The notes under the pieces are model-generated. The model saw only the letters and a list, made by a program, of their open reading frames with translations. It made no database searches and had not been told where the DNA came from. A program made the position numbers and the translations under genes. A stretch of 5,558 nucleotides of DNA from a virus. Taxonomy: Duplodnaviria > Heunggongvirae > Uroviricota > Caudoviricetes. Location of the stretch: IMG/VR virus record IMGVR_UViG_2711768068_000018, positions 1-5,558 of that record, one strand, 5' to 3'. This document shows positions 1 to 5,558 of this stretch, in pieces. The number at the start of each line of letters is the position of its first letter. Positions within the stretch are counted from its first letter, which is position 1.

Positions 1-152
1 ACCCAGACACGCAGAGTCTCCGGCGTACAGCCAATCTTTGGAGCAATGGAACAAATTGTCGCCCATTGTGAGTCATATTCGCCCTGACTTTCCAGAACCA
101 TACGGGCTGCCCGTTGACGGACTTCAGGGGAAAAACGAGTATTTTTAGTCAT
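1..152 (-). CDS. IS3-family transposase OrfA, N-terminal part (partial, runs off window)
   Basis: Hand translation of the reverse strand from ATG at 152-150: [50 protein letters not shown]..., matching the recalled N-terminus of IS629/IS1203-type OrfA (HTH region). A GAGG-type RBS lies upstream on the minus strand (gagaaagaggtaaacagg before ATG). Not in the ORF track because it has no stop within the window. Confidence 0.8.
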
Positions 153-206
153 CCTGTTTACCTCTTTCTCAGGAAGTTTAGTCTCCAGGATTCCCGGGGC
201 GGTTCA
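1..206 (-). mobile_element. IS3-family insertion sequence (IS629/IS1203-like), left end only; element continues beyond the window start
   Basis: Minus-strand OrfA starts at 152 and runs off the window. Plus-strand 201-206 GGTTCA is the reverse complement of the TGAACC terminus of IS3-family inverted repeats (minus strand reads TGAACCGCCCCGGGAATCCTGGAG...), so the element/flank junction is placed at 206/207. Family assignment is from recalled similarity, not a search. Confidence 0.7.
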
Positions 207-298
207 TTTGCAGGAACTTATTTTTCACAGACAGCAATGATGCCTGTCAATATATTATTAATATGCGGATTGTTTCAGTTACAGATGCTTTATTAAGG

Positions 299-340
299 AA
301 AAAACAGCCAGCACTGACTTTCGGTGGAGAGGTGCTGGCT
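299..340 (-). terminator. Putative intrinsic terminator acting on minus-strand transcripts
   Basis: Perfect 9-bp inverted repeat 306-314 (AGCCAGCAC) / 332-340 (GTGCTGGCT), with a possible inner 5-bp extension (318-322 / 327-331) around a GGTG loop. On the minus strand it is followed by a run of six T (plus-strand A run 299-304). Confidence 0.4.
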
Positions 341-475
341 CAAAAGGATAGTTGGATTTCACATGATACTTATATCTGGCAGTACATTTTCTGACAGACA
401 GTGACGGGGGGTGTCAAGATATTGTGTCATTTATAACCTGAGTCAGGGGGGGCCCCTATTAAGTTGTCAAGCATG

Positions 476-1672
476 TTATGACGCCTGCGGGGTATAAAAA
501 GTCCCGTCGCGCATCATGGCGAACAGAACGTCGCAGCGTCGTCTCGCCAGGGCGATAAGCGCCTGATTGTGTCGTTTTCCCTGACTCATTTTGCGGGTGT
601 AGTAAGCCCTGGAGAGCGGATCCCTGAGCGCGGCGAAGGCCGACAGGAACAACGCCCGTTTGAGAGCTTTATTACCCCGTCGCGAGGGATGCTCACCGCG
701 TATTGACGAGCCGGATCGCCGAGTTACCGGCGCAAGGCCAGCATAAGCAGCGAGATGTGCGGCAGAGGCGAAGGCGCGGCAGGCGACCTCGGTGAGGAGT
801 CTGGCTGCGGTCCTGACACCGACTCCGGGCATACTGGTCAGGACCGGGTAAAGAGGGTGAGCAAGAACTCGCTGTTCTACCTCAAGCGCCACCTCGTCTC
901 TTTGCTTACGCAGCGTGATGAGCTGGAGTGCCAGACGTGGCAGTACTACGGCAGCGGCATTCGTGCCGGGAACGACGACGGTTTGTTCGGCCAGTGCCTG
1001 AGCTATGTCTGCTGCAAGGCGTTTACCCAGACGAGGCGCAAGTTTGCAGAGCTGGGCTGCCAGCTTCTTCTCACCCAGCGAAGCGAGTTTTTCTGGTGAG
1101 GGATATCGCTGGAGAAGATCGAGTACCGCCGGGTGATCAAGTCTCGGACCGAGAACGCGCTCCAGTGCCGGATGTATCTGGGTCAGAAGGCCGCGGATAC
1201 GGTTGCTGGCCTGCGTTGTCTGTGCGGCAAGATCATCATCGAAGCCGCAGAGCATGGAGAGTTCGGCGATTTGCTCGTCAGCCAGTTTCAGCGTGCGTAG
1301 CGCGTGAGGCAGGGTACGGGCAGCTTCGGCAATGATGGCAGCGTCACGAGCATCAGTTTTAGCTTCACCGGCGTGTAAGTCGGCTATGCGGCGCATGGCC
1401 AGTCCAGGGAGGTATCCGACAAGGACTCCTTCTGAGCGGGCAACGGCGACAGGTAACGCACCGATGGTAGCTGGCTGATCAACAACCAGCAGTATCTGAC
1501 CATGTTGTTTCAGGTCAGATATTAGCGACCTGAGTTTGTTTTCGTCGTTGGGTAATGCTTTATCGAACAGGCGTTTACCTGAACGATTAATGGCTACAGC
1601 GTGATGCGTATCTTTACCGACATCAACGCCGATAAAGACCTGGACGGATTCGTAATCGCTGGATTCGGTCAT
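476..1672 (-). CDS. IS110-family transposase / DEDD-type recombinase
   Basis: 398-aa ORF. N-terminal VFIGVDVGKDTHHAVAI is the hallmark first Asp motif of the RuvC-like DEDD domain of IS110-family transposases; the C-terminal region has YAGLAPVTRRSGSS, the conserved Ser-containing motif of the family's Tnp domain. AGGGAG Shine-Dalgarno 6 nt upstream of the ATG on the minus strand (1673-1690). Confidence 0.9.
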   Translation of the reverse strand: MTESSDYESVQVFIGVDVGKDTHHAVAINRSGKRLFDKALPNDENKLRSLISDLKQHGQILLVVDQPATIGALPVAVARSEGVLVGYLPGLAMRRIADLHAGEAKTDARDAAIIAEAARTLPHALRTLKLADEQIAELSMLCGFDDDLAAQTTQASNRIRGLLTQIHPALERVLGPRLDHPAVLDLLQRYPSPEKLASLGEKKLAAQLCKLAPRLGKRLAADIAQALAEQTVVVPGTNAAAVVLPRLALQLITLRKQRDEVALEVEQRVLAHPLYPVLTSMPGVGVRTAARLLTEVACRAFASAAHLAAYAGLAPVTRRSGSSIRGEHPSRRGNKALKRALFLSAFAALRDPLSRAYYTRKMSQGKRHNQALIALARRRCDVLFAMMRDGTFYTPQAS

Positions 1673-1689
1673 TCTGTCTCCCTTGTATA

Positions 1690-1870
1690 TGGGTTAACCA
1701 GATAACCACGGGGAGCAGGTACCGGCATCCACGTTACAGACGGTCCCGGCAAAAGTGCCTGACCTGACCCCTATTAGCGGTTACCAGCGCCCCACCAGAC
1801 CCGGTGACATCACCCCCCGGATCATGGACGACTGGGGGCAGTAATCATGCCGGGTCTGGCTGGCTAACAC
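1690..1870 (-). ncRNA. Candidate bridge RNA (IS110-type guide RNA) in the 5' leader of the IS110-family recombinase; hypothetical
   Basis: About 180-200 nt GC-rich non-coding leader between the putative -10 (minus strand TATAAT at 1879-1874) and the recombinase RBS, with no plausible ORF. In the IS110 subgroup (e.g. IS621) the bridge RNA is encoded in exactly this position. Structure not verified by eye. Confidence 0.25.
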
Positions 1871-1965
1871 CCCATTATAAGGGGTACGAATAAAGTAACG
1901 GGGCCGGAATGTTATCTGGCATTTTTAGCAGAGCCTGAATGCCATAATCACGGCTCCCGGCGTTG

Positions 1966-1999
1966 GCCGTCAGTGGGTGACACTGGCGGCTTTTTGTTT
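1966..1999 (+). terminator. Strong intrinsic terminator, tR'-like, upstream of the lysis genes
   Basis: 10-bp stem 1966-1975 (GCCGTCAGTG) / 1981-1990 (CACTGGCGGC, one G-U pair), 5-nt loop GGTGA, followed by TTTTTGTTTT (1991-2000). Its position just before the holin gene matches lambdoid tR' at the end of the short late leader (6S) transcript. Confidence 0.6.
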
Positions 2000-2045
2000 T
2001 CCTTTACTTTCATTTTCTGTCGGCGGTGACGGAGACATACATCAG

Positions 2046-2252
2046 ATGGAAAAAATCACAACGGGTGTGTCATACACCACGTCAGCGGTGGGGACGGGAT
2101 ACTGGCTACTGCAGTTGCTGGACAAAGTCTCTCCGTCCCAGTGGGTGGCAATAGGTGTACTGGGGAGTCTGCTGTTTGGCCTGCTGACGTATCTGACTAA
2201 CCTGTATTTCAAAATCAGGGAGGACCGCCGTAAGACGGCGCGGGGGGAGTAA
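2046..2252 (+). CDS. Holin, phage-21 S-like class II pinholin (68 aa)
   Basis: Translation [68 protein letters not shown] closely resembles recalled phage 21 S68 / E. coli EssD-type holins. Two TMDs (Gly/Ala-rich TMD1, hydrophobic TMD2) and a charged C-tail. The ORF-track start at 1977 is a GTG inside the terminator loop; ATG 2046 with a GGAGA Shine-Dalgarno (2030-2034) is the likely true start. Confidence 0.85.
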
Positions 2253-2256
2253 AGCG

Positions 2257-2616
2257 ATGAAGAAAAAATACGAACTGGGTGTTAAAGGGATAAATAATTA
2301 CCCGGATAAGATTACTGTTACTGTGGCACTGGAAATTGGTGGGTATCCGTCACTGTTGTTGCCAGATGTGGCGATTAGTCTTGACCGTACTGAAGGTGCC
2401 ACGCTGGAGTTTTACGAAGCTGAGGCGAAAAAGCAGGCGAAGCAGTTTTTCATGGATGTTGCTGCCGGGTTATGTGAAGGGGATGGTCCGTTGCCGGAAA
2501 AGCGGCCCATCATTTTAGAGGCGCAGGATGTGTTGATAACCTACAGAGGAAAACTACCGGGAATAATTACTGGTTCTCTGAAGACTACTGAAGACTTAAC
2601 ATATCCAGGGATTTGA
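2257..2616 (+). CDS. Hypothetical soluble acidic protein (119 aa) between holin and endolysin
   Basis: ATG 4 nt after the holin stop with a GGGGGGAG Shine-Dalgarno at 2242-2249, indicating translational coupling. No TM segment and no motif I recognise. This position is empty in phage 21 and lambda. Confidence 0.7.
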   Translation: MKKKYELGVKGINNYPDKITVTVALEIGGYPSLLLPDVAISLDRTEGATLEFYEAEAKKQAKQFFMDVAAGLCEGDGPLPEKRPIILEAQDVLITYRGKLPGIITGSLKTTEDLTYPGI

Positions 2617-2641
2617 AATCGATAAATCCTGATAAATATCC

Positions 2642-3175
2642 ATGAACGCAAAAATCAGATACGGCCTGTCGGCTGCCGTTCTGGCGCTGATTGGTGCAGG
2701 GGCGTCTGCGCCTGAAATCCTCGACCAGTTTCTGGATGAAAAGGAAGGTAACCACACCACAGCATACCGTGATGGTACGGGTATCTGGACCATCTGCCGC
2801 GGTGCCATCCTGGTGGATGGTAAACCTGTCGTCCCGGGCATGAAGTTGTCGAAGGAAAAATGCGACCAGGTTAACGCCATTGAGCGTGATAAGGCGCTGG
2901 CATGGGTGGAGAAAAACATCAAAGTGCCGCTGACCGAACCCCAGAAAGCGGGGATCGCGTCATTCTGTCCGTACAACATTGGTCCCGGTAAGTGTTTCCC
3001 GTCGACGTTTTACAGACGAATTAATGCAGGTGATCGAAAAGGTGCCTGCGAAGCGATTCGCTGGTGGATTAAGGACGGTGGCAGAGACTGCCGTATTCGT
3101 TCAAACAACTGTTACGGTCAGGTATCCCGTCGTGACCAGGAGAGCGCGCTGGCGTGCTGGGGAATCGACAGATAA
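2642..3175 (+). CDS. SAR endolysin (GH24 T4-type lysozyme family, phage-21 R-like)
   Basis: 177 aa. N-terminal weakly hydrophobic Gly/Ala-rich signal-anchor-release segment (YGLSAAVLALIGAGASA), then E35/D44/T50 in the spacing of the GH24 lysozyme catalytic triad (EGNHTTAYRDGTGIWTICRG). Overall collinear with recalled R21 and E. coli RrrD-type lysozymes. Confidence 0.92.
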   Translation: MNAKIRYGLSAAVLALIGAGASAPEILDQFLDEKEGNHTTAYRDGTGIWTICRGAILVDGKPVVPGMKLSKEKCDQVNAIERDKALAWVEKNIKVPLTEPQKAGIASFCPYNIGPGKCFPSTFYRRINAGDRKGACEAIRWWIKDGGRDCRIRSNNCYGQVSRRDQESALACWGIDR

Positions 3176-3314
3176 GAAGAATATTTTGCTGAAAAATGAG
3201 GTTTGCTTACATGGACGGATAACACGAAATCCTGCAAATTGGCAAAATGTAAGTGAATAAAGTCAAAACAGTTGTTTAACACTCAGGCACCGTAATGATG
3301 CCTTTGTCATTTCT

Positions 3315-3336
3315 GCGCATCTCACGCGCATCTCAC
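3315..3336. repeat. Perfect tandem duplication of an 11-bp unit (GCGCATCTCAC x2)
   Basis: 3315-3325 and 3326-3336 are identical, in the intergenic region about 110 bp upstream of the Ant-like gene. Confidence 0.6.
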
Positions 3337-3445
3337 AACACAGAACCTTTCAGGATGACCCTTGAGGATACCGGTTTGGCTGTCGGTGCCTTTCTGTGGG
3401 CTGGATTCCTGTGAGACAAGGTTCATCACTAAAAGGAAATAACCG

Positions 3446-4015
3446 ATGAATATGATGGCCGTGCCGTTTCACGGCAACTCTCTTTATGTAGTTAACCATA
3501 ATGGCGAACCATACGTTCCCATGAAACCTGTCGTTGCGGGGATGGGGCTGGCCTGGCAATCACAGTTGGCTAAGTTAAGACAGCGTTTTGCGTCAACTAT
3601 AACGGAAATCGTTATGGTTGCTGAGGATGGGAAACAACGCAATATGGTGTCCATGCCACTTCGAAAACTTGCCGGCTGGCTACAAACCATTAATCCCAAC
3701 AAAGTAAAACCCGAAATCCGCGATAAGGTCATCCGGTATCAGGAAGAGTGCGACGATGTTCTTTACGAGTACTGGACGAAGGGTTTTGTCGTTAATCCCC
3801 GTAAAATGAGCGTGATGGAAGAACTCAACCAGGCTTGTGCTGACATGAAACGGGATAAAAACATTGCCAGTGTGTTTGCTACCGGGCTGAATGAGTGGAA
3901 ACAGGTTAAAGCCGCGCATGTATCAAAAATCCGTACGCTGGTAAATGAAGCGAATATGCTGATTGATTTTGTCCTGGCTGATACAGGCAAAGGGAAAATA
4001 ACAAAGGCGGATTGA
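3446..4015 (+). CDS. Putative antirepressor-like protein (Ant/AntA N-terminal-domain type), 189 aa
   Basis: ORF with an AGGA Shine-Dalgarno (3433-3436). The N-terminal region (VPFHGNSLYVVNHNGEPYVPMKPVVAGMGLAWQSQ...) resembles, from memory, antirepressor N-terminal domains annotated in enterobacterial prophages. Domain family not confirmed by a search. Confidence 0.7.
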   Translation: MNMMAVPFHGNSLYVVNHNGEPYVPMKPVVAGMGLAWQSQLAKLRQRFASTITEIVMVAEDGKQRNMVSMPLRKLAGWLQTINPNKVKPEIRDKVIRYQEECDDVLYEYWTKGFVVNPRKMSVMEELNQACADMKRDKNIASVFATGLNEWKQVKAAHVSKIRTLVNEANMLIDFVLADTGKGKITKAD

Positions 4016-4026
4016 TGGGGTGGCTA

Positions 4027-4161
4027 ATGATATCAGATAAACTCATAACGCTGGTGAAGAGCCTCTGTGTACTTGTCGGCATTTCATTTTTAGTCATGCT
4101 GGTTGCCATTTTCTTTTCCACCGCCTGGCGAGTCCTGACGTTATCGGGACTGGTGGGGTGA
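4027..4161 (+). CDS. Possible small single-pass membrane protein (44 aa), not in the ORF track
   Basis: ATG 4027 to TGA 4159-4161: [44 protein letters not shown]. One hydrophobic helix. Tiles exactly between the Ant-like stop (4015) and the Rz start (4169); GGGG 6 nt upstream. Could be a chance ORF. Confidence 0.3.
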
Positions 4162-4168
4162 AAGAGAG

Positions 4169-4636
4169 ATGAACCGTGTTCTGTGTGTGGTGATTATTGT
4201 CATGGCGGTTGGCTGTGGTGCGCTGTGGCTGGCAACAAACCATTACCGTGACAACGCGCTCACCTACAAAGCGCAGCGCGATAAAAAAGCCAGAGAGCTG
4301 GAACAGGCGAATGCCACCATTACTGACATGCAGGTGCGCCAGCGTGATGTTGCTGCGCTCGATGCAAAATACTCGAGGGAGTTAGCCGATGCGAGAGCTG
4401 AAAATGAAACTCTGCGTGCTGATGTTGCCGCTGGTCGTAAGCGCCTGCGGATCAACGCCACCTGCTCCGGTACCGTGCGTGAAGCCACCGGCACCTCCGG
4501 CGTGGATAATGCAACCGGCCCCCGACTGGCAGACACCGCTGAACGGGATTATTTCATCCTCAGAGAACGGTTGATGACAATGCAGAAGCAGCTGGAAGGG
4601 GCACAGGACTATATCCGCACTCAGTGCCTGAACTAA
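4169..4636 (+). CDS. Rz: Rz inner-membrane spanin (i-spanin)
   Basis: 155 aa with an N-terminal TMD ([19 protein letters not shown]) then [32 protein letters not shown]...[24 protein letters not shown], collinear with recalled lambda Rz. AGAGAG Shine-Dalgarno at 4163-4168. Confidence 0.93.
4389..4574 (+). CDS. Rz1: Rz1 outer-membrane lipoprotein spanin (o-spanin), embedded in a different frame within Rz
   Basis: 61-aa ORF wholly inside Rz in another frame. Signal peptide plus lipobox (LVVSAC, Cys20) and a proline-rich mature part ([33 protein letters not shown]) that is nearly identical in pattern to recalled lambda Rz1. GAGGGAG Shine-Dalgarno 7 nt upstream. The true start may be Met6 (4404). 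Confidence 0.85.
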
Positions 4637-4998
4637 GTTTTGCTGATGCGCCGTATCGTCGCCGTATTCCTGCATTAACAGAGACCGCAGCCCGACAGGG
4701 AGACTCCTCTGCGAGAGTGTGCGGGGATAATCAAAAACGATACACACCGGGGTTTACCGCGTAAACGGAGCGCGGCGTTCTCCCCTCATGGTCGCCCGTC
4801 CGGTGCGATGGTGGAAGAAACTGGAATCTGTTCAATAAAAAAACTGCCGTGTTGGAGTCACAGCAGTAATGTACTGATTGGGTAGAAGATTATTATTGTT
4901 ATGCTTTATTCTTATTCTATATGGCTGATTATTTCAATTCGGAATTAATACAGCTAATGTCTGTGAGTTTTTATAAATTCAGCAATATAAAGAAATAG

Positions 4999-5226
4999 TT
5001 ATATGAACAGCCATCGCAGAGCATACTGTGTATCATTCTTTTTTATAGTCAACTGACGGGCATATTTTATGTCTGCTGCCAGCTCCCGGCGGCAAGATTC
5101 AATGACCCACGCAGAAAAATTTTCTGAACCTTTCTGGTCAAGAGCGATGTTAATTTGTTCAATCATCTGGTTTGGAAATCGGATGTTGCGGGTTGTTGTT
5201 CTGCGGGGCCGGTTTTTCGATGACAT
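4999..5226 (-). CDS. Small DUF3950/YlcI-YnfO-like protein, possible ribbon-helix-helix DNA-binding fold (75 aa)
   Basis: MSSKNRPRRTTTRNIRFPNQMIEQINIALDQKGSENFSAWVIESCRREL... resembles recalled YlcI/YnfO-family small prophage proteins found beside terminase genes. AGAGGA-type Shine-Dalgarno on the minus strand just upstream of the ATG at 5226. Confidence 0.65.
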   Translation of the reverse strand: MSSKNRPRRTTTRNIRFPNQMIEQINIALDQKGSENFSAWVIESCRRELAADIKYARQLTIKKNDTQYALRWLFI

Positions 5227-5267
5227 TTTCTTTCCTCTGGTGACAAGCTATATGGCGAGGATTTTAC

Positions 5268-5558
5268 ATGGCTGTGCTTCGTACGTTACCGGGCAGAATC
5301 AAAACTCTGAACACCCGGCGGGTGAATATTCTGAAGGGTGAACAGCGTCGTGTCAGTGGCAGTGCACGTGTTTCCCTCAAGCGTCATATCTGGCTCAGGG
5401 ATGCCGGGCAGTGCTGTCTCTGTGGTCGTGTGGTTGACCTCTGTGACAGTGAACTCGATCACCGCATTGCACTTCAGTTCGGTGGTGGTAATGAGGAGAC
5501 GAATCTCTGGACGCTCTGTACCGAATGCCATCGACAAAAGTCTGCTCGTGAAGCGGCG
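5268..5558 (+). CDS. HNH endonuclease, phage packaging-associated type; 5' part, runs off window end
   Basis: Hand translation from ATG 5268 (GAGGA Shine-Dalgarno 5257-5261) gives 97 codons with no stop: MAVLRTLPGRIKTLNTRRVNILKGEQRRVSGSARVSLKRHIWLRDAGQCCLCGRVVDLCDSELDHRIALQFGGGNEETNLWTLCTECHRQKSAREA. CxxC...DH...N...CxxCH is the canonical HNH zinc-finger nuclease motif. Missing from the ORF track only because it has no stop within the window. Confidence 0.85.
   Translation, partial: MAVLRTLPGRIKTLNTRRVNILKGEQRRVSGSARVSLKRHIWLRDAGQCCLCGRVVDLCDSELDHRIALQFGGGNEETNLWTLCTECHRQKSAREAA

Follow-up and report, generated by a model that had tools for sequence, protein, structure and literature searches.

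In IS621, a promoter is rebuilt across the core at which the right and left ends are joined, its -35 box lying inside the right end at a depth of more than 11 bp, while the left end of 191 bp gives rise to a bridge RNA of 177 nt (PMC11208160). In ISPpu10 from Pseudomonas putida, transcription of the bridge RNA begins at the promoter Pjunc and continues across the left end as far as the coding sequence, and a weak native promoter exists beside Pjunc (bioRxiv 10.64898/2026.03.19.712850; PMC12288879). Circles that join an end with a -35 box to an end with a -10 box are also known for ISEc11 and IS492 (IS110/IS1111) and for IS3-, IS21- and IS30-type elements, as far as these are covered by the citations in PMC12288879 and PMC13626964. 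An exception is ISPpu9, an IS110 member that makes circles without a hybrid promoter (PMC12288879) and has a good native promoter instead; this counter-example means that a junction promoter is not obligatory in the IS110 family.

Here we describe the ISEc20 copy found in a stretch of 5,558 nt (positions 1 to 5,558 of the IMG/VR record IMGVR_UViG_2711768068_000018), hereafter called the window. Like IS621, ISEc20 has a DEDD recombinase and a long non-coding left end (PMC11208160, PMC11208158, PMC13626964). In both elements the bridge RNA, which in ISEc20 is predicted, has about 175-177 nt and begins with a 5' hairpin, followed by one loop that binds the target and one that binds the donor. The right end carries the -35 box, and the -10 box (predicted in ISEc20) coincides with, or lies slightly inside, the core and the beginning of the left end. 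Transcription starts about 15 nt into the left end, from a promoter existing in the circle only (a prediction in the case of ISEc20). The differences are the guides, the C-rich target of ISEc20 and the core, which is usually CC on the left and CA on the right in ISEc20, while IS621 has one shared CT. Pjunc has the same layout as the ISEc20 promoter (-35 box in the right end, -10 box in the left end, spanning the core), but ISPpu10 has REP targets and a CT core, and its circle and promoter activity were shown experimentally, whereas those of ISEc20 are predicted from the sequence. ISPpu9 shares with ISEc20 the IS110 family and the left-end bridge RNA. ISEc11 differs in belonging to the IS1111 group and having the guide RNA downstream of the gene, and the IS3, IS21 and IS30 families differ in their DDE transposases and inverted repeats.

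ISEc20 and its recombinase

The ISEc20 copy in the window is intact, 1448 bp long, and sits in a prophage (Table 1). Near-identical copies annotated as ISEc20 occur in approximately 1120 E. coli genomes, and the element is found in about one fifth of complete E. coli genomes. Its carriers include E. coli SE11, O55:H7 DEC5D and Shigella flexneri. The RefSeq name of the recombinase is 'IS110-like element ISEc20 family transposase', and the protein matches the Pfam families PF01548 (positions 1-155 of 155, E = 7e-49) and PF02371 (positions 3-86 of 87, E = 7e-22), the DEDD (RuvC-like) N-terminal domain and the C-terminal Tnp domain forming a single recombinase, as is usual for the IS110 group. With its 398 aa it can be compared to the recombinase of IS621, which has 326 aa. 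The first-pass annotation of this DNA had recognized an element of the IS110 family and, near the recombinase stop codon, a -35 box directed out of it, and both are supported here.

The non-coding ends of ISEc20 are of very different length, 228 nt on the left and 23 nt on the right. No terminal inverted repeats were found in ISEc20, the terminal matches being 4/10 and 8/20. A literature search on ISEc20 and ISSfl4 returned no report on promoters of either. In the tables of Durrant et al. (PMC11208160, supplementary tables), the entry ISEc20/ISSfl4 has a predicted left-end bridge RNA.

Table 1. Features of ISEc20, in window coordinates.
Feature	Position	Strand	Remarks
ISEc20 insertion sequence (IS110 group)	453..1900	-	From empty site and related loci
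Recombinase gene, 398 aa	476..1672	-	DEDD_Tnp_IS110 and Transposase_20 domains
Shine-Dalgarno-like AGGGAG before the recombinase start codon	1678..1683	-	Read in the sequence; putative role
Core dinucleotide, right-end junction	451..452	-	CC here, CA in nearly all other copies
Core dinucleotide CC, left-end junction	1901..1902	-	
Left-donor segment TAATAGGGG (right-end terminus)	453..461	-	Identical to donor guide (LDG)
Right-donor segment CGTTAC, left-end positions 1-6	1895..1900	-	Invariant in the family, complementary to RDG
-35 box TTGACA, facing out of the right end	465..470	-	12 nt from the terminus
Predicted -10 box TACTTT, left-end positions 4-9	1892..1897	-	17 nt from TTGACA in the putative circle
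Predicted bridge RNA 5' stem-loop ACCCC / UUAUAAU / GGGGU	1869..1885	-	TATAAT (1874-1879) forms the loop
Predicted target-binding stem-loop	1794..1860	-	11-bp closing stem and occupied-site flanks
Putative left target guide CUGCCCCCA	1833-1841	-	
Putative right target guide GGGGGGUG	1811-1818	-	Reverse complement of the right-hand target CACCCCCC
Predicted donor-binding stem-loop	1711..1792	-	Covarying stems
Putative left donor guide UAAUAGGGG	1768-1776	-	
Putative right donor guide GUAACGUGG	1729-1737	-	

Ends of the element and insertion sites

The ends of ISEc20 were fixed from the empty prophage site and from the ends common to 59 related loci, which span Enterobacteria, Burkholderiales and Actinobacteria. 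The right end (...ATAGGGG) is at position 453 and the left end (CGTTAC...) at position 1900. The alignment with an empty site had been proposed in the first-pass annotation, along with boundaries estimated from the hexamers TTGACA and TATAAT; the interval 445-460 indeed contains the right end, while the interval 1880-1895 misses the left one, which the hexamers misplace by 5-20 nt. GGCC, seen on both sides in a BLAST comparison with the empty site, was considered as a 4-nt duplication, with a TTGACA/TATAAT spacing of 36 nt. This candidate was ruled out by the comparison of many copies, which gives the ends CGTTAC and ATAGGGG with a 2-nt junction.

All copies are flanked by ...CC on one side and by a CACCCCCC-like sequence on the other. 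Between occupied flanks and IS-less alleles there are 1-3 substitutions, and the dinucleotides at the two junctions of a copy are usually unequal (CC on the left, CA on the right), so that the simple identical-core model of the IS621 type does not fully apply. At most of the sites the net gain is the element plus 2 nt, as seen in the window and at HTH, yecD and abh (the latter two taken from low-quality assemblies), and the occupied yfhM site equals the IS-less O157-type allele plus 1448+4 nt. Each of the single rules considered for deriving occupied sites from empty ones (an identical core of 2 nt, an element of 1450 bp that causes no duplication, an extended right end) fails somewhere among the six sites. 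Two assemblies, which supply three of the occupied sites, have flanks that look error-prone, with 90-95% identity to almost all E. coli, and hence the homopolymer counts at these three sites are unreliable.

The sole natural junctions between a right and a left end that we found are tandem ISEc20 arrays in three E. coli records, retrieved by a junction query against E. coli genomes. The ends are separated there by 4-5 nt (GGGG-CCCC-CGTTAC and GGGG-CACCC-CGTTAC), which puts TTGACA 19-20 nt from TACTTT. In our reading, these arrays probably arose when a copy entered the C-run next to a resident one, and they are probably not circle junctions. The circle-junction sequence was not found in one scan of metagenome contigs and one of viral contigs, each using its own degenerate pattern.

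Predicted promoter at the joined ends

Both hexamers reported in the first-pass annotation are present on the minus strand, TTGACA at 470-465, facing out of the element, and TATAAT at 1879-1874, the plus strand reading CCCC (1870-1873), ATTATAA (1874-1880), GGGG (1881-1884). The distance of 8 nt given there between the recombinase stop codon and TTGACA holds when counted from the first base of the stop codon, while from its last base it is 5 nt. The two hexamers had been interpreted as halves of a promoter that would be assembled only in the excised circle; the idea of a split promoter and its -35 box are retained here, while the predicted -10 box is TACTTT instead of TATAAT.

Upon excision as a circle, the right and left ends would be joined through the 2-nt core, yielding the predicted junction ...CTTGACAACTTAATAGGGG-C[A/C]-CGTTACTTTATTCG... 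with a spacer of 17 nt (a value that assumes 2 nt at the junction). The joined ends would place TTGACA 17 bp upstream of TACTTT, thus creating a sigma-70 promoter. Transcription would start approximately 15-17 nt into the left end (window positions ~1884-1887), just upstream of the 5' hairpin, and the same transcript would carry first the bridge RNA and then the recombinase mRNA. For ISEc20 we infer circle formation, the exact junction sequence, the promoter activity and the transcription start. We consider it probable, at roughly 0.7, that the TTGACA-N17-TACTTT promoter forms at the joined ends and is absent from the integrated element.

A scan of the in-silico junction with a sigma-70 positional weight matrix gives TTGACA-N17-TACTTT a score of 12.05, reached by 7 of 2000 shuffles, and the best score at either integrated junction is at most 5.8. 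The promoter scan of window positions 380-2060 in the integrated state detected no promoter-like sites. TACTTT matches the consensus in three of six positions, the key T1, A2 and T6 among them. Taken alone, each hexamer occurs at the chance level, with three TTGACA in the window (3.4 expected) and one TATAAT (1.7 expected), so that significance has to rest on position and conservation.

Conservation was considered in 44 relatives, that is, distinct combinations of ends, from Enterobacteria to Actinobacteria. Every one of the 44 retains TTGAC[A/G/T] at a distance of 12-13 nt from its right terminus (TTGACA in 22, TTGACG in 21, TTGACT in one). The -10 box is TACTAT in 22, TACTTT in 15 and TACCTT in seven relatives, T in left-end position 9 being invariant, while the spacer is 17 nt long in 14 relatives and 18 nt in 30, and its sequence varies. 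The conservation of TACTTT has partly another cause, since TAC overlaps the invariant donor segment CGTTAC, and that of TTGACA may be partly coding, as in some Actinobacterial relatives the recombinase reading frame stops at the TGA within it.

The 5' hairpin, the predicted bridge RNA and its guides

The left end encodes a predicted bridge RNA of approximately 175 nt (window positions 1885-1711, minus strand), composed of the 5' hairpin and two loops, one for the target and one for the donor. TATAAT is the predicted loop of the 5' hairpin and does not serve the junction promoter as its -10 box. Nearly all relatives have a hairpin in this position, although the sequences of the stems are unrelated; its helix shows compensatory changes, while the loop sequence does not covary. 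TATAAT itself is not conserved among the relatives. Hexamers resembling a -10 box (GATAAT, GACAAT, TACAAT, TATACT) are observed in the hairpin of many proteobacterial relatives, while in Duganella-type and Actinobacterial ones TATAAT is missing and the hairpin loops are unrelated. In an E. coli relative with 88% identity the loop is TGTAAT, but this copy is decayed and says little.

Pairing in the stems around both binding loops amounts to 96-99%, compared to 33-50% in slid controls, and compensatory changes are numerous. In particular, the 11-bp closing stem of the target loop is 98.6% paired, six pairs being changed on both sides. The target-binding loop would read the C-rich site (...CC / CACCCCCC), and the donor-binding loop the joined ends (ATAGGGG / CGTTAC). 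The last base of the left donor covaries with its guide in 30 of 31 cases (22 G/G pairs, eight A/A and one mismatch), and the right donor guide GUAACGUG is the reverse complement of CA+CGTTAC. No Rfam family matched any part of the window at a threshold of E <= 1.

Alternative explanations

The pair suggested by the first-pass annotation, TTGACA of the right end and TATAAT of the left end, joins two perfect consensus hexamers that are located near opposite ends in compatible orientations. Still, in the circle they would be 35 nt apart (12 nt of the right end, 2 nt of the core and 21 nt of the left end), and not 16-18 nt, and at the natural tandem junctions they are 37-38 nt apart. Their pairing would need a junction deleting about 18 nt of the left end, of which there is no sign; moreover, it is TAC[T/C][A/T]T at 17-18 nt that is conserved, and not TATAAT. 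The probability that these hexamers are partners is close to nil. TATAAT (left-end positions 22-27) might also act in addition to the junction promoter, as a weak resident promoter with no -35 box, supplying basal recombinase and a hairpin-less bridge RNA for the first excision. Its perfect -10 consensus in the right orientation and the -10-like hexamers in the proteobacterial hairpins agree with such a role, but no acceptable -35 box is present at 15-19 nt, the best one being [A/C]CGTTA at 16 nt (total score 4.05), whose first base is the second core nucleotide. TATAAT also has no TG extension, the promoter scan calls nothing there, the hexamer is missing from the Duganella-type and Actinobacterial relatives, and the basal expression of IS621 is due to read-through transcription (PMC13626964). 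We regard a resident promoter as unlikely. It is rather improbable that two promoters produce two forms of the bridge RNA, a 5'-truncated one, along with the recombinase, from TATAAT in the integrated element and a full-length one from the junction in the circle; if true, the 5' hairpin would be both a promoter element and an RNA module shifting the balance of excision and insertion.

Other explanations concern the junction itself. The circle junction could normally contain extra C residues derived from the C-runs on its flanks (4-5 nt in total), which would increase the spacing to 19-20 nt and make the promoter weak or variable. This agrees with CCCC or CACCC between the ends in the tandem arrays and with the 1448+4 nt gained at yfhM relative to the O157-type allele, but not with the gain of the element plus 2 nt at the window, HTH, yecD and abh sites, nor with the right donor guide, which reads CA directly before CGTTAC; furthermore, the 2-nt core places all 44 relatives at 17-18 nt, which would otherwise be a coincidence. 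Extra residues at the junction are, in our opinion, improbable. Finally, TTGAC could serve recombination, as a contact of the recombinase or the bridge RNA or as a subterminal repeat, with no functional junction promoter, and expression would then come from read-through or internal promoters, as in ISPpu9. The circles of ISPpu9 (PMC12288879), the proximity of TTGAC, which adjoins the donor segment, and the spacing of 19-20 nt at the natural tandem junctions are compatible with this. However, TTGAC is outside the stretch matched by the donor guide, and in every relative it represents the -35 consensus 17-18 nt from TAnnnT, while the sequence between them drifts; moreover, the start is predicted to fall directly ahead of the conserved 5' hairpin, which is also the arrangement in IS621. 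A role of TTGAC in recombination only seems improbable, and the TTGACA-N17-TACTTT promoter at the joined ends is the reading that we prefer.

Discussion

ISEc20 is an uncharacterised member of a group with a well-known mechanism, represented by IS621, ISPpu10 and ISEc11. As this mechanism is already established for the relatives, the gain is at the level of annotation and not conceptual. It consists of parts that can be put to use, from an IS110-group element that is among the most common ones in E. coli and Shigella, that is, the exact ends, a predicted junction promoter, a putative bridge RNA of ~175 nt with assignable guides, and the C-rich target. The locus also demonstrates that a perfect TATAAT close to the end of an insertion sequence can mislead if the boundaries are unmapped. 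The promoter layout is retained from Enterobacteria to Actinobacteria, which lends support to the view that circle-dependent expression is old and selected in the clade, and not a peculiarity of IS621.

Identity and boundaries of the ISEc20 copy

The window covers the lysis region of a lambdoid prophage and is matched best by the record of an IncFII-type E. coli plasmid of 94 kb. The recombinase encoded between the IS3-family element and the holin gene has full-length Pfam matches to DEDD_Tnp_IS110 and Transposase_20 and is named 'IS110-like element ISEc20 family transposase' in RefSeq. ISEc20 lies antisense in the prophage, with upstream prophage sequence on one side and the lysis genes on the other, and two unrelated insertion sequences (ISEc20 and the IS629-like end) are at most 250 bp apart here. 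The stretch from the insertion point to the start of the holin gene contains two plus-strand terminator-like hairpins, and the proximal one begins exactly at the flank base that adjoins the core.

The boundaries were determined from 80 loci with recombinase relatives 73-99% identical (Enterobacteria, Burkholderiales, other Proteobacteria, Actinobacteria) and from an empty copy of the prophage region (L001), which reads ...CCTGAATCAGGGGGTGGCCGGAATG... In element orientation, the common left end starts with CGTTAC and the right end finishes with ATAGGG[G/A], both ends being present in 59 loci. This places the left terminus in the window at 1900 and the right one at 453 (1448 bp), with no terminal inverted repeats between them. 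Of the boundary intervals in the first-pass annotation, 445-460 contains the right terminus, while 1880-1895 falls 5 nt short of the left one. The junction dinucleotide in the family loci is CC on the left (~90%) and CA on the right (~95%); since these differ, the single shared core of the IS621 model is not matched exactly here.

The copy studied is an intact, ordinary member of a well-understood family; among 5426 complete E. coli genomes, copies with at least 80% query coverage occur in ~1120. A 62-nt left-end remnant matching window 1839-1904 is found within the Rz gene of another prophage (NZ_CP091756.1 883726-884591), truncated by an IS3-family (IS629-like) element; the flank before CGTTAC again ends in ...GC-CC.

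Features of the ISEc20 element and its surroundings (window coordinates)
Feature	Position	Strand	Remark
IS3-family (IS629-like) element end	1-206		first ORF starts near 152, minus strand
Right flanking dinucleotide	452-451		
ISEc20	453-1900	minus	
TTGACA	470-465	minus	
Recombinase ORF	476-1672	minus	398 aa
Predicted bridge RNA	1885-1711	minus	~175 nt; left-end positions 16-190
Right target guide	1811-1818		
TATAAT	1879-1874	minus	within CCCC-ATTATAA-GGGG
TACTTT	1897-1892	minus	left-end positions 4-9
Left flanking dinucleotide	1902-1901		
Terminator-like hairpin	1903-1920	plus	
Terminator-like hairpin	1965-1991	plus	
Holin	2045-2252		
YdfR-like gene	2257-2616		
Lysozyme	2642-3175		
Antirepressor	3446-4015		
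Rz	4169-4636		

Predicted promoter at the joined ends

The first-pass annotation had paired TTGACA with TATAAT as promoter halves brought together in a circle. Both hexamers are present where it placed them, but neither occurs in the window more often than chance predicts (TTGACA, 3 against 3.4 expected; TATAAT, 1 against 1.7), so that meaning can come only from their position and conservation. When the ends are joined in silico (...CATGC TTGACA ACTTAATAGGGG-C[A/C]-CGT TACTTT ATTCGTACCCCT TATAAT GGGG...), the two are 35 nt apart and thus cannot constitute one sigma-70 promoter; a spacing so far from 16-18 bp is what the first-pass annotation had named as refuting its pairing. The true partner of TTGACA in the predicted promoter is TACTTT, located exactly 17 nt from it. 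Hence the split-promoter concept and its -35 box stand, with the -10 box being TACTTT instead of TATAAT and one boundary shifted.

On a simple weight matrix for sigma-70 promoters, built with the consensus frequencies of the classic compilations, TTGACA-N17-TACTTT scores 12.05, a value attained by only 7 of 2000 shuffles, compared to at most 5.8 for both integrated junctions and 4.05 for the best pairing of TATAAT on the same matrix. It is rather unlikely that TATAAT serves a weak resident promoter; the promoter scan of the integrated form (window 380-2060) yielded no promoter-like sites. According to the predicted fold, TATAAT is the loop (UAUAAU) of the first bridge-RNA hairpin, present by chance of sequence. 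Nearly all relatives have a hairpin from left-end positions 16-17 onward (counted from the start of CGTTAC), with stems unrelated in sequence (ACCCC/GGGGU, GCCUCGA/UCGAGGC, GACCUUGAG/CUCAAGGUU, UCCCAGU/CCUGGGA, long Actinobacterial stems) and loops likewise unrelated. The helix has compensatory changes at three of five pairs, even though the alignment was not optimised for it. In IS110 bridge RNAs generally, the 5' stem-loop is structurally conserved and sequence-diverse, and it is only mildly important in IS621 (PMC11208158).

The 59 loci with both ends provide 44 distinct end combinations. The -35 box is TTGACA in 22, TTGACG in 21 and TTGACT in one, although TGA within it is the recombinase stop codon in some Actinobacterial relatives; the -10 box is TACTAT in 22, TACTTT in 15 and TACCTT in seven, although TAC belongs to the invariant CGTTAC segment. 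The final -10 base (T at left-end position 9) is invariant despite lying outside this donor segment. The spacer, assuming a 2-nt core, is 17 nt in 14 combinations and 18 nt in 30, and its sequence varies between relatives (ACTTA, AAGGAC, ACCAC, AAAAC and others). Transcription would start ~7 nt past TACTTT, at left-end positions 15-17, directly before the 5' hairpin, mirroring IS621 (191-bp left end, 177-nt RNA; PMC11208160).

Natural right-end/left-end junctions were found only in head-to-tail tandem ISEc20 arrays, of two copies in plasmid NZ_CP024616.1 (39091-42835) and three in chromosome NZ_CP024056.1 (1475423-1479167). These junctions read GGGG-CACCC-CGTTAC or GGGG-CCCC-CGTTAC, which puts TTGACA 19-20 nt from TACTTT. 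We read the arrays as one copy inserted in the C-run beside another, in keeping with the target preference. A weak promoter would be expected if these extra bases were also present in circles.

Predicted bridge RNA

In the 59-sequence alignment, two long left-end stems are paired at 98.6% and 98.0%, against 33-50% in slid-partner controls, with both-side changes at 6 of 11 pairs in the first and 4 of 6 in the second. The stems surround two internal loops. The first contains CUGCCCCCA and GGGGGGUG, the latter being the reverse complement of CACCCCCC, which lies 3' of the right end in almost all copies. The second contains GUAACGUG, the reverse complement of CA+CGTTAC, and UAAUAGGGG, identical to the right-end terminus, with which its last base covaries (22 pairs with G/G, 8 with A/A and a single mismatch). 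Copies of ISEc20 vary in the right target guide: the window and most copies in RefSeq have GGGGGGUG, whereas two comparison loci (L007, L033) have GGGGGGGG. No Rfam family matches; ISEc20/ISSfl4 have already been listed with a left-end bridge RNA prediction by Durrant et al. (PMC11208160).

Insertion sites

The comparison of occupied with IS-less alleles covered six sites (the prophage site of the window, yfhM, an intergenic site by an HTH regulator, yecD, an alpha/beta hydrolase gene and dgcE), using window 444-452 and 1901-1911 and comparison loci L001, L083-L088, L089, L090 and L091-L098. Within ~4 nt of ISEc20, occupied flanks carry 1-3 substitutions relative to the empty allele, all in the direction of ...CC^CACCCCCC. 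Four comparisons give a net length change of +2, one of 0 and one of +4; when CC plus the element is removed, five of the six sites return to their wild-type length. No single insertion model fitting all six was found, three occupied sites coming from assemblies of doubtful quality.

IS-less frameshift alleles that resemble counterparts of occupied sites exist in dgcE and yfhM. The reconstructed IS-less yfhM site is matched by 595 records at no less than 99% identity over 300 nt. Strain 472 (NZ_CP018245.1 3041639-3041938) carries a frameshifted 7-C allele, GATCA + 7 C + ACGG, the IS-less counterpart of the occupied yfhM in O55:H7 (DEC5D); relative to the K-12 allele (C600) it lacks 2 nt and has C in place of another base at three positions. 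This allele may represent either a target allele or the scar of an excision. Two E. coli/Shigella loci (L009, L010) and one from Cupriavidus (L048) have CA-CGTTAC... next to the right end in place of the usual C-run. This flank resembles the start of the element's left end, suggesting that a donor-like half site was the target.

Relation to known systems

Recombinases 73-82% identical (L011-L082; Enterobacteria, Burkholderiales, Microbacteriaceae) come with guides, ends and a target motif that are nearly identical, a likeness that points to one element lineage spreading across phyla. In IS621, the right end supplies the -35 box of the joined-end promoter and the left end the -10 box (PMC11208160). 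Such a promoter has been measured in ISPpu10 (PMC12288879) and, as cited in PMC12288879 and PMC13626964, is established in ISEc11 and IS492, while ISPpu9 is a family member without one (PMC12288879). The literature searched contains no description of an ISEc20 or ISSfl4 promoter, and the predicted TTGACA-TACTTT pair would therefore be a new instance, from sequence analysis only, of a design known in relatives.

What the first reader, a model, noticed from the sequence alone, without database searches (positions are those of the whole stretch)
1673..1895. Candidate bridge RNA in the 5' leader of an IS110-family element
The IS110-family recombinase gene (476-1672, minus) is preceded by about 200 nt of GC-rich leader with no coding potential. 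In the IS110 subgroup (IS621 is the studied example) this leader encodes a structured bridge RNA whose two loops specify target and donor DNA. If this leader folds that way, its loops would define the element's target site. I have not verified the fold.
Basis: partly seen in the sequence, partly recalled or inferred. Interest (0 to 1): 0.6.

Follow-up and report, generated by a model that had tools for sequence, protein, structure and literature searches.

The report
Bridge RNA of insertion sequence ISEc20
The 227-base leader upstream of this ISEc20 transposase gene has the conserved two-loop fold of an IS110-type bridge RNA, with one loop matching the element's own ends and the other matching the runs of C it inserts into; a published survey had already predicted a bridge RNA here, so this is a sound but ordinary annotation.

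Summary
The observation and the interpretation both hold. The element is ISEc20, IS110 group. Its body is 451-1899, with a CCCC copy on each side at 447-450 and 1900-1903, and it sits in a C/G run 142 nt upstream of a P21-type prophage holin gene. The leader (1673-1899, minus strand) has no ORF of 30 aa or more. Across 52 non-redundant leaders from Enterobacteria, Burkholderiales and Microbacteriaceae it folds into a 5' hairpin plus two stem/internal-loop/hairpin domains. Of 40 pairs, 94.8% of cells are paired, 21 pairs show compensatory changes, and 0 of 500 shuffles match this. A covariance model built without any E. coli copy hits 1708-1868(-) at 154 bits.

Loop 1 carries CUGCCCCC and GGGGGG. 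Fifty-six distinct ISEc20 insertion sites show a target of about (C/G)CCCCCC. Loop 2 carries AUAGGGGU, identical to the right-end sequence; a G/A change there is matched in both places in 13 A-type elements from two lineages. It also carries GUAACGUGG, complementary to CC(C)CGTTAC at the left end.

Durrant et al. 2024 (Supplementary Table 5) already list the ISSfl4/ISEc20 cluster as "bridge RNA: LE". Expression was not tested. What differs from IS621: the target is a homopolymer, the target guides are self-complementary, and the left donor guide stops 1-2 nt short of the crossover.

The parts
451..1899 (-). ISEc20 element body (left end GTTAC... to right end ...ATAGGGGCC)
   Evidence: Ends defined by 8 different insertion sites and 2 tandem junctions and by 56 distinct sites; 99.9% identical to annotated ISEc20.
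1900..1903 (-). CCCC copy on the left-end side; it contains the crossover (core) dinucleotide
   Evidence: CCCC precedes GTTAC in 53-56 of 56 sites. The same CCCC joins right end to left end in tandem copies.
447..450 (-). CCCC copy on the right-end side, followed by one more C (446) from the target
476..1672 (-). IS110-family DEDD/Ser recombinase gene (398 aa)
451..475 (-). Right end (25 nt). ATAGGGGCC (459-451) is the left-donor sequence. TTGACA at 470-465 is a candidate -35 of a circle-junction promoter.
   Evidence: TTGAC(A/G) lies 14-15 nt from the C-run in nearly all homologues. The motif is identical to the loop-2 motif.
1673..1899 (-). Left end / leader, non-coding; encodes the bridge RNA
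1869..1885 (-). 5' hairpin ACCCC-UUAUAAU-GGGGU
   Evidence: Three of 5 pairs show compensatory changes. It occupies the same position as the 5' stem-loop of IS621.
1794..1860 (-). Target-binding domain: outer stem 1860-1850/1804-1794, UGAU/GUCA 1847-1844/1808-1805, inner hairpin 1832-1821
   Evidence: Helix 2 is 99% paired and 6 pairs show compensatory changes.
1834..1841 (-). Left target guide CUGCCCCC (5' side of loop 1)
   Evidence: It has the same sense as the target top strand (C-Y-G)CCCC. In the 15 sites with G at -5, position -7 is C in 11. This copy's flank is CGGCCCC.
1811..1818 (-). Right target guide GGGGGG, plus UG (3' side of loop 1)
   Evidence: Six conserved C follow GGGGCA at right-end junctions. 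UG is complementary to the CA that precedes the C-run in the donor, which makes it a possible handshake guide (inference).
1711..1792 (-). Donor-binding domain: outer stem 1792-1778/1724-1711, inner hairpin 1764-1742
   Evidence: In helix 4, 8 of 12 pairs show compensatory changes; helices 5 and 6 also covary.
1766..1776 (-). Left donor guide UAAUAGGGGUC (core part AUAGGGGU, 1774-1767)
   Evidence: Identical to the right-end TAATAGGGG(C/T)C. The G/A at position 7 is matched between loop and right end: 13 A-A, 53 G-G, no A-G.
1729..1737 (-). Right donor guide GUAACGUGG
   Evidence: Invariant in 52 leaders. It is the reverse complement of CC(C)CGTTAC, that is core plus left-end terminus. CGTTAC recurs at atypical right-end junctions.

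Best explanation
The leader of this ISEc20 copy encodes an IS110-group bridge RNA of roughly 160-175 nt, about 1885 to 1711 on the minus strand. By analogy with IS621, it would be made mainly from the excised circular form and bound by the ISEc20 recombinase. Its first internal loop would hold the target: CUGCCCCC pairs with the bottom strand and GGGGGG with the top strand of a run of 6-7 C. [quoted passage not shown] Strand exchange would occur at a CC inside the CCCC shared by donor and target. Shown here: the fold, its covariation, the loop-to-end and loop-to-target matches, and the natural target motif. Inferred: transcription, protein binding, the exact core dinucleotide, and the chemistry.
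For: Identity and family. Long left end and short right end. Published covariance-model scan places a bridge RNA in the left end of the ISSfl4/ISEc20 cluster. Fold: the consensus of 52 non-redundant leaders and the tested structure give 40 pairs, 94.8% of cells paired, 21 pairs and 149 cells with compensatory changes, and 0/500 shuffles reaching the observed values; slid controls give 27-50% paired and covariation of at most 0.10 against 0.294. Leave-out test: a model built from 30 non-Escherichia leaders hits window 1708-1868(-) full length at 154 bits, E about 1e-32. Donor loop: AUAGGG(G/A)Y in the loop tracks ATAGGG(G/A)C in the right end, with 13 A-A and 53 G-G pairs, no A-G, and the one A-type leader paired with GGGGT resting on a misdetected right end. 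The A state occurs in two lineages, Duganella-type and Pseudoclavibacter-type. In 24 cases the loop has U where the DNA has C, as expected for G.U pairing to the bottom strand. GUAACGUGG is invariant and complementary to the left-end terminus plus core. Target loop: 56 distinct sites give (C/G)CCCC before the left end and 6 C after GGGGCA. Homologues in other phyla show the same junctions. An unoccupied homologue of this site has a G7/C7 run. Segment order and lengths parallel IS621: guide, 2-nt linker, 22-23-nt hairpin, linker, 9-nt guide.
Against: There is no transcript evidence. No sigma-70-like promoter passed the scan in the window or across a tandem right-end/left-end junction. My model does not detect the IS621 bridge RNA, so the homology of the RNAs rests on architecture, on the recombinase, and on the published scan. 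CCCCC and GGGGGG are invariant and mutually complementary, so covariation cannot tell guides from an ordinary stem. The left donor guide ends 1-2 nt before the CCCC, whereas in IS621 it reaches the first core base. The target-side guides never vary in this clade, so guide-target covariation could not be tested.
Confidence: 0.88

Rival explanations
1. The leader is only a structured 5' UTR that controls translation or stability of the transposase mRNA. It has no guide function, and the C-run preference is set by the protein.
For: The structure lies directly upstream of the ribosome-binding site. No separate promoter or terminator was found. The C5/G6 segments could simply be a stem.
Against: The unpaired loop sequences are identical or complementary to both element ends. 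One position changes in step with the right end in two lineages. The loop-1 segments equal the natural target. The architecture parallels IS621 segment by segment. The published scan calls it a bridge RNA.
Confidence: 0.05
2. The internal copies of ATAGGGG and GTAACG act at the DNA level as subterminal recombinase-binding repeats, not as RNA guides.
For: The same motifs occur at the ends and inside the left end. Many transposons carry subterminal binding repeats (general knowledge).
Against: The motifs sit in the loops of a structure whose stems keep pairing through G-U pairs and compensatory changes, which signals selection on RNA. The 24 U-for-C differences fit RNA-DNA wobble. IS110 recombinases are shown to use RNA guides.
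Confidence: 0.05
3. The element belongs to the IS1111 subgroup and its guide RNA is encoded 3' of the transposase gene.
For: None found.
Against: Only 25 nt lie between the stop codon and the element end. The element is listed as IS110 group with the RNA in the left end.
Confidence: 0.01

Closest known systems
IS621 bridge RNA (Durrant et al. 2024, PMC11208160; Hiraizumi et al. 2024, PMC11208158)
   Same: It is encoded in the left end upstream of a DEDD/Ser IS110 recombinase. It has a 5' hairpin followed by a target-binding and then a donor-binding domain, each built as stem / 5' guide / hairpin / 3' guide / stem. The 5' guides have the sense of the top strand and the 3' guides are complementary to it. 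The right donor guide has an interruption in its pairing. There is a -35-like hexamer in the right end 13-15 nt from the core.
   Different: The recombinase is 398 aa against 326 aa and is alignable mainly in the C-terminal domain (36% identity over 117 aa). There is no detectable RNA sequence similarity. The target is a C6-7 homopolymer rather than an 11-nt REP sequence. Donor and target share CCCC, so the core dinucleotide cannot be placed from sequence. The target guides are invariant across three bacterial groups and complementary to each other (5-6 G-C pairs). The left donor guide stops 1-2 nt short of the crossover region.
ISSfl4/ISEc20 entry in Durrant et al. 2024, Supplementary Table 5
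   Same: This is the same element cluster. The table records 'Detected Bridge RNA End: LE; group IS110'.
   Different: The table gives only the location call. In the literature held here I found no description of guides, fold or target for this cluster.
IS1111-group seekRNA / 3'-encoded bridge RNA (e.g. IS4321, IS5075)
   Same: Same recombinase family and the same two-guide logic.
   Different: In that group the RNA lies in a long right end and there are long subterminal inverted repeats. Here the right end is 25 nt.

Membership tests
IS110 family, IS110 subgroup | DEDD (RuvC-like) N-terminal domain plus Tnp domain with a conserved catalytic Ser | tested here: met
   PF01548 and PF02371; NF033542 at 239 bits against a cutoff of 140; D17, D65, the KTDARD aspartates and the RRSGSS serine align with the IS621 catalytic residues.
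IS110 family, IS110 subgroup | Long left end, short right end, short core repeated at both junctions, no long terminal inverted repeats | tested here: met
   Left end 227 nt, right end 25 nt, CCCC at both junctions; listed as IS110 group.
IS110-group bridge RNA | Structured RNA in the left end with two internal-loop domains, supported by covariation | tested here: met
   40 pairs, 21 with compensatory changes, 0/500 shuffles; leave-out covariance model hit at 154 bits.
IS110-group bridge RNA | Donor-binding loop: the 5' guide matches the right-end (left donor) top strand and the 3' guide is complementary to the core plus left-end terminus | tested here: met
   AUAGGGGU equals ATAGGGGC with a matched G/A change; GUAACGUGG pairs with CC(C)CGTTAC. 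Departure from IS621: the 5' guide does not reach the core.
[quoted passage not shown]
   CUGCCCCC and GGGGGG against the target (C/G)CCCCCC from 56 sites. The guides are invariant, so there is no guide-target covariation.
IS110-group bridge RNA | Detected by the published bridge-RNA covariance models | not testable with these tools
   The models are not available here. The authors' own scan reports 'LE' for this cluster. Rfam 15 has no such family: it also misses the IS621 bridge RNA.
IS110-group bridge RNA | Expressed as a non-coding RNA and bound by the recombinase; the loops programme recombination | not testable with these tools
   This needs RNA-seq, binding assays and recombination assays.
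IS1111 subgroup | Long right end encoding the RNA; subterminal inverted repeats of 7-17 bp | tested here: not met
   The right end is 25 nt.

The most novel reading that the evidence does not exclude
The ISEc20 clade may use a distinct variant of the bridge RNA. Its target code would be frozen (C5/G6 guides invariant from Enterobacteria to Microbacteriaceae) and would recognise only a 6-7-nt homopolymer. Its two target guides would pair with each other in the free RNA, which could make the loop self-closing or auto-inhibited. Its left donor guide would be displaced 2 nt away from the crossover compared with IS621. The recurrent right-end-CGTTAC junctions would then be natural products of donor-loop-only ('half-match') recombination that delete adjacent DNA.
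Probability: 0.3. Interest if true: 0.45.

Novelty: already known. Interest (0 to 1): 0.25.

Why it matters
ISEc20 is one of the commonest IS110-family elements in E. coli and Shigella; about a third of complete E. coli genomes have a match, and it often sits in prophages and plasmids. Knowing its guides explains where it lands (runs of C/G) and allows correct annotation of its 227-nt leader, which RefSeq sometimes annotates as 'hypothetical protein'. For bridge-recombinase engineering it is a second, distantly related E. coli system with a different recombinase size and guide geometry. The concept itself, and the presence of a bridge RNA in this element, were already published.

Tried and rejected
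1. Rfam scan of the window gave no hit. I rejected this as evidence because Rfam also misses the validated IS621 bridge RNA.

2. I searched IS621 with my clade model and got no hit. RNA homology to IS621 cannot be shown by sequence here.

3. I considered the core as 'CA' (the two bases before CCCC), by length analogy with the 8-nt left donor guide of IS621. Rejected for two reasons. The two bases before CCCC at left-end junctions are not conserved. The model also predicts 6 C rather than the observed 4 between the flank and GTTAC in this copy.

4. I considered the core as 'AC' with heteroduplex segregation. Rejected: G at target position -5 never appears at right-end junctions, and copies with CC at the right end have G, not A, at the left-end side.

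5. I asked whether the CA/CC/TC polymorphism next to the right end comes from the target. Probably not: there is no correlation with the left flank, and the two CC copies checked are among the 99.5%-identity hits.

6. Sigma-70 promoter scans of the window and of tandem junctions found nothing under the tool's criteria. The conserved TTGAC(A/G) in the right end is 18-21 nt from the nearest -10-like hexamers, so the junction promoter stays unproven.

7. Which CC within CCCC is the core could not be resolved. Taking the first CC fits six G pairing with six C, plus a UG-CA handshake. Taking the last CC fits the IS621 lengths (4-nt guide, 2-nt handshake, 4-nt linker UGAU).

Full report
WHAT IS THERE. 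The window is a 5558-bp metagenome contig; it reappears reverse-complemented as locus L156, OLSH01002605.1. It carries the lysis region of a P21-type lambdoid prophage: holin, DUF1327, lysozyme, an antirepressor-like gene, Rz/Rz1 and an HNH gene. The 398-aa ORF at 476-1672(-) has the two Pfam domains of IS110 transposases. It matches NCBIfam 'IS110 family RNA-guided transposase' at 239 bits. Its only relatives with solved structures are the IS621 and ISCro4 transposases. The IS621 catalytic residues D11, E60, D102, D105 and S241 align with D17, D65, the two Asp of KTDARD and the Ser of RRSGSS. The DNA is 99.9% identical to copies that RefSeq annotates as ISEc20, and 1980 of 5426 complete E. 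coli genomes have a match.

BOUNDARIES. Eight copies in different contexts plus two tandem junctions give the following, in the orientation of the transposase gene: flank-CCCC-GTTACTTTATTC...CTTAATAGGGGC(A/C)-CCCC-C-flank. In window coordinates the body is 451-1899, with CCCC at 1900-1903 and 447-450. Joining the two flanks in silico gives a sequence that is uninterrupted in about 690 E. coli genomes. One of these has a run of seven G at the exact site. The right end is 25 nt. This is the IS110-subgroup layout and excludes the IS1111 layout. The leader is 56% GC and has no ORF of 30 aa or more.

PRIOR KNOWLEDGE. Durrant et al. 2024 scanned all ISfinder IS110-family elements with bridge-RNA covariance models. 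Their Supplementary Table 5 has the row 'ISSfl4 | Detected Bridge RNA End: LE | IS110 | clustered: ISEc20;ISSfl4'. Full-text searches for ISEc20 and ISSfl4 found no paper describing its guides, fold or target. Rfam 15 gives no hit in the window. It also gives none on a locus holding the validated IS621 bridge RNA, so the Rfam result carries no information.

THE FOLD. A genome-collection search returned 80 loci encoding relatives of the transposase at 73-99% identity. They come from E. coli/Shigella, Burkholderiales (Paraburkholderia, Duganella, Trinickia, Cupriavidus and others) and Microbacteriaceae (Microbacterium, Pseudoclavibacter, Cryobacterium and others). Their leaders align over their whole length.

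RNAalifold on 52 non-redundant leaders, and a count on the structure I derived from it, support a 5' hairpin followed by two domains. Each domain has an outer stem, an internal loop and an inner hairpin:
- 5' hairpin: 1885-1869.
- Domain 1: outer stems 1860-1850/1804-1794 and 1847-1844/1808-1805; inner hairpin 1832-1821.
- Domain 2: outer stem 1792-1778/1724-1711; inner hairpin 1764-1742.

Of 40 pairs, 94.8% of cells form standard pairs. Twenty-one pairs (149 cells) show changes on both sides. None of 500 shuffles reaches any observed measure. Sliding the partners by 1-3 columns drops pairing to 27-50% and the covariation score from 0.294 to at most 0.10.

As an independent test I built a covariance model from 30 leaders, none from Escherichia or its close relative L039. 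It finds window 1708-1868(-) end to end at 154 bits, E about 1e-32. The only other hit with E below 1 is 21.7 bits on the opposite strand of the same palindromic stem.

THE LOOPS. The loop segments are the most conserved part of the leader.

Loop 2, 5' side. This side reads CUAAUAGGGGUCA. The right end reads CTTAATAGGGGC(A/C). Across the clade the shared part is AUAGGG(G/A)Y in the RNA and ATAGGG(G/A)C in the right end. The G/A position always agrees: 13 A-A and 53 G-G, with no A-G combination. The single A-type leader paired with a GGGGT right end rests on a misdetected right end. The A state occurs in both a betaproteobacterial and an actinobacterial sub-lineage. In 24 cases the RNA has U where the DNA top strand has C, which is what G.U pairing with the bottom strand allows.

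Loop 2, 3' side. This side holds GUAACGUGG, invariant in all 52 leaders. It is the reverse complement of CC(C)CGTTAC, that is the CCCC plus the first five bases of the left end, with one U opposite a C.

These two segments correspond in position, sense and length to the left and right donor guides of IS621. There the left donor guide is 8 nt, followed by a 2-nt linker, a 22-nt hairpin and a 2-nt linker, then a 9-nt right donor guide with flipped-out bases.

Loop 1. The 5' side carries UACUGCCCCCA and the 3' side carries CCGGGGGGUGAU.

THE TARGET. Exact-match scans with the left-end terminus in viral and metagenome contigs, added to the loci already held, gave 56 distinct ISEc20 insertion sites. 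Before the left end the flank is CCCC (53-56 of 56 at each position), preceded by C (33) or G (15), with no information further out. After ...ATAGGGGCA there are six conserved C and then nothing. The target is therefore about (C/G)CCCCCC. Where G precedes the run, the two bases before it tend to be C-Y (11/15 and 10/15), matching CUG of the 5' guide. Relatives in other phyla show the same junctions. This matches CUGCCCCC (same sense as the top strand, so it pairs with the bottom strand) and GGGGGG (complementary to the top strand). That is the arrangement of the left and right target guides. This copy's own flanks, CGG-CCCC on one side and CCCC-C on the other, fit.

WHAT REMAINS UNCERTAIN. Donor (A-CCCC-G) and target (S-CCCC-CC) share four C, so the two-base core cannot be placed from sequence.
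- If the core is the first CC: the six G pair with the core plus four C. The following UG is complementary to the donor's CA, a plausible 'handshake guide' in the sense of Hiraizumi et al..
- If the core is the last CC: the segment lengths copy IS621 exactly (4-nt guide, 2-nt handshake, 4-nt linker UGAU against UUAU).
- Placing the core on 'CA' or 'AC' is excluded by the junction data (see Tried and rejected).

In every register the left donor guide ends 1-2 nt (first CC) or more before the core. In IS621 it pairs with the first core base. In this window's copy the right end reads GGGGCC instead of GGGGCA, which extends the complementarity to 11 nt (one G.U) right up to the C-run. C5 and G6 can also pair with each other, as the MFE and consensus folds predict. 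Because both are invariant, covariation cannot say whether they form a stem in the free RNA. My clade model does not detect the IS621 RNA. No promoter passed the scan, although TTGAC(A/G) is conserved in the right end 14-15 nt from the C-run in nearly all homologues. That placement is close to the IS621 -35 box, about 13 nt from its core by my count on the published IS621 sequence. No expression data are available.

SIDE OBSERVATIONS THAT BEAR ON MECHANISM. Six of 39 ISEc20 right-end junctions, and one in a Cupriavidus relative, read GGGGCA-CGTTAC (CGTTAT in one) followed by unrelated sequence, instead of a C-run. CGTTAC is exactly the stretch that pairs contiguously with GUAACG of the right donor guide. 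In the one case examined (L015), the two flanks lie about 580 bp apart in other E. coli genomes. The ancestral left site is a C-run (TTTCCCCCTCCCCC). The ancestral right site is CCGCGTTAC, which matches GUAACGUGG at 9 of 9 with one G.U. This looks like an adjacent deletion made by recombination between the right end and a pseudo left end. It is consistent with the donor-only 'half-match' recombination described in two 2026 preprints. Tandem arrays of two or three ISEc20 copies joined by ...GGGGC(A)-CCCC-GTTAC... also occur.

VERDICT. It is a known kind of feature, already predicted for this very element cluster. The guide assignments, the homopolymer target and the geometric differences from IS621 are useful detail but not a new category. 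Interest is 0.25.

Noticed in passing
L015, L016, L091, L099, L114, L132, L186 (ISEc20 copies) and L054 (Cupriavidus relative), at the right-end junctions: In 6 of 39 distinct ISEc20 sites the right end is followed by CGTTAC (CGTTAT in one) plus unrelated sequence instead of the usual C-run. This mimics the element's own left-end terminus and matches GUAACG of the right donor guide. In L015 it goes with a deletion of about 580 bp (ibsA and the start of mdtA) relative to other E. coli. The ancestral site CCGCGTTAC matches the guide at 9/9 with one G.U. This looks like donor-loop-only ('half-match') recombination.
   Followed up: partly
L007 (plasmid pO177B1) and L008 (E. coli SMN197SH3 chromosome): Two or three ISEc20 copies lie head to tail, joined by ...ATAGGGGC(A)-CCCC-GTTAC..., which is the predicted circle-junction (donor) sequence. 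One junction lacks the A.
   Followed up: no
window 451-452, and the same position in other copies: The two bases between GGGG and the C-run at the right end vary among ISEc20 copies: CA in most, CC here and in L003/L004, TC in L005. CC and TC extend the match to the left donor guide (GGGGUC) up to the C-run. There is no correlation with the left flank.
   Followed up: partly
window 465-470 (minus strand TTGACA), and the right ends of L017-L083: TTGAC(A/G) is conserved 14-15 nt from the C-run in nearly all relatives, downstream of the stop codon. It is a candidate -35 box of a promoter formed across the circle junction, but the nearest -10-like hexamers (GTTACT, TACTWT) are 18-21 nt away and the promoter scan found nothing.
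   Followed up: partly
L017-L088: Near-identical element architecture and guide sequences, with transposases 73-82% identical, occur in Enterobacteria, many Burkholderiales and many Microbacteriaceae (Actinobacteria). This implies transfer across phyla with the target and donor code kept unchanged.
   Followed up: no
L004 1560-1790 and L007 1639-1785 (RefSeq annotation): Some RefSeq records annotate 'hypothetical protein' CDSs on the transposase strand inside the ISEc20 leader. They overlap the covarying RNA structure and are probably spurious.
   Followed up: no
window 1903-2046: The element sits 142 nt upstream of the P21-type holin start (2046), in the opposite orientation to the lysis genes. 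It lies next to a terminator-like hairpin on the + strand (1903-1920 plus a T-run). It may affect late-gene transcription of the prophage.
   Followed up: no
window 3-152 (minus strand) and about 150-215: An IS3-family transposase gene starts here (HTH_Tnp_1, weak Pfam hit) and runs off the left edge of the window. This is a second insertion sequence in the same prophage region.
   Followed up: no
window 1786-1876 (+ strand): The covariance model gives a weak secondary hit (21.7 bits) on the opposite strand of the target-binding domain, because the long outer stem and the C5/G6 segments are nearly palindromic.
   Followed up: no

Follow-up and report, generated by a model that had tools for sequence, protein, structure and literature searches.

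A single-start S21-family pinholin gene with a vestigial first start codon in the lysis cassette of a tailed phage

The S gene of phage 21 is the textbook dual-start holin gene: two closely spaced in-frame starts yield the antiholin S21-71 and the holin S21-68. The stretch of DNA analysed here (the window; 5,558 nucleotides, positions 1 to 5,558 of the Caudoviricetes record IMGVR_UViG_2711768068_000018) carries a holin gene of the same type, in which a single start codon was noticed. This raises the question of whether an antiholin can be made from this gene and, if not, how the timing of lysis would be set.

The features of the window are collected in Table 1. Positions 1902-5558 are colinear with the Stx1 phages H-19B and YYZ-2008 at 97-97.5% identity (megablast), and 207-454 and 1902-5558 are contiguous in YYZ-2008. 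Since 207-454 directly precedes 1902 in that phage, ISEc20 sits 145 nt upstream of the holin ATG. Behind this element and the IS3-family element, late-promoter transcription into S may have been lost or compromised in this particular copy. The Ant-like gene is annotated as the anti-repressor Ant in YYZ-2008 and is absent from H-19B and phage 434. After the spanin genes, the DUF3950 and HNH genes lie just before the terminase genes, an arrangement like that of YYZ-2008; phage 434 has a DUF3950 gene before cos. The Rz protein of H-19B (5584-6156 of locus L001) is annotated with 190 amino acids, as against 155 in the window and YYZ-2008, and this longer call probably reflects the choice of an upstream start or a sequence difference where the others hold a small ORF.

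Table 1. Features of the 5,558-nucleotide window and the evidence for each
Feature	Position	Strand	Evidence
IS3-family (IS629/IS1203-like) end with start of orfA	1-206	-	Comparison with YYZ-2008
ISEc20 (IS110-like, ~1.45 kb, complete); transposase 476-1672	446-1903	-	DEDD_Tnp_IS110, PGAP name
Intrinsic terminator-like hairpin, GGCCGTCAGTG-GGTGA-CACTGGCGGCT, with T-run	1965-2001	+	Fold energy, phage 434 annotation
Translation initiation region, GGCGGTGA (2022-2029) and GGAG (2031-2034)	2022-2034	+	Duplex energies, phage 434 RBS annotation
ATA codon, vestige of first start (Met1 of 71-aa form)	2037-2039	+	Alignment with dual-start relatives
Holin S, 68 aa, S21-family class II holin (pinholin)	2046-2252	+	PF04971, phrog holin families
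DUF1327/YdfR-family gene, 119 aa, soluble, between holin and endolysin	2257-2616	+	PF07041 E 5e-44; phrog_406
SAR endolysin, R21-type lysozyme, 177 aa	2642-3175	+	PF00959
Ant-like antirepressor (P22_AR_N and ORF11CD3), moron between R and Rz	3446-4015	+	Pfam
Small hydrophobic ORF (ORF48), 48 aa from ATG 4015	4015-4161	+	phrog_4906 E 5e-30; PGAP hypothetical protein
Rz (i-spanin)	4169-4636	+	PF03245 E 5e-50
Rz1 (o-spanin), embedded in Rz, +1 frame	4389-4574	+	PF06085 E 1.7e-21
DUF3950 (YlcI/YnfO-family) gene	4999-5226	-	Pfam/PHROG scans
HNH endonuclease, start of gene	5268-5558	+	Pfam/PHROG scans

The initial annotation likened the holin to S68 of phage 21 and paired it with a SAR endolysin, and both assignments are borne out. 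A Pfam scan matched the protein to PF04971 (Phage_holin_2_1; residues 2-64 of the 64-position model) with an E-value of 1.4e-32; the alignment with the true phage 21 S protein (OL657228) is free of gaps and shows 76% identity, and the protein is 78% identical to EssD. The endolysin has an N-terminal segment rich in Gly, Ala and Ser (61% G/A/S/T over residues 7-24) together with the residues E35, D44 and T50. By hydropathy and composition, the first predicted transmembrane domain of the holin (TMD1, residues 4-25; 2055-2120) is SAR-like, with 50% G/A/S/T and a mean Kyte-Doolittle value (KD) of 0.75, the corresponding figures for an S21-type sequence being 55% and 0.74. The second (TMD2, residues 33-55; 2142-2210) has a mean KD of 1.59 and contains the glycine zipper GxxxSxxxG (G37-V-L-G-S41-L-L-F-G45; 2154-2180) in the place that it occupies in S21. 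A net charge of +3 makes the C-terminal tail basic, and the protein begins M-E-K where S21-68 begins M-D-K. These features point to a topology with two TMDs and both termini in the cytoplasm, and to a weakly hydrophobic, SAR-like TMD1 that is predicted to be capable of exiting it. By homology with S21-68, the holin may form heptameric channels, small in size (~2 nm), which depolarise the membrane and do not release a cytoplasmic endolysin.

Met1 is the sole methionine of the protein. Reading of the codons upstream confirmed that there is no in-frame ATG, GTG or TTG between the terminator-like hairpin (1965-1991) and the ATG at 2046, as the initial annotation had stated. The frame stays open as far as a GTG at 1977, giving an ORF of 91 amino acids, with 22 codons between (CTG, TTA, CTT, GTC and others). 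This GTG is not a credible start, since it lies in the loop of the hairpin and has no Shine-Dalgarno (SD) sequence. The hairpin has an 11-bp stem and a fold energy of -21.6 kcal/mol (z -2.6) and lies about 45 nt before the holin start; the phage 434 annotation marks the same element as a terminator, and its position is kept in relatives of the MYQM type, whose first start codon is described below.

Three codons upstream of the ATG stands an ATA (2037-2039), which shares its alignment columns with the first ATG of every relative that has a dual start, those beginning MYQM, MDQM, MNQM, MKSM and MYRM. Because it takes the place of the upstream ATG in this alignment, we regard it as the vestige of a first start. 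Two in-frame starts one to three codons apart, which would mark a dual start, are not found in this gene, the codon at the first position being ATA. Nor would a longer product carry a basic residue: the extension would be His-Gln, as against MKS, MYR, MLR or MR in relatives.

The initiation region otherwise follows the family layout. The sequence GGCGGTGA occupies the position of the family SD GGAGGTGA, which is placed 4-7 nt before the first start; it lies 7 nt before the ATA, with a duplex energy of -10.5 kcal/mol. GGAG is located 11 nt before the ATG at 2046 (-6.6 kcal/mol) and is the annotated ribosome binding site of the phage 434 pinholin. We considered whether this GGAG represents a remodelled initiation region with a new SD, and rejected the idea; in a prophage relative of the phage 21 type (locus L014) GAGG precedes Met4 by the same 11 nt, which implies that the layout has been conserved and that ATG1 alone was lost. 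The SD pairing is weaker in the window, at -6.6 to -7.4 kcal/mol versus -15.2 for the L014 leader. Predicted mRNA structure around the starts is significant in phage 21 (z -2.9) and in a phage-21-type prophage (z -2.6), and is not significant in the window (z -1.4) or the phage 434 leader (z -1.45). The lack of significant structure in the latter two would fit with the loss of an element that controls the ratio of the two starts. A scan of the window against Rfam at E<=1 gave no match.

To place this start among its relatives, a census was made of 70 loci from species-representative genomes and 80 from IMG/VR, which are not phylogenetically independent; codons upstream of the Met equivalent to that of S68 were read at the DNA level, so that gene-caller bias was avoided. 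A single start proved not to be the rule of the family. Of 65 genes in the species set, 59 have two starts with Lys or Arg between them (MKSM, MYRM, MLRM, MKM, MRM and others), four have two starts that lack a basic residue, and the remaining two, a pseudogene and the window allele in E. albertii, have no dual start. A profile search of 1.84 billion representatives recovered 224 family members with mixed N-termini (MITM, MTDM, MNM, MKM, MKIM and single Met), from which it follows that a dual Met is the norm without being universal. One Brenneria protein (P0113, 68 amino acids) was searched for among contigs and no location was found for it.

The relatives closest to the window, which we call the 'EKITTG' clade (at least 94% identical to the window protein), split into two leader types. 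Type (a) reads GGGAGACGGGGT-ATG-TAC-CAG-ATG and encodes MYQM (also MDQM and MNQM), that is, a dual start that lacks Lys and Arg. Type (b), to which the window belongs, reads GACGGAGAC-ATA-CAT-CAG-ATG (IHQM). Relatives in Enterobacter and Scandinavium begin MYRM-EKITTG, and the simplest series is therefore MYRM to MYQM to IHQM. A cationic dual start (MKSM, MYRM, MLRM or MRM) is the norm among the Enterobacterales, and on this simplest reading the E. coli 'EKITTG' clade would have lost first the basic residue and then, by change of ATG1 to ATA, the first start itself. The commonest E. coli allele (L073, L074, L131, L145 and others), which is carried by many Stx2 phages among others, has two ATGs, the first about 9 nt before the Met equivalent to that of S68, and an MYQ, MDQ or MNQ extension with no basic residue.

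Other alterations of the start region were seen among the relatives. In Klebsiella (L155-L157) the codons read GAG-TTG-CGT-ATG or GAG-TAG-CGT-ATG, the latter having a stop two codons upstream of the ATG, and a Citrobacter-type metagenome contig (L154) uses GTG-TTT-CAG-ATG. In the Klebsiella and Citrobacter-type lineages the dual start was altered independently. One IMG/VR locus (L084) has the ATA-CAT-CAG-ATG junction and a different upstream segment; the latter contains an ATG in frame, ten codons (about 30 nt) ahead of the holin start (M-S-R-L-H-G-D-I-H-Q-M...), which could give this locus a long, Arg-containing extension. A protein beginning MHQM (P0004) was considered as an intermediate that had kept its ATG and was rejected, the DNA reading ATA and the annotation having used this codon as the start. 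In the GenBank record GCA_025143085.1 (L158, 430-648) the holin is annotated from the ATA as 'MHQMEKITT...', with 72 amino acids and an extra Leu; this start was chosen in annotation to suit the family model and is no evidence that the ATA is used.

The single-start allele is neither rare nor new. Its 60-nt leader-plus-start sequence (2001-2060) has 2838 occurrences (median four per genome) spread over 692 of 5426 complete E. coli genomes, and 697 of 699 records match it at 99% identity or more; for comparison, the MYQM leader is present in 1952 of the same 5426 genomes and in 237 phage records. The window leader occurs in 28 deposited phage records, among them 22 Stx1a-converting phages, H-19B, YYZ-2008, 2B8 and phage 434. 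In the locus set 27 of 28 type (b) genes are intact. Seventeen distinct DNA alleles of this type gave a pS of 0.18 and a pN of 0.019 (pN/pS 0.10), with residues 1-57 invariant, and these ratios indicate strong purifying selection on the type (b) holin. Leader positions -44 to -1 are also invariant in the 17 haplotypes. We dropped the idea that this betrays selection and make no such claim for the leader, since the first ~60 nt of the coding sequence, third positions included, are nearly invariant too. Five alleles (P0001, P0017, P0018, P0020 and P0034) carry short in-frame tandem duplications (TTSTTS, LTNLTN, LTYLTY and LFGLLFGL) or a duplication of 31 residues in TMD1; they may have arisen by slippage or may be inactivated genes of cryptic prophages.

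We therefore consider it probable, and hold with good confidence, that the gene is a functional S21-family pinholin gene with a single product, the same allele as the S genes of phages 434 and H-19B. Its function is supported above all by phage 434, a viable, plaque-forming laboratory phage with a near-identical leader and a 96%-identical holin which lacks the accessory genes. Translation would begin solely at ATG 2046, by way of the GGAG 11 nt upstream, as in the curated annotation of phage 434. By homology with S21-68, the 68-residue protein would insert with two TMDs, and the weakly hydrophobic TMD1 would later exit the bilayer; TMD2, which bears the zipper, would then oligomerise to form small pinholes and so cause the proton motive force to collapse. 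The membrane-tethered SAR endolysin would be released in consequence, and Rz and Rz1 would complete lysis.

With no Lys-bearing antiholin of 71 residues, timing would be set by the properties of the sole product, perhaps by the rate at which TMD1 exits, tuned by the retained residues E2 and K3, and by accumulation from a rather weak initiation region. The allele would be a natural counterpart of the engineered phage 21 allele that makes S21-68 alone. Such an allele, attributed to Barenboim et al. in 1999, reportedly brings lysis forward relative to the wild type. Were this the case, the allele of the window would act as a natural clock run by S68 alone, timed by intrinsic kinetics and the level of expression. 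Pore formation by S21-68 is delayed by K3 and promoted by D2 (bioRxiv 10.1101/2021.04.20.440580), and secondary sources attribute the inhibitory action of S21-71 to its extra Lys.

The initial annotation had offered the two small genes of the cassette, of 119 and 44 amino acids, as candidate replacement timers. The latter is the 44-residue version, from ATG 4027, of ORF48, whose start at 4015 overlaps the ant stop codon as TGATG. On this account DUF1327/YdfR, the 48-residue membrane ORF or both would act in trans as a separate antiholin or lysis regulator in place of S71. Their location speaks for it, both genes lying inside the lysis cassette and being well placed for co-translation (the SD of the DUF1327 gene, GGGGGGAG, 2242-2249, falls within the 3' end of the holin gene), and so do the conservation of ORF48 as a small predicted membrane protein, the confinement of DUF1327 to Escherichia and Shigella prophages, and the precedent of separately encoded antiholins in T4 (RI/RIII), P1 (LydB) and P2 (LysA). 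Their distribution, however, points the other way. DUF1327 directly follows the holin gene in 12 of 26 single-start, 34 of 56 MxQM, 7 of 20 MKSM and none of 39 other cationic loci, and does not covary with start type (Fisher p 0.24 for single start versus MxQM and 0.55 for single start versus MKSM, values that are indicative only, the loci being non-independent). ORF48, too, recurs in conserved variants, which lie between R (or ant) and Rz in at least 28 related loci, some that have ant and some that lack it. These variants accompany IHQM, MYQM and MNQM holins alike and are seen with all E. coli start types, but neither phage 434 nor phage 21 has one. In phage 434, in E. albertii and in roughly half of the single-start loci, the cassette consists of holin, endolysin and spanin genes only. 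DUF1327, moreover, is a soluble protein with only weak, generic matches for its predicted fold, and the only published data on it concern YdfR, which is reported to bind the N-terminal domain of RNase E and possibly RNA. Compensation by either gene was accordingly dropped: across the 150 loci neither is associated with the single-start allele, and since both occur independently of start type and phage 434 lacks both, we consider timing in trans unlikely.

A second alternative concerns the ATA itself. Ribosomes bound at GGCGGTGA might sometimes initiate at 2037 and produce a minor antiholin of 71 residues (fMet-His-Gln-Met-Glu...). The ATA occupies the exact position of the first start, GGCGGTGA is optimally spaced for it and not for ATG 2046, so that some initiation there is conceivable, and one GenBank record annotates an ATA as the start. 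AUA does initiate in E. coli reporters, at about 1-2% of the AUG level with a range of 0.02-3% (bioRxiv 10.1101/063800). The yield from the ATA would accordingly be at most a few percent of that from an AUG, and the His-Gln extension lacks the Lys or Arg that makes S21-71 inhibitory. Sister alleles with a true ATG1 (MYQ, MNQ and MDQ) also lack a basic residue, one of them having Asp instead, which suggests that loss of the cationic function preceded that of the ATG; the downstream ATG is used by the curated annotation of phage 434 and by PGAP alike. A cryptic dual start is thus very unlikely. The statement of the initial annotation that no N-terminally extended antiholin can be made holds for a Lys-bearing form of the S21-71 type and is too strong for a 71-residue product as such, traces of which may arise from the ATA. 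Its overall interpretation fared similarly: the lone canonical start supports the absence of an S71-type antiholin, and the genes suggested as substitutes are not supported in that role. That the single start is a decay product of defective prophages with no functional meaning, and the present copy perhaps silent, is scarcely credible: IS elements crowd the 5' side of this copy, EHEC genomes carry a median of four leader copies, many of them in degraded prophages, and many database alleles of the clade have in-frame duplications or frameshifts, but the leader and holin are shared with the viable phages 434 and H-19B, selection on the protein is strong, and the ORF and the whole cassette of the window are intact.

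The gene is thus best read as a single-product pinholin gene, and it shows that not every member of the phage 21 S family has the dual-start antiholin arrangement. A lineage common in E. coli, which includes phage 434 and most of the Stx1a-converting records with the leader, would have lost first the Lys and then the start codon. Lysis timing governs burst size and, in Stx phages, the release of toxin, and the holin allele is therefore of some practical relevance. The starts MKSM, MYRM, MYQM and IHQM form a natural series in which the contribution of the antiholin to fitness could be tested. One might go further and propose that the stepwise dismantling of the cationic start in the 'EKITTG' clade (MYRM to MYQM, MDQM or MNQM to IHQM) was adaptive and not neutral, with an antiholin-free clock affecting burst timing and Stx release, and with residual ATA initiation or the DUF1327 and 48-residue genes perhaps contributing in the phages that carry them; this is conceivable, though we think it unlikely.

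The single-start pinholin gene does not reveal a new kind of system. It is already known, having been annotated since 1998 in H-19B and again in 2022 in phage 434. The literature search returned no paper that discusses the single start, though the curated annotation already embodies it; what is new, and only modestly so, is that the ATA is a vestige and that the E. coli clade lost its cationic start step by step. The nearest known counterpart is S of phage 434 (CPT_434_72, OL657226), a protein of 68 amino acids, 96% identical to that of the window, with a leader identical at 59 of 60 positions, including GGAG and ATA-CAT-CAG-ATG. The genome of this phage was sequenced from lytically grown virions (PMC9119081). 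In the annotation by Young and Casjens it has one 68-residue 'pinholin class II' CDS, followed directly by the SAR endolysin and the i- and o-spanins; the same authors gave the phage 21 genome two CDSs, 'antiholin S21-71' and 'holin S21-68'. S of H-19B (AAD04658), gp43 of YYZ-2008 and RefSeq WP_000411805 represent the same allele as the window, each with 68 amino acids. The H-19B gene was deposited with 207 bp as a 'putative holin similar to phage 21 S', and the PGAP call, too, is 68 residues long. Identity of the window holin to the S proteins of phage 434 and H-19B is 96-97%, with a few substitutions in the C-terminal tail. Phage 434 lacks DUF1327, Ant and ORF48, and H-19B has DUF1327 and lacks Ant; the window copy differs from both in the ISEc20 element upstream of its holin gene.

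S proteins of the MYQM type, from 933W-like Stx2 phages and many E. coli prophages, are up to 99% identical over residues 1-68 and lie in the same mosaic cassettes, in which DUF1327, Ant and ORF48 may be present or absent. They differ in keeping ATG1 (MYQM, MDQM or MNQM), again with no basic residue in the extension. Phage 21 S shares with the window the PF04971 domain, the two-TMD layout, the GxxxSxxxG zipper, the basic tail and the SAR endolysin and Rz/Rz1 partners, but starts ATG-AAA-TCA-ATG (M-K-S-M) and gives two products, where the window has ATA as the first codon, a His-Gln extension and one product. EssD of DLP12 (MKFM type) belongs to the same family and retains a cationic dual start. 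The S21-family prophage holins of Klebsiella, with TTG or TAG two codons before the ATG, lost theirs in an independent event. The dual-start logic of lambda S105/S107 (M-K-M) is analogous, the extra Lys making the inhibitor, but that protein is an unrelated class I, canonical holin with three TMDs, which forms large holes and serves a cytoplasmic endolysin. HP1 Hol resembles the window in being a pinholin that is paired with a SAR endolysin and has neither a dual start nor a recognisable antiholin; it belongs, however, to another family and has another proposed topology.

Follow-up and report, generated by a model that had tools for sequence, protein, structure and literature searches.

The open reading frame (ORF) located between the holin and endolysin genes of the prophage region analyzed here almost certainly belongs to the YdfR/DUF1327 family and is probably an accessory gene rather than a component of the lysis machinery. 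We tentatively propose, as a whole explanation whose chances are somewhat short of even, that it encodes a moron-like late accessory protein that acts by binding a host factor through its core, RNase E being the only candidate so far.

The window (i.e., the entire stretch of DNA that was analyzed, 5,558 nt or 5.6 kb) covers late and lysis genes of a lambdoid prophage of the Stx type, and it is 98-99% identical to the Stx1a-converting phages BP-4795 and YYZ-2008. On the + strand, it encodes, in this order, an S21-type pinholin (S), the DUF1327 gene, an R21-like SAR endolysin (R), an Ant-like antirepressor, and Rz with embedded Rz1. The features of the window are as follows.

476-1672, - strand: ISEc20 (IS110-family) transposase
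2046-2252, + strand: S21-type class II (pin)holin, 68 aa (PF04971, E=1.4e-32; phrog_9876/phrog_20, holin)
2243-2250, + strand: Shine-Dalgarno sequence GGGGGGAG of the DUF1327 gene, inside the last codons of the holin
2250-2252, + strand: holin stop codon TAA, read from the sequence
2257-2616, + strand: YdfR/DUF1327-family gene, 119 aa (PF07041, E=5e-44, 148.9 bits; phrog_406, E=3.7e-62)
2257-2472, + strand: conserved folded core, residues 1-72 (AlphaFold2 model; shared with K-12 YdfR)
2473-2586, + strand: Escherichia-specific extension CEGDGPLPEKRPIILEAQDVLITYRGKLPGIITGSLKT, residues 73-110 (pLDDT <50, pN/pS 0.25)
2578-2616, + strand: variable 3' junction (CTGAAGACT at 2578-2586, A at 2587, CTGAAGACT at 2588-2596)
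2617-2641, + strand: 25-nt spacer before R, without a Shine-Dalgarno sequence
2642-3175, + strand: R21-like SAR endolysin, 177 aa (PF00959, E=1.9e-24; phrog_7, endolysin)
3446-4015, + strand: P22-Ant-like antirepressor (PF10547 and ORF11CD3)
4169-4636, + strand: Rz
4389-4574, + strand: Rz1, embedded in Rz
4999-5226, - strand: DUF3950 gene

The DUF1327 ORF is intact, with an ATG start, a TGA stop, and 119 codons, and its start codon is separated from the holin stop codon by exactly 4 nt (AGCG). Its Shine-Dalgarno sequence, GGGGGGAG, forms the strongest anti-Shine-Dalgarno duplex of the cassette (-9.4 kcal/mol, compared with -6.6 for S and -6.8 for Rz). The encoded protein has a pI of 4.99 and a maximum Kyte-Doolittle value of 1.18 over 19 residues, which means no transmembrane segment; a periplasmic signal was likewise not found in it. 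In addition, searches of Pfam, PHROGs, and NCBIfam returned no match between this protein and any lysis family or known lysis regulator. Much of the preliminary description of this stretch is thereby borne out, namely a soluble, acidic 119-aa ORF placed 4 nt past the holin stop codon, preceded by a strong Shine-Dalgarno sequence, devoid of a transmembrane segment or a recognizable catalytic motif (as judged from Pfam and hydropathy), and flanked by an S21-type pinholin (PF04971) and an R21-like SAR endolysin (PF00959). Because translation of the gene is coupled to that of the holin, its product should be made together with the lysis proteins. From this position we infer co-expression at lysis time, as had been suggested earlier. 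We detected no sigma-70-like promoter on the + strand upstream of the DUF1327 gene, and the stretch from its stop codon to R contains no convincing terminator.

Several observations concern the neighboring lysis genes and the flanks of the cassette. The SAR endolysin begins with a hydrophobic N-terminal stretch, LSAAVLALIGAGASA, as read from the sequence. At the holin start (positions 2037-2048), the window reads ATA CAT CAG ATG, in contrast to ATG TAC CAG ATG in BP-4795 and ESDR8; the dual start (antiholin/holin) is absent from both the window and YYZ-2008, such that the 68-aa form of the holin alone remains. About 50 nt 5' of the holin start lies a strong terminator-like hairpin (positions 1965-2000; 11-bp stem with 7 GC pairs, followed by a T-run), which is kept in YYZ-2008. 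ISEc20 (positions 455-1901) is inserted ~145 bp 5' of the holin start, where YYZ-2008 runs continuous, and an IS3-family element reaches into the window with its edge (positions 1-206). The insertions thus break up the late operon in the interval that separates S from the nanS-p/SASA esterase region. The ant gene, located between R and Rz, has a GC content of 46%, which is below that of the lysis genes, and it also occurs in 933W; like the DUF1327 gene, it is an accessory insert, the second one of the same cassette. Between ant and Rz, a 49-codon ORF (positions 4012-4161) encodes a very hydrophobic peptide and appears as hypothetical ORF50 in BP-4795. Scans of the window with Rfam and for tRNAs gave no match, and a repeat scan gave only short matches at chance level.

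The gene had initially been labeled as unknown, and this label has to be replaced, since the family is already cataloged as DUF1327 in Pfam and as "YdfR family protein" in RefSeq. The latter name is carried by the homologs in BP-4795 (ORF47), YYZ-2008 (gp44), mEp460, and many E. coli chromosomes, and the gene is annotated in the K-12 Qin prophage as well. The window protein matches the PF07041 profile over positions 1-88 of 93, and its score of 148.9 bits compares with a gathering cut-off of 25 bits. It shares the ~72-residue core with Y5 and Y53-E54 (EFYEAEA), and its gene has the same context as that of the type member, K-12 ydfR, directly after a class II holin and before a prophage lysozyme. 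The PHROG matches of the protein (phrog_406, 2091, and 1085) are all to groups of unknown function. Judging by the 148.9-bit match to DUF1327 and a pN/pS of 0.36, the ORF is a real gene and not a chance ORF. DNA related to its first 330 nt was found in 2923 of the 5426 complete E. coli genomes, in up to 8 places per genome. As a protein family, DUF1327 is small: a profile search retrieved 92 proteins among 1.84 billion cluster representatives, the distant relatives being stand-alone N-domains of 72-76 aa from Yersinia, Enterobacter, Citrobacter, and Pantoea.

Searches beyond the family itself were unproductive. NCBIfam contains no model that matches the window protein, a sequence profile search of the PDB gave no relatives at E<=1, and Foldseek with the full-length model gave nothing in the PDB below E=0.2. 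The BFVD structure search retrieved uncharacterized proteins only (best E=0.03), and neither the window protein nor the 176-aa and 183-aa forms of the family matched any PADLOC-DB model at E<=0.1. In the literature, mention of DUF1327 was confined to one publication, and we found no published link of ydfR to lysis. The gene itself is a cataloged one, to which the window adds nothing new except a private 3' allele.

AlphaFold2 modeled residues 1-76 at a pLDDT of 88.3 and a pTM of 0.77, using a 28-sequence alignment that reached down to 25% identity. The predicted core consists of strands at residues 5-14, 18-27, and 37-43, followed by a helix at residues 50-74. This core (residues 1-72) is the sole part common to K-12 YdfR and to the 72-76-aa relatives of other genera. 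It is acidic across the family (pI 4.5-5.6), and Y5, Y53, and E54 are invariant in alignments with members down to 25% identity. We also considered a dsRBD-like RNA binder but rejected it in view of the acidic pI and of a topology that is not alpha-beta-beta-beta-alpha; the protein does not qualify as a double-stranded RNA-binding domain, for which a basic RNA-binding surface and a Pfam dsrm match would be expected as well.

Residues 73-119 were modeled at a pLDDT of <50. Within this part, residues 73-110 are kept in the 110-, 114-, 176-, 183-, 268-, and 329-aa forms of the protein. The pooled pN/pS, calculated from pairwise Nei-Gojobori sums over 37 distinct alleles, is 0.36 overall, 0.58 in the N-domain, and 0.25 in residues 73-110, the last value indicating that the extension is constrained at the protein level. 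Past residue 110, the family is highly variable, with lengths of 110, 114, 116, 148, 176, 183, 263, 268, 287, and 329 aa. These proteins share the first ~110 residues and then carry differing coiled-coil-like or globular C-terminal additions, in which no Pfam match was found. In some database entries (169-207 aa), most of the DUF1327 gene is duplicated internally in tandem, which reflects either a genuine event or an artifact of assembly.

The comparison with the closest phages places the peculiarity of the window at this variable end. Over residues 1-110, BP-4795 ORF47 (YP_001449284.1) and YYZ-2008 gp44 are 97-99% identical to the window protein (99% for ORF47), and their genes have the same neighbors, S, R, ant, and Rz. 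Their products, however, have 114 aa and end in ...KTPPLA, whereas the window protein ends in ...KTTEDLTYPGI. The difference is due to a 10-bp deletion between two CTGAAGACT repeats, where CCACCGCTGGC is replaced by A in the window. The frameshift from position 2587 yields the tail TEDLTYPGI*, and the window end reads ...GSLKTTEDLTYPGI instead of the usual ...GSLKTPPLA. Spacings of 0, 1, and 11 nt between the repeats correspond to proteins of 110, 119, and 114 aa, respectively. The usual family form is the 114-aa one, and the 119-aa form is a private allele of the window. Indeed, its tail occurs in none of the ~88 related loci described below, and the exact 119-aa protein has no record in an index of 153 billion genes. 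The CFSAN004176 genome is 100% identical to the window over the first 330 nt, yet it has the 114-aa end. The frameshift is confined to residues past 110, beyond the conserved part, and is harmless-looking; the prophage does carry IS insertions just 5' of S. The private frameshift and the ISEc20 copy ~145 bp 5' of S raise the possibility that the gene is decaying in the window. The frameshifted tail might have been a return to the ancestral C-terminus seen in the 268/329-aa forms (...GLTYLKGRI*); we rejected this idea, as no alignment is obtained for the DNA that precedes the shared R leader.

With the aim of placing the gene in its wider context, we analyzed ~88 related Escherichia loci, made up of 80 IMG/VR contigs plus phage and chromosome records. 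In these ~88 loci, the gene follows an S21-type holin and has an endolysin gene downstream, and the 4-nt junction after the holin stop codon is kept in nearly all of those loci in which the holin lies within the locus. The SAR endolysin starts 42-50 nt past the stop codon of the short forms and 230-510 nt past that of the 148-263-aa forms. The K-12 Qin prophage follows the same plan as the window: YdfR (b1555, P76160), the type member after which the family is named, starts 4 nt after the stop codon of the holin gene essQ and is located upstream of the lysozyme gene rrrQ. The K-12 protein has 103 aa, and its basic, helical C-terminal tail is unrelated to the 38-residue extension (CEGD...SLKT) of the window protein. 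In Stx1_14040-type phages (locus L007), a 233-aa ORF (positions 3041-3742, - strand) without a Pfam or PHROG match lies between the DUF1327 gene and R. Since this ORF and the 3' end of the 263-aa ORF annotated as DUF1327 (positions 2501-3292, + strand) overlap, one of the two annotations is probably wrong.

The presence of the gene at this junction is optional. Among 489 phage records that match the region, 101 encode it, and among the Stx2a phages it is found in 2 of 124. In 933W, R occupies the slot of the DUF1327 gene, 4 nt past the holin stop codon and with the same Shine-Dalgarno sequence as in the window, and the shared genes are closely related (87.7% DNA identity for S; 98.5% for R, ant, and Rz). 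Homology between the window and 933W breaks at position 2260 and resumes at 2669; together with the position of R in 933W, this marks the DUF1327 gene as a ~408-bp indel (positions 2261-2668) exactly at the S/R junction. In addition, the gene has a GC content of 45.6% (GC3 45%), compared with 54-56% (GC3 60-68%) for S, R, and Rz. An indel at a fixed junction and a deviating base composition are both features of a moron. A promoter and a terminator of its own, as a moron would have, were not found, and the gene uses the holin-embedded Shine-Dalgarno sequence instead. Of the two roles put forward in the preliminary description, moron cargo is accordingly the one that fits better, given the presence or absence of the gene among collinear cassettes and its low GC.

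The insertion has a consequence for the endolysin gene. Where the DUF1327 gene is present, R lies 25-50 nt from the preceding stop codon (25 nt in the window), in contrast to K-12 Qin, where the ydfR stop overlaps the rrrQ start by 4 nt and R is thus coupled to ydfR. The anti-Shine-Dalgarno duplex of R amounts to +0.3 kcal/mol in the window and in BP-4795, as opposed to -8.5 kcal/mol in 933W. Hence, R is left without a Shine-Dalgarno sequence when the DUF1327 gene is present, a cis consequence that follows from presence alone.

Outside Escherichia, homologs that consist of the core only were found in 9 distinct loci of Enterobacter, Citrobacter, Yersinia, and Pantoea, all outside lysis cassettes. 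They are located after the tape-measure gene, between the tail genes M and L, or between I and J; the Pantoea homolog lies between Q and a lambda-type holin. In all 9 of these loci, a DUF1327 gene of 72-99 aa is followed by an opposite-strand ORF of 74-101 aa, with anything from a 23-nt overlap to a 28-nt gap between the two. E. coli phage Evi and E. coli G1/2 show the same arrangement, in their case within the S/R slot. The convergent ORFs that we located are the following.

L005, 2744-3040, - strand: convergent ORF
L008, 4247-4486, - strand: convergent ORF
L010, 4266-4553, - strand: convergent ORF
L012, 4240-4545, - strand: convergent ORF
L014, 4278-4529, - strand: convergent ORF
L015 (E. 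coli G1/2), 2721-2996, - strand: convergent ORF
L097, 3282-3506, - strand: convergent ORF
L098, 1374-1610, - strand: convergent ORF
L100, 3250-3486, - strand: convergent ORF
L102, 696-1001, - strand: convergent ORF

These ORFs are predicted to be helical and have no Pfam match. We rejected the possibility that they form a single family, since an all-against-all phmmer comparison divided them into at least six groups without detectable similarity to one another. One of the groups, phrog_25324, accompanies DUF1327 at three different genome positions, which shows that the two genes travel together. In the window, only 25 nt precede R, too few for such a partner.

The preliminary description had raised the question of whether the gene is always found between a pinholin and a SAR endolysin. 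This is the case in the ~88 Escherichia loci, where the holin/endolysin gap is the constant address, and it does not extend to other genera, in which the gene is found among tail genes or in the gap between Q and the holin. Of the two findings that had been named as telling against a lysis role, a variable genomic context is what our survey uncovered, and a characterized non-lysis function is weakly indicated by the interaction of K-12 YdfR with RNase E (PMC13232886). Collectively, this interaction and the non-lysis contexts point to a host-directed accessory protein and not to a lysis factor.

Phage proteins that act on RNase E include T7 gp0.7, T4 Srd, and phiKZ Dip. Like them, DUF1327 would be a small phage contact of RNase E during lytic growth if the K-12 result transfers to the family; the searches that we ran (PDB, Foldseek, and BFVD) gave no sequence or fold similarity of DUF1327 to these three proteins. 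The sole experimental lead comes from K-12, where a two-hybrid screen yielded residues 1-72 of YdfR on three occasions; with Rne 1-597, both this fragment and the full-length protein were positive in BACTH (Göpel et al., RNA Biol 2026; PMC13232886). The full-length K-12 protein, as Strep-YdfR, also co-purified Rne 1-598 and RNA, and over-production of YdfR changed few transcripts and left growth unaffected (PMC13232886). The evidence for RNase E binding is limited to the K-12 protein and to these two approaches, two-hybrid and co-purification (PMC13232886). The RNase E-binding residues 1-72 are the conserved core, and the N-domain of the window protein is 46% identical to K-12 YdfR (residues 1-74), a level at which the interaction surface may not be conserved. 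By analogy with the K-12 protein, RNase E is a possible, if doubtful, target of the window protein.

Other readings of these data have to be weighed. The DUF1327 core could be half of a mobile two-gene moron, the other half being the small convergent gene, with the window copy as a solo without its partner; such a pair might combine a lysogen-expressed effector with a late-expressed neutralizer or might form an anti-defence/superinfection module, which are possibilities. A convergent ORF in 9 of 9 non-Escherichia loci, as well as in phage Evi and E. coli G1/2 within the S/R slot, argues for a pair of this kind, as do the three genome positions of the phrog_25324 partner, the classic moron slots in which the genes are found, and the low GC of the gene. 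On the other hand, the partners fall into at least six dissimilar groups, which leaves a common function unproven, the DUF1327 forms have no PADLOC match, and the gene is under purifying selection even though the window, BP-4795, and K-12 Qin are partnerless. We consider this reading unlikely. It is quite unlikely that the gene is a non-functional remnant of the longer 176-329-aa forms in a degrading prophage, with an effect in cis only, namely spacing R from the holin-coupled Shine-Dalgarno sequence. The many C-terminal length variants at one junction, the private frameshift in the window, the ISEc20 copy and IS3-family edge upstream, and the lack of a Shine-Dalgarno sequence for R whenever the gene is present are all consistent with decay, and PGAP flags the E. 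coli G1/2 copy (L015) as "missing C-terminus". Selection speaks against it, with a pN/pS of 0.36 overall and 0.25 in residues 73-110. So do the 72-aa core, which is a complete stand-alone protein in other genera, the restriction of the frameshift to residues beyond the conserved part, and the abundance of the gene, the 114-aa form being very common and related DNA occurring in 2923 of 5426 genomes.

The other role considered in the preliminary description was that of a lysis regulator, i.e., a soluble protein that acts in trans on lysis timing by binding the cytoplasmic tail of the pinholin or the SAR endolysin. Its constant place between holin and SAR endolysin in ~88 Escherichia loci, with a nearly constant 4-nt junction where the holin lies within the locus, would suit such a regulator, and so would the strongest Shine-Dalgarno sequence of the cassette and a holin allele that here lacks the dual-start antiholin codon, except that BP-4795 has the dual start and DUF1327 together. 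A K-12 ydfR deletion is also among the envelope-leakiness matches of a genome-wide screen (supplement of PMC3879167); we infer that polarity of the kan cassette on rrrQ may explain this phenotype. Against regulation stand 933W and most Stx2a phages, which do without the gene although their R and Rz are highly similar to those of the window (98.5% DNA identity) and their S is related (87.7%), and the distant homologs, which are located in tail modules or, between Q and a lambda-type holin, beside a different holin family. When set beside holin-associated lysis regulators (the dual-start antiholin, the T4 RI/RIII type, and the P1 LydB type), the protein has no transmembrane or periplasmic targeting, shows no similarity to known regulators in Pfam and PHROGs, and is not obligately associated with the cassette. 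A trans-acting regulator of lysis timing is, in our assessment, decidedly unlikely.

We therefore return to the accessory-protein explanation, in which YdfR/DUF1327 would be a moron-like accessory gene of enterobacterial lambdoid prophages. In Escherichia, the gene, inserted at the holin/endolysin junction, would have captured the holin-coupled ribosome-binding site, which serves R in phages that lack the gene, such as 933W, and the product would be made late with the lysis proteins yet act outside the lysis machinery. The working part would be the acidic 72-residue N-terminal beta-beta-beta-helix domain, which would most likely act by binding a cytoplasmic protein of the host. The best candidate for this target is RNase E, in its N-terminal, catalytic half, and RNA turnover might thereby be adjusted late in infection. 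The 38-residue extension (residues 73-110) is specific to Escherichia and under purifying selection, and the private frameshift accounts for the final 9 residues of the window protein. As a side effect, R would be uncoupled from the ribosome-binding site of the holin.

More speculatively, and in our view improbably, the DUF1327 core could be the late partner in an undescribed mobile two-gene prophage cassette, composed of an acidic 72-aa beta-beta-beta-helix protein and a small convergent helical ORF, that hops between moron slots, namely those among tail genes, in the Q-holin gap, and at the S/R junction. In this scenario, the core would bind or inhibit a host factor such as RNase E, or neutralize its partner; the Escherichia copies at the S/R junction, the one in the window included, would be derived solo genes whose presence also deprives the SAR endolysin of a ribosome-binding site.

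For the phages that carry it, the accessory gene may matter to lysis through its position. With R devoid of a Shine-Dalgarno sequence, the R:S ratio may fall and the holin:endolysin ratio may change, which may in turn affect lysis timing and toxin release. Related DNA is present in more than half of the complete E. coli genomes, and in Stx1 and Stx2c phages the gene belongs to the late operon, where it lies beside the genes for toxin release.

Follow-up and report, generated by a model that had tools for sequence, protein, structure and literature searches.

What controls an antirepressor-type gene that lies among the lysis genes of a tailed phage, and does such a gene form a unit of its own there? 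Both questions were raised by a 5,558-nt stretch of DNA (the window; IMG/VR record IMGVR_UViG_2711768068_000018, positions 1–5,558), in which an ant-like gene is preceded by a long gap. The initial annotation had taken the gene for an intruder in the lysis cassette, an independently regulated moron with an upstream regulatory region of its own. It was found that a dedicated upstream regulatory region does exist, in the form of a structured leader. The gap, and not the gene arrangement, is the interesting part of this locus, since it contains a covariation-supported, pseudoknotted leader RNA.

The ant-like gene and its neighbours

The window encodes a holin, DUF1327, R, ant, Rz and Rz1. The ant-like gene (3446–4015, + strand; a 189-aa ORF, 'phage antirepressor N-terminal domain-containing protein') is indeed located between the endolysin and spanin genes, with the SAR-type phage lysozyme gene R (2642–3175, +; Pfam Phage_lysozyme, E = 1.9e-24) upstream, and with the spanin gene Rz (4169–4636, +; Pfam Phage_lysis, E = 4.9e-50) and its embedded partner Rz1 (4389–4574, +; Pfam Rz1, E = 1.7e-21) downstream. 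A small hydrophobic ORF (4015–4161, +; 48 aa from the ATG at 4015, listed from the TTG at 4012; PHROG 4906, E = 1.5e-30), named ORF50 in the BP-4795 annotation, overlaps the ant stop codon with its start (TGATG). This ORF and Rz follow ant directly, and the stretch from ant to Rz (4015–4169) showed no terminator-like site.

There is nothing unusual in the R-ant-Rz arrangement, which hundreds of Stx-phage records already annotate. The layout of the window is 99.5–99.7% identical to that of BP-4795 and Stx1a phages, public records carry it as BP-4795 ORF49 'ant' and Sakai ECs_1214, and the 270-nt gap is present in 795 of 5426 complete E. coli genomes. Stx phages are not alone in encoding a P22_AR_N + ORF11CD3 protein of ~188 aa between the genes for endolysin and spanin: prophages of Xenorhabdus, Proteus and Hamiltonella do the same, so that for this family the position is not the anomaly that had been supposed.

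The designation of the product as an Ant-like antirepressor holds for its N-terminal part. Pfam identified P22_AR_N (PF10547) at residues 5–113 (E = 1.4e-45) and a second domain, ORF11CD3, at residues 122–164 (E = 5.5e-6), but the resemblance to the 300-aa P22 Ant, with 50% identity by BLASTP, covers Ant residues 10–136 only, and PHROG 524 'anti-repressor Ant' was matched (E = 2.4e-112) at profile positions 7–210 of 317 only. The C-terminal half of P22 Ant (~137–300) is missing from the 189-aa protein, the BLASTP alignment stopping at residue 136. The 188-aa P22_AR_N + ORF11CD3 form is a conserved full-length architecture in many genera. Because the C-terminal half is absent, activity as a true antirepressor, including inactivation of a CI/C2-type repressor, is unproven for this protein. 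A KilA-N/APSES-like fold is a candidate for the N-terminal domain; the protein, with an Ant-type domain of this putative fold and no P22 Ant C-terminal half, would therefore belong to the same guild as the Rha and KilA-N proteins encoded behind related leaders (see below). No Arc/Mnt genes were found within the window in the ORF list or by Pfam, and the immI context of P22 Ant, with its Arc and Mnt repressors, Pant promoter and sar antisense RNA, is not seen here. The experimentally supported Ant of an Stx phage, that of phi24B, is the product of a different gene located upstream of qut, and resembles the C-terminal part of P22 Ant (PMC3064807).

A conserved structured leader RNA in the gap

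The long non-coding gap is present as described (3176–3445, 270 nt). A protein-coding gap was considered and rejected: the longest + strand ORF wholly contained in it has 39 aa, and the variation in its 3′ half, which consists of 1- and 2-nt indels and compensatory base changes among relatives, is not codon-like. The 5′ part, a trailer of R (3176–3285, +), aligns with H-19B to ~3270 and diverges after that. H-19B possesses R and Rz without ant; since this part is common to the two, the alignment assigns it to the R side and not to the ant cassette. It is followed by a weak terminator-like hairpin (3286–3312, +), read from the sequence as a GGCACC/GAUGCC stem with one C-A mismatch (3286–3302) and then UUUGUCAUUU; the stem is perfect, GGCACC/GGUGCC, in the variant L040. 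The remainder, from a hairpin termed P0 to the base before the ant start codon (~3314–3445, ~130 nt, +), is the leader, supported by covariation.

The leader is widespread. The segment 3314–3451 of the window is 86–87% identical to Salmonella P22-like phages, in which it stands after Rz and before Rha or KilA genes, unrelated to ant. A single pattern scan of viral sequences gave at least 120 loci with the leader, and at least 150 phage or prophage loci, from Enterobacterales and one Actinobacillus phage, are now found to carry it. A covariance model detected it in ~30 Enterobacterales species, with 149.8 bits for positions 3312–3439 of the window (model R1) and 48.7 bits upstream of P22 rha, which thus carries the same leader as the ant-like gene. 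Hamiltonella, Proteus and Xenorhabdus also possess it, and up to nine occurrences were counted in one E. coli genome. Genome contigs were scanned with a P0-plus-anchor pattern, which gave many chance matches in GC-rich genomes and 32 real ones, in 30 of 96 loci. The leader always lies directly before a start codon, at fixed spacing and with the Shine-Dalgarno sequence (SD) within its 3′ end. At 158 loci, the genes that follow it are those of Phage_pRha, KilA-N (with or without P63C), HNH_3, P22_AR_N, T5orf172 and ANT, cargoes unrelated to one another. One leader, L082, is a recombinant with a 5′ half of the phi315 type and a 3′ half of the window type.

The first element of the fold is P0 (3314–3330, +), with a stem of 3315–3318/3326–3329 plus U3314-A3330 and a 7-nt loop, AUCUCAC. 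The pairing is kept in 98.2% of cells, GCGU/ACGC and GUGC/GCAC variants included. The perfect 11-bp tandem repeat that had been noticed in the gap is explained by this hairpin. TRF recovered it at 3315–3336 (+) as GCGCATCTCAC × 2.0 with a 100% match and a score of 44, and it is not a product of chance, as only about 0.001 such repeats would be expected per window by our estimate (~5558 × 4^-11). It equals P0 (3315–3329) plus a linker, ATCTCAC (3330–3336). Relatives do not keep the repeat as such; what they keep is GCGC-N7-GCGC, namely copy one together with the GCGC of copy two, and the second ATCTCAC is replaced by, for example, ATATTAAC, ACATCAAC or GACTTCTG. The repeat is not an operator-like element; it represents one half of an RNA hairpin, and the hairpin loop has its pairing partner at a distance.

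This distant pairing is the pseudoknot K (3320–3416, +), formed by the P0 loop UCUCAC (3320–3325) with GUGAGA (3411–3416). Its central pair occurs in all four Watson-Crick types (UA in 33, GC in 22, AU in 11 and CG in 2 sequences) in an alignment built with a model from which K had been left out. In diverged copies, the two strands are replaced by wholly different complements, such as CGCCCG/CGGGCG, GCCCAG/CUGGGC, CCGAAA/UUUCGG and CUGACGUA/UACGUCAG. A simple P4 hairpin (CCUGUGNGACAAGG) was dropped in favour of K, because its variable N covaries with the P0 loop.

Between the two strands of K, the helix P1 (3339–3398, +; CACAGAA at 3339–3345 with UUCUGUG at 3392–3398) closes a three-way junction that holds P2 (3350–3354 with 3361–3365, +) and P3 (3366–3374 with 3383–3390, +). 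Both-side changes were seen in all 7 pairs of P1, with 97% of cells paired, and in all 6 pairs of P3, counts that come from alignments fitted to these same structures. P2 is weak, with a mismatch within the P22 copy. For the P0/P1/P2/P3 fold as a whole, 91.5% of cells are paired, and the covariation score of 0.259 compares with 0.03–0.085 for slid controls and was reached in 0 of 500 shuffles; much of the covariation between the two leader types, A and B, may reflect few evolutionary events. One pair of P3 is GU in 68 of 71 rows, and the conservation of G-U pairs places the structure on the sense (+) strand. At the level of sequence comparison, the leader was thus shown to be a conserved + strand RNA structure comprising P0, P1, P2, P3 and K. 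RNAfold gave the leader alone a z-score of only −0.71, so that thermodynamics by itself is insufficient to flag it, and an initial RNAalifold run on a MAFFT alignment recovered P0 and the pairing between anti-SD and SD and nothing more.

Known RNAs do not account for this element, which is absent from Rfam 15 and was not found in the searchable literature. With Rfam 15, the window gave no match at E ≤ 1, the segment 3270–3470 gave only chance-level matches (E 2.7–4.3, 11–14 bits), and six loci with other leader variants gave nothing; models for C4 antisense RNA, IsrK, AgvB/AsxR, riboswitches and ribozymes did not match the leader. As candidates for the RNA in the gap, AgvB/AsxR, which lie downstream of the PR′ moron (stx), and PasA/PasC, located between nanS-p and the holin gene, were both rejected, and their Rfam models do not match the window. 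The Hfq-CRAC supplement (PMC4104026) has no entry for ECs1213/ECs1214 or the corresponding coordinates. Literature searches by locus tag returned nothing relevant and by exact leader sequence no paper, and Rha, KilA and antirepressors are unmentioned in the main text of the 2023 catalogue of structured phage RNAs (PMC10690425).

Alternative folds around the Shine-Dalgarno sequence

How could such a leader act on the gene behind it? An invariant segment, CCUUUCAG, is predicted to have two partners. It can pair with the SD region through the helices S and Y and so hide the SD. S (3346–3436, +) joins CCUUUCAGGAUGA (3346–3358) to UUCAUCACUAAAAGG (3423–3436), including the SD AAAGG at 3432–3436, and is accompanied by Y (3360–3364 with 3417–3421, +; CCUUG with CAAGG). 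Alternatively, the same segment can be predicted to pair with a decoy, AAGGUUC, through the helix X together with the hairpin P2, which would leave the SD free; in X (3343–3424, +), GAACCUU (3343–3349) pairs with AAGGUUC (3418–3424) and keeps the anti-SD CCUU off the SD. X and P2 therefore compete with S for the same nucleotides.

Comparison among relatives showed that both helix sets are maintained through compensatory changes. S, in the alignment fitted to it, has 12 pairs with 97.1% of cells paired and both-side changes in 8 of the 12. Independent compensations in S include GGGUGA/UCACC(A)C, GAAAGU/ACUUUC, AAGCGA/UCGCUU, AAGUGA/UCACUU and, in P22, CUUUGGAAUG/CAUUUCAAAG, and cognate S duplexes average −11.7 kcal/mol vs −7.9 kcal/mol for non-cognate ones. 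X changes from GAACC/GGUUC to GAGCC/GGCUC between types A and B and has a U-G pair in L136b, fully compensatory changes in it amounting to essentially one. Each of X, P2, S and Y can be formed in all 12 diverse variants tested. The search patterns demanded some of the invariant blocks, which inflated the apparent conservation there, and left K, P0, P1 and P3 unconstrained.

In terms of energy, the SD-sequestered fold (−30.7 kcal/mol) lies below the nested SD-free fold (−25.9 kcal/mol), and the minimum free energy structure of the window leader (−39.6 kcal/mol) is of the SD-sequestered type. X and S are fused into one long helix in Xenorhabdus, which means that not all members show an evident two-state switch. 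P1 and K, which are pseudoknotted relative to S, could coexist with it, in which case the real fold may be a single compact knot and not a switch.

Proposed control of the cargo genes

We consider it probable that ant is the cargo of a late-operon cassette, in which a leader RNA gates the translation of read-through transcripts. Such a cassette would comprise an intrinsic terminator (a weak one in the Stx-phage version seen here), a pseudoknotted leader of ~130 nt, the SD and a gene. Having no promoter of its own, the ant-like gene would be transcribed from PR′ by Q-antiterminated polymerase running through the terminator, and the leader would decide if the cargo is translated and at what time. 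At equilibrium the RNA would by default presumably sequester its SD (OFF), and translation would start from a fold that exists only briefly during transcription, or follow processing or some signal. Among the mechanisms weighed below, translational gating of late read-through transcripts appears the most likely.

The picture of an independently regulated moron, which would have its own promoter in 3176–3445, the repeat as operator, expression in the lysogen and an antirepressor cross-inducing resident prophages, is not what the locus suggests, and we regard it as improbable. It draws on a gap that is long and a repeat that is real, on the N-terminal domain common to the product and P22 Ant, and on the existence of antirepressors that induce other prophages in trans (PMC3121763). 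However, a sigma-70 consensus scan of 2500–4700 found no sigma-70-like promoter on the + strand, and therefore none in the gap for which a promoter had been envisaged; inspection by eye found no −35/−10 motif common to relatives and no LexA box, either inside or upstream of the leader. An intrinsic terminator (a canonical hairpin plus T-run) ends 0–15 nt 5′ of the leader in 136 of 158 loci, and ant is not separated from Rz by a terminator-like site. Relatives do not preserve the repeat as such, its first half takes part in RNA pairing, the compensatory and G-U patterns point to selection on RNA and not on a DNA site, and the protein is without the C-terminal half of P22 Ant. Even further from the data is conservation at the DNA level only, as a mosaic-boundary 'linker' for the exchange of accessory genes or as a small protein-coding ORF, to which we give very little credence. 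Unrelated genes behind one leader are what a recombination joint would give, the recombinant L082 exists, and several records have hypothetical CDSs annotated over the leader. Against this, dozens of compensatory double changes, long-range ones included, preserve pairing, the G-U pairs are strand-specific, and diverged members keep the structure and not the sequence; the 1–2 nt indels would break any reading frame, and the window has no matching ORF. A recombination role could nevertheless exist alongside the RNA function.

Two further readings accept the RNA and differ in what it does. The leader might be a riboswitch, with P0/K/P1/P2/P3 as an aptamer for a metabolite, ion or nucleotide and the ligand shifting the balance of S vs X + P2. 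Like translational riboswitches, it has a multi-pseudoknotted fold (~115 nt) in which invariant blocks occur and the SD is built in, and the two mutually exclusive helix sets are both conserved. We nonetheless find a riboswitch unlikely. The nucleotides of the junction and loops, where a ligand pocket would lie, are not the same in types A and B and differ again in diverged copies; P2 is capped by AUGAC in one type but by UAAGCGAG in the other, and J2/3 and the P3 loop are variable. Moreover, overlapping demands of base pairing account for the invariant blocks CCUUUCAG, CUGUGNGACA and CUAAAAGG, almost no primary sequence is shared by the Xenorhabdus member, no Rfam riboswitch model matches, and the cargo genes give no metabolic hint. 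Somewhat more doubtful still is a separately acting processed RNA, which could be a c4/CI-like RNA acting in trans or on the ant RBS, or else a ribozyme cutting the late mRNA by self-cleavage. P1 c4 and P22 sar (annotated in P22) are precedents for RNA control of operon-internal ant genes. Such a role would suit a compact, pseudoknotted fold and pairings such as K and X, which look like contacts between a loop and its target, and RNase III might cut the long S helix and so free the SD. On the other hand, the element always abuts the start codon at fixed spacing with the SD in its 3′ end, Rfam models for C4, IsrK and ribozymes find nothing in it, its 3′ side lacks a conserved terminator that would set off a discrete RNA, and K drifts freely through four pair types, as expected for intramolecular pairing.

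The translational gating that we favour has relatives among known systems. The maturation (A) gene of MS2 has a multi-helix leader of ~130 nt with long-distance SD sequestration and a kinetic folding trap: the equilibrium fold pairs an upstream complement with the SD, and translation occurs only from a transient alternative fold. The leader described here would be analogous in its length, its multiple helices and an equilibrium fold that pairs the SD with an upstream complement; it has no sequence or structural homology to that of MS2, belongs to the late operon of a dsDNA phage and contains extra pseudoknots (K). Alternative structures in the lambda cIII mRNA and RNase III processing of the lambda N leader both set the rate of translation initiation, and might be comparable in principle, with different genes and different structures. 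In P22 immI (Arc/Mnt + sar) and in c4 of the P1/P7 icd-ant operon, a late-transcribed, operon-embedded Ant-type gene is likewise checked post-transcriptionally at its RBS, and the Ant of immI shares its N-terminal domain with the window protein (50% identity). The window differs from both in that its element works in cis, as a folded leader, and is neither an antisense RNA nor one acting in trans, and in that this leader also serves Rha, KilA-N and HNH_3 genes; it has no arc, mnt or sar, its context is a lysis cassette and not immI, and no Rfam C4 match was found in it. The preQ1-II/III and SAM-II/V riboswitches are also compact pseudoknotted 5′ UTRs that include the SD and form mutually exclusive pairings, whereas our leader has no conserved ligand-pocket nucleotides or Rfam match and precedes phage-regulator genes, not metabolic ones.

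A wider reading, which we put forward as speculation with rather low confidence, is that the leader represents a new class of sensing RNA, namely a multi-pseudoknot switch that resembles a riboswitch or responds to a factor. In late operons of temperate phages of enterobacteria, such as P22 and the EHEC Shiga-toxin phages, it would be the common control module for Rha, KilA-N, Ant-N, HNH_3 and T5orf172 and would answer a specific cellular or phage signal. If so, the leader would decide the timing of proteins that possibly induce prophages or satellites. Henthorn and Friedman reportedly observed in 1995 that expression of rha (P22/phi80) harms phage growth in IHF-deficient hosts; their study is said to concern IHF and the rha gene product and to describe no RNA structure. 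Such harm would fit cargo genes that need tight control.

The leader is present in much-studied temperate phages, namely P22 (rha) and the Stx1/Stx2 phages of O157:H7 and O26, and as one shared control element it links poorly understood genes including those of Rha, KilA-N and Ant-N. Experiments on it could address directly the timing of, and the reason for, expression of these cargoes. If Ant-N affects repressor function or the induction of prophages or satellites, the leader would be one control point of Stx-prophage behaviour. The leader also allows public annotation to be corrected. Hypothetical CDSs cover it in several public records, where small CDSs appear to be spurious, and the annotated start of P22 rha falls inside it.

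Gene context of the ant-like ORF

The window is the late region of a Shiga-toxin-type lambdoid prophage. It carries an IS110-family transposase gene on the minus strand (476–1672), a lysis cassette with a P21-type holin (2046–2252), DUF1327 (2257–2616) and the endolysin R (2642–3175), and, after a gap of 270 nt, the 189-aa 'ant' ORF (3446–4015), with a hydrophobic ORF of 48 aa (4012–4161, PHROG 4906) between 'ant' and Rz (4169–4636; Rz1, 4389–4574). The initial annotation had expected an antirepressor-type domain in the 'ant' ORF, and P22_AR_N (E=1.4e-45) plus ORF11CD3 are indeed present. However, the placement that it considered unusual is known and ordinary. The R-ant-Rz order is real and already annotated, since the R-to-Rz stretch is 99.5–99.7% identical to that of Stx1a phages and BP-4795 (whose record names the ORF 'putative antirepressor protein Ant'), ECs_1214 is the counterpart in strain Sakai, the gap alone is found in 795 of 5426 complete E. 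coli genomes (median 2, maximum 9 places per genome), and Ant families are present in 126 of the 279 Stx phages surveyed (PMC8136144). Xenorhabdus, Proteus and Hamiltonella likewise have a P22_AR_N+ORF11CD3 gene between endolysin and spanin.

The alignment to the 300-aa P22 Ant covers its residues 10–136 only, at 50% identity, and the remainder is missing. A truncated Ant was ruled out, because the ~188-aa P22_AR_N+ORF11CD3 architecture is conserved as such in many genera. The Stx-phage Ant with experimental support is that of phi24B, whose knockout was shown to speed induction (PMC3064807); however, it is a different gene, 5′ of qut/PR′, and its similarity is to the C-terminal part of P22 Ant, whereas the window protein matches residues 10–136. 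The two 'Ant' annotations in Stx phages are not to be conflated. Given this partial match and the different identity of phi24B Ant, antirepressor activity and cross-induction by the window gene are speculation.

The start of the hydrophobic ORF and the ant stop codon share the sequence TGATG, an overlap suggestive of translational coupling; H-19B has a different small hydrophobic ORF in the same position, before Rz. Relative to Stx1_EH1995, the transposase is carried by a ~1.45-kb insertion (455–1901) in the intergenic region that separates nanS-p from the holin gene and lies between stx/PR′ and the lysis genes; a 2026 preprint places the PasA/PasC sRNAs in that region.

A conserved folded RNA in the gap

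The gap is without a substantial plus-strand ORF, in agreement with its initial description as non-coding. Its first ~95–110 nt (3176–3285) also follow R in H-19B, a phage without ant, and are on this sequence comparison assigned to the R side. Next comes a weak terminator-like hairpin whose U-run is interrupted (3286–3312). The last ~130 nt (3314–3445) are 86–87% identical to a segment of Salmonella P22-like phages, located 3′ of Rz and directly 5′ of unrelated genes annotated as Rha family or KilA. Following up the gap reveals a well-supported conserved RNA element, here called the leader. Both H-19B and the window have a terminator-like hairpin 3′ of the conserved R trailer (trailer and hairpin together, window 3176–3312), and the trailer (~95–110 nt) could be a 3′-UTR-derived RNA of the endolysin transcript.

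In the leader, helices P2 (3350–3354/3361–3365) and P3 (3366–3374/3383–3390) are held in a three-way junction closed by P1 (3339–3345/3392–3398). P1 occurs as CACAG/CUGUG, CUCAG/CUGAG, CCAAG/CUUGG, CCCAG/CUGGG, CAAAG/CUUUG, CGAGAG/CUCUCG, CCCGAG/CUCGGG, CAUAG/CUAUG, GUCGAA/UUCGAC and UCAUGA/UCAUGA. On alignment A5, which is derived from the covariance model itself, 91.5% of cells are paired in the P0/P1/P2/P3 fold (counting in a provisional hairpin, P4, that was later dropped), 7 of 7 P1 pairs and 6 of 6 P3 pairs have changed on both sides, and the covariation score is 0.259 versus 0.03–0.085 with slid partners. That the sense strand carries the structure is indicated by several conserved G-U pairs. 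A further complementarity, P3alt, links the 5′ strand of P3 to a segment just 3′ of P1, with compensations in several lineages.

The most telling pairing is the pseudoknot K (3320–3325/3411–3416), which is absent from the covariance model. In K, the 7-nt P0 loop (UCNCAC) is matched by a complementary GUGNGA some 90 nt further 3′, and the central N covaries across all four Watson-Crick pairs (UA 33, GC 22, AU 11, CG 2); in diverged copies the sequences are wholly different, yet still complementary. K also explains the tandem repeat, which is present as reported (GCGCATCTCAC twice, 3315–3336). An operator role is not supported: the first copy with the following GCGC forms the hairpin P0 (3314–3330), and the second ATCTCAC is a linker, of other sequence in most relatives. 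One natural recombinant leader, L082 (2517–2645), joins a 5′ half of the phi315 type to a 3′ half of the window type, with one P1 pair and the central K pair broken; this is consistent with recombination inside the leader and makes it a natural test case for leader function.

Alternative pairings around the ribosome-binding site

In helix S (3346–3358/3423–3436), the spacer and the SD (AAAGG, 3432–3436) find their complement in the invariant CCUUUCAG together with the 5′ strand of P2. Mutually independent compensations are found in Pantoea and Erwinia copies (GGAUGA/UCAUC(A)C to GGGUGA/UCACC(A)C), in type B2 (GAAAGU/ACUUUC), in P22 (CUUUGGAAUG/CAUUUCAAAG) and at one mismatch repaired in two ways (AAGCGA/UCGCUU and AAGUGA/UCACUU), and Proteus, Hamiltonella and Xenorhabdus have 13–19-bp versions. 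When the alignment is fitted to S (model R2), paired cells make up 97.1% and 8 of 12 pairs have changed on both sides; the mean duplex energy is −11.7 kcal/mol for cognate versus −7.9 kcal/mol for non-cognate strands. In the alternative helix X (3343–3349/3418–3424), the anti-SD nucleotides of S pair instead with AAGGUUC, a decoy just 5′ of the SD (GAACC/GGUUC in type A, GAGCC/GGCUC in type B), and the rest of the anti-SD segment is sequestered by P2. The strands freed on S formation, P2b and Xb, are complementary to each other (Y, 3360–3364/3417–3421). Each of 12 diverse variants forms S, X, P2 and Y; X runs into S as one continuous helix in Xenorhabdus. By nearest-neighbour energies of the nested parts, the window gives −30.7 kcal/mol for the SD-sequestered versus −25.9 kcal/mol for the alternative fold, and its MFE fold is of the SD-sequestered type.

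The best-supported model is that the leader acts in cis to gate the translation of an accessory gene that lies within the late operon. The independently regulated moron suggested initially is not supported: a plus-strand scan of 2500–4700 for sigma-70 consensus sites found no promoter for the ant-like gene, and a terminator lies directly upstream, from which we infer that Q-modified polymerase transcribes the gene by read-through from PR′. The equilibrium fold would hide the SD, and translation would be permitted by the alternative fold, by processing of the long S helix or by a further factor. The leader may switch between two states, or P1, K and S may be present together in one compact knot. 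A small-molecule riboswitch is a possible but less favoured reading, since the nucleotides that would line a pocket vary between subtypes and overlapping pairing constraints account for the invariant blocks.

Distribution, cargo genes and annotation

One pattern scan of viral contigs gave at least 120 leader loci with at least 85 distinct variants. Covariance model R1, built from 19 sequences, was matched 32 times, in 30 loci of a collection with one genome per species; the named hosts are nearly all Enterobacterales (including Raoultella, Pantoea, Erwinia, Tatumella, Serratia, Citrobacter, Enterobacter, Arsenophonus, Symbiopectobacterium and E. coli). A few matches in unrelated MAGs have the appearance of contamination. 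Three such MAGs are labelled Cellvibrionaceae (L157), Bacillota (L186) and Collinsella (L191); L157 and L191 score identically to an E. coli locus (L185, 71.2 bits) and L186 scores 61.0 bits. As these belong to unrelated phyla, enterobacterial phage contamination of the bins is probable. R1 also matches 5′ of rha in P22 itself (48.7 bits) and, more weakly, 5′ of homologues of the window protein (Ant-N) in Hamiltonella (48.5), Proteus (36) and Xenorhabdus (16.8 bits).

When the cargo was defined as the gene starting 8–12 nt 3′ of the conserved AAAGG, the 158 loci comprised about 63 Phage_pRha, about 53 KilA-N with or without P63C, 11 HNH_3, 11 P22_AR_N of the window's type, 8 T5orf172/MUG113 and single cases, one an ANT/KilAC protein. 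The gene 5′ of the leader is most often a spanin, and an endolysin in the Ant-N type; a hairpin with a T-run ends 0–15 nt 5′ of the leader in 136 of the 158. The leader also lies 3′ of tail genes in a Klebsiella phage, 5′ of an HNH_3 gene in E. coli phage Dewey and 5′ of a KilA-N gene in an Actinobacillus phage, which also has a diverged copy 5′ of a gene annotated 'tellurite resistance protein'. Some prophages have two same-strand copies, each with its own gene (L135, 3516–3639 and 4843–4966; L231, 2856–2989 and 3972–4102; L029, 1108–1230 and 2193–2325; L136, 3161–3288 and 3559–3683; L009, 588–715 and 2504–2629), and in a Hamiltonella example one copy precedes Ant-N and the other KilA-N.

The leader variants searched match no Rfam 15 family, and literature text searches for the leader sequence and relevant term combinations found no description; within these limits, the leader seems to be an RNA motif without previous description, and its functional kind is familiar. 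Several database records carry 'hypothetical protein' CDSs across it (VSe13_064, L002 2956–3147; BH752_gp41, L004 2955–3146; and the PA21, HUN/2013 and vB_EcoS_P22 records), and the indels and compensatory changes speak against real genes there. In P22 (L226, NC_002371; region 39505–39650), the annotated GTG start of rha at 39575 (201 aa) falls inside helix P3, and a family-typical SD (GAAGAAGG) and an ATG at 39645 (MNELIANHDFDFRQ...), both within 39629–39647, suggest a shorter product of 178 aa.

Follow-up and report, generated by a model that had tools for sequence, protein, structure and literature searches.

What does the short open reading frame wedged between an Ant-like gene and the Rz gene encode, among the lysis genes of a lambdoid Escherichia coli prophage of the Shiga-toxin type, and what might its product do? 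The frame lies at positions 4027..4161 on the + strand of the window, by which is meant the whole stretch of 5,558 nucleotides that was analysed. The initial annotation of this DNA proposed that it encodes a small membrane peptide that could act as an antiholin, a holin modulator or a superinfection-exclusion factor.

Organization of the lysis region

Many O157:H7 chromosomes match the 401 bases around the small ORF with 100% identity, and Stx1 and Stx2 phages do so with 99–100%. A gene for an IS110-family transposase, assigned by Pfam, lies on the − strand (476–1672), and the genes that follow are on the + strand. The holin (2046–2252) is of class II, the phage 21 S type (PF04971, E 3.5e-32), and has 68 aa counted from the sole Met start there. 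It is followed by a DUF1327/YdfR protein (2257–2616; Pfam) and the phage lysozyme R (2642–3175; PF00959). The N-terminus of R is hydrophobic and from its sequence matches the type named SAR endolysin in the Stx-phage literature, where the cassettes are described as being of the SAR endolysin/pinholin type (PMC8136144); R is a candidate for that type. The Ant-like gene (3446–4015) encodes P22_AR_N and ORF11CD3 domains (PF10547, E 1.4e-45 and PF10549, E 5.5e-6 respectively) and terminates at TGA 4013–4015. The small ORF then runs for 44 codons from ATG 4027 to TGA 4159–4161. The gene for the Rz i-spanin (4169–4636; PF03245, E 4.9e-50) starts at ATG 4169, and that of the Rz1 o-spanin lipoprotein (4389–4574; PF06085, E 1.7e-21) is contained within it in the +1 frame.

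Re-reading of the frame, together with hydropathy and AlphaFold2, agrees with the coordinates, the length of 44 aa and the single hydrophobic helix given initially. The ORF is separated from the Rz start by the 7 nt originally counted (4162–4168), while the spacer between the Ant stop and ATG 4027 is 11 nt (4016–4026) rather than 12. The ribosome-binding site called plausible in the initial annotation is a Shine–Dalgarno-like GGGGTGG at 4017..4023, with an anti-SD duplex dG of -7.1 kcal/mol. The frame is open also from TTG 4012 (4012..4161, 49 aa) and from ATG 4015, which overlaps the Ant stop as TGATG, so that there is an optional in-frame N-terminal extension at 4012..4026 on the + strand. 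At the other end the last nucleotides of the small ORF and the spacer, GGTGGGGTGAAAGAGAG (4153..4168, + strand), hold the ribosome-binding site of Rz, as seen from the alignment and the anti-SD dG of that site.

Existing records of the gene

The gene is already known, as WP_000539792.1, as XECs191 and as PHROG 4906, which differ only in the chosen start. In a locus of 100% identity RefSeq/PGAP gives WP_000539792.1 as a hypothetical protein of 48 aa that starts at window position 4015. Several phage records annotate the gene, including gp79 of vB_EcoS_P27, and the annotation of phage 933W made in 1999 omits it. The frame had initially been called unannotated, which is true of the 933W annotation and is not true of RefSeq/PGAP or of those phage records. 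The peptide matches phrog_4906 (PHROGs v4, unknown function) with E 5.4e-30, residues 1–48 aligning with 2–49 of the 49 positions of the profile, and divergent members of the family match it too (P0058, E 2e-19; P0071, E 8.4e-11).

The peptide of XECs191 (S10 Table, PMC5597208) is identical to the translation of window 4012–4158, 49 aa from a TTG start. Hücker et al. 2017 described XECs191 as a novel gene of E. coli O157:H7 Sakai and classed it as 'real' (PMC5597208). In LB the transcriptome and translatome RPKM were 30.0 and 12.6, with a ribosome coverage value of 0.43 and a coverage of 0.55. The corresponding values were 26.4, 1.7, 0.13 and 0.46 in the BHI control, and 5.0, 0.8, 0.16 and 0.32 under BHI stress (PMC5597208). 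Ribo-seq had been named initially as a check, and these published footprints provide one, albeit a weak signal from uninduced Sakai (PMC5597208). The cells were an uninduced lysogen with several near-identical copies of the gene and the signal is near the lower range of the study (PMC5597208), and the footprints are weak evidence of translation that is silent on late expression. A search of the literature on WP_000539792 and on Stx-phage lysis cassettes returned no functional study of the gene; a paper on the Ant of Phi24B was set aside, as the ant gene that it deals with is another one, lying ahead of the late terminator. What is added here is comparative evidence for constraint on the small ORF at the level of the protein, a better-supported start codon than that of RefSeq, and its character as an accessory module that is mobile, occurs in two unrelated types of lysis cassette and is untied to Rz or to any one holin.

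Comparative evidence for a protein-coding gene

IMG/VR and annotated records of E. coli and of phages supplied the related DNA. Sufficient flanking sequence is available at 175 loci, which reduce to 48 distinct segments of 300 nt, 28 distinct alleles of the 135-nt core and 23 proteins. Throughout the 28 core alleles and 175 loci the core contains no indels and no stops and the stop codon is at the identical position, in a sample that leans towards intact copies because the IMG/VR loci were found via intact peptide stretches.

The Nei–Gojobori dN/dS of the small-ORF frame is 0.43–0.46, the lowest of the six frames. Four of the other frames lie at 0.8–1.4, and the antisense frame that has its third positions in common with the sense frame is at 0.49. 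Elsewhere in the cassette the ratio is 0.41 for Rz (0.29 outside the Rz1 overlap), and 0.10–0.15 for the holin, R and Ant, with the holin and R at 0.10. The synonymous divergence of the small ORF (pS 0.26) compares with 0.26–0.28 for the holin and R. The variants were also compared with a site-shuffle null in which the 77 that are observed were re-dealt to random sites having the same base. There are 30 synonymous and 47 non-synonymous variants, none to a stop and six to polar, charged or proline residues, for which the means of the null are 24.5, 49.9, 2.6 and 12.9 respectively. Under this null, and taken singly, the deficit of polar, charged or proline replacements has P 0.0076, that of stops 0.04 and the synonymous excess 0.067, the last of which is not significant; the joint P of these measures is ~1e-4. 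Synonymous variants number 15–22 in the remaining five frames, compared with the 30 of the sense frame. These comparisons point to protein-level constraint that is real but moderate, as is expected of a membrane helix that tolerates exchanges between I, L, V, M and F.

Disrupted copies do exist. An annotated CDS is present at all of 30 evenly spaced hits in E. coli genomes, the copy at one of these, L190, being frameshifted. The protein databases contain a few frameshifted or read-through variants, in clusters of 1–2 sequences, compared with intact clusters of up to 67 sequences. Such rare copies are expected because prophages decay. The initial annotation had taken frameshifts or stops in homologues as the sign that would speak against the gene; they are confined to these few copies and the overall pattern stands. 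It had also looked to conservation of the ORF and not of the DNA alone, and this is what the excess of synonymous variants in the sense frame and the 28 uninterrupted alleles indicate. We regard the small ORF, with high confidence, as a genuine protein-coding gene.

Two other sources of the conservation were considered and rejected. One is an antisense gene, the ORF of 71 codons on the − strand at 3906–4121, which has its third positions in common with the sense frame. A stop in it needs a Tyr, His or Gln codon in the sense frame, and the peptide has none of these. The antisense frame has 22 synonymous variants compared with 30, and 20 changes to polar, charged or proline residues compared with six; moreover it runs into Ant, so that it cannot persist in the non-Ant contexts described below. 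The other is an RNA element. There is no Rfam match, the fold z-scores (-1.3 and -1.1) are unremarkable on both strands, and a local hairpin at 4131–4152 is not kept in other alleles.

The start codon

The small ORF is found in three unrelated upstream contexts. These are the P22_AR_N Ant gene, a gene for a 60-aa membrane protein (phrog_1115, tm60), and a KilAC-type Ant or its remnant. In all three a Met stands 0–1 residue before a conserved SDK sequence and is preceded by an SD-like element. In the tm60 and KilAC contexts the upstream extension is absent, and the sole start is the ATG directly before SDK. The SD of the non-Ant contexts is AAGGGAGGA (dG -11.3) or AAGGGG (dG -8.4). In the window the sites 5′ of 4012 and 4015 give the same anti-SD dG as that of 4027, -7.1 kcal/mol, and the values for Rz and Ant are -6.8 and -5.6 respectively.

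Not one of the 48 distinct segments lacks the inner Met that corresponds to 4027. In four of the 32 distinct alleles of the Ant context the frame from the upstream ATG is closed, by TAG in L071 and by TGA in L111 and L112, or is shifted out of register, in L099. ATG 4027 is thus favoured as the conserved start, because the inner ATG is always kept and the upstream one is closed or absent in some contexts. Read in this way the alleles give better backing to 4027, the start of the initial annotation, than to the RefSeq start at 4015, closed in those four alleles, or to the XECs191 start at 4012. Either of the latter may nevertheless be used in the allele of the window, giving a product of 48–49 aa. 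A dual-start arrangement like that of a holin and its antiholin is not supported. The MGWLM extension adds no positive charge, which differs from the dual-start antiholins, and it is closed in some alleles.

The predicted membrane protein

The peptide is strongly hydrophobic, with a GRAVY of 1.73 and a Kyte–Doolittle value of 2.82 for its best 19-residue windows (residues 12–30 and 13–31). AlphaFold2, using an alignment of 19 sequences, gives one helix comprising residues 2–39 with a mean pLDDT of 88.6. Hydropathy and conservation place the predicted membrane-spanning core at residues 12–34 (23 aa; 4060..4128, + strand). One transmembrane helix and an inner-membrane location were also predicted for XECs191 by Hücker et al. 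2017 (PMC5597208). It is likely that the product of the small ORF is a membrane protein, as these predictions suggest.

Residues D4, K5, C14, G18, S20, F21, W34 and L37 are nearly invariant, even when the most divergent members are included. A test for a conserved face of the helix, by periodicity of the conservation, gave no significant result (P 0.06–0.14). K5 and K11, both nearly invariant, are located on the N-terminal side of the hydrophobic core, while position 35 is R in some alleles only. The C-terminal tail has 10 residues, or is MALTSAGLVG in other alleles, and contains at most one charged residue. The protein would be oriented N-in/C-out with a periplasmic tail of ~10 residues, because the conserved lysines precede the hydrophobic core (the positive-inside rule).

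Distribution and cassette context

A 150-nt query finds the small ORF in 1749 of 5426 complete E. coli genomes, about a third, at 4654 places and up to 11 times per genome. All 53 of the protein clusters with a named source are from E. coli or E. coli phages. A profile search of 1.84 billion representative sequences gave 29 hits, all of which belong to the same family or are partial or frameshifted copies of it, and thus contains nothing that would connect the peptide remotely with a known family or mark it as a fragment of a larger protein. Scanning one genome per species gave a single match, of 93% identity, in a contig of 328 bp labelled Xanthomonas pisi that is probably contamination. Many genomes match the 401-nt query in its Rz part only. 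In the Qin prophage of K-12 the small ORF is missing and rrrQ is followed directly by rzpQ.

The small ORF lies 3′ of the endolysin gene at every locus with enough flanking sequence. The usual order is S21-type holin, (DUF1327), lysozyme R, Ant or the 60-aa ORF, small ORF and Rz. The placement between Ant and Rz noted initially thus holds in the window, but not across the family, in which the genes on either side differ. Between the small ORF and Rz there may be membrane ORFs of 60 and 28 aa (L006, L177 and L098) or a methylase-like gene of 314 aa (L101). The more divergent P0058 and the protein of L189 are encoded in cassettes of the phiP27 type, with Phage_holin_8, Phage_holin_3_7 and a GH108 endolysin. 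In these the small ORF comes after ANT or the 60-aa protein and is followed by a small lipoprotein (phrog_7528), with no Rz nearby. Many S21/R21/Rz cassettes are without the small ORF. The small ORF is therefore a portable accessory gene rather than a core lysis gene, and is not bound to one holin, endolysin or Rz, since two unrelated types of cassette carry it and many cassettes lack it. It is dispensable for lysis, because it is lacking from many cassettes with a related Rz, that of Qin in K-12 included.

The 5′ part of the small ORF differs according to what lies upstream. The ORF ends in GGGGTGA in 44 of the 48 distinct segments and in GGAGTGA in the other four, regardless of the downstream gene, and its stop either precedes the Rz start by 7 nt or shares nucleotides with it, as GTGA. 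There is a strict association between the 3′ third of the ORF and the kind of gene that follows. The 12-aa tail type, or one of three single-residue variants of it, accompanies a junction of the RzA type (18 of 18 distinct segments), while the AWM/AWV tail types pair with RzB/C or with small membrane ORFs. This linkage between tail and junction places recombination joints inside the small ORF, and the linkage to the downstream gene could account for part of the conservation of the ORF.

Two other short ORFs are found in the same interval between R and Rz and often adjoin the small ORF, one for the phrog_1115 protein of 60 aa and one for a phrog_4493-related peptide of 28 aa. They are also single-helix proteins, but belong to different sequence families, and the 60-aa protein has a polar N-terminal part of 25 residues followed by a C-terminal helix.

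Comparison with known families

Sequence searches with the small ORF against Pfam, NCBIfam, PADLOC and PDB gave no match. In Pfam this applies to every family at E up to 0.1, those of holins and antiholins included, and the holin of the cassette is a separate gene (PF04971). Beyond their last membrane helix holins generally have a C-terminal domain that is hydrophilic and highly charged, and such a domain is not present in the small-ORF peptide.

Known antiholins commonly arise from an alternative start of the holin gene or from an adjacent gene, although this is not universal. The antiholins and holin modulators S107 of lambda, S71 of phage 21, RI of T4 and LydB of P1 are, as families, small membrane-associated products of lysis regions, and the small ORF resembles them to that extent. 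It differs in that it is neither derived from nor next to the holin gene, two or three genes lying between them. Of what was proposed initially, a small peptide of the lysis cassette with one hydrophobic helix is supported; the more specific role of antiholin, holin modulator or exclusion factor is not established, given that there is no family match, the holin is not adjacent, the gene occurs with two unrelated sets of holin and endolysin and many S21/R21/Rz cassettes are without it.

An Rz-type i-spanin has a single N-terminal helix, to which the small-ORF product with its putative N-in/C-out topology is similar, and the small ORF usually adjoins Rz. However, it has no match to PF03245, and with ~10 residues after the helix and 44 aa in total it lacks a periplasmic coiled-coil domain able to reach Rz1. 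There is a general analogy with the Hok/Gef, TisB, MgrB and AcrZ proteins, which have 28–50 aa and one hydrophobic helix and are located in the inner membrane; the size, the helix and the predicted location are alike. There is no sequence similarity to them, and the small ORF is embedded in a phage operon. A type I toxin receives no support from Pfam (no match), from Rfam (no family at E up to 1) or from a scan for promoter-like sites on the − strand within 4000–4200, where none was found; neither an antisense-RNA family nor an antisense promoter is thus detected. With the defence models of PADLOC-DB there is no match at E up to 0.1 for the small ORF, the neighbouring Ant or the small membrane ORFs. 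Taken together, the features that were compared speak against a holin, an i-spanin or a type I toxin, and no typical antiholin trait was seen.

DISCUSSION

The explanation that we find best is that the small ORF encodes a real single-pass membrane protein, carried as a late accessory module, that tunes the lysis phase. As a whole this account falls somewhat short of an even chance. The gene is on the same strand as the holin, endolysin, Rz and Rz1 genes and would most probably be expressed from the late transcript, shortly before lysis, because no promoter of its own is detected and it is located in the late lysis region. The product would be a single-pass inner-membrane protein of 44 residues (48–49 if the upstream start is also used), with the N-terminus in the cytoplasm and the tail of 10 residues in the periplasm. 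Its site of action would be the cytoplasmic membrane, where in the lysis phase it would adjust the timing or the manner of the membrane step. The action would be exerted via a general membrane property or a membrane partner of the host rather than on a specific holin, because lysis can proceed without the gene, which accompanies unrelated holins and endolysins. The part of this account that concerns function, that of a lysis-phase membrane modulator, is a best guess to be held tentatively.

Other explanations are less probable. The small ORF might be a moron or lysogenic-conversion gene whose peptide is produced in the lysogen, or soon after induction, and acts at the host membrane to the advantage of the prophage and independently of lysis, for example in superinfection exclusion or by modulating a membrane protein of the host. 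This is unlikely, though it is the most probable of the rivals. The interval between R and Rz is a hot spot for accessory insertions, with its two types of Ant, the 60-aa and 28-aa membrane ORFs and the methylase-like gene, and a module that moves between unrelated lysis cassettes is what a self-contained accessory function would look like. RNA and footprints are moreover present in uninduced Sakai cultures, but the signal is low and could arise from spontaneous induction. A crude consensus scan found no sigma-70-like promoter on the + strand between R and Rz, although some expression in the lysogen may occur, and neither PADLOC nor any other family gives a match. The operon is also tightly packed, the small ORF overlapping or abutting its neighbours and holding the ribosome-binding site of Rz. 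In another view the ORF is a translated spacer that feeds ribosomes to Rz or another downstream gene and doubles as a patch of recombination homology, the peptide being irrelevant. The close spacing or GTGA overlap of its stop with the Rz start, the terminal GGGGTGA kept ahead of different downstream genes, the variable 5′ part and the recombination joints indicated by the 18 RzA segments, and the moderate amino-acid constraint would all fit. Yet a spacer needs neither an invariant length nor eight nearly invariant residues from D4 to L37, and the avoidance of polar and charged replacements exceeds chance. Nor is the ORF required for translation of Rz, which is translated in the cassettes that lack it, and it is kept where no Rz follows. 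We consider this view improbable.

Least probable of all, and to our mind very hard to sustain, is that there is no gene here, the frame just happening to be open within conserved intergenic DNA or existing as a side effect of a functional RNA or an antisense gene. It is true that the ORF is short and belongs to no family of known function, and that one antisense frame is stop-free in 28 of 28 alleles, with the dN/dS of 0.49 given above. Against this, of the six frames it is the sense frame in which synonymous variants are most numerous and replacements by polar, charged or proline residues fewest, and published footprints exist.

The reading of the small ORF as a late membrane protein that modulates lysis would have consequences for the prophages that carry it. 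In Stx prophages the late region that contains the lysis cassette also contains the toxin genes, and phage-mediated lysis lets the toxin out of the cell. A change in the timing of lysis, whatever the factor behind it, could thus alter how much toxin is released and when. On a bolder reading, which is unlikely, a helix of 44 residues would set the time of lysis and of toxin release in Stx prophages in a manner independent of the type of holin, for example through the membrane potential or a host membrane protein. PHROG 4906, together with the other small ORFs in the interval between endolysin and spanin, would on that reading be the first representative of an unrecognised class of portable lysis-timing factors. 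About a third of complete E. coli genomes carry the gene, with up to 11 copies in O157-type strains, and it is absent from K-12, in which most small-protein biology has been done.

The 5′ side of the holin gene and the gap before the Ant-like gene

An IS110-family transposase gene, annotated as ISEc20-like in similar genomes, lies on the minus strand at 476–1672, just 5′ of the holin gene. Between this element and the holin start there is a strong terminator-like hairpin on the plus strand (1965–1991), with 11 pairs followed by a T run. The holin start region (2037–2048) reads ATA CAT CAG ATG, whereas the common O157 allele, represented by the related locus L001, has ATG TAC CAG ATG, encoding MYQM. 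The holin of the window therefore has only the downstream methionine, and lacks the second start of the common allele. The sequence 5′ of this region also differs from that of L001. Only four complete E. coli genomes have matches that cover 80% or more of the full window.

The R and Ant-like genes are separated by a gap of 270 nt (3176–3445), in which no convincing ORF was found. A scan around the gap gave two weak terminator-like hairpins, at 3369–3388 and 3458–3476, and no promoter-like site on the plus strand within 3176–3445.

Genes around the small ORF

Besides the small ORF, the region from the endolysin gene to Rz contains two further families of short ORFs that each encode a single helix, and these frequently adjoin the small ORF directly. 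The 60-aa protein matches phrog_1115 (E = 6.6e-42), and the 28-aa peptide has a weak match to phrog_4493; their dN/dS values are 0.20 and 0.36 respectively. ORFs of these families are located in the related loci L003 (2306–2488), L006 (2249–2404 and 2416–2502) and L189 (2309–2491).

Next to the small ORF, on its 3′ side, the phiP27-type cassettes carry a gene for a protein of 60–70 aa (phrog_7528), located at 4141–4322 in L183 and 2649–2861 in L189. This protein, a possible spanin-like lipoprotein, combines a long, basic N-terminus with a hydrophobic segment and a lipobox-like motif, LVGC. There is no Rz-type gene in the vicinity.

In another related locus, L101, an ORF of 314 aa (2641–3585) lies between the small ORF and Rz. 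Its product begins MKEMNSSLYHGDCLEIMP, which we take to resemble the N-terminus of a DNA methyltransferase. On the 3′ side of Rz, many related loci carry a gene for a 74-aa hypothetical protein with a partial match to phrog_2571, at 4261–4485 in L001. The counterpart in the window (4660–4884) is not intact, its translation being interrupted by two stops, and the window is thus grouped with the loci that lack this protein.

Doubtful and broken copies of the small ORF

Among contigs taken as one genome per species, the sole match to the small ORF comes from a contig of 328 bp that carries the label Xanthomonas pisi (NZ_JPLE01000251.1; L087). Its peptide is 93% identical to that of E. coli, and the contig is most likely a contamination of the X. 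pisi assembly. A copy in the related locus L190 (2501–2632; MSDKLITLAKILCVIVGISFSLMLVALRLDDVVFVGDAGVRGI) is frameshifted and yet retains a frame of 43 codons, because the shifted frame terminates at the overlap with Rz. The length given in annotation tables is therefore not, by itself, proof of an intact gene.

Follow-up and report, generated by a model that had tools for sequence, protein, structure and literature searches.

A divergent DUF3950–HNH gene pair at the apparent lysis/packaging junction of a BP-4795-like lambdoid prophage

Results

Gene content and setting of the junction

We analysed a 5,558-nt stretch of viral DNA (the window) with attention to positions 4999–5558, where two genes diverge. 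The model that we consider quite likely is a BP-4795-like lysis/packaging junction, in which an HNH endonuclease gene belongs to the late operon and a DUF3950 gene, with a product of the ribbon-helix-helix (RHH) type, forms a separate antisense unit. Gene identities, gene order, conservation, a terminator and purifying selection were observed directly and form the basis of the model. A divergent pair consisting of a DUF3950-like gene and an HNH gene had been claimed in a preliminary description of the sequence, and the claim was confirmed in every detail, including the ORFs, the family matches and the 41-bp gap between the genes.

The segment 4850–5558 of the window shared 99.7% identity with phage BP-4795 and with other Stx1/Stx2 phages. 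The gene arrangement is already known, being annotated by RefSeq in BP-4795, phage 2851 and many Stx phages; the labels 'DUF3950 domain-containing protein' and 'HNH endonuclease' stand at identical places in BP-4795 (NC_004813), phage 2851 and Stx2a_WGPS2, which are 99.4–99.7% identical to the window here. The window as a whole is the late region of a lambdoid, Stx-type prophage, and the stretch 4999–5558 appears to be the junction between the lysis cassette and the head/packaging module of this BP-4795-like prophage.

The upstream genes on the plus strand encode a P21-type holin, YdfR/DUF1327, a lysozyme, a P22-type antirepressor (Ant) and Rz with an embedded Rz1. The Rz spanin gene (4169–4636, plus strand; Pfam Phage_lysis, E 5e-50) is the last lysis gene and marks the upstream module; Rz1 lies inside it at 4389–4574 (plus strand; Pfam Rz1, E 2e-21). 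The Ant gene (3446–4015, plus strand; P22_AR_N and ORF11CD3) and a 49-aa ORF interrupt the lysis cassette, where they separate the lysozyme gene from Rz; from this location, both would be expected to be co-expressed with the late genes. The minus strand carries an ISEc20 (IS110-family) transposase gene at 476–1672, upstream of the holin gene. An Rfam scan of the whole window at E values up to 1 returned zero RNA families. A 90-aa plus-strand ORF at 5069–5341 was dismissed as a shadow of the two real genes, DUF3950 and HNH.

Identification of the two divergent genes

The DUF3950 gene (4999–5226, minus strand) encodes a 75-aa protein that starts with MSSKNR. The protein matched Pfam DUF3950 (PF13132) with an E value of 3.1e-17 (62.6 bits, cut-off 25) and NCBIfam YlcI_YnfO_N (NF041551) with an E value of 5e-10 (39.2 bits, cut-off 30). 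Both curated cut-offs were exceeded, indicating that it is a member of the YlcI/YnfO family; a match to phrog_949 was also obtained (E 2e-32). For codons 1–50, comparison with lambda-type copies gave dN/dS values of 0.08–0.11 at dS 0.8–1.0. The ORF is a real gene under purifying selection and not a chance ORF.

The HNH gene starts with the ATG at 5268 on the plus strand and runs off the window end at 5558, with the first 97 of its 121 residues inside the window. It matched Pfam HNH (PF01844; E 5e-7, 30.1 bits, cut-off 21.4) and phrog_589 (E 1e-44). The His...Asn...His motif and the zinc site that characterize these endonucleases were both found, and all catalytic and zinc residues lie within the window (C49-x2-C52, D64-H65, N79, C84-x2-C87 and H88).

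The distance of 41 bp given earlier for the two start codons was exact. The divergent spacer, as read from the sequence, comprises bases 5227–5267 and holds both ribosome-binding sites: the HNH Shine-Dalgarno sequence is GAGG at 5256–5259, and that of DUF3950 is GAGGAAAG on the minus strand. A weak −10-like hexamer, TAAAAT, is also located in the spacer, on the minus strand at 5266–5261.

The DUF3950 gene as a probable self-contained antisense unit

A terminator scan identified an intrinsic terminator of the DUF3950 unit on the minus strand at 4843–4867, approximately 130 nt past the stop codon of the gene. It consists of a 9-bp stem followed by U7. The RNA fold had an energy of −17 kcal/mol (z −4.7), and none of 200 shuffled sequences was as stable. 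When read on the plus strand, the palindrome is without a T-run, leaving a terminator on the minus strand alone. The composition profile further revealed an AT-rich block at 4840–5080, which covers the variable 3' end of DUF3950 and its 3' UTR and has a GC content of 28–33%, compared with 50–58% on either side. Because it has its own terminator and low GC and runs antisense to the late operon, DUF3950 appears to be a self-contained, moron-like unit inside that operon.

The gene resembles lambdoid morons such as bor and lom, reportedly from the work of Hendrix, in being a small accessory gene that runs against the late operon, with its own terminator and a GC content below that of its surroundings. 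Like them, it is probably expressed from the prophage. Unlike them, it is far more widely conserved and keeps one fixed position, and its product appears to be DNA-binding and cytoplasmic, not an envelope protein. In an analysis of RNA-seq samples, K-12 ylcI and ybcW are listed as transcripts that overlap convergently in at least half of the samples (PMC12288877), which indicates prophage transcription for at least one member of the family.

We scanned the spacer 5227–5267 for promoters and found nothing above the threshold; the promoter scan gave 2 sites against 1.2 expected, which is no better than shuffled sequence. A minus-strand candidate inside the HNH gene (CTGACA-17-CAGAAT) was discarded, as it was not conserved in a second HNH-type locus. 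The short repeats present in 4800–5558 look like chance rather than operators, and no operator repeat common to lambda-type and HNH-type phages was found. The small protein may, as the preliminary description suggested, be a local regulator, but neither an operator nor a convincing promoter was detected for such a role.

For the HNH gene, the preliminary description had offered either late read-through or promoters overlapping the coding regions, and the evidence favoured the former. Between Rz and HNH, the promoter scan detected nothing promoter-like on the plus strand, and the sole strong hairpin in this interval is the terminator at 4843–4867, which works on the minus strand only. From these two observations, read-through from the Q-dependent late promoter would be the simplest reading of HNH transcription. 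Such Q-dependent late read-through is the standard lambdoid arrangement.

The HNH gene and the downstream packaging module

The window ends inside the HNH gene, and terminase and cos were read in near-identical genomes. In BP-4795, HNH is followed by a 290-bp gap, TerS (Terminase_2), an HK97-family TerL, a 645-aa protease-capsid fusion and the portal; the terminase genes that had been predicted downstream are thus present. The earlier account had counted an HNH ORF interrupted shortly after the window as evidence against itself. In BP-4795 the ORF is uninterrupted, has 122 codons and ends 75 bp past the window. The HNH-TerS-TerL order was the same in Escherichia coli ESDR8.

To call the module 'HK97-type', as the preliminary description did, was correct in part. 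The BP-4795 TerL was 23% identical to HK97 gp2 (E 6e-12), with PF03354 and PF20441 in both, and the portal (PF04860), capsid (PF05065) and protease (PF04586) also belong to HK97 families. In contrast, no similarity was detectable for the other two components: BLASTP of HNH against HK97 gp74 gave an E value of 0.11 over 57 residues, which is not significant, the generic Pfam HNH domain alone being common to both, and TerS, a Terminase_2 (P27-type) protein unrelated to HK97 gp1, showed no significant similarity to it. The module also differs from that of HK97 in that the protease and the capsid protein are fused (645 aa) and the capsid gene precedes the portal gene. The name is right for the architecture, broadly, and not for every component.

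A passage in PMC9410871, citing Kala et al. (2014), states that in HK97 the cleavage of cos by TerL is stimulated in vitro by gp74, and gp74 is known to be required for infectious particles (PMC9410871). HNH genes adjoining cos and terminase are a recognised pattern (PMC3592412). The proposal that an HNH endonuclease at this position works with terminase in cos-type packaging therefore agrees with what that passage reports for gp74 and with a known gene pattern. The HNH protein of the window resembles gp74 in its small size (~120 aa), in having a single catalytic domain plus a zinc site, and in lacking an extra zinc ribbon. Like gp74-type packaging HNH genes, its gene would lie directly before cos and TerS/TerL, an order seen in BP-4795 and ESDR8. 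The zinc site is CxxC...CxxC here, whereas that of gp74 is CxxC...CxxH (PMC3592412). Since HNH is not significantly similar to gp74, a role in packaging rests on position and analogy; from its position and its partners, we infer that the present HNH may act in packaging.

We also considered that HNH could be a free-standing nuclease, selfish or homing, or active in defence or anti-defence, that adjoins terminase without having a packaging role. The HNH domain is promiscuous; the PDB sequence matches of the protein were HNH domains of IscB/Cas9-type proteins, which gave the best matches, and of other HNH proteins; PADLOC gave weak matches to nuclease effectors; and the lack of significant gp74 similarity would also fit a nuclease of this kind. 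The gene, however, occupies a fixed position between the right arm and TerS in approximately 150 phage records, and it co-occurs with an HK97-family set of TerL, portal and capsid that is known to need an HNH partner. The protein is also small and lacks an extra targeting domain. We consider a free-standing nuclease highly improbable and favour a part in packaging.

A candidate cos region in the HNH-TerS gap

In BP-4795, the HNH-TerS gap opens with CCCGCCCC, immediately past the HNH stop codon. For phage SfI, the cohesive end (cos) determined by experiment is TGCCCGCCCC, and the packaging genes of SfI are grouped with those of SfV, phi-P27, ST64B and e14 (PMC3636060). CCCGCCCC resembles this SfI cos. 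It is followed by copies of ATGTTAAC, which are partly arranged as inverted pairs. All five ATGTTAAC copies of the 18.7-kb BP-4795 locus were located in a 122-bp stretch of the gap, against 0.47 expected, and none of 200 shuffles reached five.

The likeness to SfI suggests that CCCGCCCC is probably the cos cleavage site, and the ATGTTAAC copies look like TerS binding sites. Sequence likeness and the repeat count together delimit a candidate cos and ATGTTAAC array at 9785–10004 of locus L001, approximately 75–300 bp past the window end. We infer that cos would lie approximately 75–400 bp beyond the window end, in the 290-bp gap, consistent with the earlier prediction of a cos site just beyond the window.

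Two further observations concern this gap. The database record of phage Lys8385Vzw starts inside the HNH-TerS gap; this was not taken as end mapping, as the record is marked circular. In E. coli ESDR8 (L062 8954–10150) and in the PPompW prophages, a copy of ISEc20 is present in the HNH-TerS gap, the putative cos region, and packaging would probably be disabled there.

Distribution of the DUF3950 family

Among 1.8 billion representatives, the DUF3950 family is a small one, with 190 clusters at 50% identity. In the family alignment, the N-terminal 50 residues were nearly invariant and the C-terminal tails were unrelated; in the protein of the window, residues 10–50 form the conserved core and residues 51–75 the hypervariable tail. 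A PADLOC search with the protein gave no match, and we found no literature on the function of the YlcI/YnfO family.

Related loci were searched with the close DUF3950 alignment as the query. In lambda-type prophages of Escherichia and Shigella, DUF3950 is always divergent from Nu1, with approximately 390 bp, containing cos, between them. Phage lambda itself (NC_001416) contains an intact 64-aa DUF3950 ORF at 48109–48303 on the minus strand (L010 2710–2904), approximately 200 bp from the right cos end. The ORF is antisense to the late operon and is unannotated in the lambda RefSeq record, but annotated in some lambda-like records. The gene of the window shares its Pfam and NCBIfam family with K-12 YlcI (DLP12), YnfO (Qin) and the lambda ORF, as well as the orientation antisense to the late operon, the place as the last gene ahead of cos and of the first packaging gene, and a nearly identical stretch of 50 N-terminal residues. 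The loci differ in the divergent neighbour, which is Nu1 at approximately 390 bp with cos between in the YlcI, YnfO and lambda loci and HNH at 41 bp with the putative cos after HNH in the window, and in the C-terminal tail, which in the window is unrelated to the other three. Lambda-type and HNH-type loci become homologous from the DUF3950 ATG onward, which places the boundary of the packaging module exactly at the 5' end of the gene.

Distant DUF3950 homologues were present in Rouxiella, Tatumella and a Clostridia MAG (L049, L051–L054 and L058, near 8000), among ordinary chromosomal genes. Their neighbours, as judged by eye from the translations, include oxidase-subunit-like and transporter-like membrane proteins, and no phage genes are nearby. 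These chromosomal settings speak more for a general role as a small regulator than for one dedicated to packaging.

Many family matches in unrelated taxa (Streptomyces, Cohnella, Pedobacter and Pseudomonas) were on contigs of approximately 3.5 kb or 48.5 kb (L019–L046 and others). These contigs were 99.8–100% identical to the lambda right end or to whole lambda; an example is CP136411.1, 'Arcanobacterium hippocoleae plasmid unnamed1', of 3566 bp. The 3.5-kb contigs match the nanopore control strand. The contigs of both sizes are control or spike-in DNA left in assemblies, and the family is thereby inflated with error-laden copies.

Predicted fold of the 75-aa protein

The small protein had previously been called RHH-like. 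Several signals were concordant with this assignment, namely the order of secondary structures, Foldseek, hhalign and a PDB profile search, and each of them was non-significant. Taken together, they make an RHH fold of the 75-aa protein likely in our judgement. From the predicted RHH fold it follows that the protein probably binds DNA.

The AlphaFold monomer had a mean pLDDT of 70.7. It was extended to residue 18, with a helix at 19–32 and a second helix from 34, and no strand was formed without a partner chain. In Foldseek searches, the top PDB matches were plant TCP-domain factors and the RHH protein ArtA, and the top BFVD matches included a copy-control protein and CopG, all with E values above 1; the TCP domain is one that we take to have an RHH-like fold. 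Alignment of DUF3950 with an Arc alignment by hhalign (P 0.0017, probability 15%) paired NIRFP with NLRWP over the strand and helix A. When PDB sequences were searched with a profile, the CopG-family RHH chain 9kkd_A was matched (E 0.096) across helix A, the loop and helix B, and one DUF3950 family member showed a weak RHH_6 match (E 0.09). A PDB sequence search with the single protein or the close alignment gave no meaningful match, and BLASTP of DUF3950 against P22 Arc and Mnt was not significant.

The predicted elements of DUF3950 follow the order seen in P22 Arc and CopG: a basic N-terminal arm, then a short strand of alternating residues, then helix A, which a loop connects to helix B. 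N14 and R16 of its NIRFP segment align with N11 and R13 of NLRWP in Arc. These two Arc residues contact DNA bases. The protein differs from Arc and CopG in that it has no significant sequence or fold match, its loop varies in length, and its C-terminal tail is long and variable; in addition, no operator or regulated promoter is known for DUF3950. A role of DUF3950 as an Arc-like repressor of Ant (3446–4015) was rejected, as the gene is also present in lambda, the right end of which shows no ant.

DUF3950 genes in satellite-like elements

DUF3950 was found fused to the N-terminal domain of Terminase_2 in two diverged proteins that are 44% identical to each other, P0242 (L004 5590–6363) and P0207 (L008 4714–5103), both encoded in satellite-like elements. 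The TerS-like domain of P0242 was 66% identical to residues 2–54 of the BP-4795 TerS. The fusions link the DUF3950 domain to packaging-related DNA recognition in satellites; a role of the phage copy is not implied.

These fusions bear on the idea that phage DUF3950 is a packaging or cos-associated DNA-binding factor instead of a transcription regulator, and that it modulates terminase recognition or protects cos. They are in line with it, as is the fact that lambda-type and HNH-type phages alike always have DUF3950 as the gene nearest cos. The gene is, however, antisense to the late operon, and its expression is probably shut off at the time of packaging; distant family members occur in the non-phage chromosomal settings described above; and no DNA motif near the gene is common to the two phage types. 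Minimal lambda cos fragments are, as is generally known, packaged without the DUF3950 gene. A cos-associated factor is quite unlikely on this balance, and we retain a separate antisense unit with an RHH-type product as the preferred reading.

The gene order of the satellite-like elements was integrase, a small gene, one or two DUF3950 genes and primase, with TerS and capsid genes in addition in L004. The DUF3950 genes have a divergent regulatory position beside the integrase gene. L004 carries a second DUF3950 gene, of 60 aa, beside the fusion gene. Repeat arrays with an AAACAC core were located upstream of the fusion genes, and two perfect TGGTACGTACCA palindromes were located upstream of the 60-aa gene. 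In E. coli CP027459, the L004 element directly adjoins a BP-4795-like prophage whose sequence is cut off 277 bp into TerL (L004 8044–9730 versus L001 10912–9223), suggesting that the element seems to be integrated in a helper-type TerL gene. Positions 1723–1789 of L004 were similar to the BP-4795-like HNH-TerS (cos) gap.

An arrangement of this kind could reflect phage-satellite conflict, in which the phage DUF3950 mimics, titrates or replaces the DUF3950 regulator of a satellite and induces or represses the satellite. The elements with their DUF3950 genes beside the integrase gene and palindromes or repeat arrays upstream, the insertion of one of them inside the TerL of a BP-4795-like prophage together with its cos-gap-like stretch, and the listing of YlcI/YnfO proteins in the annotation of capsid-forming PICIs (PMC13612085) are consistent with it. 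This support is contextual throughout, however, and TGGTACGTACCA had no match in the window, even at 3 mismatches. We regard satellite conflict as a very unlikely explanation of the phage copy, and our preferred reading is still that of a separate antisense RHH-type unit.

Discussion

In the preferred model, late read-through, the cos position, the cooperation of HNH with terminase, the RHH fold, DNA binding and the timing of expression are predicted steps. HNH would be the first gene of the packaging module and would have no promoter of its own; it would be transcribed in the Q-antiterminated late operon through holin, lysozyme, Ant and Rz. By analogy with gp74, its product, a small zinc-containing nuclease, may assist the HK97-family TerL in concatemer cutting, and the cut would be made at cos, in the 290-bp gap after the HNH stop codon and upstream of the Terminase_2-type TerS.

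DUF3950 would be a separate unit on the opposite strand, moron-like and AT-rich, with its own ribosome-binding site and a strong terminator, and it would always be the last gene of the lambdoid right arm beside cos, whatever terminase type follows. Its predicted product is a small dimeric DNA-binding protein of the Arc/CopG-like ribbon-helix-helix kind. As late transcription runs antisense across the gene, the protein would most likely be made in the lysogen or in early infection and not in late growth.

As a module boundary, the DUF3950/HNH junction is textbook and ordinary. It helps chiefly in orienting the window: to the right lie the late operon, cos and the head genes. What value is left lies in the small protein, which evolves at a dN/dS of approximately 0.1 and is located beside cos even in lambda. 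The satellite fusion to a terminase DNA-binding domain is a concrete lead on it. The invariant cos-nearest position of the gene, and the recurrence in satellites of fusions to a TerS domain downstream of repeat arrays, raise the idea that the phage copy might act as a gate to cos, or else might sense or control satellites. It is unlikely, in our estimate, that YlcI/YnfO is an RHH factor of the Arc kind with a link to cos-packaging specificity or helper-satellite conflict; if true, such a reading would give a function to an overlooked lambda gene.
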